Virus record (IMG/VR): IMGVR_UViG_2534681933_000025
Source of the DNA: a virus
Taxonomy: Duplodnaviria > Heunggongvirae > Uroviricota > Caudoviricetes
Reading direction: 5' to 3' (one strand)
Length of the DNA stretch: 46,697 bases
In this document: one piece after another, positions 1 to 46,697 of the stretch
How the letters are laid out: each line of letters opens with the position of its first letter
How positions within the stretch are numbered: position 1 is the stretch's first letter
Made by a program: the position numbers and the translations under genes
Notes under the pieces: generated by a model
Seen by the model: the letters and a program-made list of their open reading frames with translations, nothing else
Databases searched by the model: none
Told to the model about the DNA's origin: nothing

Positions 1-1236
1 CTACGATAACCGCGCATTCAACATGGCTACCTGTTCGTCGTTCATGTCATCAATCCACATACCGTAAATTTCATACACCATCTGCGCAGTTTCATGCCCC
101 ATCTGGCTGGCTATAAACGCCGGGTTCGCTCCTGCCGTCAACAGCCAGCAGGCAAAAGTATGCCGCGTATGGTACGGATTACGGCGGCGAATACCAGCAC
201 GTTTTACTGCTGCATTCCATCTCGCACCCAAACTGCTTACCGAGTAATAAGGTTTCTGTTTTCCGTTACACACTCTGGGCATGAAAACAAAATGCAGTTT
301 TTGCTTTTCGGTTCTGCCGTACTCCCGATGATAAAAAGTGATTTCGCTTTTGCGATGATGCCCGGTCAGTTTGTATTGCTCCTTCAGTGCTTCAAGAGCA
401 GGCTGCAGTAGTGTTACCGTCCGGATCCCCGCATTTGTTTTTGGGGGACCGAACATATCCAGTATCGTCAGGTTTCTTCTGACATTCACAACTCCCTTCT
501 CGAAATCCACATCCTCCCACGCCAGAGCAGCCAGTTCCCCGTGACGAAGCCCGGAGTATACGGCAAATTTCCACAAGTTCTGGCTCTGTCCTTTTTCACT
601 TTCCATTAATGCATTGAATTCTGTTTTAGATAACGGGTCAGGCTTTATTCTGTTTCTCTGTAATTTCTTTACTCCTTCAAATGGTTTGGTTGATATAAAT
701 CCCGACTGATACGCAAAACGTAACAACGAACAGAGCAGGGCGATATAGTTATCAACTGTGCGCACGGTTCTTCCTTTTTTGTTGGATCTTGGATTATCCA
801 GGTAAAGCGTTTCTCCATGCAGCAGTTCATTCCGGTAGTTTAAGATATCGCTATAACGAATATGCGATATCGGAGTACTCTCACAAATTATTATCCTGAG
901 TGTTTTTAATTGTGATTTCGTTTTCTTCATTGTGTTTGTTGTTAACTCTGTTTCTTTAATTTTTGTCCAGATATCACAAAGCTCCCCGAACGTTTTTATG
1001 ACCCTCGTTGTCACCATTTTTGCCCCAGTGCTGGACTGGGGAAAACGTCTTAAATACTCAAACTCACCGGAATTGATTTCATGAACTATCAACGCTCTTA
1101 AATTCCCGGCTTTTTTAATGTTACTGTTAGTAACCTCCCAGCCTTTCAATGTTTCCCGACATCGTTTTCCTCGAAACATGAACCAGATGCGAATGTATTT
1201 ACCTCGAATCTCGACACCTGTTGGTAATTTAGACAT
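1..1236 (-). CDS. int: Tyrosine-type site-specific integrase
   Basis: 411 aa ORF; C-terminal catalytic region with HTRHTFA...Y motif typical of phage integrases; stop codon at window positions 1-3; adjacent to xis. Confidence 0.9.
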   Translation of the reverse strand: MSKLPTGVEIRGKYIRIWFMFRGKRCRETLKGWEVTNSNIKKAGNLRALIVHEINSGEFEYLRRFPQSSTGAKMVTTRVIKTFGELCDIWTKIKETELTTNTMKKTKSQLKTLRIIICESTPISHIRYSDILNYRNELLHGETLYLDNPRSNKKGRTVRTVDNYIALLCSLLRFAYQSGFISTKPFEGVKKLQRNRIKPDPLSKTEFNALMESEKGQSQNLWKFAVYSGLRHGELAALAWEDVDFEKGVVNVRRNLTILDMFGPPKTNAGIRTVTLLQPALEALKEQYKLTGHHRKSEITFYHREYGRTEKQKLHFVFMPRVCNGKQKPYYSVSSLGARWNAAVKRAGIRRRNPYHTRHTFACWLLTAGANPAFIASQMGHETAQMVYEIYGMWIDDMNDEQVAMLNARLS

Positions 1237-1237
1237 A

Positions 1238-1453
1238 TCATGAGTCTTTGATAAACTGATTTATCTTTGGATAGTTATACCAGATAATCCCTCGCTTACT
1301 GTCTGGCTTCCCTAAAGGAGATACTCGTTTGAAGTGGAAGCCTTCCACCCAACAGTTCTGGCGGTATGCTTCAATTTGTCTGGCCCCCAGACCAGTGCGA
1401 AGCATCAGGCCGTATTCAACCATCCACTCTTCATTAAAGATTACTTGTGCCAT
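1238..1453 (-). CDS. xis: Excisionase (Rac YdaQ-like Xis)
   Basis: Small basic ORF immediately upstream of int on same strand; start taken at internal ATG ([10 protein letters not shown]...); ORF track extends to 1477. Confidence 0.6.
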
Positions 1454-1552
1454 CGCATCACCTCTGGCAGGCGCCAATGTTAGACTTAAATTGACGCCCG
1501 ATGTTGATTATTAATAATCAGCTATGAAGTTTTAATTTGAATACAATGCAAT

Positions 1553-1741
1553 TCACGAGGACTGAAGTTTCTCGCAATTAAAATTTATCAGTTTTACTTT
1601 CTGCTCTCTGGAAACGCCTGCTTCTTTTTTACCTGAGAGCATTTTTTCGCATTCTGATTTCGTTAGTTTAGATTTTGAATATCTTGTCCAGTTAGTAGGA
1701 GTGCCACCTTCCTTTTCAATAGTGGCGGTAATTTTATACAT
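1553..1741 (-). CDS. Hypothetical small protein (Rac YdaC-like)
   Basis: 62 aa from ATG MYKITATIEK...; start overlaps the stop of the full-length lar reading frame; function unknown. Confidence 0.4.
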   Translation of the reverse strand: MYKITATIEKEGGTPTNWTRYSKSKLTKSECEKMLSGKKEAGVSREQKVKLINFNCEKLQSS

Positions 1742-1778
1742 GAACACCTCCATTATTATTTCCAGTGGTTCGTTTATT

Positions 1779-1928
1779 TCATCGTTCGAGTGCTTCTTTT
1801 TCACTTCCACCATAACCGGTTCGGGATTCGCATCCGTTACACTTCGCTCGGTAATATCCTGAAATGGCTTTCACCGTTACTGATGGACAACCACAAAATG
1901 GACATGGTTTAACATTGTCATATCTCAT
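1779..1928 (-). CDS. lar: Lar-like restriction alleviation protein, truncated by in-frame TGA (full frame continues to 1734)
   Basis: Translation MRYDNVKPCPFCGCPSVTVKAISGYYRAKCNGCESRTGYGGSEKEALER then TGA; same frame continues NKRTTGNNNGGVHV to TAA at 1734-1736; Cys-rich Lar-family signature; alternative upstream ATG at 1938-1940. Confidence 0.55.
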   Translation of the reverse strand: MRYDNVKPCPFCGCPSVTVKAISGYYRAKCNGCESRTGYGGSEKEALER

Positions 1929-1983
1929 AATTTTTCTCATAAAAATATTTCAAGTTGGCGGTGCATTACACCGCCAGGCTGAA

Positions 1984-2793
1984 TTATTCCTCTGAATTAT
2001 CGATTACACTGTATTCCCCGGTTAATACAGAGGAATCTGCAGGATCGATTGTCAGTGGTTCCTTTTCATCCATTGATACTGCACGCTGGATCTCAATTGA
2101 TACGGGCAGATATTTGAACAGGCGACGAATAGCCGTTTTCTTTGCCATTTCTTCCCAGTGAGTTACCCACGGCCCGTTATTACCAGCTTTACTCTGGCTG
2201 CGCACCAGCTCAATCTGTTTGCGCGTCATAACTTCAAACTGAGTACCTCCGTCTTTCAGTCTTGCGACAGCATAGACGTGGGTAACAGGGGCATCTTCGT
2301 TTTCTCCTGGGCGGTGTATTAACTTTTCATCAAGGCCAAATTCGAAATTAAACTCGTCACCTTCACGGACAACACGGGCTGACAGGCTGGCGATTTGACC
2401 TGAACGGCGAGCCAGATCAATCATGCCGCGATAGCCAATGATTAGCTGAACGTTTTTTTTACCGCTCTTTTCGTTTTTATTACCAAAAGGCAGTAAATAT
2501 GCATGACCGAGGGCGCTACCGGGCTCAAGTCCGAGCTGTGAACACTGTACGATTGCACTGACAAAACTCATAGTGTCACAGTTTCCTAACGCCGGAACTT
2601 TACGAATTTCTGTGGTGGCGATACGGATCATACGTTCAGCCGTCATATGGCGTGGAAGAGCTGCTGCCAGTTGCTCTTTCATTGATGGCTGGTTAATAAA
2701 ACTAATCACGTCGTTATTTTTAATTGCTGCTGGTGCACGGTTTCCCTGAGTTTTTTGCAGATCGGCTTTTGCGATTGGTGGTTGCTTAGTCAT
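1984..2793 (-). CDS. recT: RecT single-strand annealing recombinase
   Basis: 269 aa from [16 protein letters not shown]...; matches E. coli Rac RecT over full length from memory; overlaps recE stop. Confidence 0.9.
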
Positions 2794-5458
2794 TTGCATA
2801 TTCCTTAGCCCAGCGGGGCAGTGATAACGTCTTAATAGCTGGCCATTCATCGGTATTGAGGCAGTCAGCCAGGGTTCGCAGATTGCGGTGATATTCCAGC
2901 TGACCTGCCAGTTTTGCTTCTTCGCCCATCATGAAAATTTCAACCGGATAACGTCCGCATTCAATAGTTGTGCTGGCAACCAGAAAAACGAAAGTTGGCT
3001 GCACTCCAAACTGTGCTTCATAACCGTCACTGTAGAATGCATCCTGAACGTGATAGCGGTAGTCGTAATAAGCGGTTTTGAATCGTTGAATATCCGCCGT
3101 AGTTTTCACGTCCATGATCCAGTGAAATTCAGGGATAATTTTGTCCGGACGGCACCGACACAAAATTGCTGTTTCAGGATCTTCCCAGTAAATTGATGAT
3201 TCAGCGTGTCCGGCGCTTTCAACAAGCCATTGCCCCAGCGGCAAAGCCATAACGCTCTGATACATGAGTTCAATTTTCCGGCCTTCTTCGGCAGTGATAA
3301 CCGTTTTTCCTGTGCTTGCGCATTCCCTCAGAAACGCTTTCTCTTCTTCTTTTCCGGAGTTTGTCCGGCGGTTAAATTCAGGTGCTACGATAAAGCGGTT
3401 ACTGAATTCTTCCGGCTCAAGTACCCGGCAGTGGAAAGCGGTTCCTAAATCGAGCGTTTTTGTCTTTGTGGTGTCCACGGGGGCATTTTTACGCCACAAA
3501 TACAGTGCCGGAGTATCAGCAATGTCATCGAGCTGAGACTTACTGACACCGGGACCCGCGTGGTAATTCTCATTCGAAATTCCGTAATAAATACCTGGCT
3601 CTATGTCTTCTACGATTACGGGATCTGCGACTTCGCCAGTTTCATCACTGCAATCGCGATGCGGATCGCTGCCAGCATTCTCATTGTGCGGATGTTCAGC
3701 GCCTTCCATTTCCTCCGGATCTTTTTCCTTAGCTTCAACCTGATTCTCTTCACCGAATGTTTCCTGGTATGTTGCGTCGCCCATCACCGCGCCACAATCA
3801 GGGCAGTTGCCGCCACCGCTCTGACCGCAGGCGGTGCAGACTTTTTCCGGTTCCTGTTGCGCTACTGGTTCGGATTGTTTCGTTTCTGGCTCGTTTTGTA
3901 ACGCATTTGGGCTGTTTTGTTCCGCTTTTTGGTCGTTCCGTTCCGATTCATGCTGGTTCTGGTTCACAGAATCGCGAGTCTGGATCCCCTTGACCCATTT
4001 CGGATCATTAGGGTCGCTAATCCCCTCAACAAATTCACCACGCGATACAGCAAGTAACTTATCGGCGCCAGGCTGGCTGATATTGGCTGCCTGCATAATT
4101 TTGTTTACTTCGTCAGCGGTGACTTTTACTTGGTTAGCGGAACTCACCTGCGACTGAGCATCCAGCGACTGCGCGTTCTGGCCATGTTCAGTTGTATCCG
4201 GTTCCATTGTTTCAGTTGTTGCCTGTTCACCTGCCATTGCGTCAGATGGTTGTGGTTTTTCTTCTTCTGTTTCACGCTCAGTAACCACCTCGCGGTTAAT
4301 TTCTTCCAGGATATCTTTTTCCGGTGTATGCCGGGCAGCTGTGAGAGTTTCCTTGCTGGGGTTCTCGTGATCAGTTTCCGTCAAATAGGCGTTGATATAC
4401 CCCTGAAGGCGTCCCGGGTAGTGATAAAATTCAGGGTGTGCGCTTCGGATAAGTGCAAAAATAGCGGCGCGGGAATAGTCCAGAATACCCGGGGTTGCGC
4501 GAAGTGCTGCGGACCATTCTTTGAACGGACTTTCTCTTTTCAGGACGATTTCTTTTGCGCGACGATAAACGCTGCCCGGAATTTCATAAATATTAAAATC
4601 CATCGGAAGTGTGGCTGCTGCAATCTCCACATCCAGCGTATCGAAGGTGTGTACTAAATTCGGATTGCGATCGGTTTTGTTCCCGCCACCGGCATTTGCA
4701 CCGGAAGCCGTACGGGTGATACGCGAAACACGATTTCCTTTCATCCACTCTTTTGTCAGCAGACCCCGATCAGTGTAGTCAGCGTCCAGGTATGCCTCGA
4801 AAAAAGCAGTTATCAGTCCCAGGTCTGAATTACCGGGATTAGGGAAAACTTTGTCAGTGTCGCGTGCCAGTTTATGAAGGTCGCGAATCTCCAGCGGGTC
4901 GAGCAGCTTTGTGTTGTGGGAAATGGCCAGGGCAGTAACAGCCGGCAGTTCTTCCGCCCGTGCTATATGTAATGCCTGAAGTTCTTCCCGTGCAACGTGC
5001 GTTACTGGTTTTTCGCTGCCGTGTTGCGCAAGCCAGCGAATGGGCAGCTCCTGACCAGAAACCGGCAGGAGCATATTCTCCTCAATCTCCGTCATGTCTT
5101 CGCCGTTGACGTTGGTATTGTCAGTACTGGCTGGTTTCTCCTGCACGGAGGGAGAGGGCGCGATAAATACCATTGTAATGCCATCTTCCCCGCCTTTTTC
5201 GTATCGGTTGCAGAATTCGGTATCAAACACGCCTTCAGGTGGAAGGTCATTCACAACGGGTAAATGGACGCGAACGGGTTTTTTAAAGTCGTCTTCATCA
5301 TAATCGTTGTCATCCATTGCGGTAATGCAGCGGGAGATGGCAACAGATAATTTTTTTGCTGTAGTCCAGTAAAAACCACCTTTAATTCCCAGACGTTTTC
5401 TGACTTTGTCATTTTTTGCTTCGCAATATAGCGCAAATTCTTCTTTATCAGTGCTCAT
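2786..5458 (-). CDS. recE: RecE exonuclease VIII
   Basis: 890 aa; C-terminal two-thirds recognisable as Rac RecE (e.g. ...[26 protein letters not shown]...RWAKEYAND); N-terminal region appears divergent. Confidence 0.85.
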
Positions 5459-5550
5459 TGATAAACCTCATTACAGATTTAAGGGTGAACAAATCCCTGC
5501 CATTGCTGGCATTTTTAATCCGTTGGTATGGTGTTAATATGGCTGGAGGG

Positions 5551-5739
5551 TTATCCAGCCGGTGTTTCGTTATTCAGGTACAGCGATACTTTTTTTACCG
5601 GGAGGCATTCACCAGAAATTTTTTGCTCGTCTCTTGCCTGGAGGCAGGATTCTTTACTGGCATAAATTCCGGTAATCACATTCTGTGATTCACCCGTTAT
5701 AAGAAAAACCGTCATCATCAGTGCAAATGCTGAAGTCAT
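5551..5739 (-). CDS. Hypothetical small protein with hydrophobic N-terminus (possible secreted/membrane protein)
   Basis: 62 aa ORF MTSAFALMMTVFLITG...; ATGA start/stop overlap with upstream ORF suggests translational coupling; kil/sieB-position of early-left operon. Confidence 0.4.
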   Translation of the reverse strand: MTSAFALMMTVFLITGESQNVITGIYASKESCLQARDEQKISGECLPVKKVSLYLNNETPAG

Positions 5740-5924
5740 TGACGTTCTCCGAAAATACCAAGTTCAAGAAGAGCAATTCGGGAAAGTATGGAATTATCAT
5801 TGAGCAGATAAGGCTCATATTTCCTCATATTAATGGCATCTTCAGTAAACTCCCGGTTACTGAGCAGAACACCAATATCAAAACAACCTTCAGACGTATT
5901 AACGTTTGGTAATAACGTTTCCAT
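5736..5924 (-). CDS. Hypothetical small protein
   Basis: Start chosen at ATG preceded by GAGGA SD (METLLPNVNTSEG...); ORF track allows a longer 97 aa form from 6029. Confidence 0.35.
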   Translation of the reverse strand: METLLPNVNTSEGCFDIGVLLSNREFTEDAINMRKYEPYLLNDNSILSRIALLELGIFGERQ

Positions 5925-6413
5925 TATCGCGTCCTCAACAATGAATTTTGTGATGCGGTGCCTGGTGCCTCCAGGTGACGTTAACCAGTTAACAATTAAC
6001 GCCGGATACAGAGAATCCACCCATAACACTGTTTTTGGTTTTAACTGTTCCGCGTGCGCTGAGCCGCATTCACCGCATCACAAAATTCACTTTAAAAAGG
6101 GCGGCAGAGCAGCCACGGAGTAAAACTGATACCGCCAAACGTCACCAGAAAATTGATAACAGAGGGCGTTGCAGCGGGGTTGTCACTTAAGCGTATGGTC
6201 AACCTGACAACCCGGTGTCCTCAACGGGGGAAGGGATAACCCCGCCATACTTACCGCCGCGCCATTTCGCGGATTGCCACAACCAGAAGCGCACGGTCGA
6301 AGAAATTTAACGACAAGACTTATATGCAAAGGGATCTCGCCGTGCGCTTTCGTGTTATGCCCTGACTTTTCAGGGTAAATTAACCTGTGGAAACCTGTTT
6401 TTACTGGCGCTAA

Positions 6414-6647
6414 TCAGTTAGCGTTTCTGGCTAACCAGCGATGCGCGGCAGCTTCGGTTTTAAACGTTTTACTTTTGGTATACGTCATCGCGGTAAACGT
6501 GCCGTCCTGATTGGGAAACACGCCACATACCAGAGATTCGTTGTTGCCAAGCTCGATAGTATCCATGCTGACCTCATTTCCCCTTAACGCTGGGGTAGCG
6601 GAACAAAAACCTGCTGCATAGTTATTAAAGTTGAACCCTGCCGTCAT
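6414..6647 (-). CDS. Hypothetical protein downstream of repressor in leftward operon
   Basis: 77 aa ORF, no recognisable motif; position equivalent to early-left genes. Confidence 0.4.
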   Translation of the reverse strand: MTAGFNFNNYAAGFCSATPALRGNEVSMDTIELGNNESLVCGVFPNQDGTFTAMTYTKSKTFKTEAAAHRWLARNAN

Positions 6648-6751
6648 GTTCTTACGCCTCGGGCTGGCTACTTAACCCCTGACCACTGCCTGGTAACTCG
6701 AAGTATTGCCCTGCATTCTGTGGGGCGGGGTGGGTTGGTATGAAAAGAAGG

Positions 6752-6789
6752 ATACCCATAGGTATTTAAAAAGTAAATACCCATGGGTA
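6752..6789. promoter_or_regulatory. OL-like operator pair (ATACCCATAGGTAT and palindromic TACCCATGGGTA)
   Basis: Two sites sharing the half-site ATACCCA with the sites at 7289-7323; 12-bp perfect palindrome at 6778-6789. Confidence 0.5.
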
Positions 6790-6831
6790 AATTTTTGCGG
6801 TGTCTTAACTGGTGACTAGTTGTTTGGTGAG

Positions 6832-7251
6832 CTATGATGCGTTTTGTGCTTTCTTTTTACGGATTTCTTCGTAGATCATATTGTAATACTGTTTTTTCTC
6901 TTCAAGAGTTTTTAATAATTTATCCGCTTCACTTTCTGGCAGTTCGTCTAAGAGATCTAAAAAAATACGTTGTCGTGGCGTTAGAACCCTTGTTTCATAA
7001 CTGGAGGCTGTGTTCGTTGATGATGAAACGATACCATCCATCCATCCCCGGGGTAACCCAAAGGACTCTTCGATAATCTCCACCATATCATCAGCGATCC
7101 GTTTTTTTCCCTTTTTCCCCTCTGGGTACAACATTCTTGATACATAAGAAGGCTCGCGCCCGATCTTTCTGGCCACGTTAACCGCTTTACCATCGCATTT
7201 CTCATCACGAATTTTGATGAGTTGCTGTCGTCTAAATTCATATTTGTCCAT
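6832..7251 (-). CDS. cI-like prophage repressor, HTH only (no S24 peptidase domain)
   Basis: 139 aa; HTH segment AVNVARKIGREPSYVSRML; divergent from cro-like gene; too short for LexA-like autocleavage domain. Confidence 0.75.
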   Translation of the reverse strand: MDKYEFRRQQLIKIRDEKCDGKAVNVARKIGREPSYVSRMLYPEGKKGKKRIADDMVEIIEESFGLPRGWMDGIVSSSTNTASSYETRVLTPRQRIFLDLLDELPESEADKLLKTLEEKKQYYNMIYEEIRKKKAQNAS

Positions 7252-7288
7252 AGGTAAATAATAGATGCGATTACCGCAAGGTAAACAA

Positions 7289-7326
7289 CCTGTGGGTATT
7301 GACTTTTGTTTACCTGTGGGTATTCT
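7289..7326. promoter_or_regulatory. OR-like operators (2x CCTGTGGGTAT) overlapping rightward promoter TTGACT-16-TATTCT
   Basis: Direct repeat of CCTGTGGGTAT at 7289-7299 and 7313-7323 (reverse complement of ATACCCACAGG); -35 TTGACT at 7299-7304, -10 TATTCT at 7321-7326; AAGGAG SD before ATG at 7352. Confidence 0.55.
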
Positions 7327-7351
7327 TTGCTGTGTTTACTAAGGAGTAGCT

Positions 7352-7633
7352 ATGGAAGAATTAAGAATATTTCTCAATTCTCTTTCGTCAGATGAACAGC
7401 GTATGTTTGCATGCGAGTGTGGTACCAGCATCGGTTATCTAAGAAAGGCATTGAGTAAAGGTCAAGTGTTAGGGGCATCGTTATGTGTCCTTATTGAGCG
7501 AGCCAGTAATGGTGAAGTTACACGTCAGCAACTAAGGCCTTTTGATTGGATGAATATTTGGCCCGAGCTGGAAGATACCAAAACGTTAACACAACCACTT
7601 TCTAGGAGCTTGATTCATGAAAATCAAGCATGA
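7352..7633 (+). CDS. Cro/YdaS-like HTH regulator
   Basis: 93 aa, first gene of rightward operon divergent from repressor; HTH-like GTSIGYLRKALSKGQ. Confidence 0.65.
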   Translation: MEELRIFLNSLSSDEQRMFACECGTSIGYLRKALSKGQVLGASLCVLIERASNGEVTRQQLRPFDWMNIWPELEDTKTLTQPLSRSLIHENQA

Positions 7634-8042
7634 ACACATCCGCATGGCGATGAATGCCTGGGCGCGTCCTGATGGCGAAAAAGTTCCAGCAGCTGGAATA
7701 ACCCAGGCTTATTTTGAGTTGGGTATGACGTTCCCAGAACTGTATGACGACAGCCATCCGGAAGCCCTGGCTCGCAATACCCAGAAAATTTTCCGCTGGG
7801 TAGAGAAAGACACCCCTGATGCTGTTGAAAAAATGCAGGCTCTGTTACCGGCGATCGAAAAGGCGATGCCGCCTTTGCTGGTGGCCCGTATGCGCAGCCA
7901 CAGTTCTGAATATTACCGTGAGATCGTCGAACGGAGGGATCGGCTGGTGAAGGATGTCGATGATTTTGTTGCGTCAGCGGTTGTTTTGTATGACCAGATG
8001 AATCGCGGCGGCCCGGCAGGGAATGCTGTGGTGATGCACTAA
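7617..8042 (+). CDS. YdaT-like protein (cII-position regulator)
   Basis: 141 aa overlapping the cro-like gene end; AGGAG SD; resembles Rac YdaT from memory. Confidence 0.6.
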   Translation: MKIKHEHIRMAMNAWARPDGEKVPAAGITQAYFELGMTFPELYDDSHPEALARNTQKIFRWVEKDTPDAVEKMQALLPAIEKAMPPLLVARMRSHSSEYYREIVERRDRLVKDVDDFVASAVVLYDQMNRGGPAGNAVVMH

Positions 8043-8064
8043 AAGCACGGTGTTCGGGGGTTTT

Positions 8065-9033
8065 ATGAGCAGCAAGCTTCATGGTCTTGTCTGGGAAGGG
8101 TGCGCCTTCACCGGCATGATCTTATCCAGGGTGGCGGTTATGGCCCGTCTTGCAGACTACAGCAATGACGAGGGCGTGTCATGGCCTGCCATTGAAACTA
8201 TCCGGCGTCAGATCGGTGCAAGAAGTGAATCCACAGTGAAATCGGCTATTGCAGAACTGGCGAAAGAGGGCTGGCTGACGAAGGAAGAGCGTAAGGTCGG
8301 TGGGCGTAATGTAAGCAATATCTATCGGCTTAATGTGGAAAAACTCGAAGCAGCTGCGGCGGCGGCGCGTGAGTCATATAAACCGAAAAGAAAAATTAGC
8401 CCGGCAAAAAATGACCCGTTAACAGTTGACCCGTCAAATATTGACCCCTCAACGGTTGACCCGTCAAATTTTGATGGATCAACTGTTGATAAAAAACTGC
8501 CGATTAGGGGGGCGATGATTGACCCCGATCCGTCAGTATTAAAACCTGATCCGTCAGATAAAAGATCTTCTTGTCCGGACGTTTCACTGCCGGACGAAAA
8601 ACAAGCATCACCGGTCGAGCGATTTCTGGAGAAACACCCGGATGCGCATACCTGGAATGTACCAAAGCGACAGTGGGGAACCCGGGAGGATTTGACGTGT
8701 GCACAGTGGATCTGGGGACGGGTTGTTGCGTTGTATGAACAGGCCGCCAGTGATGATGGGGAGGTATCACGCCCCAGAGAGCCTAACTGGACGACCTGGG
8801 CGAATGATGTGCGCATGATGCGTATGCTGGATGGACGTAGTCACCGACAGATTTGTGAAATGTTTGGGCGTGTTCAACGGGATTCGTTCTGGGTAAAAAA
8901 CATCATGAGTCCGGCAAAACTCCGGGAAAAATGGGATGAACTGGTTATCCGCCTGGGGCGTTCGCCCGCGCAGCGTTGCGTGAATCATATTTCTGAACCG
9001 GATACCGAAATTCCGCCGGGTTTCAGGGGGTAG
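8065..9033 (+). CDS. Replication initiator (lambda O-like) containing origin iterons
   Basis: N-terminal wHTH-like region; internal iteron array encodes repeated DPSxxDPSTVDPS; followed by DnaC-like gene; ORF track start 8050 is GTG, ATG at 8065 chosen. Confidence 0.7.
   Translation: MSSKLHGLVWEGCAFTGMILSRVAVMARLADYSNDEGVSWPAIETIRRQIGARSESTVKSAIAELAKEGWLTKEERKVGGRNVSNIYRLNVEKLEAAAAAARESYKPKRKISPAKNDPLTVDPSNIDPSTVDPSNFDGSTVDKKLPIRGAMIDPDPSVLKPDPSDKRSSCPDVSLPDEKQASPVERFLEKHPDAHTWNVPKRQWGTREDLTCAQWIWGRVVALYEQAASDDGEVSRPREPNWTTWANDVRMMRMLDGRSHRQICEMFGRVQRDSFWVKNIMSPAKLREKWDELVIRLGRSPAQRCVNHISEPDTEIPPGFRG
8411..8570. repeat. Origin iterons (about 8 copies of TGACCC(G)-type repeats) inside initiator gene
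   Basis: TTGACCCGTCAAAT repeated at about 14-20 bp spacing, with AT-rich stretch GATAAAAAACTG; arrangement like lambda ori within O. Confidence 0.6.
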
Positions 9034-9039
9034 CGCACC

Positions 9040-9780
9040 ATGAAAAACATTACGTCAGGTGGTGTTCTGGCAAGAGTCAGCAGATTTGTGCCGCAGGATG
9101 CAATCCCTCCGTACCGTACGGTGGCGGAGTGGCGGGAATGGCAGCTTGCTGAAGGGCGTAAGCGAAGCGAGGAGGTTAATCGTCTGAATCATCAGACGCG
9201 GGTTGAAAAAATCATTAACCGCTCCGGTATCCAGCCGCTTCACCGGAAGTGTACGTTCGGTAACTACCGGGTGCAGAACGATGGTCAGCGCCATGCCCTG
9301 AGTCAGGCGAAATCCATTGCGGCAGAGCTGGAAGGAGGCTGTACGAATTTTGTTTTCAGTGGCAGGCCTGGCACAGGAAAAAACCACCTGGCGGCGGCTA
9401 TTGGCAACCACCTTCTGGCGAAAGGTCGCAGTGTGATTGTGATAACAGTGGCGGATGTGATGCTGGCGTTACATGGCAGCTACGACAACAAAAACTCGGG
9501 CGAAAAATTTTTGCAGGGATTGTGTGGCGTTGACCTGCTGGTACTGGATGAAATTGGCATGCAACGGGATACGCGTAATGAGCAGGTCACGCTGAATCAG
9601 ATTGTTGACCGCAGAACGGCATCGTTACTCAGTGTGGGGATGCTGACAAATCTTAACCATGCAGCGATGAATACACTTCTCGGCGAGCGGGTGATGGACC
9701 GCATGTCCATGAACGGTGGTCGCTGGGTGACGTTTAACTGGGAGAGCTGGCGTCCGAACGTCAGCCAGCACAGGAACTGA
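9040..9780 (+). CDS. DnaC/IstB-family helicase loader (replication protein P analog)
   Basis: Walker A GRPGTGKNHLAAAIG, Walker B LLVLDEIG; directly downstream of initiator. Confidence 0.85.
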   Translation: MKNITSGGVLARVSRFVPQDAIPPYRTVAEWREWQLAEGRKRSEEVNRLNHQTRVEKIINRSGIQPLHRKCTFGNYRVQNDGQRHALSQAKSIAAELEGGCTNFVFSGRPGTGKNHLAAAIGNHLLAKGRSVIVITVADVMLALHGSYDNKNSGEKFLQGLCGVDLLVLDEIGMQRDTRNEQVTLNQIVDRRTASLLSVGMLTNLNHAAMNTLLGERVMDRMSMNGGRWVTFNWESWRPNVSQHRN

Positions 9781-9809
9781 GAAGTAATTTTTATCCGGAG
9801 GAAGTTTTA

Positions 9810-10580
9810 ATGGAAACCGTATTGCATGCACTGAAAGCGATGGGTAAAGCCAATTCTGTTGAACTGGCGGCGCGGCTTGATATCAGCCGTGAAGAAGTTC
9901 TCAACGAACTGTGGGAACTCAAAAAAAATGGCGTTGTTGATAAAACGGGTCACACCTGGTTTCTGGCTGGCGAAGGTGAATCCCGGGTAACCGAAGAGCG
10001 GCCAGTAAAATCTGAAGCACAGGATATGCTGACCGGGGAGGTCGAACAAAAAGTTACCGCAGACATGATGATTGAGTTTATCGGTCAGGATGGTGCTAAA
10101 ACGTGTGAGGAACTGGCGGGTAAGTTCGGCGTCAGTACTCGCAAGGTTGCCTCCACGCTGGCGGTGGTAACCGCAACGGGGCGGCTGGCACGCGTTAATC
10201 AGAACGGTAAATTTCGTTACTGCATACCGGGCGCTGATTTACCGGCAGAGCCGGAAGCTGCATCGGTAACGGAAACCGATAGTAAAGCCTTTCCTCAGCC
10301 AACAGGTGTTGCGTTACCAGTCCGGGAAGCGGAAACACAGGAAGAAATAAAAACTGAAAGTGTGGCGGTCACAGTGCAGTCACAGCCGTCGTTCACCAGA
10401 AAGCATCCGGATGGTCTGATTTTACCATCGCTGCATGTGGCTAACCGCGAGCTGCGCCGGGCAAAAGGTCAGGTTCAGAAGTGGGAGCGTGTCTGCGCCG
10501 CGCTGCGGGAGCTGAACAAGCACCGGGATATTGTTCGACAGATTACTGATTCTTCCCGCCGTGTTGTATCGGAAAAGTGA
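9810..10580 (+). CDS. Hypothetical protein, two winged-helix-like regions
   Basis: 256 aa; N-terminal ...ELAARLDISREEVLNELWELKKNG... and a second similar segment; function unknown. Confidence 0.45.
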   Translation: METVLHALKAMGKANSVELAARLDISREEVLNELWELKKNGVVDKTGHTWFLAGEGESRVTEERPVKSEAQDMLTGEVEQKVTADMMIEFIGQDGAKTCEELAGKFGVSTRKVASTLAVVTATGRLARVNQNGKFRYCIPGADLPAEPEAASVTETDSKAFPQPTGVALPVREAETQEEIKTESVAVTVQSQPSFTRKHPDGLILPSLHVANRELRRAKGQVQKWERVCAALRELNKHRDIVRQITDSSRRVVSEK

Positions 10581-10595
10581 TTGCCGGAGGCGCTT

Positions 10596-10988
10596 ATGGC
10601 AAAAGTATTTACACCAGAAGAGCGGGAAGAAGTGACGGCGCGCATTGTGGAATTCGTGCGCCTGAGCGGACGAGAAACTTTTCGACAACTGGCAGATAAA
10701 ACGGGTGTCAGTAAGACCGCTATTCGTCGTTTATCTGGTGCGCTTGCGGCCAGTGGTGATGTCTGGCTCTCTGGTTGCGGGGTATTTCCATCAGAGCAGG
10801 CGTATCGCGTATGGCGTAAGACACCGGAGAAGGCTGCTGACCCGACACTGATTCGAAAGTTACCTGACGGAGAAATACGTCGTTACAACAGACGGCAGAA
10901 CATAATTTGTCGTGAGTGCCGCCAGAGCGAAGTTATGCAGCGTGTGCTGGCGTTCTATCGGGGAAACTTTCAGGAGGTGATGGAGTGA
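10596..10988 (+). CDS. Hypothetical protein
   Basis: ATG with GGAGG SD 5 nt upstream (MAKVFTPEER...); ORF track start 10581 is TTG. Confidence 0.45.
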   Translation: MAKVFTPEEREEVTARIVEFVRLSGRETFRQLADKTGVSKTAIRRLSGALAASGDVWLSGCGVFPSEQAYRVWRKTPEKAADPTLIRKLPDGEIRRYNRRQNIICRECRQSEVMQRVLAFYRGNFQEVME

Positions 10989-11281
10989 GGGTGAGAGTTT
11001 ATATTGCCGGTCCAATGACGGGATATGAAAATTTCAACCGTGAGGCGTTTCACAAGGCGGAAGAGGAACTGAAACGGGAAGGGCATACCGTCTTAAACCC
11101 GGCAGTACTTCCGGACGGGCTGACACAGCCGCACTACATGGATATTTGCATGGCAATGATTCGTTGCGTGGATGCGATTTACATGCTGAATGGCTGGCAG
11201 CGGTCAGCGGGCGCTAAGGCAGAGCTGGCACTGGCGGAGAAACTGGGACATGCGGTGATTTATCAGGAGGTGGCTCAATGA
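10985..11281 (+). CDS. DUF4406-like (nucleoside 2-deoxyribosyltransferase-like) protein
   Basis: GTG start overlapping upstream stop (GTGA) with AGGAGG SD at -7; VYIAGPMTG motif typical of this fold. Confidence 0.55.
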   Translation: MRVRVYIAGPMTGYENFNREAFHKAEEELKREGHTVLNPAVLPDGLTQPHYMDICMAMIRCVDAIYMLNGWQRSAGAKAELALAEKLGHAVIYQEVAQ

Positions 11282-11886
11282 GAGAGGTTAACTATGAGGC
11301 GCTTCGTGAAGCAGCAGAGAAAGCAACTAAAGGATGCTACATCGTAGGGCATACATCGGGCAATCAGCATGGGAATATAACAGGAGTTTTTGTTTGTCAA
11401 AAATGGAAAGGAGAACCCGGTGGCGTAATTGCAGAATGTCACGTTAACTGCCTGGTTGAAACAGATGCTCAGGCTTATGCAAACGCAGAATTCATAGCAG
11501 AGGCTAGCCCGGCTACCGTGCTGGCACTACTGGATGAACGGGAAGCCCAAAGCAAACGCATTGCAGAGCTGGAGACTAATCTTGCTGCGCTTACGGCGGA
11601 GAATGCGGGGCTGAATAAATTTATCGTACAGAGTTGCTACGTTTTTGATGGTGAGCAGGATGAAATATCTGATGCGTATATCTGCGCAACAGACGGAGGT
11701 ATGCCGCCAACCCCGGCTACAGATGCTTTCCTGGCTGATGTACGGGCGGTGGCGTTTGACGAACTTCGCGCGGCGTTTGTCAGGCACGCAAAAGTTGCAG
11801 GACTGGATGATGCCGATACCGTAACGCTTAAGGAAGTGACAGAAGCATTGTTGCATTGTGCGGAACAGATTCGCGCGCCTGAATAA
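11278..11886 (+). CDS. Ead/Ea22-like protein
   Basis: 202 aa; N-terminal ...YEALREAAEKATKG... resembles Ea22-like nin-region proteins; ATGA overlap with upstream gene. Confidence 0.55.
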   Translation: MREVNYEALREAAEKATKGCYIVGHTSGNQHGNITGVFVCQKWKGEPGGVIAECHVNCLVETDAQAYANAEFIAEASPATVLALLDEREAQSKRIAELETNLAALTAENAGLNKFIVQSCYVFDGEQDEISDAYICATDGGMPPTPATDAFLADVRAVAFDELRAAFVRHAKVAGLDDADTVTLKEVTEALLHCAEQIRAPE

Positions 11887-11983
11887 TTAAATTTAGTGTT
11901 GTAAATAAAATTTAATCCTTAACCGGAGGGATTTCTGCACCCTCAGAACATCAGGAGGCCGCCTGAAAGGGCGGTAATGAAAA

Positions 11984-12460
11984 ATGACTGAATTAACAAA
12001 AGAGCAATTAATCGAAGAAGCTAAATTAAAAATAGCGATTGCGAAATGCCATCCCAATTCAGGGGTGGCACGAGTAGAGGGTGAGTTATTCAAAATTGCA
12101 CTGGCATCGCTGGAAGCAGAACCGGTGGCATGGACTGATGACGGTCGTGACCAGTTCGAATCGCTTATCAGGTTTCACGCGGATGATAAAAACCATGAAG
12201 CATTATTGCTTCGTGCCAACGGAGGGATGAATTACCAGGATCCGAATGTTGATTTGGCATGGATATTCTGGAAGTCCAGTCGTGAGCACATGCTTCAGGG
12301 CAAAGGCGAACCTGGTAAACAAGTATGTGAATTAACAATGTTGGTTAAGCGATTAGCCAGTTCGTTAAAAAGCGTCAATAAATCAAGCAAGTTGCCTGAT
12401 ACTGCGATGGAATATCTGAAGCAGAACGGATTTGTAGGTGTGGAGGATATTTTACGATGA
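11984..12460 (+). CDS. Hypothetical protein
   Basis: 158 aa ORF, no recognisable motif. Confidence 0.45.
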   Translation: MTELTKEQLIEEAKLKIAIAKCHPNSGVARVEGELFKIALASLEAEPVAWTDDGRDQFESLIRFHADDKNHEALLLRANGGMNYQDPNVDLAWIFWKSSREHMLQGKGEPGKQVCELTMLVKRLASSLKSVNKSSKLPDTAMEYLKQNGFVGVEDILR

Positions 12461-12751
12461 CCTAGCCTGGGGCATTCACAACGGTAGGGATTGCAATGGC
12501 GGTGGCGTTGATTGTGTATTCGATTTGTCGCTGGGGATAAAAACGATTTGCGGGGAAAGGATAGTTAAGTAGAATTGCTGCGGGTGCTTGAGGCTATCTG
12601 TCTCAGGCATGAACACCAAAAGGCAGATAGAGAAAAGCCCCAGTTAACATTACGCGTCCGGCAAGACGCTTAACATTAATCTGAGGCCATATCTATGACT
12701 TGCACATGTAGGTTAGCCTCTTACGTGCCGAAAGGCAAGGAGAAGCAGGCT

Positions 12752-12907
12752 ATGAAGCAGCAAAAGGCGATGTTAATCGCCCTGATCGTCATCTGTTTAA
12801 CCGTCATAGTGACGGCACTGGTAACGAGGAAAGACCTCTGCGAGGTACGAATCCGAACCGGCCAGACGGAGGTCGCTGTCTTCACAGCTTACGAACCTGA
12901 GGAGTAA
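12752..12907 (+). CDS. hokD: Hok/Gef-family type I toxin (HokD/RelF-like)
   Basis: 51 aa MKQQKAMLIALIVICLTVIVTALVTRKDLCEVRIRTGQTEVAVFTAYEPEE: single TM helix plus conserved Cys and C-terminal AYEP motif of Hok family; AGGAG SD. Confidence 0.8.
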   Translation: MKQQKAMLIALIVICLTVIVTALVTRKDLCEVRIRTGQTEVAVFTAYEPEE

Positions 12908-12977
12908 GAGACCAGGCGGGGGAGAAATCCCTCGCCACCTCTGATGTGTCAGGCATCCTCAACGCACCCGCACTTAA

Positions 12978-13005
12978 CCCGCTTCGGCGGGTTTTGTTCT
13001 TTTTG
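12978..13005 (+). terminator. Intrinsic terminator after hok (CCCGCTTCGGCGGG + T-tract)
   Basis: GC hairpin with TTCG loop followed by TTTTGTTCTTTTT. Confidence 0.7.
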
Positions 13006-13047
13006 TGAAAAAAATTCCCTTAAAGGAGATTTTTTTAACTAAAAAGG

Positions 13048-13076
13048 TTTACTTTGCTTTCGTATATGGTAAATTT
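13048..13076 (+). promoter_or_regulatory. Candidate sigma70 promoter for XRE/ImmA unit (TTTACT-16-TAAATT)
   Basis: AT-rich region upstream of 13152 ATG with near-consensus hexamers. Confidence 0.4.
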
Positions 13077-13151
13077 TAGGAATTAGAATTTAAGCGCCCA
13101 TCAGGCTTGCGTTAGGCAAGTCTGCTAAATCAACAAATTGAGGATAAAATC

Positions 13152-13511
13152 ATGGCACTCACTGAATTCGGTAAGGCCGTTAGAAAAGCGAGGATCGATA
13201 CTGACAGTACTCTTCTGACTATGTCTCAAGAACTGGGCACTACGCCAGCGTTTCTTAGCGGTTTAGAAACTGGTAGCAAAAAAATACCTCTGAAGTGGGT
13301 TAAGAAGATTGATTCTTACTTCAAGGCCAAAGGTGTAGAAATTGAAGGGTTACAGGAGTTAGCGGCAGTTGCGAATGACTCAGTTCCAGTAAACGGTTTG
13401 TCTCAGCAACAGAAAATGCTTGTAGCGGGATTCGCTAAGTCGCAGTTTACGCCGGAACAGCTAAAGAGTTTTGCAGATTTATTGCAAAAGATTAATAACA
13501 ATGAGGGGTAA
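13152..13511 (+). CDS. XRE-family HTH transcriptional regulator
   Basis: 119 aa; HTH_XRE pattern ...TLLTMSQELGTTPAFLSGLETGSKKIP...; GAGGA SD. Confidence 0.75.
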   Translation: MALTEFGKAVRKARIDTDSTLLTMSQELGTTPAFLSGLETGSKKIPLKWVKKIDSYFKAKGVEIEGLQELAAVANDSVPVNGLSQQQKMLVAGFAKSQFTPEQLKSFADLLQKINNNEG

Positions 13512-13513
13512 TT

Positions 13514-13990
13514 ATGTATCAAATGAGAGGTAACAGGGTGTCACCGATGCAAGAAGAAGAAATAGCCTACAGAGCTATAAACTTCTGTAATGCTATTGGT
13601 CTTACAGCCTCAAAGCGCAAAAGAAAGCGTTATGATATGTTCTTTGAAAGCCTGTCAATTTATGGGGTTACTCTTGACGTCAGGACCGACAAAGAGTGGG
13701 AGGCTCTGACGTATGATCTAACTATCGGACATTGTGACCCCGCTTCTCTAACAATTACGGTTCCCAATAAAATATATGTGAATGCTTGCCTTGGGGAAGA
13801 GCATGCGCTTGCTGTTATCTTCCACGAGCTAGGTCATTTGCTTCTTGGACACAAAGCAGTTTTACACTTTTCAGTTAAAGAACCTACTCGTATTGAGGAT
13901 GCAGAATGGCAGGCAGATACATTTGCGGATATCGTACTGGAAACAATTGGCGTGAGAACACAACAGATGTCGTTCGATTTTTATATGTAA
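13514..13990 (+). CDS. ImmA/IrrE-family (COG2856-like) metallopeptidase
   Basis: 158 aa; HExxH motif (FHELGHLLLGH); start 2 nt after XRE stop, i.e. translationally coupled pair. Confidence 0.7.
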   Translation: MYQMRGNRVSPMQEEEIAYRAINFCNAIGLTASKRKRKRYDMFFESLSIYGVTLDVRTDKEWEALTYDLTIGHCDPASLTITVPNKIYVNACLGEEHALAVIFHELGHLLLGHKAVLHFSVKEPTRIEDAEWQADTFADIVLETIGVRTQQMSFDFYM

Positions 13991-13991
13991 A

Positions 13992-14014
13992 AGCCCTGCG
14001 CTAACAGGGCTTTT
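13992..14014 (+). terminator. Intrinsic terminator after ImmA gene
   Basis: AGCCCTG-loop-CAGGGC followed by TTTT. Confidence 0.6.
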
Positions 14015-14118
14015 AGGGACGGAAAGTGCGCTAACACATTCCGTAGTGTATGGAGATAATCCAATCACAACACTTTTTGTAGACAAGCGAAGTGTAGTGG
14101 TTCTCCCAACAAAGTGCA

Positions 14119-14138
14119 ACCTGTGTGGATTCACAGGT
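14119..14138. promoter_or_regulatory. Palindrome ACCTGTG-N6-CACAGGT upstream of Cys-rich ORF (candidate operator)
   Basis: 7-bp perfect inverted arms; lies 20 nt upstream of the 14158 ATG. Confidence 0.4.
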
Positions 14139-14157
14139 GAGCAGGGAAAACGAAATC

Positions 14158-14307
14158 ATGGCAATGGGTACCTGTCGCAAATGTGGCTGTCCATGTGAGA
14201 TCATTTTTCGCTACTCTGTGTGTGTAGATGGTGTAATGCGCCACGCGAAAAAAGGGAAGCCTTTCCCGATCCCACTTTGCAGTTGTAGTGGCAAGCACGC
14301 AGCTTGA
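14158..14307 (+). CDS. Small Cys-rich protein (possible zinc-binding), hypothetical
   Basis: 49 aa MAMGTCRKCGCPCEIIFRYSVCVDGVMRHAKKGKPFPIPLCSCSGKHAA with CxxCxC...C...CxC; start uncertain. Confidence 0.4.
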   Translation: MAMGTCRKCGCPCEIIFRYSVCVDGVMRHAKKGKPFPIPLCSCSGKHAA

Positions 14308-14325
14308 TGTTCAGTACTGACAAAA

Positions 14326-14350
14326 CCCGCTTCGGCGGGTTTTGTTTTTT
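14326..14350 (+). terminator. Intrinsic terminator, sequence-identical core to the one at 12978
   Basis: CCCGCTTCGGCGGG + TTTTGTTTTTT. Confidence 0.7.
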
Positions 14351-14422
14351 CCTGGCATTCTGGTTTACAATTCGCACGTCAGCCTGAACAACTGGCACCT
14401 GCTGCGCCAGCAGAGAAAGACG

Positions 14423-14701
14423 ATGGCGCACAATACCAAATCACACAATTCTGATAATTCAGCTGTCTTTGCCAGCAGGCACGGGCGGCGTTCCCGCACA
14501 TTCAAATCTGATTGGTACCAGCATCCCCCATGTACTGAAGAACAAGCTGAATGGCTAATTCAGTGCTACCGCAGACACGGATACGGGATTAAGAAAGCCC
14601 TCAGCCTCGATTATCGTCACTGGATAATCTCCGTCAGGCTTCCTTACTCTGAACGCCCACCGCGTCCGTCCCGCACATTCCAGCAACGCATCTGGAGGTA
14701 A
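14423..14701 (+). CDS. Hypothetical protein
   Basis: 92 aa from internal ATG (MAHNTKSHN...); the upstream part of the track ORF lies inside the terminator. Confidence 0.4.
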   Translation: MAHNTKSHNSDNSAVFASRHGRRSRTFKSDWYQHPPCTEEQAEWLIQCYRRHGYGIKKALSLDYRHWIISVRLPYSERPPRPSRTFQQRIWR

Positions 14702-14702
14702 C

Positions 14703-15752
14703 GTGCGGGTATTACTTCGACCTGTTCTGGTACCGGAACTCGGGCTGGTGGTCCTTAAGCCCGGTCGTGAATCATTGCCAGTTTTTCATCGCGGCAGGGT
14801 GCTGGTGGAGCCTGAACCGAAAAGCATGCGCGGTCTGCCGTCCGGAGTCGTCCCTGCCGTTCGCCAGCCGCTGGCGGAGGATAAATCATTACTGCCATTT
14901 TTCAGCGATGAGCGGGTGATTCATGCTGCGGGTGGCGCTGGTGCACTGTCTGACTGGTTATTACGTCACGTGAAATCCTGCCAGTGGCTACACGGTGATT
15001 ATCATCACAGCGAAACCGTCATTCACCGTTACGGTACCGGCGCGATGGTGTTGTGCTGGCACTGCGACAACCAGCTGCGGGAGCAGACATCTGATTCACT
15101 GGATCAACTTGCTCAACAGAATCTGGCCGCCTGGATGATTGACATCATCCGTCACGCAATGAATGGCGCACAGGAGCGTGAATTATCTCTGGCTGAATTA
15201 TCCTGGTGGGCGGTCCGCAATCAGGTGGCGGACGCGCTACCGGAAGCGGTATTACGTCGTTCGCTGGGGTTGCGTGCGGAAAAAATCCGCTCCGTATACC
15301 GTGAAAGCGACATCGTACCGGGAGAGCAGACCGCCACCAGCATACTGAAGCAGCGCACAAAAAATCTTGCGCCGTTGCCTCATGCCCACCAGCAACAGAA
15401 CCCACCACAGGAAAAGACGGTGGTATGCATCACCGTTGATCCGGAGTCTCCGGAATCTTTCATGAGGCGACCTAAACGTCGCCGTTGGGTAAATGAGAAA
15501 TATACGCGCTGGGTGAAGACACAGCCGTGTGCGTGTTGTGGTCAGCCAGCCGACGATCCCCATCACCTGATTGGTCACGGTCAGGGAGGGATGGGAACAA
15601 AGGCCCACGATATTTTCACGCTACCGTTGTGCCGGGAACATCACAACGAACTTCATGCGGATCCGCTGGCGTTCGAAGAAAAGCATGGTTCCCAGGTTGA
15701 TTTAATTTTTCGTTTTCTTGATCACGCCTTTGCAACCGGCGTGCTCGGGTAA
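14703..15752 (+). CDS. DUF968-family protein (YdfU-like), HNH-like Cys/His C-terminus
   Basis: 349 aa; GTG start with GGAGG SD; C-terminal CACCGQPADDPHHL...CREHHNELH; position before rusA/Q as in Qin-type prophages. Confidence 0.65.
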   Translation: MRVLLRPVLVPELGLVVLKPGRESLPVFHRGRVLVEPEPKSMRGLPSGVVPAVRQPLAEDKSLLPFFSDERVIHAAGGAGALSDWLLRHVKSCQWLHGDYHHSETVIHRYGTGAMVLCWHCDNQLREQTSDSLDQLAQQNLAAWMIDIIRHAMNGAQERELSLAELSWWAVRNQVADALPEAVLRRSLGLRAEKIRSVYRESDIVPGEQTATSILKQRTKNLAPLPHAHQQQNPPQEKTVVCITVDPESPESFMRRPKRRRWVNEKYTRWVKTQPCACCGQPADDPHHLIGHGQGGMGTKAHDIFTLPLCREHHNELHADPLAFEEKHGSQVDLIFRFLDHAFATGVLG

Positions 15753-15764
15753 AAGAGGTTACTG

Positions 15765-16124
15765 ATGCGTATAGAGTTTGTTTTGCCTTATCCGCCGACG
15801 GTGAATACTTACTGGCGACGTCGTGGCAACACATATTTTGTATCAAAAGTCGGTGAGCGTTATCGCCGTGATGTGGCACTAATTGTTCGCCAGCAGCGGT
15901 TGAAATTAAACCTGTCCGGACGGCTGGCGATAAAGATTATTGCAGAGCCACCAGATAAACGTCGTCGTGACCTGGACAATATCCTGAAAGCACCACTGGA
16001 TGCGCTGACGCATGCCGGACTTCTCATAGACGACGAGCAGTTTGATGAAATCAATATTGTGCGCGGTCAGCTCGTTTCTGGTGGGCGGCTGGGGATAAAA
16101 ATCACAGAACTGGAGTGCGCATGA
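15765..16124 (+). CDS. rusA: RusA Holliday junction resolvase
   Basis: 119 aa; characteristic RusA residues (…RRDLDNILKAPLDALTHAGLLIDDEQ…); classic nin-region position. Confidence 0.85.
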   Translation: MRIEFVLPYPPTVNTYWRRRGNTYFVSKVGERYRRDVALIVRQQRLKLNLSGRLAIKIIAEPPDKRRRDLDNILKAPLDALTHAGLLIDDEQFDEINIVRGQLVSGGRLGIKITELECA

Positions 16125-16789
16125 ATAACCAGTATTTACAGTTTGTGCGTGAGCAGCTCATTATCGCCACCGCTGATTTGAGTGAGGCAACAAAAGGTCA
16201 GCTTGAAGCCTGGCAGGAGAATGCCATGTTCGATACAGGGCGTTACAGGAGAAAAAAAATCCGGTACAGAGATGAGGTGACCGGAAAAATGATAACGCGG
16301 GATAATCCACCAATCCCGGGAAAGCAATCGCTGGCGAAGGTGACATCAATTCCTCTGGTCAGTCCGGTTGAGTTTTCGACATCATCGTGGCGGCGGGCTG
16401 TTCTGTCTCTTGAAGAACATCATAAAGCCTGGTTGTTGTGGTGTTACAGCGAGAGCATTTGTTGGGAATATCAGATCGCGATAACACAGTGGGCGTGGAA
16501 TGAATTTAATACTCAATCTGGTACCAGAAAAATTGCAGGGAAAACGCAGGAACGCCTGAAAAAATTAATCTGGCTGGCGGCGCAGGCAGTAAAAGCAGAA
16601 CTTTTTGGTGGGGAAGGTTATGAATACCAGGAGCTGGCATTACTGGCGGGAGTGACAACCAAAAACTGGTCCAAAACATTTACTGGCCACTGGGTTGCAA
16701 TGAAACACATTTTTCACCGGCTGGATAATGAGGCTTTATTGTTCGTGACGATAACACGTTTAAAACAAAAGGCGGCATTTTCACAGTAA
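16121..16789 (+). CDS. Late-gene antiterminator Q-like protein
   Basis: Position between rusA and late promoter/terminator; ATGA overlap with rusA; family assignment by synteny only. Confidence 0.5.
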   Translation: MNNQYLQFVREQLIIATADLSEATKGQLEAWQENAMFDTGRYRRKKIRYRDEVTGKMITRDNPPIPGKQSLAKVTSIPLVSPVEFSTSSWRRAVLSLEEHHKAWLLWCYSESICWEYQIAITQWAWNEFNTQSGTRKIAGKTQERLKKLIWLAAQAVKAELFGGEGYEYQELALLAGVTTKNWSKTFTGHWVAMKHIFHRLDNEALLFVTITRLKQKAAFSQ

Positions 16790-16793
16790 AGTA

Positions 16794-16822
16794 TTGCAAA
16801 AGTAGATTAAAAGGCATATATT
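16794..16822 (+). promoter_or_regulatory. Late promoter (PR-prime-like) TTGCAA-17-TATATT
   Basis: Near-consensus hexamers immediately downstream of Q stop and upstream of terminator. Confidence 0.55.
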
Positions 16823-16874
16823 TCATGCAAATCTGATATTTTGCCGATTTTGTACGTGATGGCAAAGTAGAAAA

Positions 16875-16897
16875 ACCCGCCGCTGAGCGGGTTTTTC
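16875..16897 (+). terminator. tR-prime-like intrinsic terminator
   Basis: ACCCGC-CGCTGA-GCGGGT hairpin followed by TTTTTCTGTT, about 50 nt downstream of the late promoter. Confidence 0.65.
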
Positions 16898-17050
16898 TGT
16901 TCCCGGAATTCTGTGGCTATCCAGAAAGCTCATGGAAAGAGGAGAAAGGCAATAATTTATAACAAAATCTTAAAGATCGCCTTGTATACTATTAGTTTTG
17001 TAAATATTGTGTATTTTGAGTATTGCAGGATAACCCTGTGACGAAGTTAG

Positions 17051-17230
17051 TGTAACAACACTTTTGCTCTACGAGTTTCGCCAGCCTCCCCCAGTGGCTG
17101 GCTTTTTTATGTCCGTAGCGTCAAAGCAGCAATGGCGCTGGGGCGTCGTGCAATTGGCGTTGAGCTGGAGAGCGGGCGTTTTGAGCAGACGGTCAGGGAA
17201 GTTCAGAATGTAGTCAGTCAGAACGGATGA
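17051..17230 (+). pseudogene. Possible 3-prime remnant of a DNA methyltransferase gene
   Basis: Open frame without plausible start, ending ...KAAMALGRRAIGVELESGRFEQTVREVQNVVSQNG*, resembling the C-terminal LGRxxIGxE motif region of N6/N4 DNA methyltransferases. Confidence 0.3.
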
Positions 17231-17270
17231 TATTGCAGAATTAGTTACGTACCGTTATTATCCTGCGCCC

Positions 17271-17346
17271 GGCCCTTTAGCTCAGTGGTGAGAGCGAGCG
17301 ACTCATAATCGCCAGGTCGCTGGTTCAAATCCAGCAAGGGCCACCA
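17271..17346 (+). tRNA. tRNA, anticodon CAU (Met or lysidine-modified Ile2)
   Basis: Cloverleaf folds by hand: acceptor GGCCCTT/AAGGGCC, D-stem GCTC/GAGC, anticodon loop CTCATAA, T-arm GCTGG-TTCAAAT-CCAGC, 3-prime CCA. Confidence 0.85.
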
Positions 17347-17353
17347 TCACATA

Positions 17354-17430
17354 CCGCCATTAGCTCATCGGGATAGAGCGTCAGCCTTCGAAGCTGGCTG
17401 TGCGGGGTTCAAGTCCCCGATGGCGGTCCA
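17354..17430 (+). tRNA. tRNA-Arg, anticodon UCG
   Basis: Acceptor CCGCCAT/ATGGCGG, anticodon stem TCAGC/GCTGG with loop CTTCGAA, T-arm CGGGG-TTCAAGT-CCCCG, CCA end. Confidence 0.8.
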
Positions 17431-17443
17431 TTATCAGCATCAT

Positions 17444-17520
17444 GCGTTGTTAGCTCAGTCGGACAGAGCAATTGCCTTCTAAGCAATCGGTCACTGGTTC
17501 GAATCCAGTACAACGCGCCA
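17444..17520 (+). tRNA. tRNA-Arg, anticodon UCU
   Basis: Acceptor GCGTTGT/ACAACGC, anticodon stem ATTGC/GCAAT with loop CTTCTAA, T-arm ACTGG-TTCGAAT-CCAGT, CCA end. Confidence 0.85.
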
Positions 17521-26750: not shown

Positions 26751-28252
26751 TGGCAATTATTGATGATGTGATAGGCGTGTTTTCCCCCGGATGGAAAGCA
26801 GCCAGACTGCGTTCAAGGGCGTTAATCATGGCCTATGAGGCGGTGAAACCGACCCGGACACATAAAGCCCGGCGGGAAAATCGCTCTGCTGATCAGCTCA
26901 GTAAATACGGTGCGGTTTCCCTGCGGGAGCAGGCCCGTTTTCTGGATATCAATCATGACCTGGTGATTGGTGTGTTTGACAAGCTGGAAGAGCGGGTGAT
27001 TGGTGCCAGGGGAATTATTGTGGAGCCTCAGCCATTACGAAAAAACGGGGAAATGGCGGCAGAGCTGGCTGCGGATATCCGCCGGTTGTGGGCTGAATGG
27101 TCCGTGAGTCCGGATGTGACAGGGCAGTATACCCGTCCCGTGCTTGAACGTTTACTGCTGCGGACCTGGCTGCGGGATGGTGAAGTGTTTGCGCAGATGG
27201 TCAGTGGTGCGGGAAACGGTCTGGAACGGACGGCGGGAGTGCCATTCTGGCTTGAGGCGATGGAGCCGGATTTTGTTCCCATGCGCACTGATGAATCCGC
27301 CGGACTGAATCAGGGGGTTTTTCTTGATGAGTGGGGAAGACCGAAAAAATATCTGGTTTATAAAAATTATCCGGTCAGCGGCCGGCAGAGTGATACGAAA
27401 GAAATCGCTGCCGGAAAAATGATCCACCTGAAGTTCACTCGTCGTCTGCACCAGACGCGAGGCTCATCCATGTTATCGGGGGTGCTGATGCGGATCAGTG
27501 CCCTTAAGGAGTATGAGGATGCGGAACTGACAGCGGCGCGTATTGCTGCGGCGCTGGGACTGTATATCCGTAAAGGTGACGGACAGGACTATGAAGATCC
27601 GGGGAGCAAAGAGACCGAGCGGGAAGTCCATATCACCCCGGGTATTATTTATGACGATTTGCGCAAGGGCGAGGATATCGGCATGGTCAAATCTGACCGT
27701 CCCAATCCCAACCTTGAAACTTTCCGCAACGGCCAGTTGCGTGCAGTGGCAGCTGGCAGTCGTCTGAGTTTTTCCAGTGCGGCGCGTAACTATAACGGCA
27801 CCTACAGCGCCCAGCGGCAGGAGCTGGTCGAGTCCACGGATGGTTACCTGATCCTGCAGGACTGTTTTATTGGCGCGGTAACCCGCCCGGTGTACCGGAC
27901 ATGGCTGAATATGGTGGTTGCGGCAGGTCTGCTGAAAATTCCGGCGGATGTGGAGATGAAAACGCTATATAACGCGACGTATTCCGGTCCGGTGATGCCG
28001 TGGATCGACCCGGTTAAGGAAGCTGAAGCCTGGAGAATTCAGATCCGGGGTGGTGCAGCGACAGAATCTGACTGGGTGCGTGCCGGTGGGCGCAATCCGG
28101 ATGAGGTCAAACGTCGCCGCAAGGCTGAAATTGATGAAAACAGCAGACTGGGGCTGGTCTTTGATACTGACCCCGTCAACGACAAAGGAGGCAACAGTGC
28201 CGGAACTGAACGACAGTATCAGCGCGACACCGAAAGCCAGCATGAAGAATAA
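26750..28252 (+). CDS. B: Portal protein (lambda gpB family)
   Basis: 500 aa, position after W; lambda-type portal by synteny and size. Confidence 0.85.
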   Translation: MAIIDDVIGVFSPGWKAARLRSRALIMAYEAVKPTRTHKARRENRSADQLSKYGAVSLREQARFLDINHDLVIGVFDKLEERVIGARGIIVEPQPLRKNGEMAAELAADIRRLWAEWSVSPDVTGQYTRPVLERLLLRTWLRDGEVFAQMVSGAGNGLERTAGVPFWLEAMEPDFVPMRTDESAGLNQGVFLDEWGRPKKYLVYKNYPVSGRQSDTKEIAAGKMIHLKFTRRLHQTRGSSMLSGVLMRISALKEYEDAELTAARIAAALGLYIRKGDGQDYEDPGSKETEREVHITPGIIYDDLRKGEDIGMVKSDRPNPNLETFRNGQLRAVAAGSRLSFSSAARNYNGTYSAQRQELVESTDGYLILQDCFIGAVTRPVYRTWLNMVVAAGLLKIPADVEMKTLYNATYSGPVMPWIDPVKEAEAWRIQIRGGAATESDWVRAGGRNPDEVKRRRKAEIDENSRLGLVFDTDPVNDKGGNSAGTERQYQRDTESQHEE

Positions 28253-30221
28253 ATCCTGGTTCAGGATGCAGGCTGGGGGGCCGGGTGACGCGGATATTTA
28301 TATTTATGACGAGATTGGTTTCTGGGGAGTTACCGCGAAGCAGTTTGTCAGCGAACTGAATGCACTGGGTGATATCACCCACATTAATCTCCATATCAAT
28401 TCACCGGGTGGCGATGTCTTTGAAGGCATCGCCATTTTTAATGCCCTGAAAAATCAGGGGGCGACCATTACCGTGTATGTGGATGGCGTTGCCGCCTCGA
28501 TGGCATCTGTGATTGCGATGGCCGGTGATACGGTCATTATGCCGGAAAATGCCTTCATGATGATCCATAAGCCATGGGGATTCAGTGGCGGGGATGCTGA
28601 GGATATGCGCAGTTATGCCGATTTGCTGGATAAAGTCGAATCGGTACTGTTGCCAGCCTATGCGCAGAAAACCGGAAAAACCACCGATGAAATTGCCGCC
28701 ATGCTGGCGGATGAAACCTGGATGTCCGGTGCCGAATGTCTGGCACACGGATTTGCTGACCAGGTGACACCCGCTGTTGAGGCAATGGCATGTATTCAGT
28801 CAAAACGTACAGAGGAATTTAAAAAGATGCCGGAATCCATCCGAAACATGATTACTCCGCCACGCAACAGTGCCCCGCGTGATACCACAGTGACAATCCC
28901 TGCACCGGCGGTAACAGAACCATCACCGGTACCGGCAGTGTCTGATGAGGCGACCATTCGCGCCCGCGTTATGGCAGAACAGAAAGCCCGCATGTCAGGC
29001 ATTAACGATCTGTTTGCCATGTTCGGCGGTCGCTATCAGACGCTTCAGGCACAGTGCGTGGCTGATCCTGACTGTTCGCTGGAAATGGCCCGTGAACGAC
29101 TGCTGAATGAAATGGGCAAGGAGTCCTCGCCGACCAACAAAAATACACCGGCCCATATTTATGCCGGAAACGGCAATTTTGTGGGGGACGGGATCCGCCA
29201 GGCGATGCTGGCCCGTGCCGGATTTGAAAATGTCGAGAAGGATAACGCCTATAACGGGATGACCCTGCGTGAATGGGCTCGCATGTCACTGACGGAGCGC
29301 GGTATTGGGGTGGCCAGTTATAACCCCATGCAGATGGTCGGGCTGGCGCTGACGCACAGCACCTCTGATTTTGGCAATATTCTGCTGGATGTGTCGAACA
29401 AGGGGCTGATCCAGGGCTGGGAGGAATCAGAAGAAACCTTCCAGAAGTGGACCCGTAAGGGACGCCTGTCAGACTTCAAAACAGCGTATCGCGTGGGGAT
29501 GGGCGGTTTTGGTTCTCTGCGCCAGGTTCGTGAGGGGGCGGAGTATAAATACATCACCACCTCAGATCGCAAGGAGACCATTGCACTGGCCACTTACGGG
29601 GAGATTTTCTCCATCACCCGCCAGGCCATTATCAATGATGATCTGAATATGCTGGTGGACGTGCCGATGAAGATGGGGCGTGCGGCGAAGGCAACGATTG
29701 GTGACCTGGTCTACAAGGTGCTGACGGATAACCCGAAACTGTCCGACGGTAAGGCGCTGTTCCATGCCGATCACAAAAATATTGCCACCGGGGGGATCTC
29801 CGTTTCCGGACTGGATGCGGCCCGTCAGATGATGTGCCTGCAGAAAGAAGGCGATCGCGCCCTGAATATCCGTCCGGCCTTTATGCTGGTACCGGTGGCA
29901 CTGGAGACGGTGGCGAACCAGACCATCAAATCGGCCAGTGTGAAAGGGGCGGATGCAAACGCCGGTGTCATTAACCCCATCCAGAACTTTGCTGAGGTGA
30001 TTGCAGAAGCGCGTCTTGATGCGGCAGACCCGAAAACCTGGTATCTGGCGGCGGCACAGGGCACTGACACCATTGAAGTGGCCTGGCTGGATGGTGTGGA
30101 CACGCCATACATTGATCAGCAGGAAGGTTTCACCACTGACGGCATTGCCACAAAAATTCGTATTGATGCCGGTGTGGCACCGCTTGACTGGCGCGGACTG
30201 GTGCGTTCGTCGGTGGCCTGA
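28197..30221 (+). CDS. Prohead protease (ClpP/S49-like) fused to major capsid protein
   Basis: GTG with AGGAG SD; N-terminal ClpP-like segment (…INSPGGDVFEGIAIFNAL…VDGVAASMASVIAMAGD…), C-terminal large capsid-like domain; overlaps portal end. Confidence 0.75.
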   Translation: MPELNDSISATPKASMKNKSWFRMQAGGPGDADIYIYDEIGFWGVTAKQFVSELNALGDITHINLHINSPGGDVFEGIAIFNALKNQGATITVYVDGVAASMASVIAMAGDTVIMPENAFMMIHKPWGFSGGDAEDMRSYADLLDKVESVLLPAYAQKTGKTTDEIAAMLADETWMSGAECLAHGFADQVTPAVEAMACIQSKRTEEFKKMPESIRNMITPPRNSAPRDTTVTIPAPAVTEPSPVPAVSDEATIRARVMAEQKARMSGINDLFAMFGGRYQTLQAQCVADPDCSLEMARERLLNEMGKESSPTNKNTPAHIYAGNGNFVGDGIRQAMLARAGFENVEKDNAYNGMTLREWARMSLTERGIGVASYNPMQMVGLALTHSTSDFGNILLDVSNKGLIQGWEESEETFQKWTRKGRLSDFKTAYRVGMGGFGSLRQVREGAEYKYITTSDRKETIALATYGEIFSITRQAIINDDLNMLVDVPMKMGRAAKATIGDLVYKVLTDNPKLSDGKALFHADHKNIATGGISVSGLDAARQMMCLQKEGDRALNIRPAFMLVPVALETVANQTIKSASVKGADANAGVINPIQNFAEVIAEARLDAADPKTWYLAAAQGTDTIEVAWLDGVDTPYIDQQEGFTTDGIATKIRIDAGVAPLDWRGLVRSSVA

Positions 30222-30243
30222 TAACCGCGTTATCACAATCACT

Positions 30244-30262
30244 GCCCGAAAGGGCTTTTTTT
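30244..30262 (+). terminator. Intrinsic terminator/attenuator after capsid gene
   Basis: GCCCGAAAGGGC + TTTTTTT. Confidence 0.7.
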
Positions 30263-30308
30263 ATGCCTGAAAAACAGCCCCACTGGGGCTGTCCGGAGAA
30301 ACAGCATT

Positions 30309-30635
30309 ATGGCGAAAAATTTTGTACAGGACGGTACCACCATTGAACTGGTGAATGCCGGAGATCAGACCATCCTGAGCGGTGCTGCGGTGGTGGTCGG
30401 CAGTATGGTGGCCGTGGCCATTACCGATATTCCTGCCGGTGAGGCCGGTGACGGTTTTGCCGAAGGCGTGTTCCTGCTGCCCAAACAGTCTGCTGACGAC
30501 ATTCAGTCCGGCGCGGTGGTTTATCTGAAGGACGGGGTTGTGCAGCTGGCTGCAGACGGTGCGGTGGCCGCGGGGGTAGCCTGGGAAAATGCTCCTGCAA
30601 ACAGCGCCACTGTGGCGGTAAAAATCAATGTCTGA
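30309..30635 (+). CDS. Head-associated structural protein (FI/decoration position), hypothetical
   Basis: 108 aa Ala/Val/Gly-rich ORF between capsid and tail-completion genes. Confidence 0.45.
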   Translation: MAKNFVQDGTTIELVNAGDQTILSGAAVVVGSMVAVAITDIPAGEAGDGFAEGVFLLPKQSADDIQSGAVVYLKDGVVQLAADGAVAAGVAWENAPANSATVAVKINV

Positions 30636-30909
30636 CCTGTTTACGCGAATGTGTTGCCGGATGGACGGGGCGACCGTTCGGGTGATGGGCAAACAGGCGG
30701 AGATTAACGGCGTCGTGTATGACGTGATGCCGGAGGAAGAGTCCGCGGAGATGGGGGCGCTTTCGGGCAGCCAGTTGTCACTGGTGGTGTTTTCAGCCCG
30801 GTACCGTCCGGCCCGTCATGATGTTGTTGTGTTTGAGGGCCGCACACTGACGGTGACCCGTTATGACACGTACAACGGTAAACCCCGGATTTTTGTCGAA
30901 CAGGAATGA
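30628..30909 (+). CDS. Head-tail connector protein (FII position), hypothetical
   Basis: 93 aa ORF overlapping neighbours in structural operon. Confidence 0.4.
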   Translation: MSDLFTRMCCRMDGATVRVMGKQAEINGVVYDVMPEEESAEMGALSGSQLSLVVFSARYRPARHDVVVFEGRTLTVTRYDTYNGKPRIFVEQE

Positions 30910-31535
30910 GTATGGCAATAAAAGGTCTGGCGCAGGCCATGAAAAATCTGGATGCAATTGACCGCCGTGCCGTTCCCCGGGCTGCCGCCACGACACTTAA
31001 CCGTGTGGCGGAGTCCATCATCGCGAAAACGGCCTCTTCGGTTGCCAGGGAGCTGGCGGTTCCGCGCCGTCTTATCCGTGCCCGCATCCGGTTAAGTCCG
31101 GCACGACCGGATAAGGTTTACGCAAAGGTTTACATCAATACCGGCAACCTGCCCGCCATCAAACTGGGGGAGGCCCGCGTTCGACTTTCCCGCAGAAAAC
31201 AGAGAAAGAAAGGACAGCGTGCGGCCCTGAAAGGGGGCGGCAGTGTGCTGATTGTGGGGAAAAGACGGATCCCGGACGCCTTTATCACCCGGCTGGCTAA
31301 CGGACGCTGGCATGTGATGCAGCGTATGCCGTGGGCATCATCATCCACCGGCGCGGACAGCAAAGGGAGGCCGAAACGCCACCGTCTGCCGATCGAAGTG
31401 GTGAAGATTACGACTGCCGGACCGCTGGCAGAAACCTTTGAACGTGAACGGGACCGGATGTACCGGGAAAAATTACCGGCGCAGATGATGAAAGCCATGA
31501 CGCATCAGTTACGCCTGGTGCTGAAAAGAAAATGA
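30906..31535 (+). CDS. Z: Tail completion protein Z-like
   Basis: 209 aa basic protein immediately upstream of U; assigned by synteny. Confidence 0.5.
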   Translation: MSMAIKGLAQAMKNLDAIDRRAVPRAAATTLNRVAESIIAKTASSVARELAVPRRLIRARIRLSPARPDKVYAKVYINTGNLPAIKLGEARVRLSRRKQRKKGQRAALKGGGSVLIVGKRRIPDAFITRLANGRWHVMQRMPWASSSTGADSKGRPKRHRLPIEVVKITTAGPLAETFERERDRMYREKLPAQMMKAMTHQLRLVLKRK

Positions 31536-31547
31536 CTGGGAGGGTGT

Positions 31548-31946
31548 ATGAAACACCGTGAAATACGGGCGGCAGTTCTGTCTGCCCTGAAAGAAAATAT
31601 TTCTGAGAGGGTGAGCTGGTTTGACGGTCGCCCGGTTTTTATTGATGAACAGGAACTGCCTGCTGTTGCTGTTTACCTGACTGATGCGTCTGCTGCTGAC
31701 GAGTTCGTTGATGAGGGAACCTGGGAGGCGACACTGCATATTGAAGTTTTTCTCAGGGCAAAAGAACCGGACTCGGTACTGGATATGTGGATGGAAGAGA
31801 AAATTCTTCCTGCGCTGGAGGCGGTTCCCGGCCTCAGTGCGTTACTGCTGAAGATGAATCTTCAGGGGTATGACTACCGCCGGGATGATGAGTTTATGAT
31901 GTGGGGATCGGCAGATCTCCTGTGGAAAATTACCTACGAGATGTGA
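31548..31946 (+). CDS. U: Tail terminator protein U
   Basis: 132 aa; [11 protein letters not shown]... and ...YDYRRDD...ITYEM match lambda gpU from memory. Confidence 0.85.
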
Positions 31947-31953
31947 GGACGAT

Positions 31954-32703
31954 ATGGCAACACCAAATCCTCTTGAGCCGGTGAAAGGTTCCGGTACCAC
32001 ACTGTGGGTGTACACCGGCACTGGTGATGCTTATGCAAACCCGTTGTCAGACGATGACTGGCAGCGACTGGCGAAGGTGAAGGATCTGACCCCCGGCGAG
32101 ATGACGGCGGAATCCTACGATGATAACTATCTGGATGATGAGGATGCTGACTGGGTATCCACCGGGCAGGGGCAGAAATCTGCCGGTGACACCAGTTTTA
32201 CGCTGGCCTGGAAGCCGGGCGAGAAAGGGCAGCGCGATTTGATTGCCTGGTTTGACAGCAGTGAGACCCGGGCCTACAAAATCCGCTTCCCGAACGGTAC
32301 GGTGGATGTGTTCCGTGGCTGGGTGAGCGCCATTGGTAAAGCGGTGACCGCCAAAGAGGTGATCACCCGTACGGTAAAAATCACCAATATCGGTCGTCCG
32401 TCGCTGGCGGAAGATCAGGGGGACATCACACCGGTCACCGGTATTACCGTGACGCCACCAACGGGCAATGTGGCAAAGGGTCAGAATATCACCCTGACCG
32501 TGGCTGTTCAGCCGGAAGGGGCGACGGATAAAACCTTCCGTGCCACGTCGGCAAATCAGAATTTTGCGACCATTACCGTGAAAGGGAACACGATCACCGT
32601 GAAAGGTGTTGCGGCAGGTAAAGCGCAGATCCCTGTGGTTACCGGCAATGGTGAGTTTGCGGCGGTGGCGGAGATCAACGTCACGGATGGCGCTGCAGGC
32701 TGA
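31954..32703 (+). CDS. V: Major tail protein V with C-terminal Ig-like domain
   Basis: 249 aa; strong match to lambda gpV (…[10 protein letters not shown]…[21 protein letters not shown]…[10 protein letters not shown]). Confidence 0.9.
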
Positions 32704-32718
32704 GAGGGGAGATAAAGC

Positions 32719-33141
32719 ATGTTTCTGAAAACAGAACAATTTGAATATAACGGGGTGTCCGTCACGCTGTCGGAGCTGTCTGCGCTGCAGCGGTTTGATT
32801 ATATGAAGTTTGTTTCAGACGCAGCACAACAGGAGACAACGGAGCATAATGCCGTGCACATTAACCAGCGATATCTGGAAACGGCATCCCTGCTTGTGGC
32901 GATGTCGCTATGGCATTCCCATTCCCTCAAAGGCACTCTGGCCTCTCCGGAGACAGAGATGCAGCAGATCCGCCGTGAAGTGATGCTGGGATGGCCTGCT
33001 GATGCACTGAATCAGGCAACGAACCGGGTGCTTTATCTTTCAGGTATGCTGGATAACCGGCACGATGCCGATCCTGAACCAACCGGGAAAGCAGAAGCGA
33101 CAGAGCCGGTAACATCAAAAAAGCATTCGAAGGTGAGCTGA
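32719..33141 (+). CDS. G: Tail assembly chaperone G
   Basis: 140 aa; MFLKTEQFEYNGVSVTLSELSALQR matches lambda gpG. Confidence 0.85.
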   Translation: MFLKTEQFEYNGVSVTLSELSALQRFDYMKFVSDAAQQETTEHNAVHINQRYLETASLLVAMSLWHSHSLKGTLASPETEMQQIRREVMLGWPADALNQATNRVLYLSGMLDNRHDADPEPTGKAEATEPVTSKKHSKVS

Positions 33142-33476
33142 ACTTTGTCCTGAAACTGGCGCGTGAGATGGGGAGAGCCGACTGGCGCGCCATGCTTGCC
33201 GGGATGACATCCACCGAATATGCCGACTGGCGACGTTTTTACTGCACGCATTATTTTCAGGATACCCAGCTGGATATGCATTTTTCCGGGCTGACGTACG
33301 CCGTACTCAGCCTGTTTTTTTGCGATCCGGATATGCATCCGGCGGATTTCAGCCTGTTCGCTCCGGAGGCTGAGGAAGGGCAGGCGGAGACGCCGGACGA
33401 AAATGATGTACTGATGCAGAAGGCGGCGGGCCTCGCCGGTGGAGTCCGTTTCGGGGAGGAGGGAAGGAGGTTGTGA
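33117..33476 (+). CDS. T: T segment of G-T tail assembly chaperone, expressed by -1 frameshift from G
   Basis: Slippery heptamer A_AAA_AAG at 33117-33123 in correct phase near the G stop; -1 frame open through 33476. Confidence 0.75.
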   Translation, partial: KKAFEGELNFVLKLAREMGRADWRAMLAGMTSTEYADWRRFYCTHYFQDTQLDMHFSGLTYAVLSLFFCDPDMHPADFSLFAPEAEEGQAETPDENDVLMQKAAGLAGGVRFGEEGRRL

Positions 33477-33519
33477 CAGTTATTGATGGCATCAGAGGAC
33501 ATTTCAGGAGGTGACCACG

Positions 33520-36165
33520 ATGGCAGGTAATTTTGCCGATCTGACAGCCGTGCTGACACTGGATTCTGCCCGTTTTTCTGAAGAGGCAGCGCGGGTAAAA
33601 AAAGAGCTGGGTGAAACCAGTGCGCTTGCTGATTTGATGTCCGGGAAAGTCAGTCAGTCTTTCAGAAAACAGGCTGATGCTGCTGAGCAGAGTCTGAGCC
33701 GACAGGCGCTGGCGGCACAAAAAGCCGGGATATCAGTCGGACAGTATAAGGCTGCCATGCGCACACTGCCCGCACAGTTCACGGATATTGTCACTCAGCT
33801 TGCCGGTGGTCAGAATCCCTTCCTTATCATGCTGCAGCAGGGGGGGCAGATCAGCGATTCATTCGGTGGACCGCTCAGCCTGCTTACCCTGCTGAAGGAG
33901 GAACTTCTCGGGATCAGGGATGCCTCTGAATCATCAGAGGAGTCGCTGTCAGATACGGCAAATGCACTGGCTGAAAATGCCCGGAATGCCGGTGAGCTGG
34001 GACGATTTATGTCGGTGGCCCGTGTGGCGGCAGGTGGCGGGGTTGCCGTACTGGCCGCGCTTGCTGCCGCCGCCTGGCAGGCAGAGCAGGCTGACCGGGC
34101 CTTATTGCGTTCACTGATCCTGACCGGAGGGGCGGCTGCCACCACAACGGCAGAATTGTGGAAAATGGCCGGGGTGATCAGCGATGAAGCCGGTGGTGGT
34201 ATCAGACAGGCGGCAGAAAATCTGGCCCGTCTGGCAGAAAGCGGGAAATATACCGCCGGGCAGCTACGGATCATGGGGGAAACCTCTCAGAGATGGCTGC
34301 AGACGGTGGGGGACGATGCCGGGAAGGTGGAAAAAGCCTTTGAAGGGATTGCAGCAGATCCGGTGAAGGCGCTGGCCTCCCTGAATCAGCAGTATAACTT
34401 CCTGAGCGTTTCCCAGTTACGCCATATTGATGAGCTTGAGCGCACGAAAGGTAAACAGGCTGCGGTGACGGAGGCGATGTCCCTGTTTGCGGATGTCATG
34501 AATGCACGTCTGGAGCAACTTGATAAAGCGGCCACGCCGGTGGAAAAAATCTGGGACGATGTTAAAACCTGGACTTCTGACGCATGGGCATGGATAGGTG
34601 ATCATACACTGGGGGCACTCAGTCTGATCACTGACGTGGTGGCAGGAACCGTTGAACAGGTGAAGCTGCTGCTTGTGCAGGGGGATCTGGCGCTGGCTGA
34701 ATTTATTCAGTCAGCCTGGGAAACGACAAAGAATGTGCCCGGCGTTGGTGCGTTGTTTGGTGAACTGGCAGAAGAGAACCGCGTATTTATTGAGAAAACA
34801 AAACGCGATGAACTGGCGCTGAGAAAATCCATTGCGGAACGGGATGCGCGTATACGCCAGGGGGAAATGGGGTACATCAACCGCTCGCGTGCAACAGGCG
34901 TCAGCAAAGGTCCTGGGCAGCAGGAAGCCGTCAGCCGTCTGGCTGAAGAGCTGACAGGTAAAAAGCATACATCACCGAAAACGCGCTCTGCCGGGGAGAG
35001 GGAAGAGGAGCAGGCAAGAGAGGCTCTGCTTGCCCTTGAAGCTGAGCTCAGGACGCTGGAAAAACACAGCGGTGCGAATGAGAAAATCAGCCGGCAGCGC
35101 CGTGATTTATGGAAGGCGGAAAGTCAGTATGCGGTCCTGAAAGAGGCTGCCACGAAACGACAGTTATCTGAGCAGGAAAAATCCCTGCTGGCGCATAAAG
35201 ACGAGACGCTGGAGTACAAACGCCAGCTGGCTGAGCTGGGCGACAAGGTTGAATACCAGAAACGCCTGAATGAGCTGGCACAGCAGGCGGTGCGGTTTGA
35301 AGAGCAGCAGAGCTCGAAGCAGGCCGCCATCAGCGCAAAAGCCCGCGGTCTCACTGACCGTCAGGCGCAGCGGGAGTCTGAAGCGCAGCGTCTTCGGGAC
35401 GTGTACGGTGATAATCCGGCTGCGCTGGCGAAGGCCACATCGGCACTGAAGAACACCTGGTCTGCGGAGGAGCAGCTTCGTGGAAGCTGGATGGCCGGGC
35501 TGAAGTCCGGCTGGGGCGAGTGGGCGGAAAGTGCGACGGACAGTTTTTCGCAGGTTAAAAGTGCTGCCACGCAGACCTTTGACGGTATTGCACAGAATAT
35601 GGCGGCGATGCTGACCGGTGCAGAGGCAGACTGGCGGGGATTCACCCGTTCGGTGCTGTCCATGATGACAGAAATCCTGCTTAAACAGGCCATGGTGGGC
35701 ATTGTCGGGCGTATCGGCAGCGCCATTGGCGGTGCTTTCGGTGGTGGTGCATCTGCTTCCTCGGGGACGGCCATTGAGGCTGCGGCGGCGAACTTCCATT
35801 TCGCGACCGGGGGATTTACGGGGACGGGCGGCAAATATGAGCCTGCGGGGATAGTTCACCGCGGGGAGTTTGTTTTCACGAAAGAGGCAACCAGCCGGAT
35901 AGGTGTGGGGAATCTTTACCGTCTGATGCGCGGCTATGCGGAAGGTGGTTATGTGGGTGGTGCCGGAAGTCCGGCGCAGATGCGGCGGGCGGAAGGTATT
36001 AATTTTAATCAGAACAATCACGTGGTGATTCAGAACGACGGTATCAACGGACAGGCGGGGCCGCAGCTGATGAAGGCGGTGTATGACATGGCCCGCAAGG
36101 GGGCGCAGGATGAGCTCCGGCTGCAGTTGCGTGATGGCGGTATGTTATCAGGGAGCGGGCGATGA
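33520..36165 (+). CDS. H: Tail tape measure protein H
   Basis: About 880 aa, Ala/Gln-rich coiled-coil-like; ...LSRQALAAQKAGISVGQYKAAMR.LPAQFTD...QLAGGQ matches lambda gpH; ATG at 33520 with AGGAGG SD. Confidence 0.9.
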   Translation: MAGNFADLTAVLTLDSARFSEEAARVKKELGETSALADLMSGKVSQSFRKQADAAEQSLSRQALAAQKAGISVGQYKAAMRTLPAQFTDIVTQLAGGQNPFLIMLQQGGQISDSFGGPLSLLTLLKEELLGIRDASESSEESLSDTANALAENARNAGELGRFMSVARVAAGGGVAVLAALAAAAWQAEQADRALLRSLILTGGAAATTTAELWKMAGVISDEAGGGIRQAAENLARLAESGKYTAGQLRIMGETSQRWLQTVGDDAGKVEKAFEGIAADPVKALASLNQQYNFLSVSQLRHIDELERTKGKQAAVTEAMSLFADVMNARLEQLDKAATPVEKIWDDVKTWTSDAWAWIGDHTLGALSLITDVVAGTVEQVKLLLVQGDLALAEFIQSAWETTKNVPGVGALFGELAEENRVFIEKTKRDELALRKSIAERDARIRQGEMGYINRSRATGVSKGPGQQEAVSRLAEELTGKKHTSPKTRSAGEREEEQAREALLALEAELRTLEKHSGANEKISRQRRDLWKAESQYAVLKEAATKRQLSEQEKSLLAHKDETLEYKRQLAELGDKVEYQKRLNELAQQAVRFEEQQSSKQAAISAKARGLTDRQAQRESEAQRLRDVYGDNPAALAKATSALKNTWSAEEQLRGSWMAGLKSGWGEWAESATDSFSQVKSAATQTFDGIAQNMAAMLTGAEADWRGFTRSVLSMMTEILLKQAMVGIVGRIGSAIGGAFGGGASASSGTAIEAAAANFHFATGGFTGTGGKYEPAGIVHRGEFVFTKEATSRIGVGNLYRLMRGYAEGGYVGGAGSPAQMRRAEGINFNQNNHVVIQNDGINGQAGPQLMKAVYDMARKGAQDELRLQLRDGGMLSGSGR

Positions 36166-36491
36166 AAACATTTCGCTGGAAAGTGAAGCCGGATATGGAG
36201 GTGAACTCGCAGCCGTCGGTGCGTGAAGTGCGTTTTGGTGACGGGTACTCACAGCGTATGGCGGCAGGGCTGAATGCTGACCTGAAAACATACCGGGTGA
36301 CGCTTTCCGTGACCCGGGAGGAGGCCCGGCATCTGGAAGCGTTTCTGGCAGAGCACGGGGGCTGGAAGGCATTTTTGTGGAAGCCACCCTATGCATACCG
36401 GCAGATAAAGGTGACCTGTGCCGGGTGGTCTGCGCGGGTCGGGATGTTGCGCGTTGAGTTCAGCGCGGAGTTTAAGCAGGTGGTGAACTGA
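36162..36491 (+). CDS. M: Minor tail protein M
   Basis: 109 aa; MKTFRWKVKP...EFSAEFKQVVN matches lambda gpM. Confidence 0.9.
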   Translation: MKTFRWKVKPDMEVNSQPSVREVRFGDGYSQRMAAGLNADLKTYRVTLSVTREEARHLEAFLAEHGGWKAFLWKPPYAYRQIKVTCAGWSARVGMLRVEFSAEFKQVVN

Positions 36492-37189
36492 TGCAGGATA
36501 TTCACGAAGAAACTCTTAACGAGTCGGTTAAGTCAGAGCAGTCACCGCGGGTGGTGCTCTGGGAAATCGACCTGACGGTGCAGGGCGGTGAGCGGTATTT
36601 TTTCTGCAATGAGCTGAATGAAAAAGGGGAGGCGGTTACCTGGCAGGGGCGGGAATATCAGGCATACCCGATTGACGGCAGCGGTTTTGAGATGAACGGG
36701 AAGGGCAGCAGTGCCCGCCCGTCACTGACGGTGTCCAATCTGTTCGGTCTGGTCACCGGAATGGCGGAGGACCTGCAGAGCCTGGTGGGGGCCACGGTGG
36801 TCCGCCGCCGGGTGTATGCCCGTTTTCTGGATGCGGTGAATTTTGTGGCGGGCAATCCGGAAGCGGACCCGGAGCAGGAGCTGAGAGACCGCTGGGTGGT
36901 GGAGCAGATGTCAGAGCTGACGGCCATGACAGCCTCGTTTGTGCTGGCAACACCGACGGAGACGGACGGAGCGCTGTTTCCCGGTCGCATCATGCTGGCG
37001 AACACCTGTATGTGGGATTACCGGGGAGATGAATGCGGTTATCACGGTCCTGCGGTGGCGGATGAGTTCGACAACCCCACCACGGATATCCGTAAGGACA
37101 GATGCAGCAAGTGCATGCGCGGGTGTGAGATGCGCGGCATGGCGGTCAATTTTGGCGGTTTCCTTTCCATCAATAAACTTTCGCAGTAA
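36491..37189 (+). CDS. L: Minor tail protein L
   Basis: 232 aa, same length as lambda gpL; C-terminal Cys cluster. Confidence 0.85.
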   Translation: MQDIHEETLNESVKSEQSPRVVLWEIDLTVQGGERYFFCNELNEKGEAVTWQGREYQAYPIDGSGFEMNGKGSSARPSLTVSNLFGLVTGMAEDLQSLVGATVVRRRVYARFLDAVNFVAGNPEADPEQELRDRWVVEQMSELTAMTASFVLATPTETDGALFPGRIMLANTCMWDYRGDECGYHGPAVADEFDNPTTDIRKDRCSKCMRGCEMRGMAVNFGGFLSINKLSQ

Positions 37190-37199
37190 ATCCTGTTTT

Positions 37200-46697: not shown

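Follow-up and report, generated by a model that had tools for sequence, protein, structure and literature searches.

A widespread and probably inactivating nonsense allele of ralR (lar) in Rac-like prophages of Escherichia coli

The window, a stretch of 46,697 nucleotides, is the O55:H7 copy of a Rac-like E. coli prophage integrated at ttcA, and ralR lies in the left arm. Its first 25 kb match E. coli O55:H7 strains RM12579 and TB182A at 100% identity, and identity is likewise 100% between its ralR region and those of O157:H7 (Sakai-type RIMD 0509939) and O55:H7 CB9615. The gene order at ttcA is recE-recT-ralR-rcbA-xisR-intR, the same as that annotated in O157:H7, O55:H7, O111:H11 and K-12. 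In the list of open reading frames, recE (2786-5458, minus strand) and recT (1984-2793) lie on one side of ralR, whereas xisR and intR (1-1236) are the neighbours on the other side. The recE gene encodes 890 aa here and in O55:H7 CB9615 (2,673 nt); in K-12, Sakai-type O157:H7 and O111:H11 it encodes 866 aa (2,601 nt), an in-frame difference of 72 nt from the window. The DicF sRNA is found at 6099-6150 (minus strand; RF00039, 75 bits against a gathering threshold of 48). It is adjoined by an STnc100-like match at 5892-6101 (minus strand), which at 37.7 bits scores below its gathering threshold of 47.

The ralR (lar) gene is encoded on the minus strand. Its frame starts with an ATG at 1928, runs for 49 codons and ends with a TGA at 1781-1779 (coding sequence 1779-1928; RefSeq WP_001443846.1). 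From the annotated start the product, MRYDNVKPCPFCGCPSVTVKAISGYYRAKCNGCESRTGYGGSEKEALER (MRYDN...), is thus 49 aa long, versus 64 aa for its K-12 counterpart. Beyond the TGA the frame stays open as NKRTTGNNNGGVHV until a TAA at 1736-1734, and the minus-strand translation of 1734-1940 reads MRKIMRYDNVKPCPFCGCPSVTVKAISGYYRAKCNGCESRTGYGGSEKEALER, stop, NKRTTGNNNGGVHV, stop. This orphaned in-frame tail (1734-1778, minus strand) comprises the former codons 51-64 and the TAA, is identical to K-12 and overlaps the start of the next gene, rcbA/ydaC, whose ATG is at 1741-1739. The original prediction had described a TGA followed by an in-frame continuation to a TAA overlapping the next gene, and translation confirms this arrangement. 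An alternative in-frame ATG (1938-1940, minus strand; MRKIM...) lies four codons upstream of the annotated start. It is used in some database models, among them that of protein P0009, and not in RefSeq; the original prediction likewise had 1940 as its start coordinate.

Over 551 nt the ralR locus shares 99.3% identity with K-12 Rac, and the stop falls exactly on the codon for Trp50, which means that chance is no concern for this stop. Along the ralR-rcbA stretch, K-12 MG1655 and the window are distinguished by four differences in and around both genes and by one additional substitution downstream of rcbA. One of the four is in a T-run upstream of ralR (approximately 1941-1945, minus strand), in the recT/ralR intergenic region just upstream of the alternative ATG; it has five T in the window, as in O55:H7 and O157:H7, and six in K-12. 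Two are adjacent codons of ralR. Codon 49 (1782-1784) is CGA in the window versus AGA in K-12, a synonymous change (Arg), and codon 50 (1779-1781) is TGA versus TGG. The fourth is in codon 63 of rcbA, TGA in the window and AGA in K-12. Residues 1-49 of RalR and the 45-nt stretch 3′ of the premature stop are identical in the two, and the gene has the same position in both prophages, whereas the K-12 protein has Trp50, the W-N-K-R sequence and the full C-terminal helix that the window product lacks. A change of TGG to TGA, giving a Lar protein of 49 instead of 64 aa, had been proposed from the window alone, and the alignment with K-12 Rac lar, in which TGG stands at the stop codon and is followed by the identical tail, bears this out.

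The neighbouring rcbA/ydaC gene (1553-1741, minus strand) encodes a DUF1187 protein of 62 aa (Pfam PF06688, 132 bits, in agreement with the annotation). It ends with TCG-TGA (stop at 1553-1555) in the window and in the divergent alleles, whereas in K-12 the stop is replaced by AGA and the frame continues to 69 aa. We considered this TGA as a second truncation and rejected the idea, the TGA being ancestral and the K-12 form a derived stop-loss extension. The Shine-Dalgarno sequence of rcbA, GGAGG at 1751-1747, is situated inside the orphaned ralR tail. Thus, loss of the ralR/rcbA stop-start overlap need not stop translation of rcbA, which would still have its own GGAGG.

Antisense to rcbA lies the antitoxin sRNA RalA, present in full length at 1557-1735 on the plus strand (Rfam RF02694, 225.1 bits against a gathering threshold of 170, model positions 1-179 of 179), and over this range the window does not differ from K-12. 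By primer extension, the start of RalA transcription was placed 62 nt upstream of its repeat (Guo et al., PMC4041452), in agreement with the Rfam start at 1557. The 16-nt site in the ralR mRNA with which RalA pairs (AAGTGAAAAAGAAGCA; 1791-1806, minus strand; PMC4041452) is also identical to K-12 and occurs as a direct repeat with the complementary RalA segment (1619-1634, plus strand), the two matching at 13 of 14 positions over the gap-free core (1791-1804 and 1619-1632). The last base of the pairing site is 9 nt (codons 48-50) upstream of the TGA. A disturbance of RalA or of its target by the two ralR substitutions can be set aside, both being outside RalA and downstream of the 16-nt site. 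The locus, therefore, combines an intact antitoxin and target site with a truncated toxin frame. Among the sigma-70-like matches of the region, the best, at 1491-1518 on the RalA strand (TTGACG, 16-nt spacer, AATAAT; 10 of 12 positions), ends approximately 39 nt upstream of the RalA 5′ end and is thus misplaced for a RalA promoter.

The distribution of the premature stop was assessed with 74-nt diagnostic queries, for which exact matches were counted in 5,426 complete E. coli genomes. The window type, with CGA-TGA at codons 49-50, yields 310 exact matches and the K-12 type, AGA-TGG, 1,118, versus none for the intermediate CGA-TGG in the same set of genomes. The divergent E. coli ralR alleles of 2011C-4315 and O139:H1 W13-16 (~91-94% identical) both have AGA-TGG. 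At the protein level, the homologues of E. marmotae, E. albertii, Salmonella and Citrobacter share the sequence R-W-N-(K/R)-R. Since the divergent alleles carry AGA-TGG and the protein homologues carry R-W, both substitutions found in the window are derived, and the complete linkage of CGA and TGA points to a single origin of the allele. On these comparisons, the TGA allele is a derived form that arose once.

Carriers of the TGA allele include O157:H7, O55:H7, O111:H8 and O111:H11 as well as many unrelated isolates with genomes of 4.8-5.2 Mb from human, animal and environmental sources. In all three carriers examined with 4-kb flanks (O111:H11, KY 1497 and WP7-S18-ESBL-09) the prophage is located at ttcA. 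Two different ttcA/dbpA allele sets are found among these three, from which it follows that the allele has passed from lineage to lineage together with the prophage arm or through recombination. At least 1,000 contigs encode the exact 49-aa protein, and the carriers are 100% identical over 551 nt. No further decay of the TGA allele is seen, although a divergence as low as ~0.7% would leave decay undetectable. Of the 310 exact haplotype matches, one is on a record classed as a plasmid.

To place the stop in the context of the family, a full-length homologue was used as a query against 1.84 billion representative proteins, which yielded 1,690 members. Conservation was evaluated in 61 single-domain representatives (95 aa or shorter) taken from the best 150 of the 1,690 matches and aligned to K-12 RalR. 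W50 and N51 are present in 61 of 61 and R53 in 60 of 61 representatives, and these three residues are as conserved as the zinc-binding cysteines C9, C12, C30 and C33 and the P10-F11 pair. The window frame keeps the zinc ribbon (C-P-F-C-G ... C-x-x-C, with all four cysteines), the feature that, followed by a helix, typifies the Lar family (PF14354, TIGR03655). By contrast, the invariant W-N-x-R motif that closes the C-terminal helix in the family is absent from its product, the stop taking the place of W50. The product is also shorter than every representative examined. With 49 aa it falls short of a full domain of approximately 54 residues or more. We can thus discard the idea of a natural short form of the family, and with it the possibilities that reference Lar proteins end at this position or that the TGA is a consensus residue. 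All 61 representatives extend at least to K-12 position 54, and all have Trp at the position of codon 50. Positions 55-64 of the K-12 protein, on the other hand, are not conserved among the 61.

Despite the loss of the motif, the truncated protein remains above the cut-offs of all three curated profiles. In the case of Pfam PF14354 the full-length protein scores 53.5 bits and the truncated one 39 (cut-off 28.6). For NCBIfam NF007260 the corresponding scores are 166 and 126.9 bits (cut-off 113), the truncated protein covering profile positions 1-49 of 64. For TIGR03655 they are 55.3 and 40.3 bits, the latter barely passing the cut-off of 39.6. Because the scores stay above these cut-offs, annotation pipelines report the gene as intact.

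In the AlphaFold2 model of the full-length homologue P0004, based on this family alignment (mean pLDDT 78, and 86-89 over residues 11-50), a beta-hairpin (strands 17-22 and 25-30) is followed by a single helix at residues 43-54. Since the helix spans these residues, the stop at codon 50 cuts the sole predicted helix in half and deletes W-N-x-R. The 16-nt repeat region corresponds to codons 42-47, that is, to the start of this helix, and a non-synonymous change in that region abolished RalR toxicity (Guo et al., PMC4041452), which supports a functional role for the helix part of RalR. A sequence search of the PDB for RalR relatives gave only spurious matches to CbpD, and a Foldseek search of the PDB with the P0004 model recovered only generic zinc ribbons (E >= 0.1), such as those of eIF2-beta, Elf1 and RPC11-type proteins. 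The predicted RalR fold is a plain zinc ribbon with one helix and without likeness to a nuclease fold, which is odd for a reported non-specific DNase.

RalR of the K-12 Rac prophage and the sRNA RalA form a type I toxin-antitoxin pair (Guo et al. 2014, PMC4041452), and expression of the 64-aa RalR causes a ~10^3-fold drop in CFU (Guo et al., PMC4041452). [quoted passage not shown] The identification of the gene as lar in the original prediction holds, whereas its designation as an anti-restriction gene has to be qualified, as the gene is now known as ralR and described as encoding a DNase toxin, and Guo et al. 2014 (PMC4041452) dispute the anti-restriction role. Phage lambda Ral has restriction alleviation (type IA) as its historical phenotype and a similarly small size; however, the two proteins share 24% identity and were judged unrelated by Guo et al. 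(PMC4041452). A parallel to the state of the locus is offered by the inactive hok homologues of E. coli K-12 (PMC4041452), in which a chromosomal toxin is likewise disabled while its RNA partner persists. Unlike in the hok homologues, the lesion in the window is a single nonsense codon common to many lineages, and RalA may be preserved through its overlap with rcbA.

Taken together, we consider it highly probable that the window carries a heritable ralR/lar nonsense allele of single origin that is most likely inactivating. A G-to-A transition turned the Trp50 codon TGG into TGA once, linked to the synonymous A-to-C change four bases upstream, in a Rac-like prophage integrated at ttcA. The product is shortened from 64 to 49 residues, keeping the CxxC...CxxC zinc ribbon and losing the second half of the helix together with W-N-x-R. 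Both the DNase toxin and the Lar restriction-alleviation activities would probably be lost or strongly weakened, whereas RalA and its target site are retained, plausibly since RalA lies antisense to the conserved rcbA. The allele, which is probably neutral or mildly advantageous, has reached several E. coli lineages, carried by the prophage or through recombination. The sequences themselves establish the mutation and its polarity, the single haplotype and its broad distribution, the absence of the invariant residues and the integrity of the antitoxin, whereas loss of activity and the selective value of the allele are inferred. Judging from the family-invariant residues that are missing and from the predicted fold, loss or strong reduction of function is likely. 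Several observations call for caution as to inactivation, among them that all three profile cut-offs are still passed and that NCBI annotates the gene as intact. The protein keeps its zinc ribbon, which accounts for the greater part of the domain, and residues 55-64 are unconserved; residual or altered activity is possible. In the literature searched we found no functional assay of the 49-aa RalR, and no report of the O157 truncation or of any C-terminal mutagenesis of Lar/RalR.

Several other explanations were weighed against an inactivating nonsense mutation. The original prediction had left room for a sequencing or assembly error, with TGG as the true codon and an intact gene. Nothing speaks for such an error beyond its a priori possibility, and it is refuted, given that the same TGA-bearing 74-mer is found in 310 complete genomes that were sequenced independently, that the 49-aa protein recurs on at least 1,000 contigs and that TGA never comes without a second substitution nearby. 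Another idea is that the 49-aa protein was selected as a separation-of-function variant, keeping one activity and losing the other, for instance zinc-ribbon-mediated binding of DNA or HsdM, or alleviation of restriction in the absence of DNase toxicity. The protein does keep the ribbon and 44 of the ~50 domain residues, its profile scores are above the cut-offs, the allele reaches an appreciable frequency in several lineages, and a Lar homologue makes a difference to phage fitness on certain hosts (PMC11482910). Yet the invariance of W50, N51 and R53 equals that of the zinc ligands, which argues that the family needs them for whatever function it has, and none of the 61 representatives examined is as short. 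Hitch-hiking with the prophage in EHEC clones that have been sampled intensively would account for the frequency of the allele just as well. We regard separation of function as quite improbable.

The remaining alternatives concern the stop codon itself. TGG to TGA is the sole nonsense change whose natural near-cognate suppression restores the original amino acid, and the allele could in principle be leaky, with Trp-tRNA(Trp) reading UGA and full-length RalR made at ~1% or less of the normal level, giving a down-tuned toxin and not a null. The 14 codons and the TAA after the stop are intact and identical to K-12, as such leakiness would allow; however, an intact tail is uninformative at so low a divergence, and it overlaps the ribosome-binding site of rcbA. 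The predicted fold of the downstream 76 nt (-8.3 kcal/mol, z = 0.07 relative to shuffled sequences) is without stimulatory structure, and no stable RNA element was found within 30 nt downstream of the UGA. The window comes from O55:H7, which presumably has the more active, non-K-12 type of RF2. UGA is the leakiest stop codon in E. coli, its readthrough by Trp-tRNA(Trp), in competition with RF2, amounting to ~2% at 37 °C and ~4% at 25 °C in K-12 reporters (PMC10570021). In the window the UGA is followed by an A, a context (UGAA) to which RF2 binds with comparatively low strength (PMC5373646), whereas the non-K-12 variant RF2-B terminates fast at UGAA, with the NudL readthrough product vanishing (PMC5373646). 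On balance, a leaky allele has a low probability and physiologically meaningful readthrough is unlikely; that the allele specifies a ~100-fold down-tuned toxin, variable from cell to cell and retained in EHEC and others for that reason, is very doubtful. Programmed recoding of the UGA, as selenocysteine or otherwise, and selection of the TGA for a new rcbA promoter receive next to no credence. No structure supports a selenocysteine or stimulated-readthrough element, and the sequence 3′ of the codon is the same in K-12, where the codon is TGG. A sigma-70-like match at 1782-1755 (minus strand; ATGAAA, 16-nt spacer, AATAAT; 9 of 12 positions) does include the TGA in its first hexamer, and TGG would score one match fewer. 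However, matches of this quality occur at chance level (4 found versus 1.9 ± 1.2 expected), and the predicted transcription start would fall badly, inside the rcbA Shine-Dalgarno sequence.

Under the preferred reading of an inactivating nonsense allele, one minor consequence is for annotation. The gene, its partner RNA, the mechanism and the prophage are already known (PMC4041452; PMC4632033), and the allele itself is already in RefSeq and UniRef. WP_001443846.1, the 49-aa RalR of O55:H7, O111 and the O157:H7 Sakai/EDL933 prophages Sp10/CP-933R, is the identical allele, and in O157:H7, O55:H7 and O111:H11 genomes it is annotated as an intact, non-pseudogene RalR toxin with the truncation unflagged. 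RefSeq and UniRef label the 49-aa protein 'endodeoxyribonuclease toxin RalR' in hundreds of genomes, including those of reference O157:H7 strains, and surveys of EHEC toxin-antitoxin systems are probably in error where they include it among the functional toxins. In the literature searched, no description was found of this widespread form as a truncation without the family-invariant residues. What we report is an ordinary, widely distributed nonsense polymorphism of a known gene, an annotation note and not a discovery, and it leaves the current understanding of the RalR/RalA system unchanged. The allele provides a natural truncation for probing the W-N-x-R helix end and the separability of the toxin and restriction-alleviation phenotypes, and the perfectly linked CGA-TGA pair is a convenient marker by which the transfer of the Rac-like left arm from one E. 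coli lineage to another can be traced.

Other variants of the locus were met in the database sequences. In E. coli M18 (locus L009, NZ_CP010219.1) a 12-nt in-frame deletion (AAGAAGCAGGCG) in rcbA/RalA, at approximately 735-746 of the locus and corresponding to approximately 1614-1625 of the window, takes out the larger part of the RalA pairing repeat, in a locus whose ralR is full length (WP_001317028.1). Judged by its sequence, the M18 locus looks like a toxin without a matching antitoxin site. In proteins P0012 (67 aa) and P0015 (96 aa), residues 1-47 of RalR are fused to the RcbA C-terminus (…SEKEAGVSREQKVKLINFNCEKL…), a fusion such as a 172-nt deletion between the repeats at 1791-1804 and 1619-1632 would produce; it is a second, independent route to the loss of W-N-x-R. 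Protein P0005 (69 aa) keeps W-N-K-R-T and continues with an unrelated tail of 15 residues, suggesting a rearrangement after codon 54.

Follow-up and report, generated by a model that had tools for sequence, protein, structure and literature searches.

Gene content of the hok-ORF279 interval

The stretch of DNA analysed here (the window, 46,697 bp) is a lambdoid prophage that encodes RecET; it comes from E. coli O55:H7 RM12579 and is 100% identical to NC_017656.1, which supplied the RefSeq annotation. The features of the interval, together with the recombination genes of the prophage, are:

1984-2850, - strand: RecT annealase (Pfam RecT, E = 9e-57)
2786-5458, - strand: RecE/ExoVIII (Pfam Exonuc_VIII, E = 1e-33, and a PDDEXK-like domain)
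12582..12757, + strand: hok/sok regulatory region (Rfam RF01794 sok, 115 bits against a gathering threshold of 59, E = 7e-27)
start 12695, + strand: mok-like ORF overlapping hokD
12752..12907, + strand: hokD-type type I toxin gene (Pfam HOK_GEF, E = 2.9e-23; RefSeq hokD in NC_017656.1)
12976..12998, + strand: T1, hairpin copy 1 (stem 12976-12993, loop TTCG, T-rich tail; also follows hok in empty-site loci)
13030..13075, + strand: putative cassette promoter/operator, read off the sequence (TTTTTTTAAC..GGTT motif; -35 TTTACT at 13048-13053; extended -10 TGgTAAATT at 13067-13075)
13152..13511, + strand: XRE-type helix-turn-helix regulator, 119 aa (RefSeq 'helix-turn-helix domain-containing protein'; PADLOC HTH_VI, E = 1e-6, with a weak capH-like match)
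13514..13990, + strand: ImmA/IrrE (M78) metallopeptidase (Pfam Peptidase_M78, 24.6 bits against a cut-off of 22; PHROG 87 metallo-protease, E = 7e-17; RefSeq, with the start at 13547)
13991..14157, + strand: possibly structured leader or spacer separating ImmA from the Cys-rich ORF (RNAalifold, aligned with its Klebsiella counterpart)
14158..14307, + strand: 49-aa Cys-rich ORF, third gene of the cassette (a Klebsiella phage ORF of equal length is 73% identical, with six conserved Cys)
14319..14346, + strand: T2, hairpin copy 2 (repeat at 14324-14346; matched in alignment by the Klebsiella cassette's native terminator)
14347..14422, + strand: leader of the ORF279 module (TTTTCCTGGCATTCTGGTTTACAAT...; adjoins the hairpin in empty sites; the same right flank stands in loci L002 and L003 and behind seven cargos)
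14423..15752, + strand: ORF279 (92 aa, PHROG 1212, E = 1.6e-34) and DUF968/YdfU (Pfam DUF968, E = 1.6e-77; RefSeq)

Left of T1, a Hok/Gef ORF, an overlapping mok-like ORF and a sok region together make up a hok/sok type I toxin-antitoxin locus. The hok 3′UTR with T1 was also considered as an IsrK-like sRNA locus and rejected, given an Rfam score of 27 bits against 50 and a gene order that differs from that around Gifsy-1 isrK. To the right, the DUF968 protein has a sub-threshold Pfam match to HNHc_6, and RusA is encoded directly downstream, beside it.

The layout of the putative cassette promoter is kept in the Klebsiella homologue (TTGATT, 16 nt, TGgTATCTT), where the rest of the region aligns poorly; a strict consensus promoter scan did not report the candidate. 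The XRE-type regulator has no Pfam match at E ≤ 0.01, the Cys-rich ORF belongs to no family in Pfam, PHROG or PADLOC, and for the three-gene cassette PADLOC gave no defence-system assignment beyond weak CapH/CapP-like and RmrA-like matches. In the spacer ahead of the Cys-rich ORF, RNAalifold returned 38 pairs, four of them compensatory, from an alignment of two sequences, which is suggestive of a structured leader and no more; its first hairpin (13991-14016) resembles a terminator or attenuator.

Between T1 and T2 lie 1,325 bp with a GC content of 42.4%, compared with 48.8% and 52.8% in the 2-kb flanks and 51.7% in the window. The earlier note's description of about 1.3 kb of AT-rich cargo is thus right in direction, though the difference from the flanks is modest. 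With this deviating base composition, a terminator of its own (T2), and presence or absence between genes that adjoin in related phages, the XRE/ImmA/Cys-rich unit is best read as a moron-type cassette between hok and the ORF279-DUF968-rusA-Q block of a Rac/Qin-like lambdoid prophage. Acquisition of morons has been described as 'undefined, perhaps illegitimate' recombination (PMC2839356, discussion).

Two identical terminator-like hairpins bracket the cassette

The 23-nt sequence AACCCGCTTCGGCGGGTTTTGTT occurs on the + strand in exact copies at 12976-12998 and 14324-14346, confirming the exact duplication that had been claimed after hok and after the Cys-rich ORF; the repeat extends to 27 nt if one mismatch is allowed. 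No third copy was found in the 46,697-bp window with up to 3 mismatches, none of 100 shuffled windows contained a match, and the chance expectation for exact 23-mer pairs is ~1.5e-5. T1 begins 69 nt 3′ of the hokD stop codon, and the second copy, in T2, 17 nt 3′ of the stop of the Cys-rich ORF.

Both copies were shaped like intrinsic terminators in a terminator scan, with a GC-rich stem-loop followed by a T-rich tail, and both lie on the coding strand a short distance 3′ of a stop codon. Folding gave T1 a 7-bp stem (-13.9 kcal/mol, z = -3.2) and T2 a 12-bp stem (-22 kcal/mol, z = -5.1), the latter longer because complementary ACAAA is supplied by the cassette. Nearly identical hairpins are labelled 'terminator' in some phage records. 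We predict that the hok mRNA ends Rho-independently at T1 and that T2 is the terminator at the 3′ end of the cassette; both would work as terminators in vivo, and T2 may serve as an insulator ahead of ORF279-DUF968-rusA-Q.

Empty and occupied sites

An empty site, consisting of hok, a single hairpin and ORF279/DUF968, was present in 2,140 of 5,426 complete E. coli genomes, and its sequence equals the T1 left flank, one hairpin and the T2 right flank. Such sites are what a comparison with prophages carrying hok and a single hairpin had been proposed to reveal, and their joining of both outer flanks supports the suggestion that the cassette was inserted at the hok terminator. The XRE/ImmA/Cys-rich cassette itself was found in 48 of the 5,426 genomes, invariably at the hok-ORF279 site and with 98-100% identity between copies, while an unrelated lipoprotein-like insert occupies the same site in 255 complete E. 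coli genomes. Other two-piece matches (L358-L361) proved to be empty junctions of the usual kind, with additional DNA on the upstream side of hok. No near-isogenic empty prophage was found among the complete genomes, every match of ≥99.9% identity being occupied, so that no recent gain or loss is documented. Counts from the first viral and genome scans are counts among the matches listed, and as many loci are related, numbers of loci do not equal numbers of independent events.

Unrelated cargos meet ORF279 through the same hairpin

In complete IMG/VR scans for the hairpin directly ahead of the ORF279 leader, seven unrelated cargo families on viral contigs ended in the hairpin directly upstream of ORF279: a lipoprotein-like cargo (51 loci), a Fic/Doc pair (18), the XRE/ImmA/Cys cargo (10), a GHKL-ATPase with a C5-methylase (3), an HTH-M78 fusion with a 213-aa protein (2), and two singletons. 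The right breakpoints lie 1-3 nt left of CCCGC in 7/7 families. The left breakpoints fall at hairpin/tail positions 14-23 in 6/6, at varying positions, a scatter as expected for crossovers. The length of the repeat differs between cargos (13-14, 20-21 and 23-27 nt), and three families have the hairpin on the right side only. The same stem-loop motif thus flanks variable cargo with breakpoints inside the motif, as in linker or PeSL-like arrangements, and the proposal that the hairpin serves as a module boundary is borne out by seven families meeting ORF279 through it with breakpoints so close to the stem.

The two halves of the joint also occur apart. The right neighbours of hok-T vary (rem, a 328-bp AT-rich insert and others), T-ORF279 also occurs without hok upstream, and Doc-T also stands ahead of a different module. 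The hairpin is not obligatory: neither rem nor the 328-bp AT-rich insert of locus L006, both at this site, has a right-hand copy.

Homologous cassettes in other hosts bear on the origin of T2. The Klebsiella homologue (74% nucleotide identity) aligns through to GAGAGACCCGCATTATGCGGGTTTTTT, which stands at the T2 position with the same stem arms as T2 and a different loop; a second hairpin there, AAAACCCGCTTCGGCGGGTTTTTT, with an identical core CCCGCTTCGGCGGG, follows 110 nt further on, before dinI. In Salmonella phage SW-37 a homologue of the Doc cargo (72% identity), lacking both hok and ORF279, is followed by AACCCGCTTCGGCGGGTTTTTT, an identical hairpin. The earlier note had spoken of a duplicated hok terminator: insertion at that terminator stands, but a literal copy is improbable, since T2 takes the place that the cassette's own terminator has in Klebsiella and the SW-37 hairpin occurs without hok. 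T2 is, on these alignments, probably not a literal duplicate of the hok terminator. No foreign context was found for the lipoprotein cargo within the phage collection. A left-side hairpin was not found in cargo donors, the upstream neighbour in the Klebsiella and SW-37 relatives being without one, which leaves the left junctions unexplained by demonstrated homology. When the sequence behind the hairpin of the foreign homologues was compared with that behind T1, as a circular permutation, only T-rich low-complexity resemblance was seen.

A generic terminator, nearly confined to one joint in lambdoid loci

The hairpin is a generic UUCG-tetraloop terminator and not specific to hok. Between an A-tract and a T-tract, its 20-mer AACCCGCTTCGGCGGGTTTT also terminates the E. 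coli rplM-rpsI operon, and among the matches listed the exact 20-mer occurs in >120 bacterial species with flanks that all differ. Near-matches to a 34-mer occur in 1,697 phage records, and a search for additional genome-wide copies gave a median of 7 such sites per E. coli genome (range 2-16). In 198 lambdoid loci (1.95 Mb, with ~990 terminator-like hairpins), the hairpin core was found 230 times at these joints and once elsewhere, that one being a hok allele. The earlier note had held that a ubiquitous, REP-like element would undo its reading. This applies in part: the hairpin is indeed generic, but it is essentially confined to this joint in the lambdoid loci, and a dispersed repeat of the REP/BIME type, which would have hundreds of copies per genome at unrelated intergenic sites, was rejected on the 2-16 near-matches per E. 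coli genome and the two copies in the window.

Origin of the seam

We consider it reasonably probable that short-homology recombination brought the cassette in at a generic terminator that the partners shared, the seam of an accessory-gene hotspot. The cassette would be a self-contained accessory operon with its own promoter/operator, an XRE regulator, an ImmA/IrrE protease, a structured leader, a Cys-rich protein and T2, and the module seam would have arisen by recombination within a terminator sequence already common to both partners, namely the very stable A-tract/CCCGC-UUCG-GCGGG/T-tract hairpin. Non-allelic crossovers at 20-29-nt terminators, whether with a collinear phage genome or with some other donor, could lead to cargo being gained, lost or swapped. 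T1 would continue to end the hok transcript, T2 would block transcription of the cassette from entering the Q antiterminator operon, and the two hairpins, as direct repeats, would leave the cassette open to precise loss. Short or diverged homology suffices for RecT/Redβ-type annealases, and Rad52-like recombinases drive mosaicism among lambdoid phages through short homologous stretches; the minimal efficient pairing segment cited is 23-27 bp for Redβ and 31-34 bp for RecA (De Paepe et al. 2014, PMC3945230). The identity of 23-27 nt would thus approximate the minimal efficient pairing length of Rad52-like annealases, and this phage encodes RecT/RecE, the candidate machinery for short-homology recombination. 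We infer both that homology caused the joins and that this machinery may have acted at the hok-T joint. Against this reading, 23 nt is the bottom of the useful homology range, and selection alone could enrich terminators at both ends, because hok needs a terminator and a promoter-bearing insert upstream of Q must be insulated.

An explanation by convergence would have the cargos natively end in a popular terminator and be joined non-homologously, by illegitimate recombination, directly behind the hok terminator; inserts would survive selection only if insulated and if they spare the hok terminator, and the identity of the hairpins would not be causal. The abundance of the terminator in bacterial species (with differing flanks), at rplM-rpsI and in phage records speaks for it, as do foreign homologues of two cargos that already bear the hairpin or a near variant, and the two inserts without a right-hand copy. 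Random joining within an intergenic region of ~170 nt would not, however, place all right breakpoints within 1-3 nt of the 5′ edge of the stem; moreover, since the core stands at essentially no other terminator in 1.95 Mb of these phages, it is improbable that seven cargos each had it independently, unless homology picked them out. We regard convergence as unlikely. The occupied state could also be ancestral, with hok-T and T-ORF279 as separate modules and empty sites formed by repeated deletion between hairpins: direct repeats of 23-27 nt at a spacing of 1.3 kb can delete precisely, and each half is found independently. Empty sites are, however, ~45 times commoner than the cassette (2,140 against 48 genomes) and diverse in their alleles, and the near-identity of the cassette over its 48 genomes implies recent spread, so that we hold this order of events to be quite improbable; because recombination would again have to take place at the hairpin, it amounts to a version of short-homology joining and not to a true rival. 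A target-site duplication left by transposase-like insertion into the hok terminator would account for a direct repeat around an insert that related genomes lack, but is effectively refuted, with a negligible chance of being correct. The repeat has no fixed length across cargos, 12999-14323 holds no transposase or terminal inverted repeats, T2 corresponds in the alignment to the terminator native to the Klebsiella cassette, and three families have the right-hand hairpin only. A length of 23 nt is also far above that of known target-site duplications.

The hairpin might instead be an active cassette-exchange site resembling those of integrons or PeSL cassettes, at which circles of cargo plus hairpin excise and re-insert at any hairpin copy, possibly with structure-specific help from the DUF968/HNH-like protein, RusA or RecET. 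The direct-repeat arrangement T-cargo-T is the product expected of single-crossover integration of a circle with one T, the hairpin moves with cargos into foreign contexts (SW-37, Klebsiella), defence and accessory cassettes accumulate at the hok-ORF279 site, the DUF968 protein, with its sub-threshold HNH-like motif, and RusA are encoded directly downstream, and the mini-circles of T4-like phages offer a precedent (PMC2839356). Set against this are the presence of two hairpin copies and no array in 46.7 kb, cargo in SW-37 and Klebsiella without two flanking copies, and SW-37 sequence behind the hairpin that departs from the 5′ end of the E. coli cargo beyond TTTTTCG. No circles or excision products are documented, no near-isogenic empty site was found, and a hairpin so short and generic does not resemble known recombinase sites. 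We judge such an active site unlikely. A bolder formulation, in which the hairpin is the attachment point of a lambdoid cassette-exchange system and units of operon plus terminator circulate, possibly as mini-circles, to be captured between hok and DUF968/RusA/Q via RecT/RecE or a structure-specific nuclease, is likewise speculative and has, in our view, a small chance of being right.

Relation to known systems

With a generic terminator of 23-29 nt, a common empty site, seven or more unrelated cargos and RecT/RecE, the locus is a compact natural test case for the entry of moron or defence cassettes; the cargos at the seam include Fic/Doc, two XRE/ImmA-type modules, an ATPase and methylase pair and a lipoprotein. 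If popular terminators act as linkers, this would explain why accessory genes gather at transcriptionally insulated seams and would suggest a simple rule for predicting hotspots. If they do not, the cassette is an ordinary moron with a common terminator. Should the active cassette-exchange site prove true, temperate phages would have their own equivalent of PeSL shuffling or integron capture, and moron acquisition would gain a concrete mechanism.

The nearest likeness is to the morons of lambdoid phages (Juhala/Hendrix 2000, reviewed in PMC3594210), as the cassette is an extra transcription unit between genes that are adjacent in relatives, with its own terminator, a putative promoter, a GC content of 42% against 49-53%, and genes of accessory or defence type. 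The moron-accretion view gives regulatory elements no part as a vehicle of mobility (PMC2839356, discussion), whereas here the terminator coincides with the breakpoints of seven cargo families. In this respect the hairpin resembles the 'linker' sequences in the modular theory of Botstein and Campbell, short conserved sequences at module boundaries that permit exchange between collinear lambdoid genomes. The exchanges of De Paepe et al. (PMC3945230) used hundreds of bp of diverged homology, in contrast to the single generic terminator of 23-27 nt in this case. The E. coli rplM-rpsI terminator shares the identical A-/T-tract-flanked 20-mer, but stands in a core-genome context and, unlike T1 and T2, has no association with insertions.

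Integron gene cassettes likewise lie close to promoters or terminators and have hairpin-forming boundary sites, diverse cargo and a site-cargo-site architecture upon integration of a circle. The attC sites of integrons, however, measure 57-141 bp and carry extrahelical bases and a conserved R/L box structure, whereas the hairpin here is 18-28 nt with a UUCG loop, and there is no IntI, attI or array; the only integrase in the window is the prophage integrase at 1-1236, and the locus is not an integron. The PeSL (promoter-early stem-loop) cassettes of the T4-type phages RB49 and phi1 (Arbiol et al. 2010, PMC2839356) are similar in that the non-essential genes of a hyperplastic region lie between conserved terminator stem-loops, which are proposed to provide short homologies for insertion, deletion and replacement as well as insulation. 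PeSLs are composites of promoter and stem-loop with ~50 copies per genome and demonstrated mini-circles (PMC2839356), whereas the repeat described here is a bare terminator without promoter, in two copies per prophage of a temperate lambdoid phage.

Organisation of the locus

The window matches a prophage of E. coli O55:H7 RM12579 at 100% identity; in it, a small cassette lies between two copies, T1 and T2, of one hairpin. The gene order is as follows.

Integrase, first in gene order
RecT and RecE, after the integrase and before the replication and nin-type genes
Replication and nin-type genes, between RecT/RecE and sok/hokD
sok/hokD, left of T1 (Rfam sok, 115 bits; Pfam HOK_GEF)
12976-12998, + strand, hairpin copy T1
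13152-13511, XRE-type HTH gene, right of T1
13514-13990, ImmA/IrrE M78 peptidase
13991-14157, structured spacer of ~170 nt, between ImmA and the Cys-rich ORF
14158-14307, conserved Cys-rich ORF of 49 aa, followed by T2
14324-14346, + strand, hairpin copy T2
ORF279, right of T2, 92 aa, PHROG 1212, named from its 279-bp annotated coding sequence
DUF968/YdfU (14703-15752), RusA and Q, downstream of ORF279 in that order

The C-terminal part of DUF968/YdfU shows the motif CxxC...HH...CxxHH, and the protein matches Pfam HNHc_6 below threshold (E = 1.2e-4). Within the nin region it lies upstream of RusA, at the place taken in lambda by the Rap nuclease.

Exact search confirmed the duplication described in the earlier note: the 23-mer AACCCGCTTCGGCGGGTTTTGTT is present exactly twice, no further copy with up to 3 mismatches was found in the window or in 100 shuffles, and the chance expectation for such a pair is ~1.5e-5. 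The repeat extends to 27 nt when one mismatch is allowed. By sequence criteria both copies match intrinsic terminators. In T1 a 7-bp stem capped by a TTCG loop precedes a T-rich tail (-13.9 kcal/mol); the stem of T2 reaches 12 bp (-22 kcal/mol), because cassette-side ACAAA pairs with the tail TTTGT. The description of the cargo as AT-rich holds in direction, the contrast being only modest: GC content is 42.4% in the 1,325-bp interval, compared with 48.8% and 52.8% for its flanks. The hok 3′UTR hairpin together with T1 (12916-12997) gave a sub-threshold Rfam match to isrK (27 bits, gathering score 50); gene organisation differs at the Gifsy-1 isrK locus, and probably just the two-hairpin shape is in common.

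The XRE/ImmA pair shows weak CapH/CapP-like matches. The Cys-rich ORF is 73% identical to a Klebsiella phage ORF, with all six Cys kept, and had no family in Pfam, PHROG or PADLOC; it may be an effector under XRE/ImmA control. The spacer begins with a terminator- or attenuator-like hairpin (AAAGCCCTG...CAGGGCTTT), and its structure is conserved between E. coli and Klebsiella (L129, Klebsiella phage ST13-OXA48phi12.4, 3334-3508), with 38 predicted pairs, 4 of them compensatory in this two-sequence comparison. The third gene may be under the control of this spacer, acting either as a regulated leader or as a small RNA.

Empty and occupied sites

In many E. coli prophages ORF279 follows hok directly. 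Alignment to such prophages, as had been suggested, gave the exact empty junction in two loci (L002, L003), where the left flank of T1 runs through a single hairpin into the right flank of T2. A 161-nt query for this junction matched without interruption in 2,140 of 5,426 complete E. coli genomes, which bears out insertion at the hok terminator. The cassette is found in 48 genomes at 98-100% identity, between hok and ORF279 in all of them. No near-isogenic empty version of the RM12579 prophage was found among complete genomes, so neither gain nor loss in the very recent past is on record.

The same site holds other occupants: a lipoprotein-like ORF of 393 bp (255 genomes), rem (for example in K-12 Qin) and an AT-rich non-coding insert of 328 bp. 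Three complete IMG/VR scans, excluding the hok-type left flank by design, were pooled with the listed matches of the first scan, and yielded at least seven unrelated cargo families, each with the hairpin at its end and the ORF279 leader immediately beyond.

Cargo families ending in the hairpin before ORF279 (counts are loci, not independent events)
Lipoprotein-like: at least 51 loci
Fic/Doc with small upstream ORF: at least 18 loci
XRE/ImmA/Cys: at least 10 loci
GHKL-type ATPase with restriction-like domain plus C5 cytosine methyltransferase: at least 3 loci
HTH-M78 fusion plus 213-aa protein: at least 2 loci
Singletons L290 and L336: 1 locus each

In four of the seven families hok and its hairpin stand on the left, so that two copies bracket the cargo; in the other three, both hok and any related hairpin are absent upstream. 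The right-hand copy is missing in two inserts at the site. The partners also vary: hok and its hairpin are followed by rem, the AT-rich insert or other sequences, and Doc and its hairpin by ORF279 in some loci and a different module in others. Relative to the empty site, all right breakpoints (7/7) lie 1-3 nt left of CCCGC, and all left breakpoints (6/6) at positions 14-23 of the hairpin plus tail. The proposal that the hairpin serves as a module boundary is thereby strengthened.

In lipoprotein-cargo loci (L004 1230-1260, L005 905-945, L028) the left hairpin lacks 7 nt (GGTTTTG) and its fold is lost (-4.5 kcal/mol, z = 0); transcription from hok probably continues across the lipoprotein gene as far as the right-hand hairpin, where it would stop. 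The methyltransferase module (L100 ~10400-13900; also L269 and L274), with a 703-aa ATPase carrying a restriction-enzyme-like domain, is likewise separated from ORF279 by a terminal copy of the hairpin, lacks upstream hok and looks like a restriction/defence unit at the same hotspot. At L117 (497-2332; also L351) hairpin copies bracket a 213-aa protein, its family not recognised, and after it a 373-aa HTH-Peptidase_M78 fusion, a second ImmA-type cargo unrelated to the cassette.

Distribution of the hairpin

The hairpin is not hok-specific; it appears to be a popular, convergent terminator of the form A-tract/CCCGC-UUCG-GCGGG/T-tract. The E. coli rplM-rpsI operon ends in the same 20-mer (hairpin with tract flanks). 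Among the matches listed, over 120 species-representative genomes contain this 20-mer; they span Pseudomonas to Saccharibacteria, and the flanks differ in every case. Every E. coli genome contains near-matches to a longer 34-mer (median 7, range 2-16 places), and 1,697 of 50,697 phage records do too, some of these matches being annotated as terminators; in IMG/VR the hairpin also occurs in phages of 37-66% GC, tail modules included. A search for extra copies thus finds them, as a widespread terminator sequence; at just 2-16 places per E. coli genome it is not the REP-like element that would have undercut the earlier note. Across 198 lambdoid loci (1.95 Mb, ~990 terminator-like hairpins) its 14-nt core occurs 230 times at hok/ORF279/Doc joints and once elsewhere, there in a hok allele, so recurrence at the junction is not background.

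In a Serratia sp. locus (L138, minus strand) two 20-mer copies lie 151 nt apart, each preceded by a tRNA-3′-end-like sequence (…TCCTCCCGGATGCACCATCTAAGAAA); the arrangement resembles the duplication of an att site at a tRNA gene, terminator included.

Origin of the right-hand copy

A three-gene cassette homologous to this one (74% nt identity) is present in Klebsiella phage ST13-OXA48phi12.4, in a different neighbourhood lacking hok. The alignment spans the promoter/operator region and the terminator, whose arms are the same and whose loop differs (E. coli ACAAAACCCGC-TTCG-GCGGGTTTTGT, Klebsiella AGAGACCCGC-ATTAT-GCGGGTTTTTT). Between this cassette and dinI (L129 3663-3819) stand tandem related terminators, ACCCGCATTATGCGGGT and AAAACCCGCTTCGGCGGGTTTT, ~110 nt apart, the second, before dinI, having an identical core CCCGCTTCGGCGGG (AAAACCCGCTTCGGCGGGTTTTTT); they may be what an earlier exchange of modules left behind at a like junction. 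Salmonella phage SW-37 is a second, independent case of cargo with its own predicted hairpin: a Doc-cargo homologue (72% identity) is followed by AACCCGCTTCGGCGGGTTTTTT, with neither hok nor ORF279 nearby. Judged from these alignments, T2 is probably not a copy made at insertion, which speaks against a literal duplication of the hok terminator. Among the Klebsiella and SW-37 relatives examined, no cargo donor with a matching hairpin on its left side was found.

Proposed mechanism of exchange

We consider it fairly probable that the joins arose by recombination within terminator sequence common to the partners, which would explain why T1 and T2 are identical. Most economically, T1 would be the terminator of hok and T2 that of the cassette. 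Given the collinearity of lambdoid genomes, one non-allelic crossover at the hairpin patch would give a viable phage with the intervening module gained, lost or swapped; template-switching during replication at the hairpin would lead to identical products and is indistinguishable here from annealing. Lambdoid mosaicism has been shown to arise through Rad52-like annealases acting on homology that is short or diverged, and the minimal efficient pairing segment is given as 23-27 bp for Redbeta versus 31-34 bp for RecA (PMC3945230). The identity observed (23 nt exact, 27 with one mismatch) fits the Redbeta range, and the prophage itself encodes RecT and RecE. Our confidence goes no further since no left-hairpin donor was found, two inserts lack the right copy, and the presence of terminators at both ends could come from selection by itself. 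T2 plausibly shields ORF279-DUF968-rusA-Q from a putative cassette promoter, and such insulation is a plausible selective reason for strong terminators on surviving inserts.

Convergence of terminators followed by illegitimate joining, to which the hairpin's wide distribution would lend itself, is unlikely, given a core nearly confined to the joints. An active site for the exchange of cassettes, working like mini-circles or an integron and perhaps aided by the HNH-like DUF968 protein or RusA, seems decidedly improbable; the variety of cargos would suit it. Ancestral occupancy with repeated deletion between two hairpins would also leave single-hairpin empty sites; we give it little credence as a separate account, and it is a variant of recombination within shared terminator sequence, not a true rival. 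A transposon-type target-site duplication would yield flanking repeats, but repeat length varies, transposase and inverted-repeat ends are absent, and the Klebsiella and SW-37 cargos have their own hairpins; it is therefore ruled out.

Comparison with known systems

The first interpretation of the locus was largely right. The site is a defence/accessory hotspot of Rac/Qin-like prophages, and makes moron acquisition experimentally tractable. None of integron cassette, REP element or transposon fits it. Like a moron, the cassette is present or absent between adjacent genes and has its own terminator and deviating GC, a promoter being only plausible. In the classical moron model regulatory elements are not the vehicle of mobility, whereas here the terminator coincides with the breakpoints; a bare generic terminator at the breakpoints of seven cargo families is modestly new. 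The 'linker' idea of modular theory, crossover at a short patch, is what we propose here. The promoter/stem-loop (PeSL) cassettes of T4-type phages are a documented analogue of linker exchange (PMC2839356); our locus behaves like linker- or PeSL-mediated shuffling, but its repeat lacks a promoter and is present in two copies rather than dozens.

Follow-up and report, generated by a model that had tools for sequence, protein, structure and literature searches.

We conclude, with somewhat better than even confidence, that the palindrome upstream of a small Cys-rich ORF in a 46,697-nucleotide stretch of viral DNA (hereafter the window) is H4, the last helix of a conserved, pseudoknotted leader of ~170 nt (T1-H2-H3-H4; 13988-14142). 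The pseudoknotted fold of this leader argues that the palindrome acts as an RNA structure, either in translational control or in mRNA stabilisation, and not as a DNA operator. Leader, ORF and terminator together make up one cassette of ~360 bp (13988-14346); all features described below are on the plus strand unless stated otherwise.

The palindrome is present exactly as the original prediction described it: direct reading places ACCTGTG at 14119-14125 and CACAGGT at 14132-14138, on either side of the spacer TGGATT (14126-14131), such that the arms are perfect 7-bp repeats, and 19 nt separate it from the ATG (14158). By itself it is statistically unremarkable: a count of perfect inverted repeats (arms of at least 7, loops of 3-10) comes to 40 in the window, as compared to 16.6 ± 4.8 in dinucleotide shuffles (i.e., ~17 are expected per shuffled window), and to four for a spacer of exactly 6, as compared to 2.0 in dinucleotide shuffles. 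The significance of the palindrome derives solely from its conservation in relatives. A search of viral contigs with the H4 pattern (GCAAYCTGTRTGGRTTYACAG) yielded 65 matches; all 65 lie upstream of the ORF, in line with the proposal that palindrome and ORF are conserved together.

Architecture of the leader

The leader begins with hairpin T1 (13988-14015; AAAAGCCCTG-CGCTAA-CAGGGCTTTT, loop at 13999-14004), which abuts the immA stop codon and forms the 5' boundary of the cassette. T1 is kept in all upstream contexts, with 99% of its alignment cells paired. Its stem is followed by 2-4 U residues (TTTT in the window, TT in many relatives); a terminator scan left it unflagged, and T1 is at best a weak terminator. 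Hairpin H2 (14020-14043; CGGAAAGTG-CGCTAA-CACATTCCG, loop at 14029-14034) follows, and six of its eight pairs have changed on both sides. Then comes the long hairpin H3 (14052-14106), the base of which is formed by GGAGA and TCTCC (14052-14056 with 14102-14106) and the inner helix by 14065-14075 with 14090-14100; its apex (14080-14085) is TAGACA in the window and TTGACA in most relatives. The palindrome had been placed just after an ImmA terminator, but H2 and H3 intervene. H4 (14116-14142) is the palindrome helix with its base extended by GCA...GC, and it ends one base 5' of the Shine-Dalgarno sequence.

The observation that carries most weight is that the H4 loop (TGGATT, 14126-14131) pairs with a bulge on the 5' side of H3 (AATCCA, 14058-14063), 65 nt upstream. 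Helix variation was assessed in an alignment of 29 enterobacterial leaders. The pseudoknot alone has 95.4% of its cells paired, as compared to 5-61% when it is slid, and none of 500 shuffles reaches that value; double changes are seen in three of its six pairs (CG 13, UA 9 and UG 6; AU 27 and CG 1; CG 28 and UA 1). The named structure as a whole has 92.9% of cells paired and 15 pairs changed on both sides (slid controls, 29-48% paired; 0/500 shuffles as good). RNAalifold returns the four helices, with ~54 G.U cells versus 6 A.C on the plus strand, evidence of a type that would be the same for RNA or for single-stranded DNA of that strand. The window's leader plus ORF folds with a z-score of -4.2. 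Since the H4 loop covaries with the bulge, base pairing within the strand is the only explanation; as judged from these alignments, H4 is shown to be anchored to the H3 bulge through six base pairs that its loop forms there. In Alteromonas the hairpin and its loop, there UGGGUU, are kept on a stem of entirely different sequence. We also find two hallmarks of structured leaders: compensatory changes on the coding strand, and a constant link to the downstream gene. The Rfam 15 covariance models gave no match to 13988-14157 even at E <= 10, and the only Rfam matches are terminator-driven hits on T2, the terminator of the cassette. The pseudoknot lends itself to a clean compensatory-mutation experiment.

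The small gene and its zinc-ribbon-like product

The ORF downstream of the leader (14158-14307; 49 codons; stop TGA at 14305-14307) is unannotated, and appears in the ORF list with a GTG extension as 14125..14307; its product is MAMGTCRKCGCPCEIIFRYSVCVDGVMRHAKKGKPFPIPLCSCSGKHAA. Among 45 alleles, the variable columns by codon position number 23/16/42 of 44 and pN/pS is 0.17; four of the five other frames have stops in at least 37 of the 45, and the fifth, a minus-strand frame, in 13. The frame stays open in relatives at ~70% nucleotide identity, with changes that are synonymous. Conservation at the amino-acid level, on which the original prediction had been staked, was upheld (median dN/dS 0.07), and the substitution pattern indicates that the 49-codon ORF is a real gene: the Cys-rich ORF that had been proposed is a genuine, conserved and zinc-ribbon-like one, under strong purifying selection. 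Standard annotation misses it. PGAP omits the ORF; a few records have instead a PGAP call on the minus strand (window 14201-14431), which crosses T2 and is for that reason probably spurious. In one GenBank phage record a CDS is laid over the leader.

The protein belongs to a family of 23 clusters, ~44-52 aa in length (a few are called with longer N-terminal extensions), that occurs in Enterobacterales, Proteus, Vibrio and Alteromonas and in which C6, C9, C13, C41 and C43 are invariant throughout. We obtained no match for the 49-aa protein in Pfam, PHROGs, NCBIfam or PADLOC, and a PDB profile search gave matches at E ~ 1 only. Its predicted structure is all-beta (pLDDT 80), and the model has no significant structural neighbour. 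Nevertheless, the family profile matches many proteins that carry 2-3 CxxC-x17-CxxC repeats, and hhalign aligns it to those repeats with 96% probability (E 3.8e-9) over residues 4-20, i.e., in the N-terminal half only, where the protein has a CxxCGxxCEVPF-type knuckle. The Pfam and NCBIfam models for the repeat (PF23477, TIGR04272) gave no score above cut-off on the window protein.

The 49-aa protein and the CxxC-x17-CxxC domain (TIGR04272, cxxc_cxxc_Mbark; PF23477, zf_Tbcl_2) have in common the N-terminal C-x2-C-G-x2-C-E-[VI]-x-F-[RK]. They differ in the second knuckle, which is CxC after 31 residues here (C9-x31-C41-x-C43) and CxxC after 17 in the known domain; our protein also has an insertion of ~12-14 residues, for which a beta-hairpin is predicted, carries the domain as a single copy and lacks the Arg/Asp-rich linkers. 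Small proteins of Methanosarcina mazei with the CxxC-x17-CxxC domain bind zinc (PMC12704099). The 49-aa protein is predicted to be zinc-ribbon-like; it probably binds nucleic acid in a zinc-dependent manner and is probably expressed at a low level only. Our analysis defines a structured RNA motif that is absent from Rfam and adds a protein family that is absent from Pfam.

The cassette and its upstream partners

In prophages and islands of Gammaproteobacteria, the cassette takes the final position after a toxin-antitoxin-like or regulatory module: XRE-ImmA in this window, and elsewhere HicAB, HigBA-like, 200+300-aa and other modules. Searches of plasmid and phage collections produced one distant match each. 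The 3' boundary is T2 (14319-14346), a strong intrinsic terminator with a 12-bp stem followed by a T-run, which corresponds to the second terminator that had been predicted 3' of the ORF; its position is conserved in all relatives, and homology stops just beyond it. This distribution indicates that leader, ORF and terminator move as a mobile unit. Among 5426 E. coli genomes, 56 contain the cassette, 56 also contain xre-immA, and the two co-occur; the adjacency to XRE and ImmA that was pointed out at the outset is real in the sense that the cassette belongs with the pair.

In the window, xre (13152-13511) encodes a 119-aa HTH protein and immA (13514-13990) a 158-aa M78 metallopeptidase with an HExxH motif; both have Pfam, PHROG and PADLOC matches and PGAP annotation. 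A probable xre-immA promoter lies at 13036-13076, where a palindrome (TAACTAAAAAGGTTTA, 13036-13051) overlaps a -35 element (TTTACT, 13049-13054) that is followed by TG (13068-13069) and the -10 element TAAATT (13071-13076). An alignment of 20 XRE-type loci gives a conserved TTAACCAAAWTGGTTTA and then TGGTAAATT. The former occurs in the window at 13036-13051 only, and is unrelated to H4; we consider 13036-13051 a likely autoregulatory operator for XRE. This promoter probably gives rise to the RNA that extends into the small ORF, which is plausibly co-transcribed with the upstream module. Consistent with this arrangement, T1 lacks a U-tract, and we found no positionally conserved sigma-70 promoter in the interval from T1 to the ATG, and a positional scan of both strands inside the cassette returned no convincing conserved promoter. 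The TTGACA in the H3 apex was considered as a -35 element and rejected (no -10 at 16-19 nt). A stand-alone copy in Vibrio has TTGACT-17-TATTAT just upstream of its T1-like hairpin.

The ribosome binding site and a proposed mode of action

A Shine-Dalgarno-like AGGGA (14143-14147) is situated 11 nt before the ATG, and the surrounding GCAGGGA is conserved in alignments. In a thermodynamic model it is mostly paired (mean unpaired probability 0.29), and the partners predicted, on thermodynamic grounds only, are UCUCCC at -52 or ACCUG at +13; neither anti-Shine-Dalgarno pairing has covariation support. Two alternative pairings were set aside for that reason: UCUCCC with the Shine-Dalgarno sequence, and the 3' arm of H4 with codons 5-6 (ACCUGU), the latter being also broken by three sequences. 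Burial of the Shine-Dalgarno sequence and of the AUG in helices is likewise seen in distant clades, whose leaders are unrelated, in keeping with a restrained ribosome binding site.

We hypothesize that transcription begins at the promoter of the upstream module, here under the putative XRE operator at 13036-13051, and that ImmA presumably inactivates the XRE repressor in response to some signal. Read-through of a leaky T1 would carry transcription into the leader, the fold of which would then decide ribosome access to the Shine-Dalgarno sequence, one base 3' of the foot of H4. XRE could plausibly control the small gene by way of the operon promoter, and not through the palindrome.

Matched loops and the possibility of a functional RNA

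Another observation to emerge from the leader alignments is that the loops of T1 and H2 are identical in the window (CGCTAA), and that they covary between cassettes: at least nine loop types are common to the two hairpins, both loops have been changed by one base (CGCTAA to CTCTAA), and between close relatives both have been reverse-complemented (TTGACG to CGTCAA). That two hairpin loops change in concert is odd in evolutionary terms, and hints at a specific partner. It is also an argument for a different view, in which the T1-H4 RNA would serve chiefly as a non-coding RNA with a function of its own (a decoy, a sensor or a trans-acting species) whose loops engage a cellular RNA or protein, with the ORF as a coupled output or passenger. 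We regard that proposal as unlikely. It would fit with a leader that is no less strongly conserved than the ORF, in sequence as well as in structure, and with the GCCCUG/CAGGGC and GGAG/CUCC stems, the near-invariance of which suggests contacts beyond pairing; by our own reading, many loops have the form N-N-triplet-purine(-A), resembling an anticodon or specifier loop. Against it, the leader is never seen without the ORF and has no Rfam match, and loop identity is not universal: the two loops differ in loci L003, L013, L066, L076, L083, L086, L098, L176 and L178, and also in the distant clades.

Nor did our searches turn up a complementary partner for the loops: with G.U pairs permitted, none was consistent in the interval that extends 1.3 kb upstream and 260 nt downstream of the ATG, or across 1-10 kb of each locus and the whole window. 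Relatives do not share a 7-bp match to the loops that directly follows H2 in the window. Nor does loop type track the sequences of XRE, ImmA and the small protein, or the upstream proteins in general. Readings of the loops as Arg codons or as mimics of lambda/P22 boxB were dropped as numerology or mere resemblance. A more elaborate scheme is a long shot: the leader would represent a new class of riboregulator in which two hairpins present the same evolvable specifier loop to a cellular RNA (e.g., a tRNA anticodon loop), and the partner reshapes the H3-H4 pseudoknot beside the ribosome binding site so as to license translation of a small zinc-finger effector that prophage toxin-antitoxin and defence islands carry. 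If true, T-box- or thrS-operator-like logic would exist in Gram-negative mobile elements.

Protein-binding and antisense readings of the palindrome

Bearing in mind that H4 contains the LexA core CTGT-N8-ACAG (CTGTGTGGATTCACAG, 14121-14136), we asked how well it would serve as a LexA box, with the small protein as a DNA-damage-inducible prophage factor (an antirepressor or toxin) that LexA represses from a site 20 nt ahead of the ATG. LexA controls several type I toxins as well as small prophage antirepressors, and elsewhere proteases of the ImmA type are responsive to DNA damage; furthermore, 27-29 of the 29 enterobacterial leaders retain CTGT and ACAG, with variation in the flanking pairs, and a DinI gene adjoins the cassette in a Klebsiella phage. 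The core tetranucleotides and their spacing are those of an SOS box; the heterology index, the spacer and the promoter context are not. The index, which is approximate and indicative only and whose matrix was built from 24 E. coli LexA boxes, is 13.4-14.5 for the window site and 10.7-12.5 for the common variant, as compared to 9.1 for the worst training site; a shuffled window is expected to contain ~8 sites that score as well. The spacer, TGGGTT, is rich in G, where LexA boxes are AT-rich, and there is no positionally conserved -35/-10 pair around H4. Two further points weigh against this proposal: LexA binding cannot explain why the spacer covaries with a bulge 65 nt upstream, and in Alteromonas, Vibrio and the L082/L084/L183/L193 group a hairpin is kept at the H4 position without CTGT and ACAG. 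Control by LexA at H4 is, in our estimation, very unlikely.

We judge it highly improbable that the cassette works in the manner of a type I toxin-antitoxin locus, with the leader and a cis-antisense RNA (starting inside the ORF or in H3 and ending at a bidirectional T1) jointly keeping the mRNA for a toxic protein translationally inert. Certain features do recall such loci: an ORF of <60 aa, a long structured leader, a partly buried Shine-Dalgarno sequence, a strong terminator, a hok/sok system that neighbours the small ORF in a prophage, and a T1 with an A-run 5' and a U-run 3'. Yet the 49-aa protein is basic and lacks the hydrophobicity of most type I toxins, and the structural selection is on the plus strand. 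Promoter-like motifs on the minus strand do hold fixed positions (47/56 at +40, 14/56 at -70), but they score only 8/12, and their conservation is accounted for by the protein, since the motifs fall on Ile-Ile and Cys-Val-Asp codons that are themselves conserved.

The original prediction had the palindrome bound as an operator by the adjacent XRE protein or by a CI-type prophage repressor, a proposal that drew on a perfect dyad adjoining an HTH gene and on the occurrence of ACCTGTG in the repeats before the prophage repressor gene, and that we now find scarcely credible: the shared heptamer is indeed present in those repeats (ACCTGTGGGTAT, at 7288 and 7312), but the resemblance is at chance level (8 occurrences in the window versus 5.6 expected), extends over 7-8 nt only and is missing from most relatives; relatives with CCTGTA/TACAGG are located in unrelated prophages; H4 stays intact without the XRE-ImmA pair, in cassettes that follow HicAB, HigBA-like or other modules; XRE has an invariant recognition helix, and the palindrome at its own promoter differs from H4 and is absent near it; and protein binding leaves the loop-bulge covariation unexplained.

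Comparison with known systems

Modules of XRE with COG2856 (ImmA/IrrE) have been described by Makarova et al. 2009 (PMC2701414), together with a proposed 'third component'. The window conforms to this description in that the gene for an M78 metallopeptidase comes directly after that for an HTH repressor, the pair giving weak matches to capH and capP, and in that a third gene downstream always accompanies the XRE-ImmA pair in E. coli. As in ImmR/ImmA-, DdrO/IrrE- and CapH/CapP-type regulation, a conserved palindrome overlaps the -35 element of the operon promoter. Because it travels with Xre-ImmA, HicAB and HigBA-like modules, the cassette is a candidate for the third component of Xre-COG2856 systems, and it provides a concrete object with which to test this long-postulated element. 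It departs from the proposal in two respects: the third component would be a 49-aa zinc-ribbon protein with a structured leader of its own, and the leader and ORF also occur behind HicAB, HigBA-like and other modules.

The preferred reading of H4, as the last helix of a pseudoknotted leader, also has counterparts among small phage and bacterial genes with structured operators: T4 gene 32, S15, L20 and the translation-inhibition stem of Mu com/mom. As in these translational operators, the folded leader abuts the ribosome binding site, and as in the pseudoknotted ones a hairpin loop takes part in a pseudoknot. Autoregulation is allowed by the analogy, because here too the product is a small protein of nucleic-acid-binding type. 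The E. coli thrS operator contains two anticodon-arm-like hairpins, and is matched here by two upstream hairpins with the same loop. The likeness to T4 gene 32, S15, L20, Mu com/mom and thrS comes from structure alone, without any relationship in sequence or in Rfam. Furthermore, thrS mimics one fixed anticodon, whereas the matched loops described here vary between cassettes.

Predicted RNA structure of the leader

The window is an E. coli lambdoid prophage in which positions 13990-14420 are 100% identical to O55:H7 RM12579 and to further STEC/EPEC genomes. The local gene order is sok/hokD (12582-12907), xre (13152-13511, + strand), immA, encoding an M78 peptidase (13514-13990, + strand), the region in question, and then a rem-like gene, DUF968, RusA and Q. 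At 17271-17898, a tRNA cluster (CAT, TCG and TCT anticodons) precedes matches to STnc100 and the AgvB/AsxR anti-sRNA family, an arrangement typical of Stx-type lambdoid phages. A 271-bp region is present in just 56 of 5426 complete E. coli genomes, and in seven of the 56 the copy is only about 70% identical. This xre-immA subfamily and the cassette (leader, small Cys-rich ORF and terminator T2; 13988-14346) are distributed alike in E. coli, each at 60 places in 56 genomes. For comparison, about 160 loci were gathered from genomes, viral contigs and metagenomes.

The perfect palindrome ACCTGTG-TGGATT-CACAGGT of the original prediction is present, exactly at 14119-14138. On its own it is statistically unremarkable (40 perfect inverted repeats with arms of at least 7 and loops of 3-10 in the window, against about 17 in shuffles); it gains interest only when relatives are compared. 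From the upstream stop codon to the ATG, ~170 nt are about as conserved as the ORF, and are predicted to form four + strand hairpins: T1 (13988-14015), H2 (14020-14043), H3 (14052-14106) and H4 (14116-14142), which contains the palindrome and ends one base 5' of a Shine-Dalgarno-like AGGGA (14143-14147). Across relatives, 92.9% of cells are paired in this structure and 15 pairs have changed on both sides; none of 500 shuffles reaches this level, and slid controls are 29-48% paired. Within the helices G.U exceeds A.C about ninefold (roughly 54 cells versus 6), which therefore indicates selection on the + strand.

A key observation is that the H4 loop (TGGATT, 14126-14131) is the complement of a bulge in the 5' arm of H3 (AATCCA, 14058-14063), and that the two covary between relatives: the bulge/loop combinations include AAUCCA/UGGAUU, AACCCA/UGGGUU, CACCCA/UGGGUG, AAACC/GGUUU, AAUUCA/UGAAUU and AACCCCA/UGGGG. 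This pairing holds in 95.4% of cells (5-61% when slid), with double changes in three of six pairs and no shuffle out of 500 reaching that level. In Alteromonas the H4 stem is wholly different (AUUUUUA/UAAGGUU), but the hairpin is retained, as are its loop UGGGUU and the AACCCA bulge. We consider this covariation the decisive point, a pattern that protein binding to DNA could not produce. The proposal that the palindrome is an operator for XRE or the prophage repressor is thus not borne out; the comparative evidence argues instead that it is an RNA structure, and we replace the operator interpretation with an RNA-level explanation.

One rival is that H4 is a LexA box: it contains CTGT-N8-ACAG, and neither tetranucleotide varies among enterobacterial copies. 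However, the approximate heterology index of this site (13-14.5) is worse than that of each of the 24 genuine E. coli boxes used as reference, and a shuffled window would contain about 8 equally good sites by chance. Moreover, the spacer, rich in G, covaries with the H3 bulge, no promoter overlaps H4, and in other Gammaproteobacteria the hairpin occurs without the CTGT/ACAG motif. A suggested resemblance of the palindrome arm to prophage OR half-sites reflects a chance 7-mer (8 copies observed, 5.6 expected) that is missing from relatives. The operators meant there lie in the immunity region, at 6752-6787 and 7288-7323: direct repeats, ACCTGTGGGTAT (twice), before a minus-strand repressor-like gene, and ATACCCAT(A/G)GG palindromes on the other side of that gene.

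Another hairpin, in the xre 5' UTR (13102-13124), is conserved in structure and variable in sequence (arm versions ACAGG/CCUGU, ACAGAG/CUCUGU and GCGUGCAU/AUGCACGC); at many loci it has the H4 arm sequences, with the 5' and 3' arms exchanged.

Matched loops in T1 and H2

In the window, the T1 loop (13999-14004) is identical to the H2 loop (14029-14034), and their stems differ. Such loops, 28-32 nt apart, are identical within a cassette and different between cassettes, and so change together (collected loci L002, L015, L019, L038, L040, L045, L085, L126, L136 and more). There are at least nine shared types, namely CGCTAA, CTCTAA, CTGAGAA, CTAGGAA, CTTCGAA, CTGCAAA, TTGACG, CGTCAA and, in Vibrio, CGGCAA. 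One change of type is a single base in both loops; between the close relatives L126 and L136, both loops change from TTGACG to its reverse complement, CGTCAA. Not every cassette shows the identity: some pairs are mixed or unequal, and distant clades are without it. Loop type does not track the XRE recognition helix, ImmA or the small protein, and no consistent complementary partner of the loops was found in the window or the collected loci. The matching would imply an external partner common to both loops, or some unusual process that homogenises them.

A mobile cassette and its expression

Homology between contexts begins at T1 and ends after T2, a strong + strand terminator following the small ORF (14319-14346). 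The upstream module in most loci is XRE plus ImmA; alternatives are HicA, HicB and an acidic 146-aa protein, a Gp49/HigB-like and XRE pair, a 200-aa HTH protein with a 300-aa protein, or further uncharacterised proteins, and in Vibrio the cassette stands alone. Sites it occupies include the nin region in lambdoid prophages, the int-proximal end in prophages of P2-like and other kinds, and islands. As regards the joint conservation of palindrome and ORF, the H4 pattern matches 65 times in viral contigs, and the ORF lies downstream every time. Structured leader and small zinc-finger gene together constitute a cassette not previously described.

In the HicAB-type context (L002 2507-2947, E. coli SC476, and relatives), the very acidic 146-aa protein, encoded between hicB and the cassette, has no family match. 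A nearly identical terminator, AACCCGCTTCGGCGGGTTTTGTT, follows both the hokD unit (12976-13002) and the small-ORF cassette (14324-14350).

No conserved promoter was found within the cassette. T1 has just 2-4 U after its stem and adjoins the upstream stop codon, and the stand-alone Vibrio copy carries TTGACT-17-TATTAT directly 5' of its T1-like hairpin. Upstream of xre, at 13036-13076 (+ strand), lies a probable promoter with an extended -10; a conserved TTAACCAAAWTGGTTTA palindrome overlaps its -35 and is followed by TGGTAAATT in 20/20 XRE-type loci examined. Taken together, these features lead us to infer a single operon, in which transcription from the xre promoter would continue through immA, the leader and the small ORF. 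TTAACCAAAWTGGTTTA occurs once in the window and is probably an XRE autoregulatory operator; it is unlike H4, and XRE may control the small gene through the operon promoter but not through the H4 palindrome.

In a nested-structure model the Shine-Dalgarno is mostly paired, at a mean unpaired probability of 0.29; the model pairs it with UCUCCC at the H3 foot or with ACCUG in codons 5-6, and covariation supports neither. In distant clades with unrelated leaders the Shine-Dalgarno and AUG are likewise buried in helices. Together this suggests that expression of the small protein is generally restrained.

The 11-nt start region AAATCATGGCA is identical in xre (13147-13157) and the small ORF (14153-14163); both proteins begin Met-Ala, and a related CAACAAA(T/G)TG precedes each gene.

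The small ORF and its product

The predicted 49-codon ORF is present (+ strand, ATG 14158 to TGA 14305-14307), and its substitution pattern is that of a coding sequence. The frame is still open in the ~70%-identical E. coli copies, whose differences are mostly synonymous. Across 45 distinct alleles, 42/44 third codon positions vary compared with 16/44 second positions, with a median dN/dS of 0.07 and a pN/pS of 0.17; of the five other frames, four have stops in at least 37 alleles, and the fifth, a minus frame, in 13. From these signatures we judge the ORF to be a genuine gene. In PGAP annotations the region is either blank or carries a 76-aa minus-strand ORF (14201-14431) extending through T2, and the one phage record containing the gene, GenBank MK422450, places a CDS across the leader instead (L157 3332-3520). 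Both calls are probably spurious, the true + strand ORF being unannotated. That the cassette resembles a type I toxin-antitoxin system is a weak alternative, the supporting features of which are explained by conserved codons.

Gly-Lys-Pro-Phe-Pro codons (14254-14267) yield a self-complementary GGGAAGCCTTTCCC preceded by an A-run, which scans as a minus-strand terminator; some relatives keep the hairpin but not the T-run, and it probably follows from Gly codons being complementary to Pro codons, and Lys to Phe. A weak minus-strand promoter-like TCTACA-17-AATGAT, at a fixed place inside the ORF (about 14190-14230) in 47/56 relatives, may be incidental, as conserved Ile-Ile and Cys-Val-Asp codons fall at the same place.

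Members of the protein family (about 44-52 aa; Enterobacterales, Proteus, Vibrio and Alteromonas) are all unnamed. C6, C9, C13, F17, G25, I38, P39, C41 and C43 are invariant; C11 and C22, additional cysteines of the pattern originally noted, are not conserved. In the window protein, 8 Lys/Arg and 2 His stand against 2 acidic residues; that it binds nucleic acid is a reasonable inference, no more. Searches of Pfam, PHROGs, NCBIfam and PADLOC gave no match. Given the family alignment, AlphaFold2 models the protein as a small, all-beta fold (pLDDT 80), for which no significant structural neighbours were found.

A profile search of 1.84 billion representatives recovers the short family along with many 170-330-aa proteins that contain two to three CxxC-x17-CxxC repeats (PF23477 / TIGR04272). 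Profile-profile comparison to that domain gives 96% probability (E 3.8e-9), over residues 4-20 only, i.e., the motif CxxCGxxCE[VI]xF[RK]. Small M. mazei proteins having this domain bind zinc (PMC12704099). Purifying selection and the zinc-finger-like N-terminal motif thus uphold the coding, zinc-ribbon-like part of the original prediction, with zinc binding itself predicted. The N-terminal knuckle is common to both; in contrast to the CxxC-x17-CxxC domain, the second knuckle of the small protein is a CxC after 31 residues, and we therefore regard it as a relative, not a member, of PF23477 / TIGR04272.
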